Source of the DNA: Candidatus Moranbacteria bacterium GW2011_GWC2_40_12
GTDB taxonomy: Bacteria > Patescibacteriota > Minisyncoccia > Moranbacterales > UBA11712
Assembly: GCA_000995965.1 (NCBI GenBank)
Contig: LBYD01000002.1
Location: 7,889-71,888 of the forward strand
DNA: 64,000 bases
Reading direction: 5' to 3'
Shown here: positions 1 through 64,000 of the stretch, piece after piece
Position numbering within the stretch: position 1 is the stretch's first letter
Layout: the number at the start of each line of letters is the position of its first letter
The notes under the pieces: model-generated
What the model was told of the DNA's origin: nothing
Seen by the model: only the letters and a program-made list of their open reading frames with translations
The model's database searches: none
Position numbers and translations under genes: made by a program

Positions 1-47
1 GCAAAGACAGTCTCTTCGACCAATGGGGTTGCCTGTCCCTCACGACT

Positions 48-359
48 TTGGCTTCAATGATGGCCGGACGAAGAGGCTATCAGGTAGCAATAGGAAAGCC
101 AAAGGACATGGCGGAGCGTTTCATCAACACAGTTTTGATCAAAAATAACGGAGAAATTTTTCAATTAGTAAGATCCGAACTAGACAGCACGGAATTCAAA
201 AAAATGGACGTTGAAGATGTTTATCACCGTTTTATGCGGTATCGGCCCTTGACCAACCTCGGCCGCGGCAGTTGCGATAAATTGGAAGAAATTTATCCCG
301 ACGAATTATTGAGATTGGTGACAAAAAAAATGAACAAGCCTGATCGTTCCAAGAGATAG
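48..359 (+). CDS. hypothetical small protein (103 aa; the true start could lie upstream of the window edge)
   Basis: Open frame from the ORF track; no recognisable motif; followed by a hairpin at 366-390 (gttcctaa-N9-ttaggaac). Confidence 0.3.
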   Translation: MASMMAGRRGYQVAIGKPKDMAERFINTVLIKNNGEIFQLVRSELDSTEFKKMDVEDVYHRFMRYRPLTNLGRGSCDKLEEIYPDELLRLVTKKMNKPDRSKR

Positions 360-398
360 TTAACCGTTCCTAAGGTCGAACTTTAGGAACTAGAAGAA

Positions 399-418
399 TT
401 ACGTAATTAATTACGTAA
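399..418. promoter_or_regulatory. Perfect 20-bp palindrome TTACGTAATTAATTACGTAA, 35 nt upstream of the tspO start; candidate operator
   Basis: Read directly from the sequence; a near-identical copy (ttacgtaattaattacataa) lies at 1732-1751 upstream of msrA. Confidence 0.4.
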
Positions 419-452
419 CACCGGCGGGGAAAAATAATTTACAAAAAATAAT

Positions 453-857
453 ATGAACACATCCAACTGGTATTCCCAACTATTGAAACCATCATGGGCG
501 CCGCCGAGCTGGCTCTTTGGACCGGTGTGGACGGTTTTGTATGCGATTATTGCCGTATCTTTTGGCACGGTGTTTTGGAAAACTTTCACCGGCAAACTCG
601 CCTGGATAGTCGCCCTGCCGTTTGCGCTCAATCTGATTTTCAATTTCGCTTTCACTCCTTTGCAATTCGGCCTCAAAAACAATCTTTTGGCGGCGATTGA
701 CATCTTGCTGGTTCTCGGCACGCTCATTTGGGCGCTTCTTGCCCTTTGGCACGCATCACCCGGACTTCGCTGGGTCGTCTTTGCCAATATCCCCTATCTT
801 CTTTGGGTCACCTTCGCGACCGGTCTACAACTCACAATTACTTATTTAAACCGGTAA
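453..857 (+). CDS. tspO: TspO/MBR family tryptophan-rich sensory protein
   Basis: N-terminal WYxxLxKPxWxPPxxxFxxVWxxLY signature and 5-TM hydrophobic profile over 134 aa. Confidence 0.85.
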   Translation: MNTSNWYSQLLKPSWAPPSWLFGPVWTVLYAIIAVSFGTVFWKTFTGKLAWIVALPFALNLIFNFAFTPLQFGLKNNLLAAIDILLVLGTLIWALLALWHASPGLRWVVFANIPYLLWVTFATGLQLTITYLNR

Positions 858-899
858 ACCCCATATTTAATCCCGGCGGGGGACAAATAAATCAAAAAT

Positions 900-1259
900 A
901 TGCCAATTGAAAAACAAGAAAAATTAGATCAGGAGGAAAAATTGCCGGCAATTTATGACAAATCCATAAAGGTTCTGACTGATGGCGGGCTGGACAATGA
1001 TTCGGCGCGCGAATTGATTGTCGGATGTTATGAAAAGTTTCAAAAACAAGTAACTCCGGGTATGATAATCAGCGCATGGCTTGAATATATCCAACAAAAT
1101 CCTGTTGAAGGAAAAGATCTTGACGATGAAGACGATAACCTAATCATTGCCCAACTGGCGAAAATCATCCAAGAAAAATTCTCGAGCAAAGCTGGCAAGG
1201 CACCAAAAATTATTTATAAAGGTGGCGGTATCAACATCACAGAAAGTTCGAATAACTAA
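900..1259 (+). CDS. hypothetical acidic protein (119 aa)
   Basis: ORF preceded by the CCGGCGGGGG motif 17 nt upstream; Asp/Glu-rich; no known domain recognised. Confidence 0.45.
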   Translation: MPIEKQEKLDQEEKLPAIYDKSIKVLTDGGLDNDSARELIVGCYEKFQKQVTPGMIISAWLEYIQQNPVEGKDLDDEDDNLIIAQLAKIIQEKFSSKAGKAPKIIYKGGGINITESSNN

Positions 1260-1372
1260 TAATTAATCTGGCTGTTTCTATAGCTAAACTTGAGGAATAA
1301 ATGCAAATAAGTATTTAATTCCGTAATTCCGGCGGGGAATTGGAAAGTAATAAATAATCACACAAAAACCAT

Positions 1373-1693
1373 ATGCAAAAACAATTAATCAAACTCGCAT
1401 TCTTTCTCGCTTTGGGCGAGGCAATGTATATCGGACTCGTGGCGCTGCTCATGGGCAGCGCCGAGCGGTTTTTTAGCAACACTCCCGACAACAAAATTCT
1501 TGCCCCGATCACCTTCCTTCTCCTCTTCGTTCTATCGGCGGCAGTGTCCGGCGCGCTCGTCTTGGGAAAGCCGGTGCTCATGTACGTGGAAGGTAAAAAG
1601 AAAGAGGCTTTGGAGCTTTTTGGCTTCATCCTTTTCTGGCTGTTTATATTCTTCGTGCTGATGGTGATCAGTTTGGTGGTTTTTCGGCAATGA
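1373..1693 (+). CDS. hypothetical small membrane protein (106 aa, ~3 TM)
   Basis: Hydrophobic segments; the CCGGCGGGG motif lies 35 nt upstream. Confidence 0.45.
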   Translation: MQKQLIKLAFFLALGEAMYIGLVALLMGSAERFFSNTPDNKILAPITFLLLFVLSAAVSGALVLGKPVLMYVEGKKKEALELFGFILFWLFIFFVLMVISLVVFRQ

Positions 1694-1731
1694 ATCGGGG
1701 GAAAGAAATTTCGGCAGAGAGGTAAATATAA

Positions 1732-1751
1732 TTACGTAATTAATTACATAA
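1732..1751. promoter_or_regulatory. Second copy of the TTACGTAATTAATTAC(G/A)TAA palindrome (1 mismatch), ~50 nt upstream of msrA
   Basis: Sequence match to 399-418. Confidence 0.35.
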
Positions 1752-1755
1752 TTCC

Positions 1756-1788
1756 TAACTCATCCCAATATTCAATGTTGGAATGAGT
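1756..1788. repeat. Family-1 palindrome (CCCAAyATT-N-AATGTTGGr core, imperfect 16-bp stem) between the upstream small gene and msrA
   Basis: aactcatcccaatattcaatgttggaatgagtt is self-complementary with 2 mismatches; related copies lie at 2298-2322, 12028-12050 and 16238-16254. Confidence 0.4.
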
Positions 1789-1803
1789 TTAATGCCATAA
1801 TTT

Positions 1804-2289
1804 ATGATTAAAAAGATAGTATTGGGAGGAGGCTGTTTTTGGGGTTTGCAGGAACTCCTAAGAAAACAGCCCGGAGTGGCGAAAACATCTGCGGGTTATG
1901 CCGGCGGGAAAGTGAAAAATCCAACTTATGAAAATCACGAGGGACACGCGGAAGCGGTGGAGATTGAATATGACACAGAAAAGACTTCTTTCAAAAAACT
2001 GCTCGATTTTTTCTTCCAGATCCATGATCCGACAACTCTGAACCGGCAAGGCAATGACCGCGGAACGTCTTATCGTTCGGTTATTTTTTATGGCAGCAGC
2101 GAGGAAAAAAAAGAAGCCAAAAATTTTATTGATATTGTGAATAAATCCGGCCGCTGGAAACATCCCGTTATTACGACTCTGGAACCCTTGAAAAAATTTT
2201 ATCCGGCGGAAGAATACCATCAGGATTATCTGCAAAAAAATCCCGGCGGATACACTTGCCACGCCATCCGGTTCGGCAGTTATTTGTAA
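1804..2289 (+). CDS. msrA: peptide methionine sulfoxide reductase MsrA
   Basis: GGGCFWG active-site motif at the N-terminus; 161 aa, typical MsrA length. Confidence 0.95.
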   Translation: MIKKIVLGGGCFWGLQELLRKQPGVAKTSAGYAGGKVKNPTYENHEGHAEAVEIEYDTEKTSFKKLLDFFFQIHDPTTLNRQGNDRGTSYRSVIFYGSSEEKKEAKNFIDIVNKSGRWKHPVITTLEPLKKFYPAEEYHQDYLQKNPGGYTCHAIRFGSYL

Positions 2290-2297
2290 GGAGGGAG

Positions 2298-2322
2298 CAT
2301 CCCAACATTGAATGTTGGGATG
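2298..2322. repeat. Family-1 palindrome, perfect 12-bp stem (catcccaacatt-g-aatgttgggatg), immediately 3' of msrA
   Basis: Read from the sequence. Confidence 0.45.
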
Positions 2323-2364
2323 GGTTTGAAAGCTTCTTTGGAGGCTTCCAAGCCCAGTCCCCCA

Positions 2365-2389
2365 CCAGCCCGAGCGAGCTGGTTTTTTT
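2365..2389 (+). terminator. Rho-independent terminator downstream of msrA
   Basis: ccagcccgagcgagctgg hairpin followed by a T7 run. Confidence 0.6.
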
Positions 2390-2538
2390 GAACCCGGATA
2401 GGGCGGGAGGGCTTTTTTGTGATATGATTGAATAATAAAAGGAAATAAAATAGTATTAACAGATATGCATGCCGTTTTTGCGGATTAAAGAGCGGCTCTG
2501 TTGATGAATTATCAAAGGTTTCATAACATATCAATCTC

Positions 2539-3282
2539 ATGCGCAGGCTTCGGATAACTTTGATCCTGATCGCGCTTCCGCTTTTGACCGGAATATTTTT
2601 TGCAGTGTCGAAAAAAAAGCCGGAGACAATTCCCCTGCCTCCGGCTCAATCCTATAATTCCACCGCTTCATCCCAGACCCAAAGCCCGGCTCCGTCCGAA
2701 CCGGAGACCGCTCTTCCTGCCGAAGTGAATCTCGCCATTCCGTTCACTTCCCAAGCCCCGCACCAAAATTGGGACTTGCCCTATCAGCAATTTTGCGAAG
2801 AAGCATCAGTTTTGATGGCGGCCAGTTTCGTCAAAGGGGAAAATATTCTCGGCCCTGACGACTCGGATAAAAAAATGCTCGCCATCAAAGATTTCGAAGA
2901 AAAAAAATTCGGCTATTATGAAGATACGACCGCTGAAGAAACAGCCGTCATTCTGCGGGAAAATTTTGAACTTGCCAATGTGGAAGTTGTTTTCGATCCC
3001 ACATCCGAAAAAATCAAAAAAGCCCTGGCGGGGAGCAAGGCTGTGATTTTGCCTCTGGCCGGAAGAGAGATTGGAAACCCCAACTACCGCCAGCCCGGGC
3101 CGCTTTATCATATGCTGGTCGTGAAAGGCTATACGAAAAACGGCAACCTGATCACCAACGACCCGGGAACTAGGAAAGGCGCTGATTATGTTTATAAACC
3201 GGATGTGCTTCTGAACGCCATTCACGACTGGAACGGAGGAAACGTGGACGCGGGAAAAAAAGTTATGATCATCGTCGGCTAG
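2539..3282 (+). CDS. Membrane-anchored peptidase C39-like (YvpB-like) protein, paralog 1
   Basis: N-terminal TM helix; FTSQAP..W....CEEAS (Cys-box) and HMLVVKGY....ITNDP (His-box) resemble the C39-like peptidase domain; homologous to 4635-5378 and 58467-59252. Confidence 0.65.
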   Translation: MRRLRITLILIALPLLTGIFFAVSKKKPETIPLPPAQSYNSTASSQTQSPAPSEPETALPAEVNLAIPFTSQAPHQNWDLPYQQFCEEASVLMAASFVKGENILGPDDSDKKMLAIKDFEEKKFGYYEDTTAEETAVILRENFELANVEVVFDPTSEKIKKALAGSKAVILPLAGREIGNPNYRQPGPLYHMLVVKGYTKNGNLITNDPGTRKGADYVYKPDVLLNAIHDWNGGNVDAGKKVMIIVG

Positions 3283-3292
3283 GAATTTTTCA

Positions 3293-4609
3293 TCAGGCAA
3301 AAATCTTTCGCACGCGAAGCGGCAGAAGTATTCCAAGAATCAGAAGTTCGGCCGCGCTTCCCAGAAAAAAAGCAAAGGGCAAAGCGGACAGGCCATAGGA
3401 CTGGCTCAAAAAATATCCCCCGGGAATGGCAATGATGATTCCCAAGATGCTCACCGCGACTGGAATGGTCGTGTTTTTTGTCGCGTAGAAAGCTCTTGCC
3501 AATAGATGGACGAGGGCTTCGGTCGGAATGCTCAAGCAAAACATCCCCAGCGCGGCGGCGGTCCGGTCCACGTCGCCGGATTGAAATTCCCCGCCGCCGA
3601 GGAATATTCTGATGAGAGGCGCGCGAATAATATAAATCGCTATGGCAGCCAGAAAGCTCCCGAAAAAAATCAAAAGCGATGATCTTTTGAGTATTTTCCA
3701 AAATTTGTCCTTCGTTTTTTCATTGGCCGCGCCTGCCAAAAGAGGAAAACTGGTCGTCGCGATGGTTATGCCGATGAGACTGATGGGAACACTTTGAAAG
3801 TTGCGGGCAAAACTGATCACCGCCACCGAACCAGCCGCCAAGGTGGAAGCAATGGCCGTGAAACCCCAAAAAGTCGCCAGTTCAATCGGGTGCCCGAACA
3901 TTTTCGGAATCATAAGCCGGATAGTTTTGCGAAATTCCGGCGTGCGGAAGGCAAAAAACGCCTGGAAGCGAAATCCGCTCCGCCAGACGTCGGCTATTCT
4001 CGCCAAAAGATGCAAAGCCGCTCCAAAAAGTGTCCCGATTGCCACGCCCATTATCCCAAAGCGGGGAGCAAGAAGCAGTGTGCCGGCGATTATGCCGAGA
4101 TTATAGAGAACCGGCGAAAGGCCGTAGAAAAGAAATCTTCTTTTTGTGATCAGCATCGCGCCGAGCGCATTCGAAGCCGCGAAAAAAATGGGAGAAAAAG
4201 CGAGAACACGAAGAATTTTCACTACCAGTTGCCGGTCTTCCGCGCCAAAACCGGGGGCGACGATTGCGCTGATGGATCCCGCGAAAATGATGATGGCTGC
4301 CGCAGCCAAAAGCATTGTTCCCGTTGCGGATGTGATTATCGAATTCACGTATTCCTCCGCTCTTTTTTTGTCGGAACTCAAAAGTCCGTTCAGGATCGGA
4401 ACAAAAGCCGCGGCAATCCCGCTCGCGATGAGAATATTGAACAATAGGTCGGGAAAAAGAAACGCCGCGTTATAGGCATCGAGAGATCGCGACGCCCCGA
4501 ACGTCTGGGCGAAAAAATGGTCCCGCGCCAGCCCTAAAACGTATGAGGCAAAACTTGTTGCCGCAAGCACAACACTCCCTTTCGGAACAATTTTGAGCAT
4601 TTTTTTCAT
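3293..4609 (-). CDS. murJ: MurJ/MviN-like lipid II flippase (MOP superfamily), short form
   Basis: N-terminal ...LGLARDHFFAQTFGASRSLDAYNAAFLFPDLLF...AFVPIL matches the MurJ N-terminus; polytopic. At 438 aa it is shorter than canonical MurJ. Confidence 0.6.
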   Translation of the reverse strand: MKKMLKIVPKGSVVLAATSFASYVLGLARDHFFAQTFGASRSLDAYNAAFLFPDLLFNILIASGIAAAFVPILNGLLSSDKKRAEEYVNSIITSATGTMLLAAAAIIIFAGSISAIVAPGFGAEDRQLVVKILRVLAFSPIFFAASNALGAMLITKRRFLFYGLSPVLYNLGIIAGTLLLAPRFGIMGVAIGTLFGAALHLLARIADVWRSGFRFQAFFAFRTPEFRKTIRLMIPKMFGHPIELATFWGFTAIASTLAAGSVAVISFARNFQSVPISLIGITIATTSFPLLAGAANEKTKDKFWKILKRSSLLIFFGSFLAAIAIYIIRAPLIRIFLGGGEFQSGDVDRTAAALGMFCLSIPTEALVHLLARAFYATKNTTIPVAVSILGIIIAIPGGYFLSQSYGLSALPFAFFLGSAAELLILGILLPLRVRKIFA

Positions 4610-4634
4610 AAAATCATTATGCCATCGAGAAATA

Positions 4635-5378
4635 TCATTTTTCCACCACGATCATTGATGTTTTTCTTTCTGGAAATTTTTCGTGAAGCCCGGTGGGATA
4701 ATCTTCCAGAGATTTCTCGAGAATTTCGTATCCATAGCGATAACTCTTCCCGCGGCTGGTTCCGGGATCATGGGTAATGAATTCCCGCGCGGCGTCATCA
4801 TACCCGATGATCACGATCTTGTGGTTGGTCGGCCCGGGAGGCTCATAATTTGGATTGCCTATTGTTGCCCCGTTTATCGGAACGATCACCGGTTTGCCGG
4901 CGGCCAATTCTTTTTTTATGTCTTCGGTCCCGATGTCTTCGACAAGACGCGCTTTGAAATATTTGAAATATTCGTTGAGCAGATGGAGCGTGTCGGCATT
5001 CGACAAATCATGAAAATGCCCGTGCGCTTCGAGATGATAGTCCGACATGTTTTGTATTTCCCTTGCAGCCGCTTCGGGAGAAATGCTCTCGCCCCTGGCC
5101 CAGGCCATCACCATAAGAAGAGAAGCCTCCTCGCATCCGTTTTGTTCCCGGACGTCCTGCCAATTCCCCAGGGGTGCTTGAGAAGTGAACGGGACTTCGA
5201 GCATGATTTTTTCCGGCAGTGCCAATTCGGCCTTTTCAGCTTTTTCGCCGATTCGGCTTTGGAGATTATCCTTTCTTGCGATTGGGACGGAATACTTTTT
5301 TGAAAAATAAAAACCGGCTCCGGCAAGTATCAATACAAAAGGGAACGCGGCGGCAAAAATGTATTTTTTCTTCTTCAT
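4635..5378 (-). CDS. Membrane-anchored peptidase C39-like (YvpB-like) protein, paralog 2
   Basis: VPFTSQAPLGNW....CEEAS and HKIVIIGYDD....ITHDP boxes; N-terminal TM helix. Confidence 0.65.
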   Translation of the reverse strand: MKKKKYIFAAAFPFVLILAGAGFYFSKKYSVPIARKDNLQSRIGEKAEKAELALPEKIMLEVPFTSQAPLGNWQDVREQNGCEEASLLMVMAWARGESISPEAAAREIQNMSDYHLEAHGHFHDLSNADTLHLLNEYFKYFKARLVEDIGTEDIKKELAAGKPVIVPINGATIGNPNYEPPGPTNHKIVIIGYDDAAREFITHDPGTSRGKSYRYGYEILEKSLEDYPTGLHEKFPERKTSMIVVEK

Positions 5379-5415
5379 TGTTTTTGAGTGAAAATGATAC
5401 TATTATTATGATATC

Positions 5416-5997
5416 ATGAAATTCATCGAGAAACACAAATATGACCTGTTCATCTTTTTGATCTTCCTGGCATTTGCTGTTTTCCTGATAGAATTCAGGG
5501 ATAAATTCGGCGTGTTGAGCGACCGGGACAGTTTTGAGCGGCTCATCCGGAGTTTTGGAATTTTCGCGCCTCTCGCCATCATTGCCGCGATAATAATCGA
5601 AGTGGTTCTGGCTCCCATACCCGGATTCATTCCGGCCATTACTGCCGGTTTCATCTTCGGCGCTTTTTATGGTTCTTTATATACTTATACGGGAAATGTT
5701 TTGGGATCTTTTCTTGTTTTCTGGCTCTCCCGAAAATTCGGCCGCGTGATTGCGGAAAAGTTGTTCGGAGAGGAAAAGCTCATAAAATACGAAAAAATGA
5801 TTTCCCGCCGCGAAAATTTCCTGCTTTTTCTCTATGTCTTTCCTGTCTTTCCCCTCGATATCATGAGTGGGGCTTTCGGCCTTTCCAGCATCAGCTTCAA
5901 AAAATTTGCCCTTGGCGTTTCAGTCGGATTCATATTCCATGTCCTGATTCTGAACTTGTTCGGCGACTGGCTTGCCCGTTTGTATTTCATGATCTGA
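5416..5997 (+). CDS. DedA/SNARE-associated (TVP38/TMEM64) family membrane protein
   Basis: Polytopic 193 aa with the G(F/Y)xxG...Y.....G...G......R..GR pattern typical of DedA. Confidence 0.75.
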   Translation: MKFIEKHKYDLFIFLIFLAFAVFLIEFRDKFGVLSDRDSFERLIRSFGIFAPLAIIAAIIIEVVLAPIPGFIPAITAGFIFGAFYGSLYTYTGNVLGSFLVFWLSRKFGRVIAEKLFGEEKLIKYEKMISRRENFLLFLYVFPVFPLDIMSGAFGLSSISFKKFALGVSVGFIFHVLILNLFGDWLARLYFMI

Positions 5998-6031
5998 AAA
6001 AATTTGGCACTGAATATTTATCAGAATAATT

Positions 6032-7261
6032 ATGAAAAAACTTATTATATTGGCGATAATTGCGATTTTGACTGGAGTTATTTTTTGGATTGGAATTTTT
6101 GCTTGGAGAAATTTCCGCGGATCAAGACCGGCCTTTTTGGAGCCAAACCAAAATATCACGGACTTGATCCCTTCACCATCTGAATCGCCAAGCAGCCAGC
6201 CGGAAAATACTTTGCCGGCCGAAAACGCAACGAATATGCCTCTCAAGCTCCCGGACGGTTTTCGCATTTCCATTTTTGCGAAAAATCTTCCCGGCGCGCG
6301 CGTCATGGCCCTCGACACTCTTGGAAACATGTGGCTAAGCCGCCCGAACGCGAATGTCGTGACACTGCTTGAAATTCAAGACGGTAAAGTGGTGAGTCAA
6401 AATGACACGCTGGTCGGACTCAACCATCCGCACGGGTTGGCTTTCGATCCGGATCAGCCACTCCTTCTTTTCATCGGAGAAGAAGATAAAATTACCAAAG
6501 TTCCGCTTTATACCGAAGGCGAATATGAGAAAATCGCCGATCTTCCCGCTGGCGGCGGACATTCAACCCGAACCCTTCTGTTCGGCCCTGATAAGAGGCT
6601 TTATGTTTCCTCCGGATCGTCATGCAATGTTTGCGTCGAGAAAGATCCTAGAAGAGCGGCAATATATTCACTGAACCGTGACGGCACCGACTTCAGGGAA
6701 TTTGCTTCGGGCCTTCGAAACTCTGTTTTTATGACGATCAATCCGCGGACTGAGGAAATCTGGGCGACTGAAATGGGGCGGGATTTTCTCGGGGATAATT
6801 TGCCGCCGGATGAAATCAATGTTATCCGCGAGGGAAAAAAGTATGGCTGGCCGTATTGCTATGGAAAACAGATTCATGACGCCAATTTTGATCCGTCAGG
6901 TTCACGATTTGATTTTTGCAAAACTACGGAACCGTCGCTTATCGACATCCCCGCCCATTCTGCGCCCCTCGGACTCGCCTTTTTGAAAAATTCCGAATGG
7001 CCCGCGGACTATCGCGACAATCTTCTTGTCGCCTATCACGGATCCTGGAACCGGAGCGTCCCGACCGGATACAAAATAGTCCGACATAAATTCGATGAAC
7101 AGGGAAACTATTCGGGGGTCGAGGATTTCGCCACTGGATGGCTGGCACGGGGAAATGCTCTCGGCCGCCCGGTTGATATCCTCGAAAATCCGGACGGAAA
7201 AATATATATTTCCGATGACAAAGCCGGGGTGATCTATCTCGTCGAATGGATCGGGGGATAA
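6032..7261 (+). CDS. PQQ-dependent sugar dehydrogenase (soluble glucose/sorbosone dehydrogenase-like beta-propeller) with signal anchor
   Basis: HGLAFDPD, SSGSSCNVC and GKKYGWPYCYG motifs characteristic of the GSDH family. Confidence 0.8.
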   Translation: MKKLIILAIIAILTGVIFWIGIFAWRNFRGSRPAFLEPNQNITDLIPSPSESPSSQPENTLPAENATNMPLKLPDGFRISIFAKNLPGARVMALDTLGNMWLSRPNANVVTLLEIQDGKVVSQNDTLVGLNHPHGLAFDPDQPLLLFIGEEDKITKVPLYTEGEYEKIADLPAGGGHSTRTLLFGPDKRLYVSSGSSCNVCVEKDPRRAAIYSLNRDGTDFREFASGLRNSVFMTINPRTEEIWATEMGRDFLGDNLPPDEINVIREGKKYGWPYCYGKQIHDANFDPSGSRFDFCKTTEPSLIDIPAHSAPLGLAFLKNSEWPADYRDNLLVAYHGSWNRSVPTGYKIVRHKFDEQGNYSGVEDFATGWLARGNALGRPVDILENPDGKIYISDDKAGVIYLVEWIGG

Positions 7262-7328
7262 TTTTTGAAATGTGAAATAAATCGCCAAACAAGAAGTATT
7301 AATCAATATAACCTTTATTTTTAAACAT

Positions 7329-7523
7329 ATGAAAACTCTCTCTTGCAAAGATTTGGGCATGGATGACGGCTTTGTCGCCAAAGGCGTGAGTGAAGACGAG
7401 GTAATGGACAAAATGATGATGCACGTCAAGGAAATGCACCCGGATATGATGAAAGGAAAGTCGGAAGAGGAAATGATGGAAATGAAAAAAATGATGAAGG
7501 AAAAGATGAAAGACGAAATGTAG
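7329..7523 (+). CDS. DUF1059 family small protein with Met/Lys/Glu-rich tail
   Basis: MKxxxCxDxGxDxxF N-terminal pattern typical of DUF1059. Confidence 0.6.
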   Translation: MKTLSCKDLGMDDGFVAKGVSEDEVMDKMMMHVKEMHPDMMKGKSEEEMMEMKKMMKEKMKDEM

Positions 7524-7724
7524 GCTTTGCGATTATGTCGCAAAGCGCAACCCGGAATCAATCCTCGGCGCAAATTTTATAAAATCGAAAAAGTTAGGCG
7601 AAGCCGCTTCGCGCTCGAGGCAAATTAAGCAAACAATGCATATTTGGGATTGGTGCCGGGGTGGCCATCTGGAATCTATCGCAAAAGCGGTCCGCAAGGG
7701 GTCCGTTTTTGCGAAACAGAAATT

Positions 7725-8144
7725 ATGCTCAAGAAAATTAAAAAAAGTGAAGACGAGTGGAAAAAAATATTGACAACGGAACAATTCCGGGTGATGCGCC
7801 AGCATGGAACCGAGGCGCCATTCACGTGCTCTTGGAATAAAAATGAAAACGGCGTATATCATTGCGCCGCCTGCGGGCTTCCCCTTTTTCGCCATGAGCA
7901 TAAGTTTGATTCCGGCACGGGCTGGCCAAGCTATTTTCAGCCGGTCGCGCCCGACCATGTGGAATTTCAAGTGGACAGTTCCCATGGCATGATTCGGGAA
8001 GAGGTGCGCTGCGCCCGTTGCGATTCGCATCTCGGACACGTCTTTGAAGGCGGCCCGCCCCCGACACGAAAAAGGTATTGCATCAACTCGATTGCCTTGA
8101 AATTTATTCCCGAAATAGATGAGGAACCGGGAGATGGAGAATAA
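7725..8144 (+). CDS. msrB: peptide methionine sulfoxide reductase MsrB (SelR)
   Basis: GVYHCAACGLPLFRHEHKFDSGTGWPSYF and RCARCDSHLGHVFEGGP motifs; start taken at the internal Met (ORF track opens at 7644). Confidence 0.9.
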   Translation: MLKKIKKSEDEWKKILTTEQFRVMRQHGTEAPFTCSWNKNENGVYHCAACGLPLFRHEHKFDSGTGWPSYFQPVAPDHVEFQVDSSHGMIREEVRCARCDSHLGHVFEGGPPPTRKRYCINSIALKFIPEIDEEPGDGE

Positions 8145-8233
8145 ACCATAATTTTGAGAGACTTTTTTTGCGAAGGTTGTTTTTGGTGCTAAACTGAAAA
8201 AAGATTCGGTGAATTAATGGAGAGATTGGAAAA

Positions 8234-9400
8234 ATGACAAAGCGTCTCGCGTTGATTTTGGCACTTTTTGTTTTAGCGGCCTCTTTTCTTGGAGGTATGG
8301 TTTGGCTGGGCGGGAAAAAAAACAAAAAAGTGATTTTGCCGCCGCCTGAGGAAATTGAGGCGCCTCCACCTTCCGAAGAAATTTCCATTCCGTCCCTTCC
8401 CGGAATCGGAGAAGAAAAAACTCCCCCTCCCCCTGTTTCCATGTCTCGGCTCAAGAAGGAAGGCTGCGTCGCCGATGGAATCCTTTCGCAATACAATCCC
8501 GAGAGCGACCAGTTTATCAGCCTCGTAAACCGCTCCAATTGCTATTATCTCCACCGGGCCGTTGAAACTTGGCGCCAGCCGCCACGTTTTGAAGTTATAA
8601 ACAACGTGATGAACCGGATAACCAAAAAAGATGTTGTCTATGGAATGTTCATCGCCGAAGCTTTGGATACGAAGGATAATTACAAAAACGCCTCAAGCGG
8701 CCGCTATTTCCGCTTCCGAAAAATGTGCCACAGGGATTCCTTGAACCGCTGGGGCGAACACACCTGCGTTCCGACTTTTTCAAGTTCCGAATATCGCGAT
8801 TATTTGAAATACATCACCCGCCGGGCGATGGACCTGGGCATTCAGAGCTTCACTTTCGGACAAATACAAATGCAGGAAAGCTCAAACCGAAAATACGCTC
8901 CCCGAGTCGTCAACAGCATCCGCGAGTATGCGAAGAAAAAAGGGATTGACGTGGTGGTTGGCGCCCAGACCGGATCAATCACCGACCCGAAATATCTGAA
9001 GCTTTTTGACTATATTGAAGGCGGAGTGGGAATTGATTCAAACGGCGACATTGAAGACGGGCCATGCCTCTCTTCCAGAGGGTCCTGCTGGGCGCTTCTT
9101 TGGCACAAAAATTTCACGTCAAATGCGAAGAATGTCCTTCTCCATCTCGACTGGACCGGTATCAAGTCTGATGACCTCGATATCTTTGCCCGCATGAGCA
9201 CGGAAAAAAGAGCCGAAACGCTCCGAAAGCTCCACAAAAAATTCACTTCGCAAAATATGGGATTTCTTATGCCCTATTTCGGCGTCCTCGACACAAGTAA
9301 TGGCGGCTGCTTCGGCCCCAAGAAAAGATATTATTCCCCCGACAATGCCTACGGCTGTCGGGACGAAGACGCCATCAACGCGATTCTCGGGGGGAAGTAA
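8234..9400 (+). CDS. hypothetical membrane-anchored secreted protein (388 aa)
   Basis: N-terminal TM helix, Pro-rich linker, Cys-containing globular part; no family recognised. Confidence 0.45.
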   Translation: MTKRLALILALFVLAASFLGGMVWLGGKKNKKVILPPPEEIEAPPPSEEISIPSLPGIGEEKTPPPPVSMSRLKKEGCVADGILSQYNPESDQFISLVNRSNCYYLHRAVETWRQPPRFEVINNVMNRITKKDVVYGMFIAEALDTKDNYKNASSGRYFRFRKMCHRDSLNRWGEHTCVPTFSSSEYRDYLKYITRRAMDLGIQSFTFGQIQMQESSNRKYAPRVVNSIREYAKKKGIDVVVGAQTGSITDPKYLKLFDYIEGGVGIDSNGDIEDGPCLSSRGSCWALLWHKNFTSNAKNVLLHLDWTGIKSDDLDIFARMSTEKRAETLRKLHKKFTSQNMGFLMPYFGVLDTSNGGCFGPKKRYYSPDNAYGCRDEDAINAILGGK

Positions 9401-9625
9401 CCGTCTTTTTGGGCTGGATTCAGTATTTTTTGCCAATATTTCCAATATTGCTTCAACTAAAATAACCCTACACCCGTAAACCAGTTTACGGGTGTAAATC
9501 TTCTTAATTTGAGGAAAGGTGTTATTTTTATCCCGCTTGACCAAGTCCCGGATATTTGGTTACCATAGGGGCACTTAACAAAAGCGTAAACCGACGCAAA
9601 AACATATTTTGGAGGATATCCGTTT

Positions 9626-10345
9626 ATGGCTAAAAAGGCAATCATGTCAGACGCGATGTTCACGGTCGTTCGTGCTCCTTTTGGAAGATGGGTGCTCTAT
9701 CGGGAACTCATATTCAATCTCACCGGCGTCCAGGCCGATCCGGCGATCATTGAACTGATTTACAAGAAAGAGCGCCAAGCCGCCGAAAGCAAGGGACAGG
9801 TGGCATTCCTTAAGTCCGGCGATTACCGCCGGCATTGGGGCGCGATCAACGCCAATCTTCTCCGACAACTTGATCCATCAATCAGCCAATTGGAAGCCCA
9901 AGAAATAGGTGAGCAAATTTTTTCGGAGGTGATGTTCAATCCGACAAATTATTTGCTGCAACACGAGCTTGAAGATTTCATCTTGGCCGCCCGGGAAAAG
10001 GATTACGCGCTGTATCTTGCCACCAATCAGGAGGTTGCCGGGATAAAACGGATTCTGGAATATTTCCAAATCAGACCTTATTTCAAGAACATTTTCGTCT
10101 CCGATGTGATTGGGTTCAAAAAACCTGATCCGCGCTTCTTCGAGCATTGCATCAAGGCAACCAAATGTTCTCCTGGCCACATCGCTTTTTTAGGAAACAA
10201 TCCCCGGAACGATATGGAGGGCGCCGCGGCCGGCGGAATTTCACATCGGTTCCTTTTTGATCCGGATGGGGAGCATTTGGATACCGAATGCGCTGTCAGC
10301 TATATTCAGATCAGGAGCCTATTGGAACTTTTCAGCCACTTCTAG
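9626..10345 (+). CDS. HAD-superfamily hydrolase (degenerate motif I)
   Basis: C-terminal KPDP and GNNPRNDMEGA (motif IV-like) features; canonical DxD not evident at the N-terminus. Confidence 0.6.
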   Translation: MAKKAIMSDAMFTVVRAPFGRWVLYRELIFNLTGVQADPAIIELIYKKERQAAESKGQVAFLKSGDYRRHWGAINANLLRQLDPSISQLEAQEIGEQIFSEVMFNPTNYLLQHELEDFILAAREKDYALYLATNQEVAGIKRILEYFQIRPYFKNIFVSDVIGFKKPDPRFFEHCIKATKCSPGHIAFLGNNPRNDMEGAAAGGISHRFLFDPDGEHLDTECAVSYIQIRSLLELFSHF

Positions 10346-10358
10346 CACATCGCGCATT

Positions 10359-10390
10359 TGGGCGGACCTTCGGGACCGCCCTTTCATTTT
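10359..10390 (+). terminator. Rho-independent terminator after the HAD gene
   Basis: ggcggacc-ttcg-ggaccgcc hairpin followed by ctttcatttt. Confidence 0.55.
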
Positions 10391-10481
10391 ATAAATTTCA
10401 ATTGCCCTTTTGCCTAATTTTTGATAGAGTATATGAAGTCAATTGAGGATCTTTTCCAATTCAAAAAGTTGACGGACTGAA

Positions 10482-10676
10482 ATGCCAAAAGGAGATAAAA
10501 AAGTTATGGTGGCCTTGGTTGTCATTATTTTTGTCTTTTTTATCATTCTCGGCCTTGTGTATCTTCTCGCAAGTCTTTATAACAAAGACCGGAATATCGT
10601 GGGCGGGGCGATTTTGATGTTGCTCTCGTGCGTCATTCTCCTCGCGCTTTTCCTCATTTCCGTCTATAACCGCTAA
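10482..10676 (+). CDS. hypothetical 2-TM small membrane protein (64 aa)
   Basis: Two hydrophobic helices; followed by a GC hairpin and T7 run (10694-10717). Confidence 0.45.
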   Translation: MPKGDKKVMVALVVIIFVFFIILGLVYLLASLYNKDRNIVGGAILMLLSCVILLALFLISVYNR

Positions 10677-10843
10677 TCGCTTTTAATCAGTAACCCCCTC
10701 GCGGGGTATTTTTTTCATTTTCCCAACTTAGCATTTTGCCACGGCCGTGGGAAAATGCTGAATGCGCGTTCTTGGCTTCGCTAAGGTTCGACATTAGTGA
10801 AGCTCTAGTGTTTCAAATAAAATACCAAAATTTTACTTTTAAC

Positions 10844-10872
10844 TTGACATAAATAAATTGAGGTACTAGAAT
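10844..10872 (+). promoter_or_regulatory. Near-consensus sigma-70 promoter (TTGACA-17 nt-TAGAAT)
   Basis: ttgacataaataaattgaggtactagaat, ~70 nt upstream of the 10942 ORF. Confidence 0.5.
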
Positions 10873-10941
10873 TTCCTATCAACTTTTTAATGTTGATATT
10901 TACAGAAAACCCAATTTTGCCACGAGGGAGGGCATCGTATC

Positions 10942-11244
10942 ATGGAAAAGGATTATTTGCTGAACAGAGCATCGCTTTTCGCCATCGCGAATCGGGAGAA
11001 TCGGCCTTTGGGCTTCGGCTGTCCCGAAAGCGGTCTGTACATTTTCACCTACGTATTCACGACCAAAGAATCAGCTCAAAGGTACCTGGATAGTCGTGAT
11101 ACGAAGATCAAAGGGATCTGCTCCATCGTCGGTCCCTTCGGCAATTTCAAGGCGTTAATGGCGCACTTTGACTTCCGGGGAAGTGGGCACGGTTTTCGGT
11201 TTTTCGATGAAAAAGGACATGCTGTCCTCGAACACCATGCTTGA
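10942..11244 (+). CDS. hypothetical protein (100 aa)
   Basis: ORF downstream of a strong promoter, followed by the family-2 hairpin repeat; no motif recognised. Confidence 0.45.
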   Translation: MEKDYLLNRASLFAIANRENRPLGFGCPESGLYIFTYVFTTKESAQRYLDSRDTKIKGICSIVGPFGNFKALMAHFDFRGSGHGFRFFDEKGHAVLEHHA

Positions 11245-11273
11245 GGCGCAACAAATCACCATTCGGAAAAAAG

Positions 11274-11315
11274 GTGCGACCAGTCGAGGACGGTCCTCGA
11301 CTTAATCATTTTTGA
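11274..11315 (+). terminator. Family-2 repeat, terminator-like (GTGCGACCAGTCGAGGACGGTCCTCGACTTAATCATTTTT)
   Basis: Palindrome gtcgaggac-g-gtcctcgac followed by a T-run; a second copy lies at 14286-14322. Confidence 0.5.
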
Positions 11316-11491
11316 ATGTAACAAAAAATCCAAGTCTAAATAATCAGGAGGGAAAAGCAGCGTCAGGGTCAAATTCCAGCGCGGCCATGGAATCGCGATT
11401 GTTGAGATGCCCATCGCGGAAATCTCTTCGGGTGCGATTGCGAAACTGAGAAAGAAAATCTGATCTGCGACCATTTGAAAACGATCCTCAA

Positions 11492-11932
11492 TTGAATCAG
11501 ACTGCCACTGCCCAGGAGGAATGGCTCATGCCCGATAATGATTGGCCACCGATCCTTGAAGGAATCTTGGCGGAATTGAACTCGCCTGCCTGCACATCGC
11601 ATTACGTCGAGTTTGTCGCCTGCCTGTATGGCAAGCACCGGTCATTTTGTCCACCCGAGATTATCCCGAATATGATCGATTCCCTGCAAAAATCGATGAT
11701 TATCGCGCCCTTCCTGGAGGGTCTTGTCGATACGGCTGTTGGGAATCTCAAAATTCAGCTCAGGAAACATACGGGACCTGAACCGCCGGCTGAATGCCCG
11801 GATTGCGGCGGAAAACTGGAAAAGGCCACCGGGCACAGGGAAGTCATAAAAGGCGACCTTAAGTGCGTCGGCGATTGCAAGAAGTTCTTTTTCTTCGTCA
11901 TTGGCCAATTGAGGCCTGGCCACAATGATTAA
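11492..11932 (+). CDS. hypothetical protein with C-terminal CPDCGG...CVGDC zinc-ribbon-like motif (146 aa)
   Basis: CxxC...CxxxC pairs near the C-terminus; otherwise unrecognised. Confidence 0.4.
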   Translation: MNQTATAQEEWLMPDNDWPPILEGILAELNSPACTSHYVEFVACLYGKHRSFCPPEIIPNMIDSLQKSMIIAPFLEGLVDTAVGNLKIQLRKHTGPEPPAECPDCGGKLEKATGHREVIKGDLKCVGDCKKFFFFVIGQLRPGHND

Positions 11933-12027
11933 GAGTTAGCTTCAAGCCTGGAGCAAACGGTTGCGGGAAATGCGCTTTCATAGGCGCTCCCCGCAACCGC
12001 TTTTTTATTTCGTTTCCGAGCTAATCT

Positions 12028-12050
12028 ATCCCAACATTCAATGTTGGGAT
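12028..12050. repeat. Family-1 palindrome (atcccaacatt-c-aatgttgggat, perfect 11-bp stem), directly 3' of the abrB-like gene
   Basis: Read from the sequence. Confidence 0.45.
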
Positions 12051-12051
12051 T

Positions 12052-12225
12052 TCATTTTTTGCTCCGAGCGTCTTTGATAAGCAATCCGCCCTTGACCCGT
12101 TGGATGGCCAGCTTCTGCCGCTCCCGCCAGCCGAGATCGCGGATGTGTTCTTTGGGCAGGACTACATACATACTCCCCCGCCCGGTTTTGGTGAGTTTTC
12201 TCACAACTTTTTCTTTTTTCGCCAT
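12052..12225 (-). CDS. AbrB/MazE/SpoVT-like small DNA-binding protein (57 aa), copy 1
   Basis: Manual translation (below the ORF-track size cutoff): MAKKEKVVRKLTKTGRGSMYVVLPKEHIRDLGWRERQKLAIQRVKGGLLIKDARSKK, which resembles the swapped-hairpin AbrB/SpoVT fold pattern. Confidence 0.55.
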   Translation of the reverse strand: MAKKEKVVRKLTKTGRGSMYVVLPKEHIRDLGWRERQKLAIQRVKGGLLIKDARSKK

Positions 12226-12251
12226 CGCTTTGCTTCTATATTTTTATTAAG

Positions 12252-12271
12252 TAACGTAGATCGCTACGTTA
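12252..12271. promoter_or_regulatory. Perfect palindrome TAACGTAGATCGCTACGTTA in the 5' region of the abrB-like gene (candidate auto-operator)
   Basis: 10-bp arms, 27 nt upstream of the minus-strand ATG; copy 2 at 16459-16478. Confidence 0.5.
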
Positions 12272-12414
12272 CCCATTTTATACCGCATAGCGTAAATCGG
12301 ACAAATGAAAATTGGGGTTGCTTTCCTCCTCGCGGTTTTTTTGTTTTGGAGTATAATAGAAATGACCCAAAAAACAGGAGGGAGGATCTGTTTTTTTGGT
12401 TAATCCCAAAATAT

Positions 12415-14238
12415 ATGCCCACCAAAACAACGCGCTACCGGAAATATTCTTTCCCCATCGCCTACGCCGGGATTTGCCCCGAAAAAGACGGTTTTTTTGC
12501 TGCTGTCCAAAACGGGAAAAAAGTTTCTGCGATTGAATTTGTGAAGTGCCCGACCAAAAAAATTGACCAGAAAATTTTCTCCTGGCTCCAGAAATTTGCC
12601 GCTAGAAATGAAATAAAAATCGTCGGCTGCGGACTGGCGATTGAAGAAGCTTCCAAAAAAATTGACGAGCTTACTTCCGACCTTTGGCTCAAGCAGGACA
12701 TCGTGCCCTATGTTTTCAACATCCAGTCAAAGAACTCGAAAAAGAAAGCGCGAAGCGCCGCCGCCGAAGTGGCAAAAAGATTCGGGCATGACCACATCGT
12801 TGATGTTTCTTTCGATCCGGAGCGGCGAGTCCGCACGGTGCGCCTGGCAAGCCTCGACGATTTCCGAAGAACAATCGGACGGGATGATTTTCAGGAACTT
12901 CGAAATTTGGCTGAAAAATTCAAGGCGCAGGAAGGAAGACTCTATTTTTTCAGCTCTACTCCCCGCGGAGGCGGAGTGGCCATCATGCGCCATGCTATAA
13001 TCAGGCTTTTTCGCCTTCTCGGAATTGACGCCAATTGGTATGTTTTGAGCTCAAAAAGAGAGGTTTTCGGAGTCACAAAGAGAAAAATTCACAATGTCCT
13101 TCAAAATGTGGCTCCGCCCGACACAAAATTTGCCTCGCGGGACAAAAAAATTCTTTCCGAGTGGTCGAAAAAGAACGCAAGGAATTTCGAACCGATATTC
13201 AAAAGAGCCAAAGTGATTGCCATTGATGATTACCAGCCCTCGGGAATGATTCCCTGTATCAAAAAAATAAATCCGAAAGCCAAAATTATCTACCGCTCCC
13301 ATATCCAGATTGAGGCCAGCCTGATAAAGAAAAAAGACACTATCCAAAGCGAAGTCTGGGGGCATCTTTGGAAAAATATCCGCTTCGCCGATGTTTTTGT
13401 GAGCCACCCGATTGAAAAATTCATTCCCTCGAACGTCCCCCGCCAGAAAACCGTCCTTATGGCCCCCTCGACCGACAAGTTGGACGGCCTCAACAAAAAA
13501 CTTTCACCAAGCCAGCTGAAATTCTATATCAATCTTTTCAATAAACAGTCTTTAGGCTCTCCGCTCGACATGAAAAGACCCTACGTCATCCAGATCGCCC
13601 GCTTTGACCCGTCAAAAGGAATTCAGGACGTCATTGAATCATACCGCAAACTCCGCAAAAAACTCGATGCCGCAAAAATTCCCAAAAAAAATATCCCCCA
13701 GCTCGTGATCGCCGGACACGGCTCGGTTGACGACCCGGAGGGAGATTTCATTTTCACTTCCACTCTGAATCTTCTTGAGATGGATACCTACAAAGATATT
13801 TCCCCTGACATCAAAGTTGCCAAAGTCCCTCATAGCGATCAGATTTTGAACGCGCTCCTCAGCGAAAGCCTCATCGTCCTTCAGCTTTCCCATAAAGAAG
13901 GTTTTGAGTTCAAAGTGACGGAAGCGCTTCACAAGGGAAAGCCGGTGGTGGCCTACCGTACAGGAGGAATTCCGCTCCAAGTTGAACATGGCATCAGCGG
14001 GTATCTTGTTAAAACCGGAAACACCAACCAGGTTGCCCGATATTTGTTCAAGCTTCTAATAGACAAAAAGAAATATCTTGAAATGTCCCGAAACGCCAAA
14101 GATCATCTCAAAAAAGATTTTTTTACCGCATCAAGCGCCGCCAAGTGGCTTTTTCTTGCAACTGAGCTTTTGGAAAAAGGAAAAATCAAAGGCAACCGGA
14201 AATTGGTCCGGGATCTGATGGCTAAGGCAAAAAAATGA
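12415..14238 (+). CDS. GT-B fold glycosyltransferase (GT4-like) with ~130-aa N-terminal extension
   Basis: C-terminal EGFEFKVTEALHKGKPVV (E-G-F-G...E-A...G-x-P-V-V) motif and N-terminal GGGVAIMRH...G glycine-rich nucleotide-sugar binding region. Start chosen at the first Met after the abrB-like gene; the track ORF from 12100 overlaps that gene. Confidence 0.65.
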   Translation: MPTKTTRYRKYSFPIAYAGICPEKDGFFAAVQNGKKVSAIEFVKCPTKKIDQKIFSWLQKFAARNEIKIVGCGLAIEEASKKIDELTSDLWLKQDIVPYVFNIQSKNSKKKARSAAAEVAKRFGHDHIVDVSFDPERRVRTVRLASLDDFRRTIGRDDFQELRNLAEKFKAQEGRLYFFSSTPRGGGVAIMRHAIIRLFRLLGIDANWYVLSSKREVFGVTKRKIHNVLQNVAPPDTKFASRDKKILSEWSKKNARNFEPIFKRAKVIAIDDYQPSGMIPCIKKINPKAKIIYRSHIQIEASLIKKKDTIQSEVWGHLWKNIRFADVFVSHPIEKFIPSNVPRQKTVLMAPSTDKLDGLNKKLSPSQLKFYINLFNKQSLGSPLDMKRPYVIQIARFDPSKGIQDVIESYRKLRKKLDAAKIPKKNIPQLVIAGHGSVDDPEGDFIFTSTLNLLEMDTYKDISPDIKVAKVPHSDQILNALLSESLIVLQLSHKEGFEFKVTEALHKGKPVVAYRTGGIPLQVEHGISGYLVKTGNTNQVARYLFKLLIDKKKYLEMSRNAKDHLKKDFFTASSAAKWLFLATELLEKGKIKGNRKLVRDLMAKAKK

Positions 14239-14285
14239 GATTATAAGTAGTTTAGTTTGCTTTTTTCACTCTTAAAATAAAAATT

Positions 14286-14322
14286 GTGCGACCGGTCGAG
14301 GACGGTTCTCGACTGAGTCATT
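14286..14322 (+). terminator. Family-2 repeat copy 2 (GTGCGACCGGTCGAGGACGGTTCTCGACTGAGTCATT)
   Basis: ~85% identical to 11274-11315; contains a hairpin. Confidence 0.4.
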
Positions 14323-14428
14323 AGGCCAGATTTCATATTTTCCCGCGGGCGGGAAACGGTGCAAACAAAAAAAAGCGGCGCACCCTTCCTTTGCAGGCCG
14401 GGTACGCCGATCGTAAAATGTTCATTGC

Positions 14429-16036
14429 CTAGTGGCCGAAGAAGCCGCGGCCTTTGCTGTCGGGGATCATATAGAGAACGATGCCTTTGTCCTGGCAATA
14501 TTTGATCACCTTTTTGTCCCTGACAGACCCGCTGGTGGTGAATACGGCTTTCACTCCCGCTCTCTCGAGGGCGATCACACCATCGGTCTCCGGGAAGAAG
14601 CTGTCACTCGCGGCTACGGCGCCCTGGATGTCGTGTTTGCAGCTTCTGGCCCTGGTGATGGCAAGCCGAGCGCCGTAAACCCGGGCCTGCTGGCCGACGC
14701 CGTCCCCGATGAGCATCTCGTCCTTGACCAACGTCACCGTATTGCTGTTGGAAGTGTGGCACACGGCTATGGCGAGGAGCAAATCGCTTTCCTGTACTGG
14801 AGTGGCCTGGCCATATTTTTTGAGTTCCGGATCATTGAAGTCAGGAACGTACAAATAATTCGGCTGGGTTGAGAACCCTCCTCTCAAATACCGAAACCGG
14901 GTAGCCGTGTCCAAGCTGCGCCGGTTTAGCTTCTCCAGGGCGGGATTCACCATCAGCCGGCACTTATCGCCCTTTCGCTTCAGCTGATCGATAGTATCGT
15001 CGTCAAAGGATGGAGCGACAATGCCGTCCAAAAGCCTCCGCGCGCCTTCCGGCATGCCGTGGGTCAAAATGGTTTCGGCAATCTCGGCGGTTACCGGAAA
15101 ATTGAGCATCAAAAACCCGCCGAAGATGGCCAGAGGATCTCCATCGACCACCCTCCAGATAACCGCCTCGGGACTGCCACTAAAAGCAGCTCCGCACGGG
15201 TTGCCGTGTTTCACGGCGACGGCTACGCGCGGCACTATGCCACGGTTCACGTCAAAGGAGGCCGCGATGTGGGTGATGGTCTGGACCAGCCTGTCAATGT
15301 CGCACCAATTGTTGGAACTGGGAGCGGTCCCGGCGACTAGTTCAAAACTGTCCACCGCCATGGGATCGCCTGATCCGGTCGTATATACAACGGCCGGAGT
15401 CTGGGAAGCGTTCTCGCCATATTTGCACATCGCGAACTGCTTGCCGAAAACGCCGTCGTATCCGCCACTGCTGTGGTATTGGGCGGAGGCCATGACGTAT
15501 TTGGCAACGGTGAATTCAGCCTTGGCGACCAGCTTGGTGATGAATGCCTCCCGGTCAGGTTCGCCGTCTTTCAGCCAACGGATCACCCTCTGGCGGTCAA
15601 ACGCGTCGCAGACAACGATCCGCCGGCCTTTGGCAGCCGAACGGAGCAGGGTCGGCCCCCCGATATCGGTTTTTTCGATGACCGACTCCGGGGTGCTTTC
15701 AGGACGGGCAATTTCCGATTGGAGAGGATACATGTCGTTGACCACCATGTCGATAAAGGGAATGGCTTCCGCTTCCAGCTCGGCTAAATCTTCCGCGATG
15801 GGCCTGGCCAGAAGTCCGGCGTGAATTTCCCGGGAAAGCGTAACCACGCGGTGACCAAGGATCGGTTTCCCGACCATCGTGGCAACGTCAGTCACCCCAA
15901 TTCCAGCCTCTCTGAGAACCTTGGCCGTTCCGCCGGACGAAAGAATCGTCCAGCCGAGAGCCACGAGCTCCCGGGCGAATTCCACGATCCCGGCCTTGTC
16001 GAAGACCGAAATCAACGCATACTTTGCTTTCTTCAT
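14429..16036 (-). CDS. purH: bifunctional AICAR transformylase / IMP cyclohydrolase PurH
   Basis: MGS-like N-terminus ALISVFDKAGIVEFARELVALGWTILSSGGTAKVL and 535 aa length. Confidence 0.95.
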   Translation of the reverse strand: MKKAKYALISVFDKAGIVEFARELVALGWTILSSGGTAKVLREAGIGVTDVATMVGKPILGHRVVTLSREIHAGLLARPIAEDLAELEAEAIPFIDMVVNDMYPLQSEIARPESTPESVIEKTDIGGPTLLRSAAKGRRIVVCDAFDRQRVIRWLKDGEPDREAFITKLVAKAEFTVAKYVMASAQYHSSGGYDGVFGKQFAMCKYGENASQTPAVVYTTGSGDPMAVDSFELVAGTAPSSNNWCDIDRLVQTITHIAASFDVNRGIVPRVAVAVKHGNPCGAAFSGSPEAVIWRVVDGDPLAIFGGFLMLNFPVTAEIAETILTHGMPEGARRLLDGIVAPSFDDDTIDQLKRKGDKCRLMVNPALEKLNRRSLDTATRFRYLRGGFSTQPNYLYVPDFNDPELKKYGQATPVQESDLLLAIAVCHTSNSNTVTLVKDEMLIGDGVGQQARVYGARLAITRARSCKHDIQGAVAASDSFFPETDGVIALERAGVKAVFTTSGSVRDKKVIKYCQDKGIVLYMIPDSKGRGFFGH

Positions 16037-16237
16037 AAGCCTTCTCCTTGAATTAGAATGGCCTGCTTCTATTTTACTCCTAAACCTCCTTTAGTCGAAT
16101 TTAACTGATTTTTAAAATTGCATCTGCCTGAAAAAGCAGTCCCTTATAGTAGCAGATGTTTATATTTAACCGCAAGCATGATGTCCCTCCTCCCCCAGCA
16201 CGCGGATGGAATAAAAAAAGCGCTCGAAGGACTCATA

Positions 16238-16254
16238 CCAACATTCAATGTTGG
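16238..16254. repeat. Family-1 palindrome (ccaacatt-c-aatgttgg) 3' of abrB-like copy 2
   Basis: Read from the sequence. Confidence 0.4.
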
Positions 16255-16258
16255 GATT

Positions 16259-16432
16259 TCACTTCTTGCTCCGGGCGTCTTTGATGAGCAGTCCTCCCTT
16301 CACACGTTGGACGACCAGCTTCTGCCGCTCCCGCCAACCCAAGTCTCGAATATGCTCTTTCGGCAGCACGACATACATGCTCCCCCGTCCCGTTTTGGTA
16401 AGTTTCCGGATAATCTCTTCTTTTTTCGCCAT
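16259..16432 (-). CDS. AbrB/MazE/SpoVT-like small DNA-binding protein (57 aa), copy 2
   Basis: Manual translation: MAKKEEIIRKLTKTGRGSMYVVLPKEHIRDLGWRERQKLVVQRVKGGLLIKDARSKK; 5 conservative substitutions relative to copy 1. Confidence 0.55.
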   Translation of the reverse strand: MAKKEEIIRKLTKTGRGSMYVVLPKEHIRDLGWRERQKLVVQRVKGGLLIKDARSKK

Positions 16433-16458
16433 TGTTTTGATTTTATATTTTTACCAAG

Positions 16459-16478
16459 TAACGTAGATATCTACGTTA
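16459..16478. promoter_or_regulatory. Perfect palindrome TAACGTAGATATCTACGTTA (operator, copy 2)
   Basis: Same arms as 12252-12271 with a different central dinucleotide. Confidence 0.5.
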
Positions 16479-16634
16479 CCCGCGTTACCCATATTATCCC
16501 GCAAAGCCGAAAATCGGGCAAATGAAATAACTCTTGATTATCCCCTCCCTCGCGGGGGTTTTTGTTTTGGGGTATAATTAAATCACAAATTTGCTGCGGA
16601 AGAACCGCCGCAGAATAATACTTCAAATAAACAG

Positions 16635-17741
16635 ATGAAAACAAAAAAAATCATTCTAGTTTTCTCGGCGATTGCGGCGGCAGTTTTTTTGTGCGGCGCT
16701 GATACAAAAAGTGCCGAAGCTAAAAAAACAAAGCGCAACTACAAAACTGCCAGTTTATTCAACGTTTCCGGCGACCAAACCAATGCCGACACAACAGCCG
16801 ATTACACGTTGTATGGATCACAATACCGGAACTTGTATCGGAAAATTTCCGTTCCGGGGCTCAAGATTTCCGATCCATTGCCTTTCCGAATATATGGACA
16901 AAGCAAAGCAGGAGCGCCGTATCCCGAAGGAAGTTGGGTAGCGAGTTCAAGTTATTCCATTGCCGACGGATATTTGTATCTTAAATATGGATACGGATAC
17001 GGCGGCCCAAATTGGTCTTATTATATTGGAAGCACCGGAGATTACCGGCTCTTCACTTATTATGGCGGAAAAAGCACGAAAAAAACCAAACGCCAATGCG
17101 CCCAAATTTTTGGTTTTTCGGTTTCCGGAGACGCCTCCAATGCCGACGCTTCAATTGTCTCCTCAAGCAGCAACCCGAACACGACCTTTCACTACCGAAA
17201 AATAGCCCTAAAGAATTTGAAATTGACAAACGTCCCCGACTACCAGATATACAAAAAGGACACGTATGATCCCGGATTGGGCAGTGAGTCATGGTCGCCG
17301 ACGAGCATCTATTTCTTTTCCGGCGGATATGGCTGGATTCTATATGGTTATTCCGGGAACGGACAATTCTATTCATCAAACACCGGGGATTTCCGTCTCT
17401 GTTTTCCCGAAAAAATCTCCAAAAAGAAAAGTTTCGCGAAACGCTATATTTTCTCCGTTTCCGGAGACGCGACGAATGCTGACGTTTCCCTTAATTCCGG
17501 GATGTTTACCCTCTATTATCGCAAAGTTTCTGTGCCAGGACTCAAAACCGACAATGAAATGAATATGCGCCTAATGAAAAAAAATAATTTCTTTTCAGGA
17601 TTTTCTGAAGAATCTTGGGGAGGCGCGGCTTATTATACGGATAACGGAGCGATTTATATCATGTATGGGAGCGAAGTTAATGCTACCGGCGTTTTCACTG
17701 ATACTGGAATCGGCAACTACCGTTTGTTTACTTATAAGTAA
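16635..17741 (+). CDS. secreted protein with three ~100-aa internal repeats (VSGD..NAD...YRK(I/V)..(P/K)GLK)
   Basis: Signal peptide; repeats start at roughly residues 40, 155 and 275, each beginning F(N/S)VSGDxxNAD. Confidence 0.55.
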   Translation: MKTKKIILVFSAIAAAVFLCGADTKSAEAKKTKRNYKTASLFNVSGDQTNADTTADYTLYGSQYRNLYRKISVPGLKISDPLPFRIYGQSKAGAPYPEGSWVASSSYSIADGYLYLKYGYGYGGPNWSYYIGSTGDYRLFTYYGGKSTKKTKRQCAQIFGFSVSGDASNADASIVSSSSNPNTTFHYRKIALKNLKLTNVPDYQIYKKDTYDPGLGSESWSPTSIYFFSGGYGWILYGYSGNGQFYSSNTGDFRLCFPEKISKKKSFAKRYIFSVSGDATNADVSLNSGMFTLYYRKVSVPGLKTDNEMNMRLMKKNNFFSGFSEESWGGAAYYTDNGAIYIMYGSEVNATGVFTDTGIGNYRLFTYK

Positions 17742-17753
17742 AATTTCAAAAAA

Positions 17754-19262
17754 ATGGCCAAAAACAAAAAAACAAACAGCCAAAACAACATCAAAAAACA
17801 GGTTTCGGCGCCAGAAGCGGAAAAGCAATTGCCCTCAAATAATAAAAGCGAGACAAAAAAGAGCAGGGGTTGCCTCACCTGCGGAATTGTCGCGGCGGTG
17901 GTTGCTGTTCTTGTCATCATCGGATTTATCGCACTCAGTATTTTGAGATTTTGGCTTCCGCCCACTTTTCTTTTCGGAATTATCAGCCAGCTAAAGGGAG
18001 TTGAAAATATCAGCCAGCTGTCTGACCTCGGTTCGAAAACATATTTATCCGGAAAAAAACAGCCGGTCGCAAACACGGCCAAAGCAGTCAAAAAAATGAT
18101 AACCGCGAAAGACGGTGGAAGCATCGAGGTGACGACTGAAAGCGGACTCACGACGACAATCATCATTCCTCCCGGCTCGCTTGAAGAAGACACGGAAATA
18201 GAACTCGCCCCAAATGAAAATATTCCTGACGGAACCGAAGATCCCGGCTCTACGGAAGACCCGGGAGTGACCGTCGGTCCGCCGGGAACCACATTCGATC
18301 CCGCGGCAACAATTGTTTTCAGCTACATCCCGACGCAATTGACCGGAAGCGTTGTTCCGGGCGCCGGTAGCGGATTCTCCCGACCTGCGACCGGAGAAAA
18401 TGAAAACAGAAATTCAGAAAGGCGCTTTCCGGACGACGCGGAGATAGTTGTGACAAGCGCCGGCGCTTCGAACCCTGCTCCAACCGAACACGCGGATGAC
18501 GGTTCGTCAATTTCCGGGCCAATCGGCGGATCAGGCGCGGCCGAGCCGGACAACCCGACCCCCGAAGAATCAGAAGATATGGCCGAAACCGCCGCCGCCG
18601 CTTCCGGTGGGACCTGTTCTCCTGAATTTTTGCAGGCGATGGCCGGCGCGTCCCAGGCTGGCGGTCCAGGTTCGCAAGCCGCCCAGGCCGCCATTCGCGA
18701 TTGCCTCAACACGGAGTGGCTCAACAATCTTTGCGTGAATGATCCGGTGAAACTGCGGCGAACTCATTTCGAACAGCGCCTGGTGATCGCCCGCCGCTTT
18801 AATTCTCAAGCTGCAGTCGCTATTGAAAGCCTTATGAACCAGTGCCAGGCTAAATACCGTTTCCGCGGCGAAGGAATCAATCCTGAATCAACCGCGGACG
18901 TGACAATATTCTCCTCCTTTGACGCAACCGTTTGCGGATATGTTGACGACGAGTGGACCGCCCATGAAATTTATCGGCTTAGCGGCGGCTATAATACAGT
19001 CCATTCCATTGAAGGAACGGGCGAATTCAGCCTTCCGTCCGGCGGAGGATCTTTTGCCGGTACCGCCCATGGAGAAAATCAAATGGCTGTCGTTGGACAG
19101 GGAGTGGCCATTCCCAATTTCGACGCAGGCTTTCATGGATATTTCGACGGAATAAAAACTATCCAAAACCTTTATCTGGCCCCGGCCGGCGTGGTTGTTT
19201 CCAGCGCCCCAATTGAGCTTCAGGGAAAAGACTGTGTCCCGCTGGCTCCCCTTCCTAGATAA
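17754..19262 (+). CDS. hypothetical membrane-anchored protein with low-complexity Gly/Ser/Pro/Glu-rich middle (502 aa)
   Basis: Lys-rich N-terminus, one TM helix, low-complexity linker, Cys-containing C-terminal domain. Confidence 0.45.
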   Translation: MAKNKKTNSQNNIKKQVSAPEAEKQLPSNNKSETKKSRGCLTCGIVAAVVAVLVIIGFIALSILRFWLPPTFLFGIISQLKGVENISQLSDLGSKTYLSGKKQPVANTAKAVKKMITAKDGGSIEVTTESGLTTTIIIPPGSLEEDTEIELAPNENIPDGTEDPGSTEDPGVTVGPPGTTFDPAATIVFSYIPTQLTGSVVPGAGSGFSRPATGENENRNSERRFPDDAEIVVTSAGASNPAPTEHADDGSSISGPIGGSGAAEPDNPTPEESEDMAETAAAASGGTCSPEFLQAMAGASQAGGPGSQAAQAAIRDCLNTEWLNNLCVNDPVKLRRTHFEQRLVIARRFNSQAAVAIESLMNQCQAKYRFRGEGINPESTADVTIFSSFDATVCGYVDDEWTAHEIYRLSGGYNTVHSIEGTGEFSLPSGGGSFAGTAHGENQMAVVGQGVAIPNFDAGFHGYFDGIKTIQNLYLAPAGVVVSSAPIELQGKDCVPLAPLPR

Positions 19263-19394
19263 ACATCGTCTCCAAATATCCGACGTTTGGAGGATAATGT
19301 TGAGAGAGTATAAAGCAATTTGTTTTTAATAAAAAATGAAGGCCCCCCGGATCTGCCGGAAGGCCTCTTTTTTCAAAGTTTGTCGCCGATTGGC

Positions 19395-20264
19395 TCATCG
19401 GCGGATGATGGAGTATGCAATGAGCGAAAATTCACCGTTCCAAACGAGCGGTAGTCCGTCGAGGACTTTGAGGGACTCTCGATATATCAAGTTCGTGAGC
19501 AACGGACCGTTGGGTATCGCTGCAAAATCCATACTTGCGACCACTTTCCGAAAGGCAATTTGCAAGAGGATGTCAAATTGGTCGAGATGCAGCTCACCAT
19601 GTTTAGCGTAATCCAGGATGGCTTCTCGTTTAGGCGGCACAAGCACTTTGCTCTCGGTCTTGATGGCAACCGGAACATTGTCTCGCGTATGGCCGGTTAG
19701 GGTTGCCATCCGAGTGATCCTGTCATTATTGATCCAGATGACCGGAGCAAAGGGGCTCGAAAAAACGAAAGTGCCGTCGAGAGGGACGACCTTCTCGCTA
19801 ACCACGGCATATTTGGCTCTTAGCTCCGGCCAAGGATATTTCACCGTGATGATCGAAGAAAATATCAGCGGGACGATTCCCAAAACGACAATCAAATAAG
19901 CGTGGGCACTCAATGGAAGGACCCAGCTTTCTTGCCAGGACTCCTCCCTACGCAGTCTGCCCAATCTCATGACTTTATTGTAGGCTTTTTCGGCATCAAT
20001 ATTATCAATCAGGATGTATTTGAAGAGCTGAGAGATTGGGAGAATATAGCAATTGAAAAGCCAGAGGTGCAGGATCATAAAAGCAAAGCCCGCTCCGTAT
20101 CCCGCCCAGACCATGATATTTCCCCGAGCCGCTCCGGTCACTAAATTGACCGCAAACAAGGCCCAGAAATAGAAAATAAGCATGCCCCGACTGGTCCAAA
20201 AGTCAGCGACGTTCAAAAAAATATTCCGACCAATTGCCGCATAATTCTTGATGGCGACGACCAT
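19395..20264 (-). CDS. hypothetical polytopic membrane protein (289 aa)
   Basis: Multiple TM helices; no family recognised. Confidence 0.45.
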   Translation of the reverse strand: MVVAIKNYAAIGRNIFLNVADFWTSRGMLIFYFWALFAVNLVTGAARGNIMVWAGYGAGFAFMILHLWLFNCYILPISQLFKYILIDNIDAEKAYNKVMRLGRLRREESWQESWVLPLSAHAYLIVVLGIVPLIFSSIITVKYPWPELRAKYAVVSEKVVPLDGTFVFSSPFAPVIWINNDRITRMATLTGHTRDNVPVAIKTESKVLVPPKREAILDYAKHGELHLDQFDILLQIAFRKVVASMDFAAIPNGPLLTNLIYRESLKVLDGLPLVWNGEFSLIAYSIIRR

Positions 20265-20488
20265 GGTGCATTTTCCTCCTTATAGGGGATACTGGATTAT
20301 TTTTCACCTTTTTGGGCAATATTGGACAATATTGCGTAATTTTAAGTGGATTTAAGGAACATTTCAACTGCCCAGAAACTATCATGTCTGCGATTATCTG
20401 TAAAGATTGCCTCAAGGAAGTATAAAAAAGCAGGCCGAGTACCTGCTTTTTTGTATAGCGGAAATTGGATTATTAAATTATATCGAAA

Positions 20489-21325
20489 TCACCGATATTT
20501 ATTGATCTCATCCCTCAATTTCTTTGCTTCCTCCACTGGGTTTTCGGCGAAGATTATCCCCCGCGAAGAATTGATGATGAGTCCTTTTTTTTCGGAATTC
20601 ACGCCCGATTTCACTGCCGCTTCCACATCGCCGCCCTGCGCCCCGATACCGGGCATGAGAATAGTCATGTCGCCTATTATTTTCCGGGCTTCTCTGGCTT
20701 CCTTGGGAACTGTCGCTCCGACCATAAGTAGGCAGTTGTTATTGAAATTCCAGTCCCCTTGCGTTTTTTCAGCCACAATTTGCCAGAGTGGTTTGCCCTC
20801 AATTACTAGATCCTGCAGTTCTCCCGCCCCAGGATTTGAAGACCGGCATAATATTATACATCCTTTATCGGCGCGATTTAAAAAAGGCATGAGGGATTCT
20901 TTTCCAAAATAAGGATGCATAGTGATCGCGTCAAAATTGAGCCAGTCAAAAAGTTCCTCAACGTAACCATTGTTTGTGTTCCCAATGTCTCCGCGCTTGG
21001 AATCACAAACTCGAAAAATATCCGGATAGTTTTCGACAAGATAATCCTGCGTCATCTTGAGTTCCCGAAGCCCCCGGTCGCCCCGCGCGTCATAAAAAGC
21101 GATGTTCGCTTTGAAAGCGGCCGCGTATTCATGAGTCTGGTCAATGATCCACTTGTTGAACTCAAACTGCGGATTTTCCATTTTCTTGAACTTTTCCGGA
21201 ATTTTTTCAAAGTCGGAATCAATCCCCACGCAAACAAGCGAATTCACTTTGTCCGCCCGCTGGTTGTATTTGTCAACGATTGGCATAGTATAAAAATTAC
21301 AAATTATTACATCATTGTCTAGCAA
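20489..21325 (-). CDS. pyrF: orotidine 5'-phosphate decarboxylase, type 2
   Basis: LVCVGIDSD (LCVGLDP-like) and ILMPGIGAQGGD motifs. Confidence 0.9.
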   Translation of the reverse strand: MLDNDVIICNFYTMPIVDKYNQRADKVNSLVCVGIDSDFEKIPEKFKKMENPQFEFNKWIIDQTHEYAAAFKANIAFYDARGDRGLRELKMTQDYLVENYPDIFRVCDSKRGDIGNTNNGYVEELFDWLNFDAITMHPYFGKESLMPFLNRADKGCIILCRSSNPGAGELQDLVIEGKPLWQIVAEKTQGDWNFNNNCLLMVGATVPKEAREARKIIGDMTILMPGIGAQGGDVEAAVKSGVNSEKKGLIINSSRGIIFAENPVEEAKKLRDEINKYR

Positions 21326-21326
21326 A

Positions 21327-21356
21327 ATATATCAGTAAACTAGAATACTGATATAT
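21327..21356. repeat. Family-3 palindrome ATATATCAGTA-N8-TACTGATATAT between pyrE and pyrF
   Basis: Perfect 11-bp arms; a near-identical copy lies at 38892-38921. Confidence 0.45.
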
Positions 21357-21357
21357 T

Positions 21358-22005
21358 TTATTTCCCAAATCCATATTTCCCTGCCCAGTCCCAGGGGTCG
21401 GAGAGCCAGTCCTCAACTATTTTTTTCACATCCTCGATGATGATCTTCATTTCCACAGCCTGCTGAAAAATAACCGGAAAAGACGTGAGGGTATGCAAAT
21501 TCACTTTCGCTTTTTCGAAATTTTCTTTGGCTTCCTTGAATTCATAACTCACGATTACCAGGCAATCATCAACAGTCGCGCCTTCCTCCCGCAAAGCTTC
21601 GACTCCCGAAAGGCTGCTTCCGCCGGTAGAAACAAGATCCTCGACAAGCAGAATTTTTTTCCCTTTCACTTCTCCGCCTTCAACTCTTTTTCCTTTGCCG
21701 TGCCCTTTGGCTTCTTTTCTGATGAAAATAGAAGGTTTTTGCATTTTGAATCCCAAAACCGCGCTATACGGTATTCCACCCACCGCGATTCCGGCAACCA
21801 TATCAAAATCAATCTTTTTTTCTTTCACGAGATTCTCAAAACCCTCGATCACCACCTGAAATTTTTCCGGATAAGACGGAAAAATGCGATTATCCACATA
21901 AACAGGGGAAATCAGACCTGATTTGAAAGTGAGCGGCTCTTTTGGTTTGAACCCCACCGCGCCGATTTCGAGAAGCGCCCGCGCGATTTCTTTTTGAAAA
22001 TCCAT
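21358..22005 (-). CDS. pyrE: orotate phosphoribosyltransferase
   Basis: PRPP-binding ILLVEDLVSTGGS motif and overall PyrE pattern. Confidence 0.95.
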   Translation of the reverse strand: MDFQKEIARALLEIGAVGFKPKEPLTFKSGLISPVYVDNRIFPSYPEKFQVVIEGFENLVKEKKIDFDMVAGIAVGGIPYSAVLGFKMQKPSIFIRKEAKGHGKGKRVEGGEVKGKKILLVEDLVSTGGSSLSGVEALREEGATVDDCLVIVSYEFKEAKENFEKAKVNLHTLTSFPVIFQQAVEMKIIIEDVKKIVEDWLSDPWDWAGKYGFGK

Positions 22006-22046
22006 TTTATTAGGAATTAGATATTAGGAATTATAAATTTTCTTGA

Positions 22047-22682
22047 TTATATCTCCTCAAAATTCGCCGTTCGGGGAATCAGCTTGATCGTCGGGACGCT
22101 CAAGGTGCTGATGACAAATTTGATCAAGATATTCGCGAGTACGATCTGCAGGACAGTCGAAAGAGGCAAGGCGCCGAGAAAGGCGATGAAGCTGAAAATT
22201 AAGCTATCCGCGACCAGTCCGACAGTATTCGATAAAAATACAGCCAAGGTATCGTTAAACTTTTTATATACTCTACTAAATATTTCTGTATCTATCAATT
22301 CCGAAATAACTTGCGCGATGATGCTCGCGAGAACTATCCTCCCCACCGGAAGAAGAATCTGATCGTACGCTCTTTGGAATTGCCAAGTCGGATCGGGCGT
22401 CATTTTTCCCACCAGCCAAAAGAGGCCGAACATGACGGCGTTCAAGGACGCGGCGATGATGATCACCTGCCGCGCGTCTTTTTTGCCGTGCGTTTTGTGG
22501 ACAAAATCCCGCAGGGTGAAGGTGAGGGGATAAATCACCGTTCCCCCATCAATTGCGAGATTCAGATATGGCAAAAGAGCTATTTTGGTCGAAAGCACGT
22601 TTGCAAAAAACTGGAAGGAAACATAAAGCGAACTCGACAGCAGAAAGATATTTATTTTTCTCCCAGAGACGAACTTTGCCAT
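22047..22682 (-). CDS. YhhQ/DUF165 family queuosine-precursor (preQ0/preQ1) transporter
   Basis: YPLTFTLRDFVHKTHGKKDARQVI and FSRVYKKFNDTLAVFLSNTVGLVADSLIF align with conserved YhhQ blocks. Confidence 0.7.
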   Translation of the reverse strand: MAKFVSGRKINIFLLSSSLYVSFQFFANVLSTKIALLPYLNLAIDGGTVIYPLTFTLRDFVHKTHGKKDARQVIIIAASLNAVMFGLFWLVGKMTPDPTWQFQRAYDQILLPVGRIVLASIIAQVISELIDTEIFSRVYKKFNDTLAVFLSNTVGLVADSLIFSFIAFLGALPLSTVLQIVLANILIKFVISTLSVPTIKLIPRTANFEEI

Positions 22683-22683
22683 A

Positions 22684-23688
22684 TTATTTTGGTCCTTTGA
22701 GCATTATCGCAAGACCCTTTGCCGAATAGGCGCAACGGGGATTCGGCCATTCATCCGGATCGGGACAGCAGTCCTCGTCCATATGCCTGCCCTTTGTTTT
22801 GCTTTTGCGGGGATTGTCTTTTTTGTGGGCGCAAGTGGCGCCGGAGGTATAGCGGACTTTTGGGGCGGCGGCGGCTTTCTGGATGGCTTTTTTTGAAATT
22901 TGGGCAATACTTTGCGTTTCAACTTCCGCGAAATCAAGCGTTGAAACAACGTCATAGAATTCAGGAAAATTCCGTAGTATATCGATCTTTTTTCGGTCCT
23001 CAAAAATATTCGCGCTTCCTTCCTGGCGGGGAACAATATTGAAGGTATATCCGTTTTTCGTGAGGCTGTAGAAAAAAGTTTCTTCCCAGCAGGGATTATC
23101 GACTGAGACGTTTGCCTCTTTGGCCTGATAGGCTTTTTCTCCCAAGGTTATGTCATCGAAATGCGGGCATTTTTCTTCCGAAACATCTTCATTTTTCTTT
23201 TTCAAATTGTCCGTCCCGATTGGACCGGGAAATTTTGCGGCGCTATAAACAAAAACATCAAAACCCTTCACGCCGTCCGCGCTCGCAATGCCTTTTTCGT
23301 CGAAAGCTATTTTTTGAAGATAGCTTTCTCCTTTGGCGGCGGAGCTTTCGCGCGCGTTTTGCCAATTTTTTGGATACTTCAGGGAAACTCTGTATTTTTG
23401 ACTCTTATATGTTTTCCAATCGGCGGTCGGATCAGGAGCCGGGGCTAGGTTTACCGTGAGTCCGGAAAGGCGGCGAAATTCGTCTTCATAGGCGCTGTGG
23501 CGCTTTTTTTTTGCTTCGTTCAGATTTTCATAGCGGGCAAATTGGGCCAATAGCACGGCCAAAACGAAAGAAACACCTCCAATGGCGATAATCATCGAAA
23601 GGGCGGTGATATTTTCCCGTTTTATAAAATTAGGAAGATGTTTCTTTATTATTTTTTTCATTTTTGTATAATGTCTATAACATAACAC
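22684..23688 (-). CDS. membrane-anchored protein with conserved C-terminal Cys motif (family member A)
   Basis: N-terminal TM helix; C-terminus ...GATCAHKKDNPRKSKTKGRHMDEDCCPDPDEWPNPRCAYSAKGLAIMLKGPK shared with 31645-32244 and 43387-44403; body homologous to 43387-44403. Confidence 0.55.
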   Translation of the reverse strand: MLCYRHYTKMKKIIKKHLPNFIKRENITALSMIIAIGGVSFVLAVLLAQFARYENLNEAKKKRHSAYEDEFRRLSGLTVNLAPAPDPTADWKTYKSQKYRVSLKYPKNWQNARESSAAKGESYLQKIAFDEKGIASADGVKGFDVFVYSAAKFPGPIGTDNLKKKNEDVSEEKCPHFDDITLGEKAYQAKEANVSVDNPCWEETFFYSLTKNGYTFNIVPRQEGSANIFEDRKKIDILRNFPEFYDVVSTLDFAEVETQSIAQISKKAIQKAAAAPKVRYTSGATCAHKKDNPRKSKTKGRHMDEDCCPDPDEWPNPRCAYSAKGLAIMLKGPK

Positions 23689-23818
23689 TTATAAAGATTA
23701 TAACAAAAAAACACCCGCTTGTTTACTTCGTATCAATTTTCCTTGTATAAAATACATCCTTGTTTTTTGGATATATTTTGGAAAATTTTGTGCGGGGTTG
23801 AGCGAGTGCCTTGCATTT

Positions 23819-24577
23819 TCATTCAATCACCGTTCCGACTTTTTCCCCAAGCAGCGCTTTCTCGAGAGCGCCTTTTTTGTAGGTATCGAAAACGACAATT
23901 TTGAGGCCGTTCCGCATGCAAAGCTCCACGGCCGCTTTGTCCATCACTTTTATTTTGTCGTTTTTAAACGCTTCTTTGAAGGAAAGAGCGCTATATTTTT
24001 TTGCCTTCGGATTTTTGACCGGATCGTCCGAGTATACCCCGTCCACCTTGGTGGCTTTGAAAACCGCGTCGCATCCGAGCTCGAGCCCCCGCATGGCCGC
24101 GCCGGTGTCCGTGGTGATGAAAGGAAGTCCCGTTCCGCCCCCCAATACTACGATTCGCCCTTTTTCCATGTGGCGGATGGCCTTTTTGCGGATGAAATTT
24201 TCTGCGATTTGCTTCATTTCAATGGCCGTTTGGAGCCGGACAACCGCACCCTTTTTCTCGAGCGCGTCCTGAAGCGCCATGGCGTTGAAAATTGTCGCCA
24301 GCATCCCCATATAGTGGGCCGTCGCTTCGTCCATTCCTCGCTTCGATCCAGCCACTCCGCGAAAAATATTCCCGCCGCCGGTGACAATGGCAATCTGGAC
24401 TCCCAGCTTGTGCGCCGATACAATTTCGGACGCGAGATAGGAAATGAACTCCGGATCAATTCCGAACTCCCGCTTTCCGCGCATCGCTTCGCCGGAGAGT
24501 TTCAGAAGGATGCGTTTGTATTTGGTCTTCTTTTTTCCTTTGGCCATAAATTTTTGCAATGATTGGTTAAAAAACAA
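23819..24577 (-). CDS. pyrH: UMP kinase
   Basis: KRILLKLSGEA, VTGGGNIFRG and VVLGGGTG motifs; the true start may be the Met 10 codons downstream (24547). Confidence 0.9.
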   Translation of the reverse strand: MFFNQSLQKFMAKGKKKTKYKRILLKLSGEAMRGKREFGIDPEFISYLASEIVSAHKLGVQIAIVTGGGNIFRGVAGSKRGMDEATAHYMGMLATIFNAMALQDALEKKGAVVRLQTAIEMKQIAENFIRKKAIRHMEKGRIVVLGGGTGLPFITTDTGAAMRGLELGCDAVFKATKVDGVYSDDPVKNPKAKKYSALSFKEAFKNDKIKVMDKAAVELCMRNGLKIVVFDTYKKGALEKALLGEKVGTVIE

Positions 24578-24646
24578 CTGCGGAAATCCCCACAGTGACT
24601 AATAGAATAATACTTTATTGGAAATATAAGTCAAACTTGGGTATTT

Positions 24647-25390
24647 TCAAATATCGACAACCATATCATCTTTTGCCGCGAAAGTATTTTTAAATATAAT
24701 CCTCGCCACTTTTTCGGCCCGGCGGCGGTCTTTGCCTGCCGTATATTTATTGGCCGCGAAGTGAGTCAGAAAAAGTTTTTTGCACTGCGCCTTTTTTGCA
24801 ATTCCGGCCGCTTCTTCGGGATTGGAATGCCCCCACTTCCCCGAGACAAATTTGGGCGCAGCCGCGCATTCATGAATCAAAATGTCGGCATTTCGGGCAA
24901 GACGGATTGAATTTCTTGAGACGCCGGTGTCCGAGCAATAGGCTACGGTTTTGCCATCCAAAGTTATTCTGTATCCAAAGGACGGGTCGATATGATAGAG
25001 CTTTTTATACTCGGAAGGAAAAGGAATTTCACGGCAATCTTTTGAAAGTTCTTTTATTTTCACGTTCAATTTCATTTCTCGAAAAGGCATCGCGTAGGGA
25101 TGGTCAATCACTTTCATAAGGTTCTTTTTCAATCCTTTTGGACAAGAAATATTGATTTCATTTTTGAATTTGAATTTGGGAAAGATATGAAAGCCGAAAA
25201 TATGATCCAGGTGTAAGTGACTCAAAAAAAGAAAAATTGGCTTTTTTGACTTTATGCGGGTTGGGAGCTTGTAGATCCCGTTTCCGGCATCAAAAATGAT
25301 ATAATATTTTTCGCTTTCAAGAAGAGCGCATACGGTGTTTCCTATTTTATTATCGTACCAGCCGTTTGTGCCGAGAAATGTCAGTTTCAT
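24647..25390 (-). CDS. MBL-fold metallo-hydrolase (RNase Z/BN-like)
   Basis: HLHLDH metal-binding motif. Confidence 0.75.
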   Translation of the reverse strand: MKLTFLGTNGWYDNKIGNTVCALLESEKYYIIFDAGNGIYKLPTRIKSKKPIFLFLSHLHLDHIFGFHIFPKFKFKNEINISCPKGLKKNLMKVIDHPYAMPFREMKLNVKIKELSKDCREIPFPSEYKKLYHIDPSFGYRITLDGKTVAYCSDTGVSRNSIRLARNADILIHECAAAPKFVSGKWGHSNPEEAAGIAKKAQCKKLFLTHFAANKYTAGKDRRRAEKVARIIFKNTFAAKDDMVVDI

Positions 25391-25452
25391 AAATTATTTT
25401 AATACTAACTTTTTATGCATATGAATAAAAAGTTAGTCTACTGATAAAAATA

Positions 25453-25818
25453 TCATTTTTTATTTTTTCTTTCGTTCGTTTTGTATCCCGTATCTTCCGA
25501 CCAGACAAGATAGATTTTTTTCTTGAATCCGCCTTTTTTGACGGAGTTTTCTTTTTGCTTTTTCCGAAGGCACGAGGGCTTGATTTTCCAGTGCCGCCGA
25601 ATTTCTTCGGCCACATCCAAAACATCCGCCAGTTCTTCGATTATTTCAGATTTATTTTTCGCCGAGAATAATCCGCTCGCTTCTTCGCTGACTTTTTTCA
25701 ATAATTCTTTTTCGAATTCCCTTTTGCCAAGTTTTCGCACCTCATACGCCGCCCCAACCCGCATCATTTTGGCGGGGATTTTGTCTCGGATAAGTTTTCG
25801 GTAATATATTTTTTTCAT
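25453..25818 (-). CDS. MazG-like / phosphoribosyl-ATP pyrophosphohydrolase-like NTP pyrophosphatase
   Basis: YRKLIRDKIP N-terminal motif typical of this small all-alpha NTP-PPase family. Confidence 0.6.
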   Translation of the reverse strand: MKKIYYRKLIRDKIPAKMMRVGAAYEVRKLGKREFEKELLKKVSEEASGLFSAKNKSEIIEELADVLDVAEEIRRHWKIKPSCLRKKQKENSVKKGGFKKKIYLVWSEDTGYKTNERKNKK

Positions 25819-25826
25819 ATTCTATT

Positions 25827-26891
25827 TTATATAAGTCTTTCGACTGGAATCATAAATTCTTTCCCCCGGCAGTGCATTTTTATTTCGCCGTTTTTTTCAA
25901 CGGTAATATCAAATCCTTTCGCATTCCCAAAAATTTTTCCGTCCAGCACCTCCCCGAATTCTTCAGCGCCAACCTTGCCTTTCGCGAGATAAATTGCCAA
26001 AGCGTCCAAATTCCATCCGTGACCGAAGGATACTCTCATTCCTTGCCTATCCGGCGCAAGAAAACGCGTGATCCTCATAAAGTTTGCGATTCCTTCCAGT
26101 TGCCTTTTGGCTGTTTCATCCGGCTCCGGGCCTTCAATAGACAAGGGTCCTAAAGCTATTTTCCCTTTTTCCTGGAACCAACACAAAGCCCCTAAATCGG
26201 GGTCATCACCGGCTTTCATGTTTATTGCCAAATGAAAGGGTGTTGGAGTCCCGTTCTGCGGATGATAAAAATCGGGGCGCAAGCCGAGATCCTTTAACAG
26301 ATACGGGTAGGAAAAAATTATTTTTTTATCCGGATGAGAAGCTATCATTTCTTTCAAGTTGCGGAGTACGGTTCTTGCCGGGCTCTTGTTTTGTTTCGCT
26401 TCGTCAACAATTTTTTGAATATCTTCTTTCGAAATCAAAACCACATCTTCCCGATTCCTGTATTTTTCTTCGAACAAATCATTATAAATATCCGCGCTTG
26501 TTTTGGTGCGATCCTCGTCCGTAACGCTCCCCACAAAAACAACCGCGTTTTCGCGAGAATTTTCGACCAATTTATCGACATCTTCCCATTCACCCTTTAT
26601 CACCTCGTAATCATCCGCAGAAACCTTAGGATATTTTTTCATTCTCGGCTTGGCGGCTTCAGGCAAGTCAGCGGTATAGCTCTGTTGCGCTTTTGGTTTT
26701 TCTTCTCTGTGATGGCGCCTTACTATCACCGAACTCTCCGTTTCGGTTTCGCCTTGAAATCTTTTCGCCTTTTTCCGATCAGTGTATTTTTTTCTCATTT
26801 CGTCATTATATTCCACTTTTGGCATAACTTTTTTCCACTTATCTTGATAATAACTTAACTGATCCTTTCGATTCACTCGCATCAACCTCAA
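25827..26891 (-). CDS. hypothetical protein (354 aa), overlaps the upstream gene by 53 nt
   Basis: No recognised motif; the overlap suggests translational coupling with 26839-28359. Confidence 0.45.
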   Translation of the reverse strand: MRLMRVNRKDQLSYYQDKWKKVMPKVEYNDEMRKKYTDRKKAKRFQGETETESSVIVRRHHREEKPKAQQSYTADLPEAAKPRMKKYPKVSADDYEVIKGEWEDVDKLVENSRENAVVFVGSVTDEDRTKTSADIYNDLFEEKYRNREDVVLISKEDIQKIVDEAKQNKSPARTVLRNLKEMIASHPDKKIIFSYPYLLKDLGLRPDFYHPQNGTPTPFHLAINMKAGDDPDLGALCWFQEKGKIALGPLSIEGPEPDETAKRQLEGIANFMRITRFLAPDRQGMRVSFGHGWNLDALAIYLAKGKVGAEEFGEVLDGKIFGNAKGFDITVEKNGEIKMHCRGKEFMIPVERLI

Positions 26892-28359
26892 TTTTGTCGC
26901 CGTCTTTCAAAACTTTTGTGGCTATTTTAGTTCCGACAATGCAGGGTGTTTTAAACTCTCGGGCTACAATCGCGGTGTGGGAAATAATTCCGCCTCCATC
27001 AGCGACAATAGCGGCCGCTTTTTTCAAAATAGAAGTGAGTTCAGTCGTCACTTCATTTGTTATCATAATATCACCTTCGCTGAATTTTTCTAAATCATGG
27101 TTGGAGGTCACTATCTTTGCCGTTCCAACCACCTTTCCCGTCATTGCAGTAAGACCGGAAAATTTCCGGACTCCTTTTGTTTCACTCTGCCTAAGAAGCT
27201 TTTCCTTCAGTTGCTTTGCTTTTTTTCCATGGTAGATGGATATTTTTCCATTGTCATATAGCATTGCGAATTCTTTCCGCCGTTCCCAAATGTTTTTCTT
27301 GTCACGAGCAGTTAATTTTCGCCGCTTTAACGCGGTGACAATCTCATCAGGAGTAAAATTATGAACATCGACCCAGCTCAAATCAAATCTCTTTTGAATC
27401 TCGCCAATGAAAGGACGAGTCAAATGGAGACCATAAATAAGATCAGCCTTGGAATAATCAAGCATCAGTGAAAATTCTCTCATGGCAGCCACCGCTTTCT
27501 CTAAAACATCGCTATTCGTGTGGGTTTTGAAAAATTCTTTCTGTTTCCGCATGGCTTCCTTCATTTTGTATCCCGGAAAATCGAACCTAGTCGGGAGATC
27601 AGGCTTTTTTTGCTTCGTGATCTCTCTCCAAATATCGTTCATGTAACTTTTTTTACTTTTTACCTCACCGACATATTCTTGATGAAACCAGCCATGGCTG
27701 TACTGCAATTTATCCAGAGTTTCTCTGATTTTCTTCCCCCGGCAAATTTTTTCAAAATTTTTTCTGGTGGTTTTCTTTCCTCTGAAAGCAGCGCCTATTT
27801 TTTTCCGGACTTCGAGTATTTCCTGCTCCTCTTTTTGCACTTCCGTCAAATTATGCGGAGTTAGAAGAAATGAGATAATTTCTATGATTTTGTGCGGGGT
27901 TTTTTCATCCGATCGCAAAACTTTTTTCAACTCTTTCTCAAAAAAATCATGCAGGTCGGATGAGTAAATCGATACCATCATTGGAAGAAACGTAAGCTGA
28001 TAAATTTTATAATATCTTAAATAATATTGAGCAAGTGTTCCGGAATCTTTCTTTGAAAAATCTTCATTCGCGAATTTTTTTATATCGATGATTGTTCTTT
28101 TGAAAGCATTATGAATCCGGTCAAAAAAAATTTTCGTGTATATTCCTTTTTTCAATTCGCTCCTCAATATTTTCAGCATCTTTTGCCTTGTCGGCTCGTG
28201 ATAACAATGCGCTCCCCGCAAATTTCGGGCATAGATAAACGTTTTGGAAATATTCCATTTTGTCCCTGGAATTTTATAGCGAAAAGAATCAAGCGTCCCG
28301 TATTGGTGCAGGAGCATAGAATTTCTTTCGCCAATCACAACATACGGCTTTTTTTTCAT
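26839..28359 (-). CDS. protein with C-terminal PEP-utilising-enzyme mobile (phosphohistidine swivel) domain and unrecognised N-terminal domain
   Basis: C-terminal ...GGIISHTAIVAREFKTPCIVGTK... matches the GG(R/I)TSHAAIIARE.GIPxVVG phosphohistidine domain. Confidence 0.6.
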   Translation of the reverse strand: MKKKPYVVIGERNSMLLHQYGTLDSFRYKIPGTKWNISKTFIYARNLRGAHCYHEPTRQKMLKILRSELKKGIYTKIFFDRIHNAFKRTIIDIKKFANEDFSKKDSGTLAQYYLRYYKIYQLTFLPMMVSIYSSDLHDFFEKELKKVLRSDEKTPHKIIEIISFLLTPHNLTEVQKEEQEILEVRKKIGAAFRGKKTTRKNFEKICRGKKIRETLDKLQYSHGWFHQEYVGEVKSKKSYMNDIWREITKQKKPDLPTRFDFPGYKMKEAMRKQKEFFKTHTNSDVLEKAVAAMREFSLMLDYSKADLIYGLHLTRPFIGEIQKRFDLSWVDVHNFTPDEIVTALKRRKLTARDKKNIWERRKEFAMLYDNGKISIYHGKKAKQLKEKLLRQSETKGVRKFSGLTAMTGKVVGTAKIVTSNHDLEKFSEGDIMITNEVTTELTSILKKAAAIVADGGGIISHTAIVAREFKTPCIVGTKIATKVLKDGDKIEVDASESKGSVKLLSR

Positions 28360-28435
28360 ATCTCAAGACTACTGATTTTCACGGGAAAAATCAAATTGGC
28401 TCCGCGCTTGATTTCTTCCCGCCGGGCGTGCTAGG

Positions 28436-29059
28436 TTGGAAACAAGAAAAAAAATCATGGTCAAAAAAGGAGGAGCCATGTATAACAAAAAGGTCTTTAG
28501 CCTGGGAGAGATTCGCGTTTTAAAACTGCTTCTTCTCCTAGACTCCATTTCCCGCAAATGGGAGGGAGTTTACGGGCAATTAGTTGCGCCTGCGGGCATC
28601 GTCGATTTAGGTGTTGCCGCTAAGGGAACAGAGATACTTTTTGAAAACACTCTGCTTCCCCCGATTTTCGGCAAAGTCAAAAACTGCGGAGACTTGGAGG
28701 GCCTGCTAATAAACGGCAAGTCGCCACAAAGCCTCAAGTTCTCTGGAGCATCGCAGCGGGGCAACAACCCTCTTTCTCTTGCCCTCGGAATCGCAACCAA
28801 GTATGTTGTTTTGGGATATCGCGGAAACTTGCGGTTTTACAGCAAAACCATGGGCAGCCTCGACGCCTTCAGAGAAAGTTGCTCTCTTATGATGAGCGAA
28901 TGGCGTTATCCGGAAAGCAGTCCGGCAGCAGAGAAAAAAATTGTCCCCGCCGCCGTGGTTCTGGAGTGGCAAGAAAATCACGGGGGGAACATCCACAGGC
29001 TGGAACCTATCATTGAAGCCTGTGAGAAGTTAACCCTTCAGGAGATCCAGCTGCAATAA
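28436..29059 (+). CDS. hypothetical protein (207 aa)
   Basis: ORF only. Confidence 0.4.
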   Translation: METRKKIMVKKGGAMYNKKVFSLGEIRVLKLLLLLDSISRKWEGVYGQLVAPAGIVDLGVAAKGTEILFENTLLPPIFGKVKNCGDLEGLLINGKSPQSLKFSGASQRGNNPLSLALGIATKYVVLGYRGNLRFYSKTMGSLDAFRESCSLMMSEWRYPESSPAAEKKIVPAAVVLEWQENHGGNIHRLEPIIEACEKLTLQEIQLQ

Positions 29060-29455
29060 CTTCCGGCGGGAGGAGAAAGCACATGGAAAACCAAAGAGTT
29101 GGCCGCTTTAAGGGACTGCGGGCAATTCAGGAACTGCTGCGGTAAATGAAAATCCCGGTCGGGCAACGACCCAAAATCCGCATCGAAAGTAAGTATCTTA
29201 ACCAACAAAACTTCATCACCGAGAATGTTGTCGCCCGCAATCATGTTCTGAAGGACGCCGGCAGGCCTTCCGAGCACTCGATTTTCCATGTGACTGACCT
29301 ACTTAGGAGCAAAAGCGGGCAGCCTCTGCGAATTCGGTTTGTTTGACCACCCGAGCACGCCGACCCACAGGGGAAAAATCTTTTTCCCCTCGAGGCGATC
29401 GAGATACGGGAATCTTAGAGATGCTATTCTGCCTGCCTTTAGCCGCAAAAACTTA

Positions 29456-29488
29456 GAAGCCTTCCCGAGGGAAGGCTTCTTATTTTCC
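29456..29488. terminator. Bidirectional rho-independent terminator
   Basis: gaagccttccc-ga-gggaaggcttc hairpin with T-runs on both strands; ends the ppiB transcript (minus) and a plus-strand transcript. Confidence 0.65.
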
Positions 29489-29508
29489 AAGACTTAGTCT
29501 TGGAAAAG

Positions 29509-30276
29509 CTATTTTTCCACAATCTCGACCGTTTCAATTTTCACCGGGCTAACCGGTTTAGATTTTTCCATAGAACTGTTCAAGGTAACTTCGGCGTTTG
29601 CGATTTTGTCGACGACATCCATGCCGCTTGAAATGTGCCCGAAGATGACGTAATTATTTGGAAGATCATAATCTTCATGCATTATGAAAAACTGGCTGCC
29701 ATTCGTGTTCGGTCCGGAGTTAGCCATCGCGACCGTGCCCCGGGTATATATCCCCTCCAGATTTTCATCTTCGAATTGGTATCCCGGCCCGCCCGTTCCG
29801 TCTCCGTTTGGATCGCCGCCCTGAATCATGAAACCTTCAATGACGCGGTGGAAAATTGTACCGTTGTAAAATCCGTCCCGGGAGAGAGAAATAAAATTGT
29901 TGGCTGTTTTAGGAGTTTTTTTCGCATCGAGTTCAATGGTGATTTCTCCTTCGCTTGTTTTGAGAACGGCGGAATAATTTTTTGATTCGTCAATTTGCAT
30001 AGATGAGGGTTGTTTAGGATTAAAATTATTTTTTTCCTGGGCTGTTTGAGGTTCTTGAGACTGCTGGCTGCTGCTATTTCCGCTGGGAACGCTGACGGAA
30101 AGCCTTTTCTCCGCGTCTGGATCTTCTGGCTGGCGGTCCTGATAGCCTTTTACGTTATATCCCTCCGCGCTCCGGAGAACAGCTTGCTGCTGGCTGTCCT
30201 TGTATAGGCATCCGGAAAGAAGAAAAGTGCTGCAAATCATTGTCCCTCCGAAAACAAATTTCAGGAATTGTTTCAT
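29509..30276 (-). CDS. ppiB: cyclophilin-type peptidyl-prolyl cis-trans isomerase, lipoprotein
   Basis: Lipobox LLSGC after the signal peptide; FHRVIEGFMIQGGDP and SQFFI cyclophilin motifs. Confidence 0.9.
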   Translation of the reverse strand: MKQFLKFVFGGTMICSTFLLSGCLYKDSQQQAVLRSAEGYNVKGYQDRQPEDPDAEKRLSVSVPSGNSSSQQSQEPQTAQEKNNFNPKQPSSMQIDESKNYSAVLKTSEGEITIELDAKKTPKTANNFISLSRDGFYNGTIFHRVIEGFMIQGGDPNGDGTGGPGYQFEDENLEGIYTRGTVAMANSGPNTNGSQFFIMHEDYDLPNNYVIFGHISSGMDVVDKIANAEVTLNSSMEKSKPVSPVKIETVEIVEK

Positions 30277-30635
30277 TCTTAGATTATGGGTTAATGATTA
30301 TTTTGAGGCATCGATAATATTTTTTCCCAAACCCATGCCTTGAAATTCAACCTTTCCATTTCAGCATAAACCATTTTTCGCGCCTCTTCAAGGGTATTCG
30401 TCCGCAGTATCCCCCGCCCGCCTAGCTGAATAATAAGGATTTTATTATGAAAATATTTTATTTATTTCAGCAATAAAATGACAGGATTTTCGCGCAACAC
30501 CGAAAACTAAAAGGAAATTTCTGTCAAATGCCGAAAACAGATCCGCCTTGCCGATTTTTTATTTTTTTTCTAAAATTGATAATAGAAAACCACCGGCTGA
30601 ACTAAGCCGGTATAATTTAAAAATTTGGAGGAACC

Positions 30636-30938
30636 ATGGCTGGGGAAATCGAAAATGAGGTTTATCCGTGCCTTAAGTGCATCAGCGACATTCTCGAGAA
30701 ACCCGAAAATCGCGGAATGTCACCCTCTCAGCTTAAAATCAGTGGAAACCGCGTGAGATTAAACGGTCATGCTTACACAGTGGGACAATTGATTCCATGC
30801 CGGGATGGTTTGGATAAAACTGCCATCCTGGGCTTTAATAACATCGACAAATGCGGGCATTTCTTGACACTAATAGAGATGCAAAGCCTGCTGGTTGATT
30901 TAAATCTTCCCTCATTGAATCTCAGGCATCCCGCCTAA
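30636..30938 (+). CDS. hypothetical protein (100 aa)
   Basis: Preceded by a TATAAT box and a GGAGG RBS 7 nt before the ATG. Confidence 0.45.
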   Translation: MAGEIENEVYPCLKCISDILEKPENRGMSPSQLKISGNRVRLNGHAYTVGQLIPCRDGLDKTAILGFNNIDKCGHFLTLIEMQSLLVDLNLPSLNLRHPA

Positions 30939-31037
30939 AATAATCCCAGAATAATCTTCCTCCAAAAAAAAGGCGGAATCCTAATTGTAGGTCCGCCTTT
31001 TCTCTTTGCATGAGTTTTTTCACTCCAACTTTCGCCT

Positions 31038-31523
31038 TTATTTCAAATTTTTATACACGAGTACGACTTCATCGCACAAATATCGGCCTCTGGAATCCAA
31101 TTTGTTTTTTCGGCAGCGCTTGCAATCCTGCCCGACTTTTTGGCTGAACATCTGTATTCCCGCGGGAAAAAATCCCGCCGGAGCAAAAATCTTGTCAGCT
31201 ATTTCTTTGGTTGAAAGAACGAATATTTTTTTCGCGGTCTTCGTTTCTTTGAGCTGGCCAAGAACTTTTTCAAGAAGATTTTTTGCCAGCCCTTTTTTTT
31301 GGTGCGGACTATCCACAATGAGAGATATGATCTCTCTATCATTATCCCAAATTTTGAAACCGCAACAGCCGATCACTTTAGCTTTTTTGTTTTCCGCGAC
31401 AAAAAAATTTCCCGCTAAACGGAAAATTTCTTCCGGACTGCGGGAAAGTGTCGTTGGGAACTTTTTGGTCAGTTTGCTTATGCCGGCGCTGTCCCCTTTC
31501 ACCGCCTTTCTTATCTTGATCAT
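31038..31523 (-). CDS. GNAT family N-acetyltransferase
   Basis: Acetyl-CoA binding block HQKKGLAKNLLEKV (Q/RxxGxG/A-like) in a 161-aa protein. Confidence 0.75.
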   Translation of the reverse strand: MIKIRKAVKGDSAGISKLTKKFPTTLSRSPEEIFRLAGNFFVAENKKAKVIGCCGFKIWDNDREIISLIVDSPHQKKGLAKNLLEKVLGQLKETKTAKKIFVLSTKEIADKIFAPAGFFPAGIQMFSQKVGQDCKRCRKNKLDSRGRYLCDEVVLVYKNLK

Positions 31524-31644
31524 AAATTATCAGAAATAAATCCGAATAAATAAAAACTTGAATACCTGTATTTTAAAGATATAGCAGTCACGAACATTTT
31601 GCGGGCGGCACCCTTTTTTCTCCAGGAATTTTTTACATATCTTC

Positions 31645-32244
31645 TTAGCGCAGTTTGAGCATTCGCGAAAGCTGCTCGGGAGTATAGTAGCAGTGCGGAT
31701 TGGGCCATTCGTCCGGATCGGGACAGCATTCCATATCCATATGCGGCTTGTCGTTTTTTTTGCTTTCGTGCGGCTTGTCGTTTTTCTTTTCGCAAACCCT
31801 TTTTCCATCCACTCTCTTGGTAGAGGCTTGGGGCACCGGCGCGGCTCGAAGCCGCGCCGCCTCCGCGGCGCGCGCCCTTGAAATTTTTTTCGCCCTCGCT
31901 GTTCTGATCGCCAAGCTTTTCACTGAATCAGCCGCGCCTGACATTGTATTAGAAACTTTCATTTCTTCTGCGAAATAATTATTTTTTGAAACTTCAGCAT
32001 CTTCGCTTTTCTGACTTTCTGCCGCAAGAACTTTTTCAGCGATTATTCCATCAGACTTGCTGCCCGGCGCACTCTGCTTCGCGCCTAGCCTATAATCAAA
32101 CAAGATTTTCCCGCTAGAAAAAAAAGAGATTCCAAAAGCTGCGGCACAAAGCAAAACCAGCAGCATCGTTTCGGCGCTTTCCGGATCGAATTCAACTTTT
32201 TGGAACAAATCCAGCCTTATTTTTCCCAATTTTTTCAGTTGCAT
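31645..32244 (-). CDS. membrane-anchored protein with conserved C-terminal Cys motif (family member B, short form)
   Basis: C-terminus ...KRVCEKKNDKPHESKKNDKPHMDMECCPDPDEWPNPHCYYTPEQLSRMLKLR; contains an 8-aa tandem duplication (KKNDKPHE/KKNDKPHM). Confidence 0.5.
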   Translation of the reverse strand: MQLKKLGKIRLDLFQKVEFDPESAETMLLVLLCAAAFGISFFSSGKILFDYRLGAKQSAPGSKSDGIIAEKVLAAESQKSEDAEVSKNNYFAEEMKVSNTMSGAADSVKSLAIRTARAKKISRARAAEAARLRAAPVPQASTKRVDGKRVCEKKNDKPHESKKNDKPHMDMECCPDPDEWPNPHCYYTPEQLSRMLKLR

Positions 32245-32388
32245 ATTTTCGGCGATTTTGGATAAATTATATCAAAAAAACAGTCACTTGTGCAAAACAT
32301 TCTCTTTTTAAAATATTTTCACTACAATAGAAAATTCGCTACAATATATAGCAGCGAATAAAAAATTGGAGAAATATCCTGTTGAATT

Positions 32389-34614
32389 TTATTTCCTATA
32401 AATCCGCAAACTGTTCGCCACGACTGAAACGGAACTCGCCGCCATAGCGAGGGCAGCAATGATGGGATTCAGAAACCCGGCCATCGCCAGCGGAATGGCA
32501 AGAATATTATAGCCGAAAGCCCAAAAAAGATTCTGCCGAATTGTTTTGAAAGTCAGCTTTGACAAATTTATCGCTTCAACCACCTTATTCAAATTATTTT
32601 GCACTAAAATAATCTGCCCGGCTTCTTTGGCAATGTCTTGGGCCGAACCCATCGCGATTCCGAGATCAGCTTGGACAAGACTTGGCGCGTCATTGATTCC
32701 ATCCCCCACAAAAACAACTTTTTCACCTTTTTCTTGAAGCCGCTTTATTTCAATCGCTTTTTCTGAAGGCAGGACTTCGGCCAAAATATTTTTGATTCCA
32801 AGTTCCTGCGCGATATATTTGGCCGTTTTTTGGTTGTCCCCTGTGATCATCGCAATTTTGAGCCCTAATCCAATCAATTTGTTGATCACTTCTTTGGCCT
32901 CGTTCCGCAATTCGTCAGAAACGACAATTGCCCCAATTATCTTTTCTCCATGGGCGACGAAAAGCGTTGTCCCGACAATATTCTCGTCTCCGGCCGTCAT
33001 TTTCTTCGTCCACTGTAAATCCAAATTATTTTCCTGGAGAAATTTTGTATTTCCCAAAAATAATTTTGTATTGTGTTCACGGCACTTACCTCTTATTCCC
33101 CGTCCCCTTTCTTCTTTAAAATCAATAACCTCGGCGAGTTCAATCTTTTTTTCCTTTGTATATTCATTAATCGCTCTTGAAAGAGGATGCTCCGAGTTTT
33201 TTGCAAGACTCGCGGCAATTTTCAGGATTTTTTCTTCTGAAAAATCATGCGCAGGATTGGCAACAATTTTTTCAACCTCCGGCTTTCCCTTTGTCAGGGT
33301 GCCTGTTTTGTCAAAAACAACCGTTGAAATATCTTTCACCCGCTCAAAACTTTCCCCGTTTTTGAAAAGAATTCCGCTCCGCGCGCCACGTCCCGTCCCA
33401 ACCATGATCGCCGCCGGCGTCGCAAGCCCCAGCGCGCAGGGACAGGCAATCACAAGCACTGCCACAGCATTGATAATCGCCTCGGTAGAATCACCAACGG
33501 CGAGGAGCCAGGCTATAAACGTCAATACTGCCAGAATTATGACAACAGGCACGAAAAAACCCGATATCTTGTCCGCTAATTTCTGAATGGGCGCTTTTGA
33601 GCCTTGGGCCTCCTCGACGGTTTTTATAATTTGCGCGAGAACCGTGTTTTCTCCAATTTGCGTGACTTTTATTTTGAGAATGCCGTCCTGATTGAGCGTT
33701 GCCCCAAAGACCGAGGAATATTTTTTCTTCTCAATCGGTAGCGCTTCTCCCGTCAGCATTGATTCATCAACTTCCGATTCCCCCTCAACAACAACACCGT
33801 CCAAAGGAATCTTTTCTCCGGGGCGGACCGCGATCGTGTCACCGACTTTTATCTCAAAAATATTAACTTCTTTTTCTTTGCCATCGAATAAAAGCCGCGC
33901 TTTTTTCACTCCCAGCTCCAAAAGTTTTCGCATCGCTTCTCCCGCTTGTCCGGTACTCTTCGCCTCGAAATATTTTCCAAGCAAAATGAAGGTGATTATG
34001 AGTGCGGCCGACTCAAGATAACCTTCTCTCCCGTTGAAAATGGCCCATAAACTGAAAAAATAGGCTGCGAGGGTTCCGAGCGATATCAGGGTATCCATAT
34101 TGGCCTGAAATTTTTTTACCTGTAAAAACGCCATCCGATGAAATCTCCGGCCAAACCAAAAAACAACAATCGTCGCCAGAACGAGATGCGACCACATCAC
34201 AAGATCAACGCCAAGCATATTTTTTCCAGCCCGGATTTGGTAAGCCATTTCCAAAACAAGCGGCATACTAAAAATGGCCGACCAAAGAAATGCCTGCCAA
34301 TTTTTTTTGATGTCCTCTCCGCCATGCTCATGACCAGCGTCTTCCCTGTCCATCATATGTTCATGCTCCATATTATGAGCTCCGTGTTTCAAAACATCTG
34401 GCTCATCCACCTTGTATCCATTCGCTATTATCACCTGTTTCACTGCTTCCTCGCTCAAAATATCCGGGTCGTATTCGACGTAGGCTTTTTTCACCGCGAA
34501 GTTCACCGACGCGTCCAAAATGCCTTTTGTTTTCAAAAGTTCTTTTTCGTTGTTTATGGCGCAAGAAACGCAGGACATGCCCGATATTCCAATTGTTATT
34601 TTTTTAGTATTCAT
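32389..34614 (-). CDS. copA: copper-translocating P1B-type ATPase
   Basis: N-terminal [11 protein letters not shown], His-rich loop, CPC ([11 protein letters not shown]), DKTGT and GDGINDAP motifs. Confidence 0.95.
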
Positions 34615-34678
34615 AAGAATATGATTTGACTATGATATTTATAATACATTACTATTATTATAAGGAGGACAACAAGGG

Positions 34679-34849
34679 ATGGTTAAAGAAAAAACCACAA
34701 AGATCGAGCCAGGAAGAGATCCTTTTTCCAGCTATAATTTATACTTGGTAGAGCTGGAAATTATTGAATTGTTCCAGCCCCTGGCATTGGACTTAAATTT
34801 CCTATTTGCGCATCCTGCCAAGGCCAGAACGGACTCTCTTTCTGACTAA
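34679..34849 (+). CDS. candidate small ORF (56 aa) with strong SD (AAGGAGGA, 9-nt spacing); below the ORF-track cutoff
   Basis: Manual translation: MVKEKTTKIEPGRDPFSSYNLYLVELEIIELFQPLALDLNFLFAHPAKARTDSLSD; it lies between copA and the permease-cupredoxin gene on the opposite strand. Confidence 0.3.
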   Translation: MVKEKTTKIEPGRDPFSSYNLYLVELEIIELFQPLALDLNFLFAHPAKARTDSLSD

Positions 34850-34917
34850 TGGCCGGACAACTTATCTTTTTTCCATCCTTAGCCCCGCTCATTGAGCGGG
34901 TCATTTTCTAGAAAAAA

Positions 34918-36090
34918 CTATTCGACTATAAATTTCCCCCTCACCATTCCCATTCCGCAGCTGAAAGGTATTTCACGAGTGTCGGTTGGCATGAAACTGA
35001 TTATATTCTCGCCGGAATTGATATTTTTCGCAATGTCGAGGCTGGGAATGATAATCTTATTCGTGCAGCCGCTTACTTGATCGCCCATTACAACCCAACT
35101 TACTGGAACATTTCCTTTGATTTTCAAAGCGCTTGGCTCAAAGCCGCGGTTGGTCACAGACATCCGGACAATTTGCTCATTTTGGATGAAAATCCTGTTT
35201 GAATTTTTCTTTGCCACGCTTTGCTCCCCATTCGTGGTGCCGCTGATTACATTCGTCCTCACACCCTTGAGCGCAAGGCCGGAGTTGAACATGAAAATCG
35301 CAAAAAGAATGACCAATATTCCTGCCGCTTTGTTCACAAAACTTATTTTTTTGGAGTTCGCCCATGATGCCGTTGCGCCAAGCATGAGAAGCACGGGCAT
35401 CGTCCCTATTGAAAAAATGGAAAGAATAAAAGCCCCGGTCCAAAAACTTCCCGAAGCGAGAGCAAAAATCTGCATGCTTTGCGTGAAACCGCAGGGAAGA
35501 AAAAAAGTGATCCCGCCGAGAAGATAGGGAGCGGCTTTATGCTCCGTGTCTTCGAGTCTGCCCCACCAGCGAAGCAAAAATTTCGGAGTTTTGATACCGA
35601 GCAAGGAAATCGAGGGTGCAATTCCCAAAATATTGAGCCCCAACCATCCCATTACGACTGCAATCAATATTGTGTAGATTGAAACAAAATTGCCGCTCAA
35701 ATTTATTTTTCCGCCGATAGCGCCCAAGAGTCCGCCCAAAGCAAAAAATGTCAAAACTCTGCCAACGTGAAATTTTATATTTGGCAAGAATGCTCCCTTG
35801 AAAAAATTGTCTCCTGATCCCGCTTTATACTTTTCCGAAAAAGCAATAACCATTCCTCCTACCACTGCCAGACACGAAGAAAGCGAGGCGGCCACGCCGA
35901 TCAAAAAAGAAACCCCCAAAGTCAATTTTTGGTCTTGGGCGCCAATGCCGCTGACAAGGCCAGCCGACTGAACCGTGCGGAACAAAAAAACTGAAATCGC
36001 TACGACAATGCCGGCTTTTATCCAGTCTTCCGGTTTTGAATTCGATTTTTCCATAATGTTAACCAATGCGTATTCATACGCTTTCCTCAT
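34918..36090 (-). CDS. TauE/SafE-like membrane permease fused to a C-terminal cupredoxin-like domain
   Basis: Polytopic N-terminus; C-terminal ...FEPSALKIKGNVPVSWVV...CTNKI...ISFMPTDTREIPFSCGMGMVRGKFIV resembles the Cupredoxin_1 domain (C...M.G pattern). Confidence 0.55.
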   Translation of the reverse strand: MRKAYEYALVNIMEKSNSKPEDWIKAGIVVAISVFLFRTVQSAGLVSGIGAQDQKLTLGVSFLIGVAASLSSCLAVVGGMVIAFSEKYKAGSGDNFFKGAFLPNIKFHVGRVLTFFALGGLLGAIGGKINLSGNFVSIYTILIAVVMGWLGLNILGIAPSISLLGIKTPKFLLRWWGRLEDTEHKAAPYLLGGITFFLPCGFTQSMQIFALASGSFWTGAFILSIFSIGTMPVLLMLGATASWANSKKISFVNKAAGILVILFAIFMFNSGLALKGVRTNVISGTTNGEQSVAKKNSNRIFIQNEQIVRMSVTNRGFEPSALKIKGNVPVSWVVMGDQVSGCTNKIIIPSLDIAKNINSGENIISFMPTDTREIPFSCGMGMVRGKFIVE

Positions 36091-36152
36091 CTATATTAAT
36101 TCTGGTATAATAAAAAAGGTAAAAAACAAAAAGGGGCGAAGGGAGGTGACTT

Positions 36153-36575
36153 ATGGATCCAACATACAATTACCCATATTCAGGCGACGTGCCGGCAGCG
36201 GCGGCTGGTGGAGCTGCCCTTTTTGCGGGCGGAATGTTTTTGTTCATACTGTTCTTTGTTCTTGTTATTTATGTCCTGATGGCGATTTCCCTTATGAAAA
36301 TTGCCAACCGGACCAACACTCCCAACGCCTGGTTCGCCTGGATTCCGATCCTGAACCTCGTTTTGATGCTTCAGATCGCGGGGCGCCCGATGTGGTGGCT
36401 GGTTTTTTTCCTCGTCCCCATTATCAATATTGCCGGAATTGTTCTGCAGTTCGTGATCTGGGTGGATATTGCCAAAAAACTCGGAAAAACGGCAATTTGG
36501 GGAGTTCTCGCCGTTCTTATCCCGATTATTTTTATGCCTTATCTTGCTTTTTCCAAAAGCGACGGTGCGGTATGA
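36153..36575 (+). CDS. small 3-TM membrane protein (DUF5684-like pattern NAWFAWIPILN...GRPxWW)
   Basis: Hydrophobic profile and a conserved-looking NAW..IPI.N motif. Confidence 0.45.
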   Translation: MDPTYNYPYSGDVPAAAAGGAALFAGGMFLFILFFVLVIYVLMAISLMKIANRTNTPNAWFAWIPILNLVLMLQIAGRPMWWLVFFLVPIINIAGIVLQFVIWVDIAKKLGKTAIWGVLAVLIPIIFMPYLAFSKSDGAV

Positions 36576-36667
36576 CAGAAAAATAAAGTACCATAATAGC
36601 GTATTTAATATAGTCCCGACACAACGTCGGGGCTATATTTTTTGTCTATTACTGCTATAATAGCGTC

Positions 36668-37780
36668 ATGGCTGCAAAGAAAAATTTCGCAATAATTTTC
36701 ATTGTTCTTGCTTTGGCTGTTCTCGCTGGCCTGGGATATTTTCTTGTCTTTCCCAAAAACGCGCAAACTTTTGAAAATAAAACTCCCCTCGTCCGATCAG
36801 CCCCCGAACTCAATTCTTTTCGGGGAGTATTGGCGGATGTCTTGAGGAATACGGAAGCAAAAGCCGGGGAAATCAGAGAAAAAATTGCCGAAGCAATCCC
36901 GAACCCCTTTGTAAGCGAAAAAAAAGAAGCTGCGGATGAGAACAAGTTTGTTTTTGCCGTTCTGGGCGACACGCAATATTTCACCGCCGGAAATTCGCGA
37001 GGAAATTTCCAAAAGACTGTTGCCCAAATAAACAAAATAAATCCCGACCTTGTGATTTCCGTCGGCGACCTCATTGGCAACTGCAAAGGGAAAAAAGAAG
37101 ACGCGCAAGATTATGCCGATTGGAAAAATGCGCTCGGAGCGCTCTTCACGAAAACCTACGCCGTGCAGGGAAACCACGACCGGGTGGAAAACGTCGACAA
37201 ATGCGACCGGTTCTGGACAGATATTTTCAATTTTCCGATCGATGGACCAGATGGATTCGCCGAATTCGCCTATTCTCTCGACATCAAAAACTCCCATTTC
37301 GTTTTTTTGGATACTAACAAGCCCGACGCGCACGAAATAAATTCCATCCAGCGCAATTGGCTCGAACAAGACCTCGCCAAAAACAAGAAAGAAAATACTT
37401 TCGTAGTTTTTCACGAGCCGGCTTATCCGGTGAGCGATAAAAAAGGAGAAGGTCTTGACGCCGATCCTTCGGAACGAAACAGCCTTTGGGAAATCATCGA
37501 TAAATATAATGTGACTGGAGTTTTTAACGGACACGAACATATCGTCAGCCGCCGGAAAATTGATTCCAAAGTTTCCTCCGTGGCCAAAAACAGCGTCTAC
37601 CAATTCGTTTTCGGAAACACCGATTCTTTCGATCACGACCTTCCCTCCGCCGGCGTCGCAGAATACGCGAACCAGGGCCAGGGACGTTTTGGCCTCGTAA
37701 AAGTGAACGGCAAAGAAACAACCGTCGAAACGCACGGCCCGGACGGAACCTTGCTCAACACGTTTACATTCTCAAAATAG
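36668..37780 (+). CDS. calcineurin-like metallophosphoesterase with signal anchor
   Basis: GDTQY, GDLIGN, GNHD and GHEH motifs in the order typical of the MPP superfamily. Confidence 0.8.
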   Translation: MAAKKNFAIIFIVLALAVLAGLGYFLVFPKNAQTFENKTPLVRSAPELNSFRGVLADVLRNTEAKAGEIREKIAEAIPNPFVSEKKEAADENKFVFAVLGDTQYFTAGNSRGNFQKTVAQINKINPDLVISVGDLIGNCKGKKEDAQDYADWKNALGALFTKTYAVQGNHDRVENVDKCDRFWTDIFNFPIDGPDGFAEFAYSLDIKNSHFVFLDTNKPDAHEINSIQRNWLEQDLAKNKKENTFVVFHEPAYPVSDKKGEGLDADPSERNSLWEIIDKYNVTGVFNGHEHIVSRRKIDSKVSSVAKNSVYQFVFGNTDSFDHDLPSAGVAEYANQGQGRFGLVKVNGKETTVETHGPDGTLLNTFTFSK

Positions 37781-37797
37781 TCCTATAAAATACGGGC

Positions 37798-38022
37798 ATG
37801 ATTGCTCAATTTGCCTATTCGATATACTTTGGATTGCCTGTAGTAGCCTATGCCGGCATAATTACCCTTCTTCTTTTGCTGACGACGGCCACGCTTGGCT
37901 ATCTTTCGCTTTACAGGAATATTCAAAATGGCTTCAAACTTCATTTTTTCTTCGCGCGAATAACCATAGCTTTCGCGCTTATTCACGCTATTCTGGCGAT
38001 TTCGGCCTACTTAAAGTTCTGA
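37798..38022 (+). CDS. hypothetical 2-TM small protein (74 aa)
   Basis: ORF only. Confidence 0.3.
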   Translation: MIAQFAYSIYFGLPVVAYAGIITLLLLLTTATLGYLSLYRNIQNGFKLHFFFARITIAFALIHAILAISAYLKF

Positions 38023-38136
38023 CCCCGCAGAACAAATCCTGAAATAAACGTTCATATTCTTTGTATTATTCTTTTAGAGGGAAGACTTTCTTGCTATTTC
38101 AAATAATTTTTTTATCATAATAATTAAGAAAAAAAT

Positions 38137-38622
38137 ATGGAGGAACAGGTGGAGAAAAACGAAACTCCCGGGGAGTCGTCCAGCAACACGAATTACTGGA
38201 TCATTGTCATCGTCGCGCTGATTATGATTATTGGCATAATCTGGTATGCCGGCGCCAAGAAAAAAGTCGATCTTAATGAAGCGCCATCCTCGATACCCTC
38301 TCAAAATTCGCAGTCGACAAGCCAGTCAACGAGCGAAGTTCAAAAACAAACCGAAGCCGTTATTGAATACACTGATTCCGGCTTTTCGCCCCAGAGCGTA
38401 ACCGTCAAGATTAGCGACACCGTGGCATTCACCAACAACAGTTCCGGCGAAATGTGGGTCGCTTCCGCTCCGCACCCGGTTCACACAGATTATCCGGAAT
38501 TAGATGCCAAAAGGGCATACACCAAAGGTGAAACTTATTCCTTTACTTTCGAGAAAACAGGAACTTGGAAATTCCACAACCATCTCAACCCCACCAAGTT
38601 TGGTTCAGTAACTGTTCAATAA
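38137..38622 (+). CDS. membrane-anchored cupredoxin-like domain protein
   Basis: FSPQSVTVKISDTVAFTNNS...HP.H...GETYSFTFEKTGTWKFHNHLNP: a cupredoxin-like beta-sandwich pattern with His ligands. Confidence 0.5.
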   Translation: MEEQVEKNETPGESSSNTNYWIIVIVALIMIIGIIWYAGAKKKVDLNEAPSSIPSQNSQSTSQSTSEVQKQTEAVIEYTDSGFSPQSVTVKISDTVAFTNNSSGEMWVASAPHPVHTDYPELDAKRAYTKGETYSFTFEKTGTWKFHNHLNPTKFGSVTVQ

Positions 38623-38634
38623 AAGAAAAAAAAT

Positions 38635-38865
38635 ATGCCAAAAGTCCCAAACACCCCCAAAAACACAGGCAGATGTTTTTGCCTGAAGTGCCCCACTTTT
38701 CTCCAGTCGGATTGCCCGAAGGAGAAACAGGAAATATTATACTGCGCCAAGGGAAAATCTTCTTGCGATCTCGAGGAAAAAGGATGTCTTTGCGGCGCCT
38801 GCCCTGTGCATGAAGAGTATAACCTGGATGGCGGATATTTCTGCTTTCGCGGCGCGGCTGAATAG
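38635..38865 (+). CDS. DUF2769-like Cys-rich small protein
   Basis: CFCLKCPTF...C...YCAKGKSSC...GCLCGACPV matches the Cys spacing of the N-terminus of the adjacent GltS-like protein. Confidence 0.6.
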   Translation: MPKVPNTPKNTGRCFCLKCPTFLQSDCPKEKQEILYCAKGKSSCDLEEKGCLCGACPVHEEYNLDGGYFCFRGAAE

Positions 38866-38891
38866 AAATAAAAAATATCCGAGAGATAAAA

Positions 38892-38921
38892 ATATATCAG
38901 TATACTAGTATACTGATATAT
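38892..38921. terminator. Family-3 palindrome ATATATCAGTA-N8-TACTGATATAT acting as a bidirectional terminator between convergent genes
   Basis: Perfect 11-bp arms with T-runs on both sides. Confidence 0.55.
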
Positions 38922-38946
38922 TTTTATGGGAGTTTTATTTATTTTT

Positions 38947-40452
38947 TTACTTTTCTCCCAGCCACTTCACCCCGCAAATTTCCCCCAGATCCTTATTCAT
39001 CGCGACTAAATCCTCACTCGATAATTCATTCACGTCATTTTTTCCCAAAATTCTCGCAATTTCTGCTATTTCTTCGGTTGATATTTTGACAAAGTTTGAA
39101 AGTTTTCGAACGCCTTCTTTGATTTTCAATTGACTGGTCAACTCCGGCCGATGAGTCGTCACTCCTGTCGGGCAAAGTCCCGTGTGGCAAACGCGATACT
39201 GCTGGCAATTGATGGCGATGAGAGCGGCTGTCCCGATATAAACCGCATCCGCGCCCAGCGCCAGACATTTGGCAAAATCTGCTGAAATGCGGAGTCCGCC
39301 GGCCGCAATGAGAGAAATATTATTTTTTACTCCTAAATCTTTTAGCATTTTATATGCCCGGGGAACAGCGGCAAAAACCGGAATTCCGACATTATCTTTC
39401 ACGAATGCGTCCGTGGCTCCCGTTCCTCCGCCGAATCCGTCAATCGCGATGAAATCGACTCCGGCCTCGGCCAAAACTTTCACATCCTTCTCAACATTTC
39501 CGCAGCCGATTTTCGCGCCGACAGGAACGCCGCCCGTCATTTCGCGAAGCCACGCAACTTTATTTTTTATTTCCTCCAAAGTTTCCATATCATGATGATG
39601 CGCTGGTGAATAAGCCGGCTCACCAGTCTTGAGTCCCCGCAGATTCGCGACTTCCTCCGTCATTTTTTTGGCCGGCAGATAGCTTCCCTTCCCGGGATAG
39701 GCGCCTTGTCCGAAGCGGATTTCCACCGCCGCCACTTTTTTGATCACATCTTCATTCAATCCGAATCGCCCGGTCGCGTATTGTCCGATCAGAAATTCTT
39801 TCGATTCATATTCTTCATCGAGTATCCCCCCTTCTCCTGAATTGAAACCGATTTTCAGATATTTGGCCGCTTGCGAAATGACAAGATGCACATTTTTCGA
39901 AGTGGATCCGAAACTCATTCCCGAAATCATTATCGGGGAAGAAACTTTCATCGGCTTTTTGGCTTTCGGACCGATGGTAACTTCTGTGTTCACTTTTTCT
40001 TCCCGGTCGAGCGGAATTTTCGCCACTTGTGCGGGCATGAAATGCAAATTACCAAGTGAAAAATTGCAACCCGGTTTTTTGAGCGAACCCATCGGACGGA
40101 CAATTCTCTCCCCTGTTTCAGCCAGCGTTTTGATGTCAACGACGGTTTGATAAAATTCATCGCTCTCATTTGATTTCTTTTTCCGCATCACAACTTTTCC
40201 ACCAAAGGCGGATCCGCCTCGGCCGGAAGCTAGTTCTATTGTGTCCCGCGTGCAATAATATATTTCTTTGAGATTATTTTCCGACCAAACCAAACATCCC
40301 GGGCAAAGACAACTCTTAGCGCTGACATCACACTGACTGTGCCCTATTTCTTCAGAGCAATACAAAACTTCCCCATTGCAATCATGCGGATAAGAAGGAC
40401 AATTGGGACAAAGGCATTTTTGACGGTTTTCCTTGGAATTTTTGACCGGCAT
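38947..40452 (-). CDS. glutamate synthase domain-2-like FMN oxidoreductase with N-terminal DUF2769 Cys-rich domain
   Basis: N-terminal CLCPNCPSYPHDC...YCS...CLCPGCLV; core SGMSFGSTS, EGG, DGFGGGTGA and AAGGL...GADAVYIG motifs of the GltB FMN-binding domain. Confidence 0.8.
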   Translation of the reverse strand: MPVKNSKENRQKCLCPNCPSYPHDCNGEVLYCSEEIGHSQCDVSAKSCLCPGCLVWSENNLKEIYYCTRDTIELASGRGGSAFGGKVVMRKKKSNESDEFYQTVVDIKTLAETGERIVRPMGSLKKPGCNFSLGNLHFMPAQVAKIPLDREEKVNTEVTIGPKAKKPMKVSSPIMISGMSFGSTSKNVHLVISQAAKYLKIGFNSGEGGILDEEYESKEFLIGQYATGRFGLNEDVIKKVAAVEIRFGQGAYPGKGSYLPAKKMTEEVANLRGLKTGEPAYSPAHHHDMETLEEIKNKVAWLREMTGGVPVGAKIGCGNVEKDVKVLAEAGVDFIAIDGFGGGTGATDAFVKDNVGIPVFAAVPRAYKMLKDLGVKNNISLIAAGGLRISADFAKCLALGADAVYIGTAALIAINCQQYRVCHTGLCPTGVTTHRPELTSQLKIKEGVRKLSNFVKISTEEIAEIARILGKNDVNELSSEDLVAMNKDLGEICGVKWLGEK

Positions 40453-41058
40453 AAAATAAGTATACTCTCAATCCTTTATACCAATACTATATACAAAAAA
40501 ATGAAGGGTCTCAAGGAGTTCCGACTCTTCGCGTACTAAGGGGAAGCTTAGACGCGCGAAAGAAAATAGAACTTCTCAAGACCCGTATGGCGGGGCCGAG
40601 CTTTGATATTTTCTCAGCTGGCTTCTTTCCAACCTTTTTTGCGGTTGACTCAAAGCGATTCTGGGCCCCGTGTAATGAACTACTACACCGGATAAGGCAT
40701 TTTTCTTTTGGAAAATGAATTCAGAAATCCCGCCGAAATCCGCTAGACAAGGACGCAGTATCCTATCATTTAACCCTATAATCTCTCACGACAATCCCGC
40801 CTCTAATTCTCTTAACCGAAACCCGTTGTTTTTCTCGCCAGCCGAGTTCACGGATGATCTCAATTGGAATCGTCACCGCGAGGCTAGTTTTTCCGACCCT
40901 CGTTATTTTTCTCGTGTTTTTGTCTTTTAGTTTCATATACTTATCGAAGTAAGTATTAAAGTAAGTATTTTCTGCCCCTATCCTAACCCAAACCGCCGAT
41001 TTTGTCGAGAAAAAACAGGACTAGATCCTGTTCTTATTTCATATGGATACTGGCTTTG

Positions 41059-41313
41059 TTATTCCAAGTCTTTTTTCATCTTCTCGAAATCCTCTTTGGT
41101 TATCTCGCCCTTGGCGTAACGCTGCTTGAGAATATCCAAAGCGCTTTTTTCCTTTTGCTTATGTTCACCAAGATCATGCCCGCAAGCGTGGCCGGAAAAG
41201 CCGCGGATCAAAGCGAAAACCGCGAAAAATATCAGCGCCCAAAAGATGATCATGAAAACGAAGCCGAAACCAAAGCCCAACCCCCCCATATGCCCGTAAT
41301 AATTTCCCCACAT
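41059..41313 (-). CDS. SHOCT-domain membrane protein
   Basis: C-terminal LDILKQRYAKGEITKEDFEKMKKDL is the SHOCT motif; N-terminal TM helix. Confidence 0.8.
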   Translation of the reverse strand: MWGNYYGHMGGLGFGFGFVFMIIFWALIFFAVFALIRGFSGHACGHDLGEHKQKEKSALDILKQRYAKGEITKEDFEKMKKDLE

Positions 41314-41445
41314 ATGTTTTTCTTACTATTTATCCTCTGAAATATTTATTACGCTTTGGGCATTTCTTTGTTTCGGTTGCCATATTTATCAAGAAAAAAA
41401 GCCCCAGGGAAACTTCTCGTTGGTGAGAAGCTCCCCAGAGCAAGC

Positions 41446-42693
41446 TTAGGCCTCTCCAGTCTGCCCGGCAGCAGCCAAATTTCTGACAGTATCGGCCGCC
41501 CAGGCAACCCACCCCTGGGACCAAACATGCAAATTTTCCTGCTTTTTGTCCATACTGGCCTTTTCCTCGCAATAGAGGCAGTTAGGCCCGCCGTCGATCT
41601 CGACCACGTCATAAGTGCCTTTGTAAAGATCGAGAGTAACGTGACCAGTAATGAAGCGCGCCGCGCTGGCAATCGCGGCTTGGAGCATCGCCGAGACGGG
41701 ATGGAAAAACTTCCCGCCATAAACCGCTTTGGCAAACATGCGGGAAGTGATGTCAAGATAGAGGCGACTCTCGTCGTCAATGATCACCCCAACCATTATC
41801 AGATATGCGATGAAAACCAGGGTCACTCCCGGAGATTCGTAGATTCCCCTGCTTTTGAGGCCAAGCACGCGGTTTTCAATCTGGTCGAGACCGATCCCAA
41901 TGGCATTTTCTCCGGCAATGGCGTTGAGAGTCAGAAAAATCTCCTCCAGATTCATTTCTACGTCGTTTACTGCCACGGGCCGCCCCGCCTTGAAAATGAT
42001 CTTCACTCGCGTTTTTTTGTCCGGGGCATCGAAGGGGCTATTACCCATGACAAACTTCACGGCACTCGTGGCCGTAGTGAGTTTTTCCAGAATTCCCGCC
42101 TCATGGGTCAGCCCGGCGAAATTGGCGTCGGTGGAATAGGGCTGTTCCAAGGTAGCGGAAATTACCAGGCCAAAGTTCTCGCAATAATGGATCATTTCCG
42201 GGCGACCGCCGAGTTCGTCAATGAAGCTCTGGTCCCGCCAAGGGACATACATCTCCAGATCGGGAGCGAGAGCCGCGAGGGCCAGCTCGAACCTGATCTG
42301 ATCATTGCCTTTGCCCGTGGAGCCATGGGATACCGCATCGGCACCCACTTTGCGAATAGTTGGCAAAGCTACTGCCACAGCTGCCATGCGGGCAATGGAG
42401 GTCGTCAGCATATAACGGCCATCGTAGCAGGCCAGGCCTTGGATAACCTTCAGCATATACTCTGCCAGCTTGGCTTTGCCGTCAATGAGATACGCCTCAA
42501 CCGCTCCTGCGGCCTTCATGCGCCGTGGAATATCCGAAAGGTCATTTTCATCCGGCTGGGCAAAATCCACCGTGATGGCGATGACCCGAATGCCTTTTTC
42601 GGTCATCCACTTGATTATGGCAGTACTGTCCAGCCCGCCCGATACCAAAACCGCAATGGTCTTTCCGACAAAATCTTTCCAAGTTTTAAACAT
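41446..42693 (-). CDS. argG: argininosuccinate synthase (core 416 aa; the open frame continues upstream to 43161)
   Basis: AVLVSGGLDST, GSTGKGNDQIRFE and GRYMLTTSIAR motifs; the in-frame 156-codon upstream extension is described under findings. Confidence 0.9.
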   Translation of the reverse strand: MFKTWKDFVGKTIAVLVSGGLDSTAIIKWMTEKGIRVIAITVDFAQPDENDLSDIPRRMKAAGAVEAYLIDGKAKLAEYMLKVIQGLACYDGRYMLTTSIARMAAVAVALPTIRKVGADAVSHGSTGKGNDQIRFELALAALAPDLEMYVPWRDQSFIDELGGRPEMIHYCENFGLVISATLEQPYSTDANFAGLTHEAGILEKLTTATSAVKFVMGNSPFDAPDKKTRVKIIFKAGRPVAVNDVEMNLEEIFLTLNAIAGENAIGIGLDQIENRVLGLKSRGIYESPGVTLVFIAYLIMVGVIIDDESRLYLDITSRMFAKAVYGGKFFHPVSAMLQAAIASAARFITGHVTLDLYKGTYDVVEIDGGPNCLYCEEKASMDKKQENLHVWSQGWVAWAADTVRNLAAAGQTGEA

Positions 42694-43386
42694 GACTGCC
42701 TCCTTTAGACAAGCTATCACCCCTCTCTGGGATGGCTTTCCGCAACTCTCTTTGTTGCTGAAATTCCAGTTAACGCTTTCTCCTGGGAAGTTTTTCGGAA
42801 ACCCGATCACTTGAACGCGACGAAGATTCCCGAAATCTTTTTCTTTATCAGCTTTCCTTACTTCGGTGGTGATGACGAATAGATCATCAAAGCCAATGTA
42901 GGCAACCTCGACCAAAGTATCCCCGTTCACATGACAAAGGACCGAACCCAGATCAAGAACGGGAATAATCACCACGGCAGTAATTCCCTTTTTGGCTAAG
43001 AAATCCTGGACTTTTATCTGGTTTTTTTCCAGGATATTCCGGGCCAACTGCTTCTCTCTGAAGGTCTTGTTTCTTCTTCCCAGTGGACCGAAATCGCGTG
43101 GAATTCCGCGACGTTTGAATTCCCGATTTATCTGCAAGCCTCCTCCGACGCAAATCACCACGTAATGTGTTTGAGATAGATCCCCGAGCTATTTGATAAC
43201 ATCCCGGCGAGTAACTAAATCGCCCGAGACTTTTACGAAAGCGGTTTTACGCATATTTGCAACCCCCTTATTCCCAGCCCGAAGCTGTATTTTATTGGTA
43301 AAGAAGTGGATACAAAATAGCGCAGATGCAAATATTTATCAAGAAAAAGGGGGCTTTGAGCCTGGATGTTTATTTTTGCGCATTGG

Positions 43387-44403
43387 CTAATAAGTGCACC
43401 AGGGATTCGGGTATTCGTCGGGATCAAGACAGCATTCCATATCGAGATGCTTCCCTTTGTTCTGCCGGCTCTTTCGCGGCTTGTCATTTTTCTTGGCGCA
43501 GACCAATTTGCCGCCCACAACTTTGAAAGACACTGGTTTTGGCGCGGTTATTTTGGGTTTGAGGGGCGCGGGTTTCGGTCTCACAATATCAATGAGCCCC
43601 AAAGTGGAGGCCGCGGCATAATACTGCGGGAAATTATCGTTGATAGCCAACCTGGGATCAGCTCCTTGCTGGGATTCTGCGCTGAGGACTGGAACAATAT
43701 TATAAATATATCGTTCTTTCACAATACTAAAAAACAAAGCGGGACCATAGCAGTCATCTGTTGGAGGAATATATATTTCTTCGGCGGGAAAATCATCAAC
43801 GTCGAACGCGTGGCCTTCGATATTTTGGCATCGCGCATCATTTTTCAGATCTTGATTTTTTAGAGTTGGATATTCTTCGGTATTCGATATCTCCTTCGTT
43901 TTCGGAACGTCATAAACAGCCACATCAAACCCAAGATAGGGATTCTCTCCAGCATCATTTTTTCTGAATTGATAGCGGGCCTCCCATTTCGATCCGGCCG
44001 ATTTTCTCTGGCTTTTTGGCGCGATCCATTCACCGGGATATTTCACAGAAAAACCCCAAAACTGGTTGCTGAAATCCTTCCAGCCGCCCAAGTCAGTTGA
44101 ATTTATTATCTTTTCAGCCTCCGCCGAAATATCCGTTTCTGTCATGATCGGATCCGGACTGCTGTCTCCGGCGACGACTCCCTCAGTCTCATCGGCGATT
44201 TTCACGGCGGCGGCCGGCATCCTTTCTCCGGCTGGGGCGCTTCGAAAATTTCGGGGCATATTTGAATATAAAAATGCCGCCGCAAAAAAAATGGCAGCTG
44301 ACACGACGACGATGTCCCTTTTTATGTTCGTCCGGCATGTCATTCCTCTGCAAAATATCGAGTTCCACTCCCTGAATGATTTTTTGAAATTTTCGATGGT
44401 CAT
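43387..44403 (-). CDS. membrane-anchored protein with conserved C-terminal Cys motif (family member C)
   Basis: C-terminus ...GGKLVCAKKNDKPRKSRQNKGKHLDMECCLDPDEYPNPWCTY; body homologous to 22684-23688 (e.g. GFDVAVYD, YIYNIVPVL, NFPQYYAAASTL blocks). Confidence 0.55.
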   Translation of the reverse strand: MTIENFKKSFREWNSIFCRGMTCRTNIKRDIVVVSAAIFFAAAFLYSNMPRNFRSAPAGERMPAAAVKIADETEGVVAGDSSPDPIMTETDISAEAEKIINSTDLGGWKDFSNQFWGFSVKYPGEWIAPKSQRKSAGSKWEARYQFRKNDAGENPYLGFDVAVYDVPKTKEISNTEEYPTLKNQDLKNDARCQNIEGHAFDVDDFPAEEIYIPPTDDCYGPALFFSIVKERYIYNIVPVLSAESQQGADPRLAINDNFPQYYAAASTLGLIDIVRPKPAPLKPKITAPKPVSFKVVGGKLVCAKKNDKPRKSRQNKGKHLDMECCLDPDEYPNPWCTY

Positions 44404-44474
44404 AATTTATGAATTAGGGTTAGTCATTTTCTGTTATTACATCGGCATCGGAAAAATATCTCACAGGTCACTCA

Positions 44475-45431
44475 ATGTCCAGCGCAACCAAGAGCGCAGT
44501 GACCAATCCGAAAAAGGATATTTTTAAACAACCGGCGCTTTATGCTATATACTTTATACTATATACTTTATGTATGCTATACATTTGGCAACATATTCCC
44601 CAATATATCAACCCGATCGCCTTCAACATCGGACCGATTCAAATTGCCTGGTATGGGATTATGTATTTGGTTGCCTTCGCAGTAGTTTATTATTTCGTCC
44701 GCTATCGGATTCAGAGGGATAATTTGGGAATTTCACTTGAAACCGTCCAGGATTTTTTTCCGTGGGCGATTGTCGGGCTTCTTCTGGGCGCGCGGCTGGG
44801 AGATGTTTTCATTTATGATTGGAGTTATTTCCAAAATCATCTCTCGCAGATTTTTCTCCCGTTTGATATTCATAACAATTGGCAATATATCGGGATTTAC
44901 GGGATGAGCTATTTTGGGGGACTCGTTGGACTGATTATCACTTTCGTAATATTCTCATTTTTAAGGTTCGGCCTTAAAAAACGGAGTATTGCAAAAATAC
45001 TGGAGTTCTCTGATCTTTTCGCACCTGCTGTTCCGCTCGGTTTCACTTTCGGCCGCTTGGGAAATTTCGCGAACGGGGAACTCTGGGGCCGAGTGACGAA
45101 TAAGTTTTGGGGAATGTATTTCCCCGCTGATTTTTCCGGCCAACTCCGCCACCCATCGCAGCTTTATGAAGCGTTTCTTGAGGGAATTTTGCTCTTTGCG
45201 GTGTTGTGGAGTATTAGAAAAATAAAATTTCCGACAGGATATCTCACTGCCCTTTATTTGATCGGCTACGGCCTCGCCCGCTTCACAGCCGAATTCTTCC
45301 GCGAGCCTGACAACGGCTGGATTTTTTGGCAACTGACATTTGGGCAATGGTTGTCAGTTTTCCTGTTCATAACAGGAACATCCCTGCTTTTTCGCAGAAA
45401 ATCTTCCAGCTTCCGGCTGCCACTTCACTAA
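44475..45431 (+). CDS. lgt: prolipoprotein diacylglyceryl transferase
   Basis: GRLGNFANGELWG signature; polytopic; the true start may be an internal Met. Confidence 0.85.
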   Translation: MSSATKSAVTNPKKDIFKQPALYAIYFILYTLCMLYIWQHIPQYINPIAFNIGPIQIAWYGIMYLVAFAVVYYFVRYRIQRDNLGISLETVQDFFPWAIVGLLLGARLGDVFIYDWSYFQNHLSQIFLPFDIHNNWQYIGIYGMSYFGGLVGLIITFVIFSFLRFGLKKRSIAKILEFSDLFAPAVPLGFTFGRLGNFANGELWGRVTNKFWGMYFPADFSGQLRHPSQLYEAFLEGILLFAVLWSIRKIKFPTGYLTALYLIGYGLARFTAEFFREPDNGWIFWQLTFGQWLSVFLFITGTSLLFRRKSSSFRLPLH

Positions 45432-45483
45432 AAATACACTTTGTGCTATACAAATAAAACTCCGCTTACTGCTGTATCAGTTT

Positions 45484-48030
45484 ATGGCGAATAATAAATT
45501 TGTAAAGCAATTCCCTGTGACACGATTGAGAGTCGGCATATTGCAGATCGGCCTGATTTTGGCCGCGTTGTATATTGTAGCCAATTTCAATTATCTTCTT
45601 TTTCACGTTTTGGCCGAATTTTTCGGCGCGGCCATCAGCCTGGCGATTTTTCTTCTGACCTGGAATGCCAGAAAATTCGTGAAAAACAACTACTATCTTT
45701 TTTTCGGGATGGCCTTTTTGGCATCGGGAATGATTAGCCTGATTCACGCTCTCACCTACCGGGGCATGGGTATCGTGGCAGGAACAGCGGCTGATTCCAA
45801 CATCGCCACCCAGCTTTGGCTGGCCAATCAGTATATTTTGGCAGTCACTTTCCTCATCGCCCCGTTTCTTCTGGAGAAAAAAATGCGGCCGCAAACCATT
45901 ATTTTGGGATATCTGGCCTTCTTCGCGCTTTTCTTGGTGATGATCTTTTACTGGAAGATTTTTCCTGTCGCTTACTTGGAAGGAACCGGACTCACCCCTT
46001 TCAAAAAAATCAGCGAATATGTTGTTGCGGCTGTGTATATTTTTTCGCTCTATTTTTTCTGGAGACAGAGAAATCGCTTGGAGAAACGCGTTTTGCAGCT
46101 GATATCTTTCACGCTCGCGCTCTTTTTTGTTTCCACAATCTTTTTCACGCTCTATGTCGGGGTGTATAGTTTTCCAAACGAACTTGGCCACCTTTTGCGG
46201 GTCTTGGCTTTTTATGTGAGTTATCTGGCTTTGGTTGAATTCGGACTCATGAGGCCTTATCATTCAATGTTCAAGGAATTGAATGAAAAGGGAAAGGTGC
46301 TGAAGAAAGCCAAAGAGGAATGGGAGCGGACTTTCGACAGCGTTCCGGACCTTATTGCGATACTTGATACCAAACACGGGATAAAAAGAGTGAACAAAGC
46401 GATGGCAGAACGCCTCGGCACAAACCCGGAAAAATGCATCGGCCTGAGCTGCTTCAGTTGCGTGCATAGTTGCGACAAGCCCATTGACGCTTGCCCTCAT
46501 ACTCTGACCATGAAAGACGGCAAAGAGCACGTCTCCGAAATAGAGGAAAACGGTCTGGGAGGAACTTTTCTCGTCAGCACTACTCCGCTTTTCGAGGATG
46601 GCGGCAAGCTTATCGGTTCCGTGCACGTCGCCCGCGATATCACGGAGCGCAAAAAGGCGGAAAAAAAGATGGAAGACCTTGCCAGGTTTCCGCTCGAGAA
46701 TCCCAATCCCGTGATAAGAGTTTCGTCCGAGGGAAAAATCCTCTTTAAGAACCCGGCCGCAGACGCCGTTCTGAAAAGATTCCGCGAGAGCGAAAAAGAT
46801 ATCCTTCCGGAAGAATGGAACAAGCATTTTGAGCCAGCTATCAGGGCAGGATTGAAAAAAAGTTTCGAGATAGACTTGGAAAAAAATAGTTTCTTTGTGC
46901 TAATTGCTCCGATCTCCGGCGCCGATTACGCCAATATTTATTTTACTGACATAACAAAACGAAAAGAGGCGGAGGTGGCTCTCGGCCACGAGAAAGAGAG
47001 GCTCGCACAAATCCTCGACAAAATGGAAGATGGAGTATATATCGTTGACCGAAATCATAATATATCATACATAAATCCGGCTCTCAAAAAACATTTCGGG
47101 AAAAATATCGAAAGGCGAAAATGTTTCGAATATCTGCACAACCGAAAATCGCCCTGCCCCTGGTGCATGAATGAAGAGGTTTTCTCCGGAAAATCCGTCC
47201 GGTGGGAATGCTATTTTGAAAATTTGAAAAAAACATTTGATATAATCGAAACGCCTATGACAACTCCGGAGGGTACGCTCATCAAGCTCCAGATCATGCG
47301 GGATATCACCGAAAGGAAAATGCTGGAAAAAAACAAAGATGACTTCATTTCACTTGCTTCCCATCAACTCCGAACACCTCTTTCCTCCATCAGCCTCTCA
47401 TCTGAATTGCTTCTTCGGGGCACTTCCGGAGATATTCAATCGGACCAGAGAGAATATCTTGAGGAAATTCACAAAGCGACCAAAAGGATGACAATCCTTG
47501 TGAATAATCTTCTGAATGTTTCCCGGATCGAAATGGGAACTTTTTCGGTGGAGTCTGAACCGCTCGATATTCTTTCTTCTGTTCAGGCGAAACTGAAAGA
47601 ATTTGAACCTATCATTTTGGAAAAGAAACTTTATTTCAAAAAAAATATCGGAGAAAACATTCCGCCTTTATCTTTCAACACAAACAGTTTTGAAATAGTT
47701 TTTGACAATCTGCTTTCCAATGCCATTCGGTATACTCCTACCGGCGGGAAAATTGCCCTTGCCATCGAGAATAAGAGAGATTCTGTCTTCATTGAAATTT
47801 CCGATACCGGCTGCGGAATTGCCGCCGGACTAAAAGATAAGATTTTTGAAAAAACTTATCGCGCCGAAAACGCGAGAGAAATGAGCTCTGAGGGAGCCGG
47901 GCTGGGACTTTATATGGTGAAATCAATCGCCGACCTCACCGGCTCCAAAGTTTGGTTTGATTCAAACGAAATGGGAGGAACGACTTTCTATTTTTCGATT
48001 CCGATTGGCCAAGAACTGCGCCAGGCATAA
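45484..48030 (+). CDS. sensor histidine kinase with N-terminal 7-8 TM sensor domain, PAS domains, HisKA and HATPase_c
   Basis: H-box LASHQLRTPLSSI; G-boxes DTGCGI and GAGLGLYMV. Confidence 0.85.
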   Translation: MANNKFVKQFPVTRLRVGILQIGLILAALYIVANFNYLLFHVLAEFFGAAISLAIFLLTWNARKFVKNNYYLFFGMAFLASGMISLIHALTYRGMGIVAGTAADSNIATQLWLANQYILAVTFLIAPFLLEKKMRPQTIILGYLAFFALFLVMIFYWKIFPVAYLEGTGLTPFKKISEYVVAAVYIFSLYFFWRQRNRLEKRVLQLISFTLALFFVSTIFFTLYVGVYSFPNELGHLLRVLAFYVSYLALVEFGLMRPYHSMFKELNEKGKVLKKAKEEWERTFDSVPDLIAILDTKHGIKRVNKAMAERLGTNPEKCIGLSCFSCVHSCDKPIDACPHTLTMKDGKEHVSEIEENGLGGTFLVSTTPLFEDGGKLIGSVHVARDITERKKAEKKMEDLARFPLENPNPVIRVSSEGKILFKNPAADAVLKRFRESEKDILPEEWNKHFEPAIRAGLKKSFEIDLEKNSFFVLIAPISGADYANIYFTDITKRKEAEVALGHEKERLAQILDKMEDGVYIVDRNHNISYINPALKKHFGKNIERRKCFEYLHNRKSPCPWCMNEEVFSGKSVRWECYFENLKKTFDIIETPMTTPEGTLIKLQIMRDITERKMLEKNKDDFISLASHQLRTPLSSISLSSELLLRGTSGDIQSDQREYLEEIHKATKRMTILVNNLLNVSRIEMGTFSVESEPLDILSSVQAKLKEFEPIILEKKLYFKKNIGENIPPLSFNTNSFEIVFDNLLSNAIRYTPTGGKIALAIENKRDSVFIEISDTGCGIAAGLKDKIFEKTYRAENAREMSSEGAGLGLYMVKSIADLTGSKVWFDSNEMGGTTFYFSIPIGQELRQA

Positions 48031-48031
48031 A

Positions 48032-48068
48032 AAAGCGCCCCGTTTTGCGAGGCGCTTTTGAATCGCAG
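48032..48068. terminator. bidirectional terminator between convergent HK and RR genes
   Basis: aaaaagcgcc-ccgttttgcgag-gcgcttttg hairpin. Confidence 0.5.
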
Positions 48069-48078
48069 AAGATATCGC

Positions 48079-48753
48079 CTAATTATCATTCATCCTGTAC
48101 CCAACGCCCCTGACAGTCTCGATTTTTTTCGCCTCTTTGTCGCCAATTTTTTTCCGCAAATTGGTTATATGGACATCAACCACATTGGCGAATGAATCGA
48201 AAGCAAAATCCCAGATATTCGAGAGTATTTGTTCCCGCGTGACAGTGACTCCCTTATTTCGCATAAGATATTCCAACAGGCTGAATTCTTTTAAGGTTAA
48301 TTTTACGTCTTTTCCTTTTTTGGAAACTTGTTTTCTGGTGGGATCAAGAATGATGTCCCCCGCTTGAAGAACGAGCGGAAGAGCAATCTTTGGGCGGCGC
48401 AGAATTGCCCGGATCCTGGCCAGAAGCACTTCAAATGAAAAGGGCTTGGAAAGATAGTCGTCCGCGCCCGCGTCAAGACCGTTGGCTATGTCTTTGGCGC
48501 TGTCGCGAGCCGTAAGCATCAGAATCGGAACGCTGATTTTTTGGGCTCTTGCTTCCCGGCAGATTTCGTCTCCGTTTTTTTTGGGAAGCATCCAGTCAAG
48601 AATGAAGAGATCATAATCTTTGTGGTTCATAGAAATTCTTCGAAAACCGGCTTCGCCGTCCAGAACATAATCAACGGCGAAACCCTCTGCCTCAAGGCCT
48701 TTTTTTATGAGTTTCGCCAAATTTTCCTGGTCTTCAACGACAAGTATCCGCAT
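48079..48753 (-). CDS. OmpR-family response regulator (REC + winged helix)
   Basis: MRILVVEDQ, DLFILDWMLP, LTAR...D and C-terminal winged-helix DNA-binding pattern. Confidence 0.9.
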   Translation of the reverse strand: MRILVVEDQENLAKLIKKGLEAEGFAVDYVLDGEAGFRRISMNHKDYDLFILDWMLPKKNGDEICREARAQKISVPILMLTARDSAKDIANGLDAGADDYLSKPFSFEVLLARIRAILRRPKIALPLVLQAGDIILDPTRKQVSKKGKDVKLTLKEFSLLEYLMRNKGVTVTREQILSNIWDFAFDSFANVVDVHITNLRKKIGDKEAKKIETVRGVGYRMNDN

Positions 48754-49019
48754 AACTGTATATTATAGCGGTCTTTTCAGACTGGCAAGCCCATCCTATC
48801 CGGAAAAAAATATCTCTTAATGAAGGCTTAATCTTGATATTGTAGAATTCCGGGCAGACAAAGCCAACCCGGCGGATTGGAATTAGCGATATATTTTTGA
48901 ACTAGCTCGCCAATCAGATTGAAAACATGATTATTGGTCCAGCCAATTTTTTATTTAATAACGCGGAGTGAGCGAAGGATGGAAAGAAAATATCATCCGT
49001 CGATCCTCCGCAGAAACCT

Positions 49020-50519
49020 ATGAAAAAAACACATTTTTTGACATTTGTTGCGATTCTTGCCTTTATATTTGCGGCGGAAACAGGCAATAATTCCGGATGG
49101 ACGGCGACCGTGAACGCCCAAGGGCTTGTTTTTACCTCAATAAAAATGGATCCTTCCTGGACAGCCATCGCAGACGGGCAAAGCATGCAATTCAGCGCGA
49201 CGGCACTCGACCAGTCAGGCAATCCGATGGTCACTCAGCCGACTTTCTTTTGGTCAGTCGATAATCCGACCCAGGGCGCAGTCAATCAAAACGGATTGTT
49301 TACTCCGCTGTCAAACGGCCAGATGACGATTTACGCCAAAGCAGACAATAAAATGGGAACAGCGCATATCACAGTAACTCCGGCAACGGAACCCACAATC
49401 AAATCAGTTGAGGTATCTCCTCTCAATGCCAATATTGGCCTCGGCGGCACTTTGCAGTTCACAGCCACTGCTTTTGATCAGAACTGGACGGCCTTAGACA
49501 CGCAGCCGCTTTTCTCCTGGTCTTTGAACAATTCGGCCATAGGCTCAATTGACCCTGCGAGCGGCTTGTTCACTGCGCTGGCCCCGGGAATGGTCATGCT
49601 AACAGCCTCTTCAATCAAAGGAGCCGCAACTTGGATGGGAACCGCAAACGTCACCATTCAGAACGCTCCGCCAGTATTGGCAAAAATAAATGTAGCTCCC
49701 CCCAATCCATTGATAAGCTCAGGAACAACGCGACAATTTTCAACTGAAACCCTTGACCAATACGGAAATCCGATAAACGTTTTTGTGACTTGGTCCTCTG
49801 ATAATCAGTCCGTGGGAACCGTTGACCCGATAAGCGGTTTACTCACGGGGATTGCGCCGGGAACGGCAAACGTCACGGCCGCGAGCGGATCAATTTCGGG
49901 AAGCGCGCCTTTCACGGTCCAGAATGCTCCGCCGGTTGTGACGACTCTGAATGTTTCACCCTCCAATCCAAGCATCAGTGTCGGTTCGGCACAGCAGTTT
50001 TCAGCAATTTCTTTGGACCAATACGGAGACCCGATTACTGCAAATATCAGCTGGACGCAAGGCAATAAGGCAGTCGGAAAAATAGACCAGAACGGACTCT
50101 TTTTTGGTGAGAATCCCGGCACAACGACTATCACAGCTTCGAGCGGAACAGTATCGGCAAAAATAGAAATAAGCGTGAGCCCTCTTGTCATGCCTCTGGC
50201 AGGAACGAATGACAGCGGCGACCTTTCTCTTCAGGAACTCGGGATAGTGAGCGTCGCGAAAGACAAAATCACGATTCTTGCCAAAACCTCGACGGATTCG
50301 GATGCGAACTTCCTTTTAGGCACGAATAAAAACAATGTCCGCAAGAATAAGAAAAAAATCGCCCGTGGAACCGATGGCGCGACCGGCAGTGAACATACTT
50401 TCGTTTTTTCCGGCCTGCGAAAAAACAAGAATCATTATTGGAAGCTTGTCTTCGAAAAACCGGATGGGTCGCAGAAAATGGAAACAGCCATTTTCCGGAC
50501 AAAAACGCTTAAGAAATAG
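49020..50519 (+). CDS. secreted protein with ~5 tandem bacterial Ig-like (Big_2) domains
   Basis: Repeated A(T/I)ALDQ.GNP....P.F.WS.DN...G.....GLFT....G...I.A units. Confidence 0.7.
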   Translation: MKKTHFLTFVAILAFIFAAETGNNSGWTATVNAQGLVFTSIKMDPSWTAIADGQSMQFSATALDQSGNPMVTQPTFFWSVDNPTQGAVNQNGLFTPLSNGQMTIYAKADNKMGTAHITVTPATEPTIKSVEVSPLNANIGLGGTLQFTATAFDQNWTALDTQPLFSWSLNNSAIGSIDPASGLFTALAPGMVMLTASSIKGAATWMGTANVTIQNAPPVLAKINVAPPNPLISSGTTRQFSTETLDQYGNPINVFVTWSSDNQSVGTVDPISGLLTGIAPGTANVTAASGSISGSAPFTVQNAPPVVTTLNVSPSNPSISVGSAQQFSAISLDQYGDPITANISWTQGNKAVGKIDQNGLFFGENPGTTTITASSGTVSAKIEISVSPLVMPLAGTNDSGDLSLQELGIVSVAKDKITILAKTSTDSDANFLLGTNKNNVRKNKKKIARGTDGATGSEHTFVFSGLRKNKNHYWKLVFEKPDGSQKMETAIFRTKTLKK

Positions 50520-50700
50520 GGAGAAAGATAAAAAAATTGAATATTCCGGACAGCAGCCCCGCAAATAACGGGGTTGCTTTTTTGATTTCTGGACAGCGAT
50601 TATCAGTTTTGTTGATTAACGAAATTTCTTGCCTTTCTTAATCAAATCTTAATCTGCTTTTTATATACTAAAGCCAAGATTAATCTTTAAGTTCAAAAAA

Positions 50701-51339
50701 ATGAAAACGAAAATGACAAACAAGGAGGATAGAATTTGCCCCTGCGACCTCGCGGAATTCTGCGAAAAAAGAACTGACGAAGAAATCATCGAATATGCAA
50801 AGGAAAACAAAGATTGCTATGCCTCTCTTGTCAAGCGCTACGAAGAAAAGCTGGCACGATACGTGAAGCGTATCAGCGGCCTCACCAAAGAATCTGTCGA
50901 AGATATTTTACAATCAGTTTTTTTGAAGACATATGTCAATATCAACTCTTTTGACGACAGAAACAAATTTTCCACCTGGATTTACCGGATCACGCACAAT
51001 GAGACCGTGAATTATTGGAGAAAAAATATAAAATCCGGAGTGCCTGTATCCCTCGACGAAAATGAATTTTTGAAAAACACTATCGCGGACTCAAAAAATG
51101 TCGAGTGGGAGGTATCCAAAAAATTGGACGGCCTCAAGGTCGCCGAAGCCCTGGGAAGATTGCAGAAAAATCAGCGCGAAGCCATCGATTTGAGATATAA
51201 TGGGCAATTCAGTTATCAGGAAATCGCCTTGCGGCTCGCAAAGCCAATAGGCACCGTCGGGACGCTCATTAATCGCGGAAAAAAGATACTCCGTGAGGAG
51301 CTTCAGAAAATCAACCTATCACCGGGAATGACGAACTGA
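50701..51339 (+). CDS. ECF-subfamily RNA polymerase sigma factor
   Basis: Region 2 FSTWIYRITHNETVNYWRK and region 4 SYQEIALRLAKPIGTVGTLINRGKKIL. Confidence 0.8.
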   Translation: MKTKMTNKEDRICPCDLAEFCEKRTDEEIIEYAKENKDCYASLVKRYEEKLARYVKRISGLTKESVEDILQSVFLKTYVNINSFDDRNKFSTWIYRITHNETVNYWRKNIKSGVPVSLDENEFLKNTIADSKNVEWEVSKKLDGLKVAEALGRLQKNQREAIDLRYNGQFSYQEIALRLAKPIGTVGTLINRGKKILREELQKINLSPGMTN

Positions 51340-51384
51340 AAATATAAAATAGCGGAACTATAAAATGAAAGGAGGTGAAAAAAA

Positions 51385-51759
51385 ATGAACGGACAGCAAA
51401 ATAAAAAAACAGCCAACTGGCTTATTGTCATCGCCGGAATGTGGCTGATTATAGCGCCTTTCGTTCTGGGCTTCAGCGGGACGTTTTTGAGCCTGAATGA
51501 CGTCGTCATGGGAATCATCATCGCTTTTGTATCCCTGATCGCTATCGGGGTATCCGAAGAAGGAAAATGGCTGAATTGGATCAACGTCCTTTTGGGTGCC
51601 TGGATATTTATAACTCCTTTTTTCCTGATGTCGGTTGGAAACGCGGGAATGTGGAACAATCTGATAATCGGAATAATCACTGTTGCTTTGGGAGCTTGGG
51701 GAGCAGTCACAATGCCTTCCTCTTCTTCCTCTTCACCGCAGTATCCGAAAGCTGTTTAG
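51385..51759 (+). CDS. SPW-repeat membrane protein (candidate anti-sigma / membrane partner of the ECF sigma)
   Basis: Two WLIxIAGxWLIIAPFVLGF-type SPW repeats. Confidence 0.65.
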   Translation: MNGQQNKKTANWLIVIAGMWLIIAPFVLGFSGTFLSLNDVVMGIIIAFVSLIAIGVSEEGKWLNWINVLLGAWIFITPFFLMSVGNAGMWNNLIIGIITVALGAWGAVTMPSSSSSSPQYPKAV

Positions 51760-51910
51760 TCCTTTTTATAGGGGGACAGCAAAAAGCCTTCGACACAAGG
51801 CTTTTTGTTTTTGCGGCGAAAATATAAATTTCTGAAGATGATTATTATAAAAAAGGGCCGCCCGCGCTTGGCACGGAACGACCCTTGCAAATATCTCCGG
51901 TTTTAGGGCA

Positions 51911-53026
51911 TTAACAGTATTGCCCTCTGAAATCCACTTGTTCTTCCAGTTCACCCAATTTCTTTTCTCTTTGCCGAACCTCCCCAATCTTGAAAGCAGG
52001 ATAATACGGTTCGGGTCCAATTGGATCGACCACGGAAACAACCATGACCCCCTGATTGAAAACGCGGTCCATTTCGGCCTCCTCGATATTTCCCATCTGC
52101 TGAGTGTAGTGAAAAATTGGAGGCCGCTTGATCTTATACTTCCAGATCGTCACTTTGAGATCATTTGGCAGAATGCGCGGAATATTCTCCACCATTCCGC
52201 CCCCCGTTATGTGGGCGTGGCCCGCAAATCGGACTCCTCTCTTCCGAGCCTCTTCCATTTCCGGAATCCAGATAGGGGTGGGTACCAGAAGCGCTTCGGC
52301 CAGGGAGTTGCCGCCAAGTTCGCTAAGCGGTTTCATCAGGTTGTTGATGACTCTTGCCTTGCTGCCATGGAGATTAAAAACTTTCCGGATCATCCCGAGA
52401 AAACCATCTTCTTGGATGCGGAGCCGGTGCACTTTTCGAAGAAGCGAGAAGCCGTTTGAGCCGGGACCGTGTGAAGGCCAGCCGTAAACATGCATTCCCT
52501 CTTCCATGGGAACGTATTCCAGTTCGGGATCCGGAAATCCGATGACGGATACATCCAGATCAAACATCCATGGATACCGAAACACGTCCGGAAGCTCGGC
52601 AGTCTCACCCCCGATGGGTATGCAACCCGAAGTCAGACAGGCCTCGATGATACTCTCGATGATTTGAATATGCTTTTCCGGGTCAAGCTGTCCAACTCGA
52701 AGCGTGTCCAGGAGGAAGGCAGGACGCGCTCCGGACACATACATGTCCACGGCGCTCATGGCCACGCCATTATGGCCGATACCGGTCAGCATATTTGCCA
52801 GTGCCGCTAGAATCGCCACTGTTCCAACCCCGTCAACGGATCCGCTAACTTTTCGCGCTCCGGGCGGGATGGGCATACCACCGGCAAATCCTCCGATCTG
52901 ATCTGCTGCCTCTGGCCAGTTTGCCCGAACCAGAGTCTTGATCATTTGAGCAAACTGGTTGCCCTTGTCAATGTTTACTCCTGCGCTTGCATAAGTTGCT
53001 CCAGACTGATTGGACATACCTATCAC
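51911..53026 (-). CDS. purM: phosphoribosylformylglycinamidine cyclo-ligase (AIR synthetase)
   Basis: YASAGVNIDKGN N-terminal motif and PurM-like organisation. Confidence 0.9.
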   Translation of the reverse strand: MIGMSNQSGATYASAGVNIDKGNQFAQMIKTLVRANWPEAADQIGGFAGGMPIPPGARKVSGSVDGVGTVAILAALANMLTGIGHNGVAMSAVDMYVSGARPAFLLDTLRVGQLDPEKHIQIIESIIEACLTSGCIPIGGETAELPDVFRYPWMFDLDVSVIGFPDPELEYVPMEEGMHVYGWPSHGPGSNGFSLLRKVHRLRIQEDGFLGMIRKVFNLHGSKARVINNLMKPLSELGGNSLAEALLVPTPIWIPEMEEARKRGVRFAGHAHITGGGMVENIPRILPNDLKVTIWKYKIKRPPIFHYTQQMGNIEEAEMDRVFNQGVMVVSVVDPIGPEPYYPAFKIGEVRQREKKLGELEEQVDFRGQYC

Positions 53027-53110
53027 CTCGCAAATTTTTTTTGAAATTTTAAAGAGAATCCCTCCATGGGATCTCCGCGATTCCCTACTTTCAGGCTACT
53101 GGATATCCAA

Positions 53111-53150
53111 TTTTTAGGCAAGAAAAATCCCCGCCGAAGCTTCCTGCCCG
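53111..53150 (-). terminator. rho-independent terminator after purL
   Basis: On the minus strand: ccccgccgggcaggaagcttcggcgggg followed by ATTTTT. Confidence 0.55.
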
Positions 53151-53162
53151 GCGGGGATAAAT

Positions 53163-53226
53163 TGTTTCACAAACTCGCGTGTTTCACGCCTCCTTGCTTT
53201 GTTTCACGCGGTTTTTGTTGTTTCAT
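53163..53226. repeat. Four direct repeats of TGTTTCAC(A) spaced 17-20 nt (minus-strand GTGAAACA) between purL and purM
   Basis: Occurrences at 53163, 53180, 53200 and 53219. Confidence 0.45.
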
Positions 53227-56200
53227 GCAGCCATAACTTTTTGGGTTTTTGCCCTGACGCATGCGTCATAGAGATTTTGCAACGGCTTCATCCAAGGCGA
53301 TGCCTCTAGTTTCTTGAACTCTTCCGGCAACCAGGGCCATTGCCGCAACAGAAACGCCCGGTCAAACAGGTGCGGCATCATGACGTTGTGCCGGCCAGTC
53401 ACGTCGCAGAAGCCGATCCAGCCATCCAATGATCCATTCGGATTAAAAGGATATTTCATAGTCGGTTTCCCGTTGTTGTCGACAAAAACCAGCGTAATGA
53501 GGTTGTTATCGCGGATATACTTCTCCGTGGCCTCGTCAGCCAACCAGACTTGTCCTTCTTTATGGGAAACCCAGGCCCCCAGCCGAGAACCCTCCATATC
53601 ACGGAACAAAACCGAGGGGCTTTTTTGAATCTCAAGAGTCGAAAACCTCGACTCAAACTCGCGAGATTCGTTTCGCACAAAAATGAGCGGCGGAAATCCT
53701 TTGACTTGAGGGAGGCCAAGAACTTCCATCCAGGCCCCGCTTTGAGCTCCGTTGCAGGTTCCGACAAAGAAAGTATCGTCACGAGCAAAGAAATCCTCCG
53801 CTTGCCTGCTCATTCCAGAGTTCCATTTGAACATCATGGCAACCCCTTTTCCTGCTCCAAACACGTCTTCGTTGGCAAATCCGGGAGCGGGCGCAAGCAC
53901 TTGGAAGAAGTCCAGGCTTGTTTTGCCGGAACGGAGATCGTTCACGTGGACGTCATAGACCGCAAATCCAGCTGCCCGAAATCCAGCGGCAAGTTCACGG
54001 TCGCCCGTCGAAACTTTTGCCCGAAGGATCGCCACTCTGGGTTTATCTTCCAAGTTGCGCAAGGCCGTTGGCGAAGCTACCGGGTCAAAAGTCAATTTGT
54101 AGGGCGGAGCGCTTTGCCGGCGCAGATTCCTTCTCTCCGCCCGAGCGCATTTGGGATTTATGCGGTGTTTTTCAATTTGGTAGCTGGTTTCGCGCCACTG
54201 GTAACGCAAGTCGACCACCGATTCGTTGAAAATTTCACCGCGGTCGTCATAGCGGATAATGAAACGTTTTTCGACAGTGGTATTGCCGATGACGACATAA
54301 GGAACGCCAAAGTGATTGAGGATAGCCATTATCAGGGCTTCGTTTTCGGGGAGGTATTCAATAACTTTTCTTGCCTCCTGGGAAAACAAATCGGCCCAGA
54401 CGTCGTGATGATCCAGATCAATCTCGGCGCCGCAGTCACCGGCCATGAGCATTTCGAGCAGGTTCACGAAAAGTCCGCCGTCGCCGACGCAGTCGTGGCT
54501 GGCTTCGATCAGCCCTTCGGAAATCATCATCTGCTCGGCCAAAACGGCACCTTTCAGTTTTCGCCAGTCGACATCGGGGCATTCGTCACCAAGTTGGCCC
54601 AGAGTCTGGAGAAATGCCGAACCGCCTAGGCGGCGGAGGCCATTTGCTACATCGATCAGCATAAGACGGCTTTCCCCGGGACGCTTGATATCGGGCGTCA
54701 CGAATTTCGTCTTATCCGGAACAACAACATTGCCGGTCAAGACGAGAGTTTCCGGCGATTTGATGAGTTGCTTCATCAGCCAAACGTAGAGCGACGAGGA
54801 GTCTTTCCCGCCGTAGCCGGCGATTTTGAGCGCGATCAATATGTCTTTGAGCGCCTCCATGGCAAAATACATCTTTGCCACACCGCCGGGAATTCCCTTG
54901 GCCGGCCACATCCAGTTTATGCACATCTTGATGTCTTCGAAGTCGGAGAACAGCACGCCGGAAAAGTTCAGCAGCATTTCCGCGACTGTCATTCTGGCGC
55001 CAGCCCGGGGATCAAGCATCATCATATTGGGACATTCGCCAACGGCGCTCGCCGTTCCAAAGCTGTCTCCATAGTCCATGGCTGAAATGGCAGCATCAGA
55101 AACAGGCAAATGCAGCTTGCCACAGGTTTGGTCAAGAATGCGCAGTCCCGTGACGCTCCGGTCGGCCCGATGGATATGGAATTCCTTGGAACAGACCGAG
55201 ATAAGCCGGAGAACGTTTTTGGCCGCTTCTTTGAGAGAAAGCCCGGATGGAATCCTCACTGGGTTGCCAAGATAAGCGGGTTTTCTGTCACGAATTGTTT
55301 CTTGGGGAACGGCATCCCGGAGAGCCTTGATGGGAAGATCGATCGGATTACGGCCGGTCTTTTCATCCGTGAAAACGATCCGTCCGCTGTCGGTCACTTC
55401 GCCGACAACTTCAAGCGGACAACCTTCCCTCGCGGCGATCTTGAGACAAAGCGGCAGATGATCAGGATGGATAAGCATGCCGTATCTTTCCTGGTATTCG
55501 CACACCAGGATCTCAAGCACGGTCATGGTCTTGTCGCCCACCTGTACCTGCCGGATTTTCACGATACCGCCGGCCTTTTCCACTAATTCCGTGAAGAGAT
55601 TGAGAATACTGGCCGCGCCCTGGTCATGAATGGATATGAGCGGATTGCCGAGCCCCTTTTCGACGCAGGTCCGAATGAACCGCCAGGTCAAATGACCCAT
55701 TCCGGCACAACCTCTTTGAACGGCATAAAACAGATCTTTATCCTTGTCATCAATTCCGCTTGAAGATCCGGAGCCGCCCCCGAAACCGATCTTGTGGGCT
55801 TTGCCGCCGATAGCAATGAGAAGCAGGCCTTTTTTCGCCCGACCCTTTTTCACATGCTCATCGCGGACCGTTCCAACGGTTTCCGCCAGCATGATTGGCT
55901 TGTAGTAGGAGTAGAATTCTCCGTTTGGCATCATCATACCGAAAGCACGGGTAATCCCCTGATACACCGGAACTCCGTATTTGTTTCCGTAGTCCCAAGT
56001 CCCGCCCGGCGCTTCGATCATAATCTTGAAAGGCGAAGCCATGTTTTTTGCCCGGAACCGCGGAGCCATTTTTTCCCACGGCATTACGTAACCAGGAATC
56101 CAAAGGTTTCCGGTGCAGAAACCGGCGATAGCATAGAGATGGTTTCCGCCCCGACCTTTCGCCAGGTCGTCGCGGTAGTCTCCGCCAATCCCGGTTTCAG

Positions 56201-57098
56201 CTCCCGGCCAGGGAGAAATCCCGGTCGGAAAACAATGGGTCTCGCCATTGCAGGATGGATGAATAAAAACCGGTACTTCAATGAGTTCCGACATTTCGCC
56301 CGGATTTTTTGGCTGAAGTACCCAGGCCGGACCGCCCAGAATGGCGCTGGCGTTGTCATGAAAAGCAATGATGCAGTTCCTGGGATTAGCTTCGTAAGGC
56401 ATTTTGGCCATCTGCATCAAGGTGTGCGGCATCAGTTTCCCGTCTATTTCAACCAAAGAATTGAAGGTGATATGGACGGAATGATCGGAGCAGGCCAGTT
56501 CCTTGATGGCATAAATTTCTTCTTCCGAAGGATCCCGGAGCAACTCGCGGGCAAAGAGTGCATAAAAGTGGCGCATGGTTGATTCGCTCATGCCCACTTT
56601 ATACTTCTGATTGGCGGCCCGGATAAGATCCAAGTCGCTCCCCCTGACAGGGACGTTAATGAATAGGTTTTGCGCTTCAGGCACATCGAAGGAATTCAAG
56701 GGTGAGGGATATACTTCCTGCAGCAACCGGTCGAAATTTTTTTCCTTCAGAAACTTTTCCGTCGGTTTCTTCTCGGGCTTTATCAAACGGCGGGAAACTT
56801 CCACCCTTGTGATATTTTCGTAGCCGCAGTCTTGAAGCAGATCAACCCCCATTGAGCTGAAACTGGTTTCCCTTCCACGCCTCGGCCCGATTTCAATCAC
56901 ATTCGGCCCTAAATATTTCGGCTCGAGCCGAACTTCCTGCGTTGGATTTTCCTGGAAGCATACTTTGATTCGGTCGAGCTCTTGCCCGGTTAATGGTTTA
57001 GTGGCACCAATATTGAAACAAAGTTCCTCATCAAAACCCAAGGGCACATAAAAATGGTGCACAACGCCCTGTTGGGGAGCATAAAGTCCCATCTCCAC
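53223..57098 (-). CDS. purL: phosphoribosylformylglycinamidine synthase, large single-chain form
   Basis: 1291 aa; FGAM synthetase core plus C-terminal class-I glutamine amidotransferase (VGTCNGAQ). Confidence 0.95.
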   Translation of the reverse strand: MEMGLYAPQQGVVHHFYVPLGFDEELCFNIGATKPLTGQELDRIKVCFQENPTQEVRLEPKYLGPNVIEIGPRRGRETSFSSMGVDLLQDCGYENITRVEVSRRLIKPEKKPTEKFLKEKNFDRLLQEVYPSPLNSFDVPEAQNLFINVPVRGSDLDLIRAANQKYKVGMSESTMRHFYALFARELLRDPSEEEIYAIKELACSDHSVHITFNSLVEIDGKLMPHTLMQMAKMPYEANPRNCIIAFHDNASAILGGPAWVLQPKNPGEMSELIEVPVFIHPSCNGETHCFPTGISPWPGAETGIGGDYRDDLAKGRGGNHLYAIAGFCTGNLWIPGYVMPWEKMAPRFRAKNMASPFKIMIEAPGGTWDYGNKYGVPVYQGITRAFGMMMPNGEFYSYYKPIMLAETVGTVRDEHVKKGRAKKGLLLIAIGGKAHKIGFGGGSGSSSGIDDKDKDLFYAVQRGCAGMGHLTWRFIRTCVEKGLGNPLISIHDQGAASILNLFTELVEKAGGIVKIRQVQVGDKTMTVLEILVCEYQERYGMLIHPDHLPLCLKIAAREGCPLEVVGEVTDSGRIVFTDEKTGRNPIDLPIKALRDAVPQETIRDRKPAYLGNPVRIPSGLSLKEAAKNVLRLISVCSKEFHIHRADRSVTGLRILDQTCGKLHLPVSDAAISAMDYGDSFGTASAVGECPNMMMLDPRAGARMTVAEMLLNFSGVLFSDFEDIKMCINWMWPAKGIPGGVAKMYFAMEALKDILIALKIAGYGGKDSSSLYVWLMKQLIKSPETLVLTGNVVVPDKTKFVTPDIKRPGESRLMLIDVANGLRRLGGSAFLQTLGQLGDECPDVDWRKLKGAVLAEQMMISEGLIEASHDCVGDGGLFVNLLEMLMAGDCGAEIDLDHHDVWADLFSQEARKVIEYLPENEALIMAILNHFGVPYVVIGNTTVEKRFIIRYDDRGEIFNESVVDLRYQWRETSYQIEKHRINPKCARAERRNLRRQSAPPYKLTFDPVASPTALRNLEDKPRVAILRAKVSTGDRELAAGFRAAGFAVYDVHVNDLRSGKTSLDFFQVLAPAPGFANEDVFGAGKGVAMMFKWNSGMSRQAEDFFARDDTFFVGTCNGAQSGAWMEVLGLPQVKGFPPLIFVRNESREFESRFSTLEIQKSPSVLFRDMEGSRLGAWVSHKEGQVWLADEATEKYIRDNNLITLVFVDNNGKPTMKYPFNPNGSLDGWIGFCDVTGRHNVMMPHLFDRAFLLRQWPWLPEEFKKLEASPWMKPLQNLYDACVRAKTQKVMAA

Positions 57099-57129
57099 AC
57101 CTTCCTTTCCCTTTCGGGTCGAATTTCGT

Positions 57130-57796
57130 TTACGCCGCTGGCATCAGCAGGCGTTTCAGTTCTTCGGATTCATATTCCACCCGGCCATTGACCAGCCTCA
57201 CCTGTTCGTGGACGACGTAATTCAGCACGCGAGATTGCCAGTAATGCTCATCACGATTCACCCGCTTGGCCAGAGTTTCTACTGTGTCTCCGTCATAAAT
57301 CTGAACAGGCCAGACGAAGAAAATGGGTCCGCGGTCATAGACTTCATCCGCAAAGTGCATGGTGACAGCGCTGTGAGTGATTTCCCCGCGATGATAGGCC
57401 GCCATGACCGCCTCATGAACGAAGTGGCCGTAAAACTTCGGCCCGCTGAATTGCGGCAATGGTCCCGGGTGAATATTGATCGTTCTTGCTGTTTCCAAAC
57501 CAATGACTAATTTCAGCCACCCAGAGAGCATCACGAAGTCTGCTTTGTATTTCCAGACATATCTCTCGTACCCATCAGACATGTAGGGGCCAGGCCAGTA
57601 TTCAAATGGTATCCCCAGCTTCTCGGCCTTTGCCTCAACGCCCCCCCTCCCGATGATTGGAAACCACCGCGACAATAACGGCATCCAGACTCGGCGGAAC
57701 AGACCGCGTCGCATTTACCATAGTCTTAAGTCCCGACCCGCCGCCAGTTTTCGTCCCGGAAGCAAACACCAAAATGTTTGGAAAATCCTTACTCAT
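57130..57796 (-). pseudogene. purN: phosphoribosylglycinamide formyltransferase PurN interrupted by a +1 frameshift at a G7 homopolymer (57641-57647)
   Basis: The N-terminal frame (ILVFASGTKTGGGSGLK...VVSNHREGGR*) and C-terminal frame (GGVEAKAEKLGIPFEY...HPGPLP...) overlap; removing one G restores a continuous PurN. Confidence 0.7.
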
Positions 57797-57989
57797 GGTA
57801 GTAATCTCCTTTATAATCCTTTCGGAATTTGAATTCAGTCGTTGTATCTTTTCAGCGAGTTCGCTGTTAATCAGAAATTTACGCAATTATTCAGTTTTCA
57901 AAGACCATATCACAAAAAAGACCAGCCCTCCTCTATAGCCAGTCCTCCTTTACATTCAGGCTATCAAATACAAGCTATTATAGCAATCA

Positions 57990-58018
57990 TTGACAAAAAC
58001 CCGGAGAAGTGCTAAAAT
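57990..58018 (+). promoter_or_regulatory. Near-consensus sigma-70 promoter (TTGACA-17-TAAAAT) with a ~135-nt structured leader
   Basis: ttgacaaaaacccggagaagtgctaaaat; the leader contains three copies of a TTAGGCG element, one inverted. Confidence 0.5.
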
Positions 58019-58153
58019 TTGCTTCAGTTATCGAATTAGGCGTAAGTATCCAAGTATTCATTATATAAGGCATACATAAAGTCGTTCGCCTAAGTTAGAG
58101 CTATTTTGACCCTAAAAAGTCAAGATTATTAACAAGTTAGGCGAAATCAGACA

Positions 58154-58381
58154 ATGGACTATCAAAACAGACCGCAGAGACAGATGCATGATGTATCTTC
58201 TCTCGGACTCAAGTGCACAGAATGCGGCGTGGACATAACGGAACTTCCGTTTGAGCCCACCAAACGCGATGACGACACTTATGGCCGACTCTACTGCCAA
58301 CCCTGCAATCGCAACCGAAGAAAGAGCTTCGGAGGCGGAGGCGGAGGATTCGGCGGCGGCGGTCGAAGAGACCGGTACTAA
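58154..58381 (+). CDS. small zinc-ribbon protein with Gly/Arg-rich (RGG-like) tail
   Basis: CTECG...CQPCN CxxC pairs; C-terminal GGGGGGFGGGGRRDRY. Confidence 0.5.
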   Translation: MDYQNRPQRQMHDVSSLGLKCTECGVDITELPFEPTKRDDDTYGRLYCQPCNRNRRKSFGGGGGGFGGGGRRDRY

Positions 58382-58466
58382 ACCGAACTCAAAACAACCT
58401 CGATCAAAAGTCGGGGTTGTTTTTTGTTTGCTTAAATTGCGAGGAAAAGATTACAATAAAATTCAG

Positions 58467-59252
58467 ATGAGCAGAAAATCAAGGAAAATTAATATAATTC
58501 TTGTTATGTTTGCCGCGATCGCCGGGCTGTATTGCATTTTACGCGATAATAAAAACAATATTCCTCAAAAAGAATTCTCTACTCCTCTTTCTAAAGTCCA
58601 AATAGAAGGCCCAAAACCAGCAGAACAGAGCAAACAACCGGAAAAAATACAGCCAACCGAAGAAGAAAAGCCCGCGCCTCAAATCCCCGAAAAATTTCTG
58701 CTCGAAATCCCTTTTTATTCCCAGGCTCCGCTTTCAAAGTGGGACGCTTTTCATGAAGATATGTGCGAGGAAGCCTCGATTCTGAACGCCGCTTATTATC
58801 TCCTAGGCAAAAAACCTTCAAAAGAAGAATACGCAAAAGAACTCCAAAAAATACAAAACGCCGAAATAAAAGAAGTTGGCGAGTGGAAAAGCACGACCAT
58901 CGCCCAGATCAAGAAAGTGTCCGATATATATTTTAAAGGGAAAATAAAGTCAAACATAATTGATAACCCGTCGATTGAGGATATCGAATCTGAAATCGCC
59001 GAAGGAAATCCGGTTGTCGTTCCGCTTGCCGGCCGCGACATAGGAAATCCCAACTTCACTCCTCCGGGGCCGATTTACCACATGCTGACCATCAAGGGAT
59101 ACGACGCCCAAAACTTCATCACCAACGACGTCGGCACTCGCAAAGGAAACTCATATATCTATAAAAAAGAAGTGATTATGGAGAATATGCATGATTGGAG
59201 TGAGAAAGACATACATTCTGGGGAGAAGATGATTTTGGTATTGTATAAATAG
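58467..59252 (+). CDS. Membrane-anchored peptidase C39-like (YvpB-like) protein, paralog 3
   Basis: IPFYSQAPLSKW....CEEAS and HMLTIKGYDA....ITNDV boxes; start placed at the internal Met after the overlapping small gene. Confidence 0.65.
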   Translation: MSRKSRKINIILVMFAAIAGLYCILRDNKNNIPQKEFSTPLSKVQIEGPKPAEQSKQPEKIQPTEEEKPAPQIPEKFLLEIPFYSQAPLSKWDAFHEDMCEEASILNAAYYLLGKKPSKEEYAKELQKIQNAEIKEVGEWKSTTIAQIKKVSDIYFKGKIKSNIIDNPSIEDIESEIAEGNPVVVPLAGRDIGNPNFTPPGPIYHMLTIKGYDAQNFITNDVGTRKGNSYIYKKEVIMENMHDWSEKDIHSGEKMILVLYK

Positions 59253-59298
59253 AAATTTTCCTATATTATATAAGGAGCTTTATACTTGAAAATACGCT

Positions 59299-60306
59299 AT
59301 GTATTGTTTGGTTGATTTCCGAAACCGTCCCCAATACAAATATACTTTTTCGAAACAAGAAAAAGCACGCGAGTGCCTGAAAAGAATAAAAAACAACCCG
59401 CTGGGTGTGACGGTTTTTTTCGCCGACGGCCGGAGGGAGTATTTTGAGACAGGTATTCCTCAGGGTTTTTTTGCACCGTCAAAAAAAATTATTCAAATTA
59501 AGAAGGGTTGTCATGTGAAATATCAAATTCGCGCAATGAATAACCTCGACGGAGTCCTGAAAAAGCAGTCCCCGTTTGAAACCGCCAGCACTGCCAATTG
59601 GCAAAACAAGTCAGCCCTCTCCCTTTTCATGCTCGGCAACCGAAAAATTTACGCTGGATTGGCTGTCGCCTCGCTTCTCATGTTCGCTTCCTCTTTCTAT
59701 TTCCAAAAGCAATCAACCCAAAGCGCCGCCGCTGTGACAGAAAGTGCCAGCCAAATCGAAGGGCAAGTCGCCGGCGCCGCGGACGCGAAGATAAATGAAG
59801 AAGAAGGCGGCGAATCTTTGAAACTGGCTGATGACGAAATTATTATGAACCTCCTCGGCAAAATCGAAGAAAAAAAACAGGGAGAGTTTGAAGCCGAAAT
59901 TCTGCGCTATATCAAAGGACGGCCGATGGAAGCCATGGCACCCTATATCGCCCAGCAGCCGAGGATGGTCGCCGCTTTCATTGTTGGAATCGCGATGAAA
60001 GAAAGCAAATTCGGAGTTTATGCTCCTCACAGCAATGGACGCGATTGCCTGAACTACTGGGGATACCGCGGACCGGAAAACACAACCGCTTCCGGTTATT
60101 CTTGTTTCGATTCGCCCGAGCACGCCGTCCAAGTGATCGGGAAAAAGATATCGAAACTCGTGGCGCAGGGAATTTCCAATCCGTCCGAGATGATTTCCTG
60201 GAAATGCGGTTCGACTTGCGCGGGCCACGGCGCCGAAAGCGTCCGCAAGTGGATCGCCGATGTGGGAGTGAACTTCTATAAAATAAACTCGAAAGAAAAT
60301 TCGTGA
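59299..60306 (+). CDS. membrane-anchored lysozyme-like domain protein (putative peptidoglycan hydrolase), paralog 1
   Basis: C-terminal ~125 aa AAFIVGIAMKESKFGVY...GRDC.NYWG...GYSCF.SPE...ISWKCGS.CAGHGA...NFYKIN; a catalytic-Glu-like MKESKFG block resembling SLT/glucosaminidase folds. Confidence 0.5.
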   Translation: MYCLVDFRNRPQYKYTFSKQEKARECLKRIKNNPLGVTVFFADGRREYFETGIPQGFFAPSKKIIQIKKGCHVKYQIRAMNNLDGVLKKQSPFETASTANWQNKSALSLFMLGNRKIYAGLAVASLLMFASSFYFQKQSTQSAAAVTESASQIEGQVAGAADAKINEEEGGESLKLADDEIIMNLLGKIEEKKQGEFEAEILRYIKGRPMEAMAPYIAQQPRMVAAFIVGIAMKESKFGVYAPHSNGRDCLNYWGYRGPENTTASGYSCFDSPEHAVQVIGKKISKLVAQGISNPSEMISWKCGSTCAGHGAESVRKWIADVGVNFYKINSKENS

Positions 60307-60482
60307 AATAGGCTTATATAAGCCTATAAAATCCTGCCACAAAATGCCCCTTGACGCCACTGCCCGCTTCTGCTAGCATAACCCAAGTCAACAATAAATG
60401 GAGTAGCTATTAGTGCTATTCTTTTTTTGTTGGTTTACCCCGTATATTGTGCAATAGCAAAATATCTTCGGGGCTGCCCGGC

Positions 60483-60506
60483 AATGTTTCACGGCTGTGA
60501 AACATT
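60483..60506. promoter_or_regulatory. Perfect inverted repeat AATGTTTCAC-ggct-GTGAAACATT upstream of lysozyme-like paralog 2
   Basis: 10-bp arms; same TGTTTCAC 8-mer as the direct repeats at 53163-53226. Confidence 0.45.
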
Positions 60507-60618
60507 TTGCAGGGGCTCGGTCCGTTGGATCCGGCTCGCCGGATCATTCAATTGGGCCTGCAGTCTAAAAGCGGCTCAAAAGTCGATTTAGACGAAGATA
60601 ATTTTTGAAAATTATCCG

Positions 60619-61482
60619 ATGGGTGAATGGAGTAAATCCGCTTTTTATGGGGGGGTTTATACCAAAACTCAAAAAACAGAAAATTGCATAAGTTGCGATA
60701 TAAAATATACTTTTAAATATCGCCAATTCACCGCCCAGCTTGAGAAATTCAGAAACTTTGGGGAAACCGGCTGGGAAAAAACAAAGTATTTTTCAAAGGT
60801 CTATAAAAGAAAACTTCAAAGCCACATCTCAAAGAAGCAGGAAGTCTACCTGCCGGTTTTGATCGCGATCACGCTTCTCGCGCTGGTTTTTGTCTCGAAA
60901 ACCGCTTTTTCAAAAAACATTGATCCAACCAACAATCTTCCAGTTGAGGATATTTATAAAGTAAAGCTGATTGGAACAAACCTCGAAAACAAAACCGGAA
61001 AAATCTGCTCGGGTGAAAATGAGGAATATCAGAAAAATCTGGCCAAGAGCGCTTCGGCGCCGGCCGCAAGCGACCTCAAAGAGGATGTTGAAAAAATCGT
61101 GAAGAACACTCCGATGGCCGCCATGATTGATCCAATTTCCGAAAAAGACCGGACCGTGGCCGCTTTCATCGTTGGAATCGCCATGAAAGAAAGTAAGTTT
61201 GGAGTCTATTCTCCAAAACTTGCCGGACGGGACTGCTACAACTACTGGGGATTCAAGGGAGGCGGAAAAACCGTCGCCGGAGGATACAGCTGTTTTGCTT
61301 CTCCGGAGCAGGCCGTTGACGCGGTCGGCGGAAAAATTGAAAAAATGGTCGCGAAAGGTGTCCGGACTCCCGCTCAAGCCATCTCCTGGAAATGCGGATC
61401 ATCCTGCGCCGGACACGGCGCGGCCAATGTTCAGAAATGGATTTCCGACGTTGCCATAAACTTCTATAAAATCAATTCGTAA
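60619..61482 (+). CDS. membrane-anchored lysozyme-like domain protein, paralog 2
   Basis: Same conserved C-terminal domain as 59299-60306. Confidence 0.5.
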   Translation: MGEWSKSAFYGGVYTKTQKTENCISCDIKYTFKYRQFTAQLEKFRNFGETGWEKTKYFSKVYKRKLQSHISKKQEVYLPVLIAITLLALVFVSKTAFSKNIDPTNNLPVEDIYKVKLIGTNLENKTGKICSGENEEYQKNLAKSASAPAASDLKEDVEKIVKNTPMAAMIDPISEKDRTVAAFIVGIAMKESKFGVYSPKLAGRDCYNYWGFKGGGKTVAGGYSCFASPEQAVDAVGGKIEKMVAKGVRTPAQAISWKCGSSCAGHGAANVQKWISDVAINFYKINS

Positions 61483-61493
61483 TATATCGACAG

Positions 61494-61519
61494 AAAAACG
61501 GCCCGCAAGGGCCGTTTTT
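61494..61519. terminator. bidirectional terminator between the lysozyme-like gene and rpoD
   Basis: aaaaacggcccgcaagggccgttttt. Confidence 0.65.
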
Positions 61520-61566
61520 CCTATCCGAAATATGAAGTTATGCATTATGAGTTCTGCGCTCTATGA

Positions 61567-62850
61567 TTAATAATCCTTGAGTTTGTCGACTAATCCGCTT
61601 TCGCGGATTTTGTCGAGGGCCTTGGCTTCAATCTGCCGGATGCGCTCGCGCGTGACGCCGAATTCATGGCCCACTTCTTCCAGCGTGTGTGTCACTCCGT
61701 CTTCAAGCCCGAAACGGATTTTGAGAATTTTCTGCTCGCGGGGCGTCAAGTCTTTCAGTACCAGCTCCACATGGTCAGCTAGTAGTTTTCTGGCTGCGCT
61801 TTGATGCGGCATGACCGTTTCTGTGTCCTCAATGAAATCGCCGAGAATGCTATCATCTTCACTATCGCCAACGGGAGTTTCAATGGAAACTGTTTCCTGC
61901 GAAATCTTCATGATGTGGCGCACTTTTTCGACTTCAATCCCCATTTCTGCCGCGATTTCTTCCGGAAGCGGATCGCGTCCCAGATCCTGGACAAGACGCC
62001 GCGTAGCTTGAGTATATTTATTGATAGTCTCAACCATATGCACAGGTATTCGGATAGTTCGAGACTGGTCGGCAAGAGCTCTAGTGATGGCTTGACGTAT
62101 CCACCAAGTGGCATAGGTCGAAAACTTATATCCTTTTCGATAATCAAATTTTTCCACCGCCCGGAAAAGTCCGATGTTGCCCTCCTGGATAAGGTCAAGG
62201 AGCGATAGATTCGTGCTGCGTCCGACATATTTCTTTGCGATAGAAACCACGAGCCGCAAATTAGCTTCGGTGAGCTTTTGTTTGGCGGCTAAATCCCCTC
62301 TTTCGTTTCTTTTTGCCAGTTGCACTTCTTCCTCACCCTTAAGAAGCGGAACCCGGCCGATTTCCCGAAGATACATCTGGACAGAATCGGAAGAAATATC
62401 GCCAAGATCCAGCGGGACATCCATATCTTCAACTTTTTTATCCTTGTCGTCCTCATGTTCAGCCTCTTCTTTGATCACTTCATCGGAGCTCACTATTTTC
62501 ACGCCGGACTTTTCCAGTTTTTCATAAAGTTTCTCGAGCTGGGCCACATTTTTCTCTACCTCCGGAATAATCTGAAGAATTTCATCCTCCGTAACGAATC
62601 CTCTCTGTTTTCCGAGTTTCACGAACTCGATCAAGCTTCCTTTTCCCGTTGGCTCTTCTTCCTTTCCCTTTTTGGCCGGTTTCTTGGAAGAAGCAGCCTT
62701 GGAAACACGGCTCCGCTGCTGCGCGAGCTTCTTTTGTTTCTTTTTCTTCGCGGCTCTTTTTTTCAGCTTTCCCATCGACATTATTTTCTTTCCAGATTTT
62801 TTCTTGGCGAATCTCTTTTTTACCATCTTTTTTTTCTTCTTCTTTGGCAT
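61567..62850 (-). CDS. rpoD: RNA polymerase sigma-70 factor RpoD with Lys-rich N-terminus
   Basis: Regions 1.2-4 including [22 protein letters not shown] and TLEEVG. Confidence 0.95.
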
Positions 62851-62996
62851 ACCCAGTGGTGAAAATTTGACTCTAAGCTGCTGACAGTCAAATTCCTAAT
62901 CAATATTTAATAAATCAAAAAAATTTTTATCACATTATTTTGCGAAAGTCAGTCAAACTCCTGCTGCCGGACACAACAAAAATGATAAATGACAAA

Positions 62997-64000
62997 CTAT
63001 TCTCCAGGCTGGCTCGACAAATCTTGGAATTCCTGAAGCAGAGCTTTTGCTGTTTTTTTATCGCCGGCTTTCTCTGCTTCCTTTATTTTTTTTGAAAATT
63101 CAGCCCTGCTTTCCCTAATCATCATATTTCTTTGCCTTTTCAGGGCTTCTTTGAGATCCTCCTCTGGAAAAGTAATCCCGTTCTCATCTCTCTCTACTTC
63201 AACTTCAAAGACAGCCTCATCAATCAGCCTCTGAGCTTCGAAATCAAAAACTAAGCTTTTTATTTTTTCAGAATTTTTCTCTTGTCCCTCTTTTTTCAGC
63301 TTTTCGATTATCCTTCTTTCTGTCTCGCCTGAAAAGTTGTTCGGATTGATAGTCTCCCTTTGTTTATCCGTCTCTCCGGGAAAAACGAATAAGAGTCCAA
63401 TTATTCTTCTTTCCACCGCTTTTTCTTTTCCCGCACTCTGCAAAATAGCGTTCTCTTTTCCCCTGATAGCCGGCTTTGGTTCGCTCCTTGCCTTTTTCAA
63501 AATTTCCACAAGCGCTGATTCTCCAACGCCAAGCTTTTCGGCGAGCGTTTTGATCCAGTGCCCCTTTTCAACGGGGTTGGCGATATCTTTTATGACATTC
63601 AAAAGTTCTTTGGCAATTTTTTTCTTATCGGACGACTTTTTTGGATCGTGACGCGAGAAGGCGTCTTCAAAAAAATACTCAACAACTTCCCGAGCCCCTT
63701 CAACTGACATTTTCCAAACTGCTTTGTCTTCCCGGACAATATCTGCCGCGTCCTTCTCTTTGGGTAGCAGCACTATTCTAACATTCAAATCATTCTCGAG
63801 GCAAACGCGGGCACTTTTTCTGGCCGCCGCCTGTCCAGCTGGGTCCATGTCAAAAGCCATCTTGATGTTTTCCGTGTAGCGTTTGATAACTTTTATCTGC
63901 TCCGGGCCGAAAGCCGTTCCGGAAACCGCTATCGTGTTTTGGAATCCCGCTTGCTGTGAAGCGATCACGTCCATGTTGCCTTCAACTAATACGACTTCAT
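62997..64000 (-). CDS. dnaG: DNA primase DnaG, 3' portion (TOPRIM plus C-terminal domain); the N-terminus lies beyond the window end
   Basis: EGNMDVIASQQAG, AVSGTAF and FDMDPAGQ TOPRIM motifs; canonical dnaG-rpoD arrangement. Confidence 0.9.
   Translation of the reverse strand, partial: EVVLVEGNMDVIASQQAGFQNTIAVSGTAFGPEQIKVIKRYTENIKMAFDMDPAGQAAARKSARVCLENDLNVRIVLLPKEKDAADIVREDKAVWKMSVEGAREVVEYFFEDAFSRHDPKKSSDKKKIAKELLNVIKDIANPVEKGHWIKTLAEKLGVGESALVEILKKARSEPKPAIRGKENAILQSAGKEKAVERRIIGLLFVFPGETDKQRETINPNNFSGETERRIIEKLKKEGQEKNSEKIKSLVFDFEAQRLIDEAVFEVEVERDENGITFPEEDLKEALKRQRNMMIRESRAEFSKKIKEAEKAGDKKTAKALLQEFQDLSSQPGE

Follow-up and report, generated by a model that had tools for sequence, protein, structure and literature searches.

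Two direct-repeat cassettes (12028-12357 and 16236-16578) occur in the window, by which we mean the whole 64-kb stretch of DNA analyzed here, and each carries a small minus-strand gene with a palindrome and two promoters upstream of it. This arrangement raises the question of what the small gene regulates: itself, the gene on its other side, or both. Our analysis indicates that each copy is likely to be a self-contained, monocistronic and negatively autoregulated gene for a minimal regulator of the AbrB/MazE/SpoVT superfamily.

Structure and age of the two cassettes

The order of elements is the same in both cassettes: a 3' stem-loop, the minus-strand 57-aa ORF, a predicted 22-bp operator, the ORF's own sigma70-like promoter and an outward-pointing T-run/TATAAT module (Table 1). 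The similarity between the copies begins at the hairpin and ends 3-5 nt past TATAAT. An earlier note on this DNA had described two copies of ~85% identity; two copies exist, but their overall identity is ~80% (in the coding region 142 of 174 positions match, upstream 106 of 137 aligned ones, with 15 gap columns in addition), and an ungapped stretch of 247 nt (12028-12274 versus 16235-16481) shows 83% identity. Both ORFs read exactly as quoted there, and the two proteins share 91% of their residues. For the two genes we calculated a dN/dS of 0.037 with a dS of 1.39; this purifying selection supports the earlier view that both copies are functional. Because dS is saturated, the duplication must be old and is not a recent transposition, and judging from the sequences the two genes are probably long-retained paralogous autoregulators. 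A MITE-like mobile element was rejected, as no terminal repeats were seen and dS between the copies is saturated. A phage origin was rejected as well: the viral-contig scan gave no relative and PHROGs matches were weak.

Table 1. Positions of the cassette elements, the divergent neighbors and the third paralog in the window
Feature	Position	Strand	Description and basis
Copy 1 small gene	12052..12225	-	UX02_C0001G0368, AbrB/MazE/SpoVT-fold, 57 aa (ORF; fold; dN/dS)
Copy 2 small gene	16259..16432	-	UX02_C0001G0365, paralog, 57 aa (ORF; protein comparison)
Copy 1 predicted operator	12251..12272	.	GTAACGTAG-ATCG-CTACGTTAC; 9-bp inverted arms, ACGT cores 12 bp apart
Copy 2 predicted operator	16458..16488	.	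Perfect 22-bp palindrome GTAACGTAGATATCTACGTTAC plus 9-nt insertion (sequence)
Copy 1 small-gene promoter	12275..12304	-	sigma70-like, TTGTCC-18 nt-TAAAAT (promoter scan; conserved blocks)
Copy 2 small-gene promoter	16493..16521	-	sigma70-like, TTGCCC-17 nt-GATAAT (promoter scan; conserved blocks)
Copy 1 3' stem-loop	12028..12050	.	ATCCCAACATTcAATGTTGGGAT; -13.1 kcal/mol, z = -4.8; 1 nt from stop codon
Copy 2 3' stem-loop	16236..16256	.	CCAACATTcAATGTTGG; z = -1.3; stem weaker, one pair shorter than copy 1
Copy 1 outward module	12325..12357	+	CCTCCTCGCGG, T-run, GGAGTATAAT; TATAAT at 12352-12357, -10 57 nt upstream of TreT-like ATG (12415)
Copy 2 outward module	16542..16578	+	CCCCTCCCTCGCGGGGG, T-run, GGGGTATAAT; TATAAT at 16573-16578, -10 56 nt upstream of repeat-protein ATG (16635)
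Divergent neighbor of copy 1	12415..14238	+	TreT-like GT4 glycosyltransferase, 607 aa (context)
Divergent neighbor of copy 2	16635..17741	+	368-aa protein, three internal repeats, signal-peptide-like N-terminus
Third paralog	40766..40975 incl. operator	-	56 aa, 45% identity; gene 40766-40936

The stem-loop of copy 1 is probably a 3'-end or terminator hairpin. This type of hairpin (CCCAACATTcAATGTTGGG) is generic in the genome, where it also occurs beside msrA, at 1765 and 2302, and the same hairpin is found 3' of the orthologous genes in two relatives (L005 and L006).

Fold of the 57-aa protein

The earlier assignment of the protein to the AbrB/MazE/SpoVT fold was borne out by profile searches, by Pfam matches among relatives, by an AF2 model and by Foldseek. 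A profile built from 87 relatives placed AbrB N-domains at the top of its PDB matches (E = 5.5e-3 to 7e-3, profile positions 8-58), and 74 of 87 family members matched Pfam PF04014 at E <= 0.01 (best E = 1.7e-10). With 18.4 and 20.1 bits, the two window proteins fall short of the PF04014 gathering threshold of 24.7; none of the NCBIfam models reaches its own cut-off with them, and their best, sub-threshold names are MazE_antitoxin in Pfam and doc_partner in NCBIfam. The single-chain AF2 model obtained from an 87-sequence alignment has a pLDDT of 87.6 and replaces an earlier model from 26 sequences (pLDDT 71.5), whose Foldseek matches were non-significant. With the 87-sequence model every one of the top 32 Foldseek matches was a DNA-binding protein of the swapped-hairpin type or an engineered relative with this fold, and the ~50-residue strand-helix-hairpin domain superposes on solved members of the AbrB, MazE and SpoVT type. 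The structured domain extends to residue 52 and is accompanied by short basic, Lys/Arg-rich tails. No second domain following the AbrB domain was found in the family, whose lengths are mostly 53-63 aa. The protein is most likely the usual intertwined homodimer.

A conserved operator predicted at the small gene's own promoter

Between the -10 box and the ATG of each small gene, 25-26 nt from the latter, lies a predicted operator of 22 bp with the pattern GTAACGTAG-N4-CTACGTTAC. The earlier note had placed a perfect 20-bp palindrome 27 nt upstream of the ATG; a palindrome is indeed present, but it is longer and closer to the start codon, and only that of copy 2 is perfect. In copy 1 the central 4 nt are non-palindromic at the same total length, and in copy 2 the insertion of 9 nt at 16480-16488 (CCGCGTTAC) repeats part of a half-site. 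Within the 64 kb the pattern occurs at the two cassettes only, with 0.05 occurrences expected by chance. Apart from the two operators no GTAACGTAG half-sites were found in the window (allowing up to one mismatch gives 4 matches, 2.8 expected), and no targets beyond the two small genes can be named within it. A scan of the genome collection for the 22-mer returned five contigs; on four of them a family gene, or what is left of one, is present, and the match on the other one falls by chance within a coding region.

Across 11 sites, drawn from 6 genomes or populations, the 22-mer and the -35/-10 blocks of the small-gene promoter (ATTTGCCCGATTT and GCGGGATAAT) hardly vary, despite saturated dS in all pairwise comparisons. 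The ~60-nt spacer that had been noted as conserved is conserved, but it is the small gene's own promoter. A relative with 37% identity (L007) has the same half-site in two copies. For 75 non-redundant relatives we observed TA(A/C)GTA-type boxes just upstream of the ATG at a 34-fold enrichment over controls (1.65 box hexamers per 60 nt upstream in the relatives versus 0.049 in 247 controls, p = 7e-48), and 48 of 57 adjacent box pairs across the family are exactly 12 bp apart. The flanks of the boxes and the box type differ by protein clade. The near invariance at saturated dS and the phasing at 12 bp support the earlier reading of the palindrome as a protein operator.

The earlier note had overlooked a third paralog in the window (Table 1). 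Its predicted operator abuts the ATG and is of another box type, with ATACTTACTT twice and an inverted TAAGTAT; the boxes read ATACTTAC.

Probable negative autoregulation and its alternatives

According to the mechanism that we propose, the swapped-hairpin domain with its short basic tails would act as a homodimer, and the 22-bp operator would take up two dimers, one on each of its ACGT-centered half-sites, which are spaced by 12 bp. We infer this stoichiometry from MazE, which binds as one dimer per site and whose own operator offers three such sites (PMC4333400); C68, a bare-domain AbrB-like protein, likewise binds its own promoter (PMC5569661). As the operator starts 2-3 nt past the small gene's -10, it covers the expected transcription start, and protein bound there would repress the small gene's own transcription. 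The paralogs are identical from R9 to L39 and their operator arms are identical, which leads us to expect that copies 1 and 2 cross-bind at the two operators and act as one coupled pool. Autoregulation alone does not account for two near-identical copies being kept by a reduced genome. Nor does it account for the conservation of the outward module beyond the neutral level.

This outward module contains the TATAAT box that the earlier note had pointed out in both copies (Table 1). The note had also described a short GC hairpin with a T-run; the T-run is real, but the hairpin is unstable (z = 0.02 and 0.5) and was rejected as a structured element. The module TTTTGTTTTGGRGTATAAT is common to both copies and to L011, a related Moraniibacteriota genome, with 98% identity between the copy 2 module and L011:1595-1637. 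Its mismatch fraction is 0.23 compared to a pS of 0.63, so that it is better conserved than synonymous sites, and in its exact form we found it at same-species loci and in L011 only. The module was rejected as a general promoter type of this genome, since a T-run followed by TAWRAT gave 5 matches versus 2 expected, two of them being the cassettes themselves. The idea that the spacer and T-run encode a small RNA was dropped because no plus-strand promoter was found and the fold was no better than that of shuffled sequence; an Rfam search over 10500-17000 (E <= 1) returned only a spurious plant miRNA match at 10727-10763.

The conservation of the module suggests that the small protein might also control the outward promoter, in which case the TreT-like gene and the repeat protein would share one regulator. 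Such divergent control is compatible with autoregulation and would be an addition to it. A divergently transcribed upstream neighbor is present in 8 of 9 distinct close-clade loci, the wider family being mostly co-directional, and C68 of pSSVx, whose gene is divergent from its neighbor, binds two intergenic sites, one of them in its own promoter, between this promoter and a divergent one (PMC5569661). Nevertheless, we regard divergent control as rather unlikely. The outward -10 has no further operator or half-site in its vicinity, and the distance between operator center and -10 center is 93 bp in copy 1, 107 bp in copy 2 and 156 bp in L011, which shows no helical phasing and places the operator outside the RNA polymerase footprint. 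Moreover, a terminator-like T-run lies between the two, in other genomes neither the divergent genes (coding for HD_4, HAD, secreted and unknown proteins) nor the promoters in front of them are related to those found here, and at the syntenic locus of L011 the operator and outward module persist where the small gene has been lost.

The earlier picture of a portable divergent unit placed over two surface-related genes could not be upheld, as the sole operator sits at a self-repression position, far from the outward -10. The neighbors themselves had been described as a GT4-like enzyme and a secreted repeat protein, in keeping with what we observed (Table 1), but the TreT-like trehalose synthase has no evident surface function; a Pfam search of the 368-aa repeat protein gave no match. 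Around the window copies we observed the TreT-like gene, purH, the repeat-protein gene and a convergent 146-aa ORF, and no restriction-modification (R-M) gene. Both window copies border a variable segment of the genome, which is missing at the syntenic L011 locus together with the repeat-protein gene. A simple deletion between direct repeats was rejected for L011 because two operator-promoter remnants flank a different gene there.

It is improbable that the 57-aa protein has an architectural or nucleoid-associated function, with the palindrome as no more than its strongest site. The AbrB fold has archaeal precedents for such a role (Sso7c4 and the 'histone-like protein' 5itj), the bare ~57-aa domain has Lys/Arg-rich tails and several paralogs occur per genome, but the boxes at the own promoter are strict, clade-specific and precisely phased, which points to sequence-specific recognition.

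That the genes encode orphan type II antitoxins (MazE, VapB, PrlF or Phd-partner type), with toxin genes that have been lost or are located elsewhere, is suggested by the top Pfam and NCBIfam names, by the JGI label PrlF antitoxin on some relatives and by one relative (L026) that is followed by a HigB toxin gene. The normal partner of HigB is HigA, which is not an AbrB-type protein. In agreement with the earlier note, no toxin-like ORF adjoins either cassette copy, nor was one found beside the third paralog; the called genes in the relatives agree, and among the 27 downstream partners scanned against Pfam (of ~38 distinct ones tabulated) a single toxin was present. The protein ends a few residues after its DNA-binding domain and therefore lacks the C-terminal extension that would neutralize a toxin, whereas MazE needs its disordered C-terminus to neutralize MazF (PMC4333400). 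Autoregulatory palindromes are typical of toxin-antitoxin operons as well (PMC4333400), yet we judge an antitoxin function very improbable.

Equally remote is a role of the palindrome as RNA, i.e. as an mRNA-stabilizing 5' stem-loop or a terminator/attenuator instead of a protein operator. As RNA the palindrome gives a good fold in both copies (-13.4 and -16.7 kcal/mol, with z = -3.3 and -4.6), and its plus strand was flagged by a terminator scan. However, the predicted -10 is so close (2-3 nt) that the expected transcription start falls within the left arm, which would keep the full hairpin from forming. The boxes of several relatives (L026, L042 and L079) are direct repeats at 12-bp spacing that are unable to pair, the box sequence is conserved with no compensatory-type change, and the box type follows the protein clade.

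A widespread family and its downstream genes

A search with the family profile gave matches in 353 clusters at 50% identity (E <= 1e-3), and the family is uncharacterized and widespread in Patescibacteria. Apart from the toxin mentioned above, the downstream partners of the relatives include R-M enzymes, hydrolases, kinases and others. The small gene lies immediately upstream of R and/or M genes in L025, L031, L037, L047, L062, L067, L069 and L072; in L047 it is followed by RE_Bsp6I, with a C5 methylase and Vsr in convergent orientation. In these distant members the unit of promoter, operator and small gene comes first before complete R-M systems and other accessory genes, which suggests that it generally serves as a small plug-in controller. 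We tentatively suggest that the family may consist of plug-in controller cassettes heading R-M systems and other horizontally acquired genes, and that the window copies have turned stand-alone and divergent. Such a cassette would possibly comprise a promoter, two to three TA(A/C)GTA-type boxes phased at exactly 12 bp and a gene for a bare 55-60-aa AbrB-fold protein. Our literature search found no paper combining AbrB with the Candidate Phyla Radiation (CPR), no mention of AbrB in the top-ranked Patescibacteria papers and no description of an AbrB-fold R-M controller.

Comparison with known regulators

AbrB is a global regulator with many degenerate sites and no strict consensus, whereas in the 57-aa family the boxes are strict, lie at the small gene's own promoter and are phased at 12 bp. 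The Bacillus proteins AbrB and SpoVT carry a C-terminal multimerization or GAF domain, whereas the 57-aa protein is a bare domain, and compared to AbrB, Abh and SpoVT it has a 4-residue insertion after the conserved Gly. With the antitoxins MazE, VapB, PrlF and the doc partner Phd it shares the DNA-binding fold and, as predicted here, autoregulation via palindromic or multi-site operators at the own promoter (PMC4333400), but it has neither an adjacent toxin nor a C-terminal toxin-binding tail. C68 (pSSVx), C56 (pSSVi) and Sso7c4 are also bare swapped-hairpin proteins of ~56-68 aa with no C-terminal domain. They appear as profile and structural matches, although their sequence similarity is marginal (E = 0.034) and their structural scores are below those of SpoVT and AbrB; C68 and C56 are archaeal, reside on mobile elements and recognize a motif, TATG(C/GG)TTTTC, that is unrelated to the family boxes.

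The distant relatives follow the same logic as the controller (C) proteins of R-M systems, in that R or M is directly preceded by, and probably co-transcribed with, a small gene that regulates itself through a palindromic operator (e.g. in L047, L025 and L037). However, C proteins are of the Xre helix-turn-helix type and thus differ in fold from the swapped-hairpin 57-aa protein, and they sit beside R-M genes, as none of the three window paralogs does.

Significance

For the window itself the result is the more modest one of two long-retained, paralogous and predicted autoregulators with no further targets nameable. Transcription control is almost entirely unexplored in Patescibacteria/CPR, which are mostly uncultured and encode few recognizable regulators. 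Against this background the family stands out for the unusual clarity of its predicted operator rules: boxes with ACGT or AAGT cores follow one another at exactly 12 bp in the interval from the -10 to the ATG. A 57-aa protein and an oligonucleotide of 22 bp would suffice to test these rules, either in vitro or in E. coli. Should the relatives that head R-M genes prove to be controllers, the controller-protein strategy would have evolved on a second fold. And if the family does consist of plug-in cassettes, these would be a functional analogue of C proteins and perhaps a main transcriptional device of regulator-poor bacteria.

Structure and conservation of the two cassettes

We observed that the two cassettes are direct repeats with 83% identity over 247 ungapped nt (12028-12274 versus 16235-16481). 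The earlier note had correctly recognized two copies, but overall they are about 80% rather than ~85% identical. In the alignment the similarity starts at the hairpin and stops 3-5 nt past the TATAAT box. Both 57-aa minus-strand ORFs (UX02_C0001G0368 and UX02_C0001G0365) translate exactly as quoted before. The operator, described as a perfect palindrome, is perfect in copy 2 only (22-mer GTAACGTAGATATCTACGTTAC); in copy 1, 9-bp arms surround a non-palindromic centre (GTAACGTAG-ATCG-CTACGTTAC). What had been read as a conserved spacer is really the small gene's own sigma70-like promoter in both copies (TTGTCC-18-TAAAAT in copy 1, TTGCCC-17-GATAAT in copy 2), and the proposed GC hairpin has no folding advantage over shuffled sequence (z = 0.02 and 0.5). 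The cassette hairpin CCCAACATTcAATGTTGGG recurs in the genome as a generic element and also flanks msrA, at 1765 and 2302. The form found both around msrA and 3' of the small genes, CCCAA(C/T)ATT(c/g)AATGTTGG(G/A), lacks a sense-strand U-run and may be the organism's usual 3'-end signal.

Comparison of the two coding sequences gave a dN/dS of 0.037 (dS = 1.39, pS 0.63): an old duplication, with strong purifying selection on both proteins. Synonymous sites are saturated in all close-clade pairs, including two paralogs of one other genome (L006A and L006B). The upstream non-coding DNA of the copies mismatches at just 23% of aligned positions. Over 11 sites drawn from six genomes or populations, hardly any variation is seen in four blocks, namely the -35 block, the -10 block GCGGGATAAT, the 22-bp operator and an A-rich leader. 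The DNA upstream of the small genes is thus constrained as well.

Positions of the features discussed (window coordinates unless a related contig is named)
Feature	Position	Strand
msrA	1804-2289	
Hairpins bracketing msrA	1759-1787, 2297-2325	
100-aa ORF	10942-11244	
44-nt repeats, 86% identical	11267-11310, 14279-14322	
44-nt repeat, weaker copy	11458-11501	
Cassette copy 1	12028-12357	
57-aa ORF, copy 1	12052-12225	-
Region with the GGAGGGAGG motif	12377-12415	
46-aa ORF, start TTG	12396	
TreT-like GT4 gene	12415-14238	+
Cassette copy 2	16236-16578	
57-aa ORF, copy 2	16259-16432	-
Repeat-protein gene	16635-17741	+
Gene with ortholog in L011	17754-19262	
90-116-nt segments (families D2 and D3)	22696-22786, 31654-31812, 43360-43518	
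Third paralog	40766-40936	-
Third paralog with operator	40766-40975	
Truncated third cassette, L008	1150-1360	
Copy 2 variant, L014	541-690	
LexA-S24-methylase ORF, L047	4813-6381	

Support for an AbrB-like fold of the small protein

Taken singly, the window proteins reach Pfam MazE_antitoxin (PF04014) with sub-threshold scores only, and none of the NCBIfam models attains its cut-off on them. A word-indexed search returned 26 close relatives, every named one from Patescibacteria, and an exhaustive HMMER search extended the family to 353 clusters at 50% identity (E <= 1e-3). Nearly all members are 50-85 aa long; those with names belong to Paceibacterota, Doudnabacteria or 'Patescibacteria group', and one already carries the NCBI label AbrB/MazE/SpoVT-domain protein. 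With a profile of 87 members, AbrB N-domains were the top PDB matches (E = 5.5e-3 to 7e-3, profile positions 8-58), followed more weakly by addiction-module antidotes, C56 and MazE, and 74 of the 87 members match PF04014. AlphaFold2 with the same alignment gave a single-chain pLDDT of 87.6, and the first 32 Foldseek matches are all swapped-hairpin-type proteins. The AbrB-like fold proposed in the earlier note is therefore supported, and the refuting case named there, in which no such fold is predicted, falls away. The small protein has its nearest known counterparts in C68 of pSSVx, an AbrB-like bare-domain protein (PMC5569661), and in the DNA-binding halves of AbrB, SpoVT and MazE. A literature search for this small-protein family in CPR bacteria found no description.

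A predicted family-wide operator

Within the window the operator pattern occurs at the two cassettes only (0.05 expected by chance), and a search across the window for orphan half-sites found none. Scanning 185,579 species genomes for GTAACGTAG-N4-CTACGTTAC yielded five contigs. Four of them hold a family gene or its remnants, among them L007, whose relative is only 37% identical and has two such palindromes; the fifth is a chance match within a coding region. Upstream of the ATG in 75 non-redundant metagenome relatives, TACGTA/TAAGTA/AACGTA-type hexamers reach 1.65 per 60 nt, whereas 247 control upstream regions have 0.049 (p = 7e-48). Of 57 adjacent boxes, 48 show a spacing of exactly 12 bp, and the box flanks vary with the protein clade. 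Because the boxes are direct repeats at some loci, a purely RNA-hairpin role is ruled out. Upstream conservation, family-wide boxes and 12-bp spacing thus support the operator reading.

The third paralog of the window (56 aa, MKLKDKNTRKITRVGKTSLAVT..., 45% identical, monocistronic) has an operator of a different box type, with ATACTTACTT twice plus an inverted TAAGTAT, which abuts the ATG. Its subfamily is common in metagenomes (L021, L022, L025, L030, L046 and others).

Cassettes lie at the edges of variable DNA

The related contig L011 (JAQUQQ010000015.1, Moraniibacteriota STD1_53) shares synteny with the window over 10316-10715 and again from 17868 on. In place of the intervening 5.7 kb, which carries both cassettes along with the TreT-like gene and purH, L011 has about 1 kb. 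Neither small gene is present in L011:1-1700, nor are the TreT-like gene, purH and the repeat-protein gene. The replacement DNA contains an orphan operator-plus-promoter unit, a second such unit that now lies 5' of a 238-aa gene without Pfam match, and the outward module. L008 (JASEHL010000010.1) has two intact cassettes and a truncated third. The latter has its complete promoter and a perfect operator, but only the initial six codons (MAKKEK) before it passes into unrelated sequence that reaches a bidirectional terminator. In L014 (Ga0208246_1043366, one short contig) a strain variant of the copy 2 locus, 98% identical, has lost 24 nt (8 codons) in frame and with them IIRKLTKT, the first DNA-binding strand; a natural null allele and an assembly error are both conceivable. 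Thus, the cassettes lie at the edges of variable DNA and the promoter-operator part can outlive the gene.

Two further repeat families were noticed. A 44-nt repeat with the perfect inverted repeat GTCGAGGAC-g-GTCCTCGAC lies 3' of the 100-aa ORF and in the gap where the TreT-like and purH genes converge, and is probably another terminator-type hairpin family. A 90-116-nt segment in three copies (60-76% identical) probably marks a repeated protein-coding domain in three genes.

Proposed regulatory role of the small proteins

The window operators begin 2-3 nt past the -10 box of the small gene and should therefore cover the transcription start. Binding of the small protein there would be the classic position for self-repression. 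MazE occupies its own operator as dimers at three sites (PMC4333400), and by analogy one dimer might bind each ACGT-centred box, with two boxes per operator. Since the two proteins share every residue from R9 to L39 and the operator arms are likewise identical, each would be expected to bind the operator of the other copy.

In addition to such autoregulation, the small protein might control the outward promoter and hence the divergent genes, which the earlier note took for two surface-related genes under a shared regulator. The outward module itself (a T-run plus GG[A/G]GTATAAT, 56-57 nt 5' of the two plus-strand ATGs) is real: its conservation exceeds that of neutral sites, it is not a promoter type used generally in the genome, and it recurs in L011, 98% identical to that of copy 2, as the predicted promoter of the ortholog of gene 17754-19262. 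A divergent upstream neighbour is also found at 8 of 9 distinct close-clade loci, unlike in the wider family. However, the outward -10 has no second operator nearby. Measured between centres, operator and outward -10 are 93 bp apart in copy 1, 107 bp in copy 2 and 156 bp in L011, without conserved phasing, and other genomes have unrelated divergent genes with unrelated promoters. Moreover, copy 1 has as its neighbour a TreT-like GT4 enzyme of the trehalose-synthase type, without a clear surface function. We therefore regard shared control as unlikely. As a separate observation, a strong GGAGGGAGG motif lies 3' of the copy 1 outward -10, and the TreT-like gene has its first in-frame ATG 30 nt further on. 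This distance is too great for a Shine-Dalgarno sequence of that gene. A 46-aa ORF runs in a different frame, which leaves room for a short upstream ORF or a leader peptide.

An antitoxin identity is very unlikely, in line with what the earlier note held of a MazEF-type pair: none of the three window paralogs has a toxin-like ORF next to it, and the window protein stops a few residues past the DNA-binding domain, whereas MazE requires its disordered C-terminal tail to neutralise MazF (PMC4333400).

Beyond the preferred autoregulatory reading of the window genes, relatives at 45-60% identity are usually co-directional with their neighbours, the next gene beginning -35 to +50 nt away. These next genes are very diverse (HigB toxin, RadC, MazG-like, DUF3800, RhuM, HAD, hydrolases, Cdd1 and, after the 93%-identical relative in L012, APH kinase). 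Counted within these neighbours only, restriction-modification enzymes are abundant (N6_N4_Mtase, D12 (Dam), MmeI-type, Eco57I-like, EcoRI methylase, RE_Bsp6I, ResIII/HSDR_N), and three loci are complete systems. The small gene is followed by a methylase and PD-(D/E)XK nucleases in L025, and by Dam, a PD-(D/E)XK nuclease and a second methylase in L037. In L047 it overlaps the next gene, for a Bsp6I-type endonuclease, by 4 nt; convergent with this pair is a single ORF joining a LexA DNA-binding domain, an S24 peptidase and a C5 cytosine methyltransferase, then Vsr. This fusion is an unusual methylase with a built-in repressor domain, possibly self-cleaving. The three loci match the layout of restriction-modification controller (C) proteins, although the fold of the small protein differs, and a literature search for an AbrB-fold small gene in this layout found no description. 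An AbrB-fold controller at the family level is a possibility, and a more novel one than the verdict on the window genes.

Follow-up and report, generated by a model that had tools for sequence, protein, structure and literature searches.

A four-cysteine C-terminal tail domain shared by membrane-anchored proteins of Candidatus Moranbacteria

The window analyzed here is a stretch of 64,000 nucleotides from the genome of Candidatus Moranbacteria bacterium GW2011_GWC2_40_12 (contig LBYD01000002.1, assembly GCA_000995965.1). Within 22 kb of this genome lie three genes, here called A, B and C, encoding proteins that combine an N-terminal TM helix acting as membrane anchor with a common C-terminal tail (Table 1). 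A family of three members with exactly this layout had been proposed in an earlier note made from the sequence alone, and its open reading frames, helices and tails were all confirmed. The three ORFs lie on the minus strand and encode 334 (A), 199 (B) and 338 (C) amino acids. For A, the product on record comprises 325 aa and starts with the ATG at 23661, which is probably the true start instead of that of the 334-aa ORF. At NCBI, A, B and C are all named "hypothetical protein [Candidatus Moranbacteria bacterium]", and exact copies of B and C are present on many metagenome contigs as well as on the NCBI MAG contig MFSI01000008.1 (GCA_001784895.1). The region furthermore holds copA, encoding a copper-transporting P-type ATPase, a gene for a fusion of DsbD_2 and cupredoxin and a second cupredoxin-like gene. 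Moreover, the window encodes two papain-like peptidases (Peptidase_C39_2) of extracytoplasmic location, neither of them linked to the genes for the tail proteins.

Table 1. Location of the tail protein genes, their parts and the neighboring copA gene in the window (position 1 is the first nucleotide of the window).
Feature	Position	Strand	Description
Protein A	22684..23688	-	membrane anchor at the N-terminus; PsbP-like ectodomain; tail with four Cys; longest ORF 334 aa
A TM helix	23548..23604	-	ALSMIIAIGGVSFVLAVLL; single helix; K/R-rich N-terminus before the helix, suggesting N-in
A extracytoplasmic body	22924..23433	-	predicted PsbP/Mog1-like fold; two conserved Cys
A tail domain	22687..22845	-	SGATCAHKKDNPRKSKTKGRHMDEDCCPDPDEWPNPRCAYSAKGLAIMLKGPK; from tail alignment and tail HMM; pLDDT about 91 for residues 301-330 (full-length model)
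Protein B	31645..32244	-	199 aa; membrane anchor, linker of about 100 aa and tail
B TM helix	32110..32166	-	from hydropathy scan
B tail domain	31648..31806	-	GKRVCEKKNDKPHESKKNDKPHMDMECCPDPDEWPNPHCYYTPEQLSRMLKLR; from tail alignment and tail HMM
Protein C	43387..44403	-	338 aa; membrane anchor followed by PsbP-like body and tail; last residues exactly ...C-T-Y
C TM helix	44257..44313	-	conserved cytoplasmic FCxGMTC motif before the helix
C PsbP-like body	43552..44082	-	homologous to the A body
C tail domain	43390..43512	-	GKLVCAKKNDKPRKSRQNKGKHLDMECCLDPDEYPNPWCTY; from tail alignment and tail HMM
copA	32389..34614	-	copper ATPase of the P1B type carrying HMA, CPC and SEHP motifs; B lies directly downstream
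copA-B spacer	32266..32359	-	terminator-like hairpin at 32334-32359, then promoter-like site at 32266-32294

A hidden Markov model of 85 tails scores A, B and C at E = 1e-25 to 2e-29, whereas the next best segment of the window translated in six frames reaches only E = 0.55, so that no further diverged copy was found there. This gap between 1e-25 and 0.55 shows that the similarity is not due to chance and that the window contains exactly three copies. In the alignment of the three tails 20 positions are invariant, and their common sequence can be written as G-x2-V-C-x-KKNDKP-x-KS-x3-7-K-H-x-D-x-E-CC-x-DPDE-x-PNP-x-C-x-Y. At the nucleotide level the 20-codon cores of A, B and C are 73-82% identical, and three to four identical residues are encoded by different codons. 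Since the paralogues differ at synonymous sites, a recent duplication, a gene conversion or a repeat artefact was rejected as explanation for the similar tails, and these synonymous differences indicate conservation at the level of the protein.

In the family as a whole, the tail has a size of about 45-55 residues and is hydrophilic and rich in Lys and Asp. It begins with G-x2-[VS]-C, followed by a Lys-rich segment of variable length, x-K-K-N-D-[KH]-P-x-K-S-x3-7-K, with an invariant Ser and an almost invariant Pro. The core of 20 residues that comes next is fixed and free of insertions and deletions: H-[ML]-D-[ME]-[ED]-C-C-[LP]-D-P-D-E-x-P-N-P-x-C-x-Y. In most members the core is followed by a short C-terminal helix (KYGKYLK or G[LY]xIMLKGPKK) that is amphipathic and basic, and some members, C among them, end directly at C-x-Y. 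Among 85 tails the residues C, S, D, CC, D, P, E, C and Y are invariant, and P19, H28, D38, P41 and P43 (numbering of the 60-residue A tail) are conserved to at least 90% but are not invariant. The core motif described in the earlier note stands for A, B and C; for the family it had to be widened, as the first Cys and the His are separated by about 14-20 residues, with insertions and deletions, and not by 16-24, and as the positions given as P/L and W/Y vary more widely. Exactly four Cys are found in the tail of 83 of the 84 ORFs from the window and the genome loci, the single exception being the fragment of a truncated ORF. CxxC and CxxH knuckles, which are typical of Zn sites, cannot be read in the tail sequence, and a Met-rich motif is absent as well.

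The structure of the tail was predicted with AF2. The core reaches a pLDDT of about 91 in the full-length model of A and of about 83 if the tail is modelled alone, the tail-alone model having an overall value of only 72. Small beta-bridges are predicted to flank the CC loop, and a terminal helix completes the model, so that AF2 predicts a folded domain and not a linear signal.

The tail is located almost strictly at the end of the proteins, as the motif ends at most 40 residues before the C-terminus in 172 of 173 family proteins from the databases. The exception, P0060, consists of a signal peptide, the tail and another 103 residues beyond the motif. A hydropathy scan of the 84 ORFs from the window and the genome loci detected one N-terminal TM helix in each of them and no other. 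The bodies preceding the tail vary, being PsbP-like, unannotated with about 600 aa, a bare linker as in proteins of the B type, or reduced to a signal peptide alone; in the smallest members, e.g., P0014, an apparent Sec-type signal peptide read from the sequence passes directly into the tail. Because these bodies are so diverse, the tail is a mobile and autonomous module. B is a short form, as the earlier note had recognized: its linker of about 100 aa shows no recognisable domain and is unrelated to the bodies of A and C, and the tail is its sole conserved module.

Moreover, the tail is more strongly conserved than the body to which it is attached. In four comparison sets the identity of the tails ranges from 0.64 to 0.86 and that of the bodies from 0.24 to 0.57; as examples, 0.84 versus 0.57 was obtained for the A orthologues, 0.86 versus 0.30 for the C-type members and 0.64 versus 0.24 across the subtypes. 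A search with the body of A returned 31 proteins. All 31 carry a recognisable tail, the core motif of which is altered by a substitution in two of them. Relatives with the A body but devoid of the tail, looked for as a sign of domain replacement, were absent from these 31 matches. Conservation in orthologues, on which the proposal of a distinct motif had been made to depend, is therefore strong.

Regarding the topology, K and R residues are more frequent before the TM helix than after it (3.5 versus 2.3 on average), the N-terminal side being richer in 119 proteins and the C-terminal side in 38. Together with the mini-proteins, in which the tail directly follows a signal peptide, this distribution indicates that the tail is extracytoplasmic and that the members are single-pass proteins of N-in/C-out orientation, some of them being apparently secreted mini-proteins. 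An identity as type IV pilins was considered and rejected: the N-termini of A, B and C do not contain the prepilin motif (G/F-x-x-x-E), and the tail has four Cys compared to two in the D-region of pilins.

A and C share homologous bodies, with 26% identity over 179 aa (E = 5e-16). The homology had been expected to extend over about 250 aa of the extracytoplasmic part, of which about 180 aa remain. Pfam PsbP_2 (PF18933) gives 16.6 bits for A and 14.6 bits for C, both below the cut-off of 27, and is matched by 17 of 146 family members with a best value of E = 2e-6. With AF2, protein A was modelled at a mean pLDDT of 82.9, and its body finds CyanoP (2lnj) as top match in Foldseek (E = 2e-4, prob 1.00), next to Tsi3 (4luq) and plant PsbP (4rth/4rti). 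These model comparisons point to a PsbP/Mog1 alpha-beta-alpha sandwich as the predicted fold of the A and C bodies. The agreement with PsbP and CyanoP is at the level of the fold, and PsbP-like proteins are not known to carry such a tail.

An exhaustive search of 1.84 billion cluster representatives with the tail profile yielded 323 clusters at E<=1e-3, and 308 of these also pass a limit of E<=1e-10. The family is thus compact and sharply delimited, with no outer zone of distant relatives. When the same profile was used in a word-indexed search, 21 short proteins were returned. Furthermore, a pattern scan of one genome per species in 185,579 species resulted in 116 matching stretches, 94 of them confirmed as copies of the tail. 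From about 70 assemblies 80 loci were kept, nearly all of them labelled as Moranbacteria/Moraniibacteriota, Parcubacteria or Patescibacteria. Odd labels (e.g., Bdellovibrionales, Micavibrio, Bathyarchaeia) were encountered at 19 loci; for most of these the neighboring genes are about 50-95% identical to genes of Moranbacteria loci, six of the 19 having none or one weak match, and most of these MAG loci are probably mislabelled. Nearly all members thus belong to Candidatus Moranbacteria (CPR/Patescibacteria), to which the family is essentially confined, with several tail paralogues per genome. Phage-borne copies were looked for in the viral contigs of IMG/VR, where no tail copy was present.

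Comparison of the tail with Pfam and NCBIfam gave nothing significant. NCBIfam returned no match either with the full proteins (E<=1) or with the tails (E<=10), and among the sequences of the PDB there was no match at E<=10. Strings of the tail motif are absent from a corpus of about 8 million papers, and a literature search on topics related to CPR bacteria found no description. The tail is an undescribed domain family, being devoid of a Pfam or NCBIfam model, a structure or a mention in the literature searched; the impression that the motif lies outside the characterized families, sorting and metal-binding domains included, agrees with these searches.

The position of B next to copA had been taken as a clue to the function of the tail. 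B (32244->31645) in fact starts 144 bp downstream (3') of copA (34614->32389) on the same strand and not, as had been stated, directly upstream of it. Between the two genes there is a terminator-like hairpin and, after it, a promoter-like site whose -10 element is extended (TGCACA-17-TG-TATAAT). Both elements are consensus matches only, and their order suggests that B is transcribed on its own. In the close relative represented by MFSH01000023.1, C, copA and A are found in the same order, but no B follows copA. Orthologues of B are located between DUF5684/trypsin and acylphosphatase genes, in one case (locus L082) at a distance of 3.5 kb from copA, and the direct adjacency of copA and B occurs only in the population of the window itself. 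A CopA of the CPC type is encoded within 10 kb at only six loci, i.e., in the window and at five of the 80 genome loci, which are read as one synteny block of the close relatives of the window; other P-type ATPases near tail loci are without the CPC motif. As the adjacency is not kept in the B orthologues and CopA is restricted to six loci, copA is judged to lie outside the functional unit of the tail genes, and the association with copper to be local synteny and not a property of the family. A role as operon partner of copA was accordingly rejected as a general link. Clustering of 1,266 ORFs from 81 loci (+/-10 kb) revealed no conserved neighbor gene, the recurring neighbors, e.g., pyrH, Vut_1 and pyrE, reflecting lineage synteny only.

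As to the function of the tail, we tentatively favor, at somewhat below an even chance, an autonomous extracytoplasmic module with two disulfides, in which a conserved loop of acidic residues and His serves as a common binding handle. The four Cys would form two disulfides; with the CC pair in a predicted hairpin loop, the simplest pattern would be the bonding of each of its Cys to one of the distal Cys. These bonds would staple a small beta-hairpin-like knot, which would display the conserved His/Asp/Asp/Asp/Glu residues and Pro-Asn-Pro as an exposed, rigid acidic loop. The knot may be a common handle for a cation and/or for one shared envelope or partner molecule, and domain shuffling would have attached it to different ectodomains. 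The near-identity of the core in paralogues whose bodies are unrelated speaks for a single ligand common to all of them. The reading as two disulfides is favored by the predicted location outside the cell, by the absence of CxxC/CxxH knuckles, by the number of Cys between TM helix and tail (an even number in 155 of 183 proteins, two Cys being present in 120), a count inflated by the shared PsbP-like ancestry, and by the reported enrichment of an MdbA-like oxidoreductase and of VKOR in CPR bacteria (PMC6744442). A convincing MdbA, DsbA or VKOR was not detected in the window and about 1.2 Mb of Moranbacteria loci, a small sample searched with a crude regular expression and with phmmer using an approximate E. 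coli DsbA query. Many CPR bacteria inhabit anoxic groundwater. In such a habitat thiols outside the cell could escape oxidation and serve as metal ligands, which counts against the disulfide reading.

A metal-binding tail would be an extracytoplasmic Cu(I)/Zn(II) site, in which the CC pair, the His and the Asp/Glu residues bind the ion, the outer Cys perhaps form one disulfide and B acts together with CopA. We regard this as possible but doubtful. Suitable ligands would be supplied by the conserved C, CC, C, H, D, D, D and E of the fixed core of 20 residues, the three copies of the tail occur within 22 kb, in a region also containing copA and the two cupredoxin-type genes, B following copA after a short spacer, and the stand-alone forms of signal peptide and tail are what a small chaperone would look like. 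Adjacent cysteines bind Cu(I) in Cox17, which provides a precedent; Cox17-type sites share with the tail the vicinal CC, further Cys for a possible structural disulfide and the setting in a small extracytoplasmic protein. However, the tail does not possess the twin Cx9C helices of Cox17, and the copper context is unconserved, as is evident from the adjacency seen in one population only, from the relative without B after copA, from the B orthologues at other sites and from the single synteny block read behind the six CopA loci; terminator-like and promoter-like elements, in addition, part the two genes. Moreover, the tail contains neither a Met-rich nor a CxxC motif, no metal-binding model of Pfam or NCBIfam matches, HMA included, an MxCxxC motif is missing, and several paralogues per genome on unrelated bodies would be odd for a metallochaperone.

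It is quite unlikely, in our assessment, that the tail serves as a tag by which a dedicated system for sorting, attachment or modification, encoded elsewhere in Moranbacteria genomes, recognizes its substrates, with the invariant Ser or the Cys as processing or attachment sites. Like the signals of LPXTG/sortase, PEP-CTERM/exosortase, GlyGly-CTERM/rhombosortase, PGF-CTERM/archaeosortase and the T9SS CTD, the tail is C-terminal, restricted to a lineage and attached to diverse cargo; its almost invariable position, a conservation far above that of the cargo bodies, several copies per genome, the invariant Ser within a basic stretch and the Peptidase_C39_2 peptidases in the window, unlinked as they are, would also suit such a tag. 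In contrast to those signals, it shows no layout of a hydrophobic TM helix and a basic anchor or tail, no linked processing gene and no conserved neighbor gene was found within +/-10 kb at 80 loci, and the prediction is for a folded, hydrophilic domain stapled by Cys. The tail proteins, furthermore, already possess an N-terminal anchor, P0060 places the domain right behind its signal peptide with 103 residues still to follow, and no CTERM model of NCBIfam matches. A known C-terminal sorting signal was therefore rejected, given the missing hydrophobic helix in 84 proteins and the missing NCBIfam match, and, of the tags for modification, sorting or attachment considered in the earlier note, a classical C-terminal sorting tag is unlikely. 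Highly improbable is a third origin of the tail as a degenerate remote homologue of the Kringle core or of the calcium cage of the LDL-receptor class A domain. The Kringle (PF00051) shares with the tail the extracellular, Cys-rich setting and the local string C-x-[DN]-P-D-...-P-W-C-x-[TY], as seen in C-L-D-P-D-E-Y-P-N-P-W-C-T-Y compared to C-R-N-P-D-...-P-W-C-Y-T, and a few members give weak Pfam matches to model positions 37-64 (E = 0.006-0.11, 13-14 bits). But 14 bits, covering only model positions 37-62, stand against a gathering cut-off of 34.3, and hhalign probabilities are 5% for the Kringle and 0.2% for LDL-A, obtained with approximate reference alignments. Moreover, the tail is only half as long as a Kringle, and its four Cys fall within about 35 residues compared to six in about 80. 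Homology to the Kringle was rejected on these grounds and for the absence of a fold match in the structure comparison, homology to the LDL-A cage (DCxDGSDE...C) for the hhalign value from the approximate alignment and the absence of a Pfam match; at the level of detectable homology, judged from sequence comparison, both appear effectively refuted.

The favored binding handle resembles in kind the modular C-terminal handles of surface proteins. In Gram-positive surface proteins SLH, LysM, choline-binding/GW repeats and dockerin are likewise short autonomous modules found on many unrelated extracytoplasmic bodies, and such envelope-binding modules, like the tail, are present in several copies per genome and better conserved than their cargo. 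The likeness is one of logic only: the Moranbacteria tail has no similarity to these modules in sequence or fold and occurs as a single four-Cys copy of about 45 aa at the end opposite to the membrane anchor. It is possible, though unlikely, that the tail represents a new extracytoplasmic site peculiar to one CPR lineage, being either a Cu(I)/Zn-binding or redox-active vicinal-dithiol module for metal handling or redox chemistry on the cell surface, or a tag for docking to a surface-attachment system still to be discovered. If the version as docking tag were true, it would serve Moranbacteria to present a range of ectodomains, perhaps to a host cell. Nothing is overturned by the tail family unless one of these readings, as a metal, redox or docking module, is true.

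Members of the CPR/Patescibacteria are uncultured and largely episymbiotic, and their surface biology is almost unknown. In the tail, for which no homologue or structural analogue was found, several surface proteins per genome share a compact, highly conserved and lineage-restricted unit. An entry as domain family is warranted and would group several hundred "hypothetical proteins", while the association with a copper pump should not be propagated in their annotation. As a peptide of 45 residues can be synthesized and assayed, the tail offers a defined and testable entry point, through which the targets that Moranbacteria bind or sense on the cell surface could come to light.

Protein C, one of the three membrane-anchored proteins of the window with the four-cysteine C-terminal tail, carries a conserved cytoplasmic motif that immediately precedes its membrane helix. 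This motif occurs in 14 of the 268 family proteins, i.e., in protein C and in one sub-lineage of its relatives, and the genome loci sharing it include L027, L033, L036, L041, L047, and L052.

The copper P1B-type ATPase gene copA is located within a cluster of copper/redox genes. In the 390-aa fusion protein encoded there, the DsbD_2 part represents a CcdA-like thiol-reductant transporter domain and the Cupredoxin_1 part is a weak match. A second cupredoxin-like protein is encoded further upstream (see the table).

Several other enzymes are encoded in the window. The DUF2769 domain of the 501-aa Glu_synthase/FMN-dehydrogenase-type protein reads CLCPNCPSYPHDC...CLCPGC. The argininosuccinate-synthase-family protein has an N-terminal extension of ~150 aa, and its match to QueC is weak. 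In the GT4 glycosyltransferase, ~280 aa at the N-terminal side are without annotation. According to precomputed annotation, the metallo-beta-lactamase-fold protein also matches Apyc1, an anti-Pycsar family of Pfam (PF23023), but this protein may be no more than an enzyme of the RNase Z type. Moreover, the two papain-like peptidase paralogues flank a 438-aa gene, which looks murJ-like as judged by eye from its sequence.

Positions of the features discussed (window positions, except in the last row)
Feature	Length	Position	Strand	Remark
Papain-like peptidases, two paralogues	 	2539-3282; 4635-5378	+; -	N-terminally anchored; Pfam Peptidase_C39_2, E = 1e-6 and 1e-15
Flanked gene	438 aa	3293-4609	 	
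Trehalose-synthase-like GT4 glycosyltransferase	712 aa	12100-14238	+	TreT_GT1 + Glycos_transf_1
Metallo-beta-lactamase-fold protein	247 aa	24647-25390	-	
copA	 	32389-34614	-	
DsbD_2 + Cupredoxin_1 fusion	390 aa	34918-36090	-	directly upstream of copA
Second cupredoxin-like protein	161 aa	38137-38622	+	membrane-anchored; ~3.5 kb further upstream
Small separate DUF2769 gene	 	~38565-38813	 	adjoins 501-aa protein gene
Glu_synthase/FMN-dehydrogenase-type protein	501 aa	38947-40452	-	Cys-rich N-terminal DUF2769 domain
Argininosuccinate-synthase-family protein	571 aa	41446-43161	-	unusually long
W-N-x-I-F-C-x-G-M-[TV]-C-x-x-N-[IL]-K-R-D	 	44314-44370	-	protein C N-terminus
Large tail carriers	730-785 aa	L048, 7964-10192; L077, 7829-10183; P0128	 	

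The tail domain is also present in MAGs whose public records carry the labels Bdellovibrionales, Micavibrio, Saccharibacteria, Gammaproteobacteria or Bathyarchaeia (loci L009, L023, L029, L030, L039, and L071, among others). In many of these MAGs the neighbouring genes show 50-95% identity to Moranbacteria loci, and therefore many of the non-Moranbacteria labels look wrong. The large tail carriers L048, L077, and the database protein P0128 combine the usual family tail with an Asn/Lys-rich body of ~600 aa, for which the Pfam scan, run on P0128 alone of the three, returned no match. Their source MAGs are low in GC (0.30-0.35) and share no neighbours with the Moranbacteria loci, suggesting that the range of the tail may extend past the Moranbacteria lineage.
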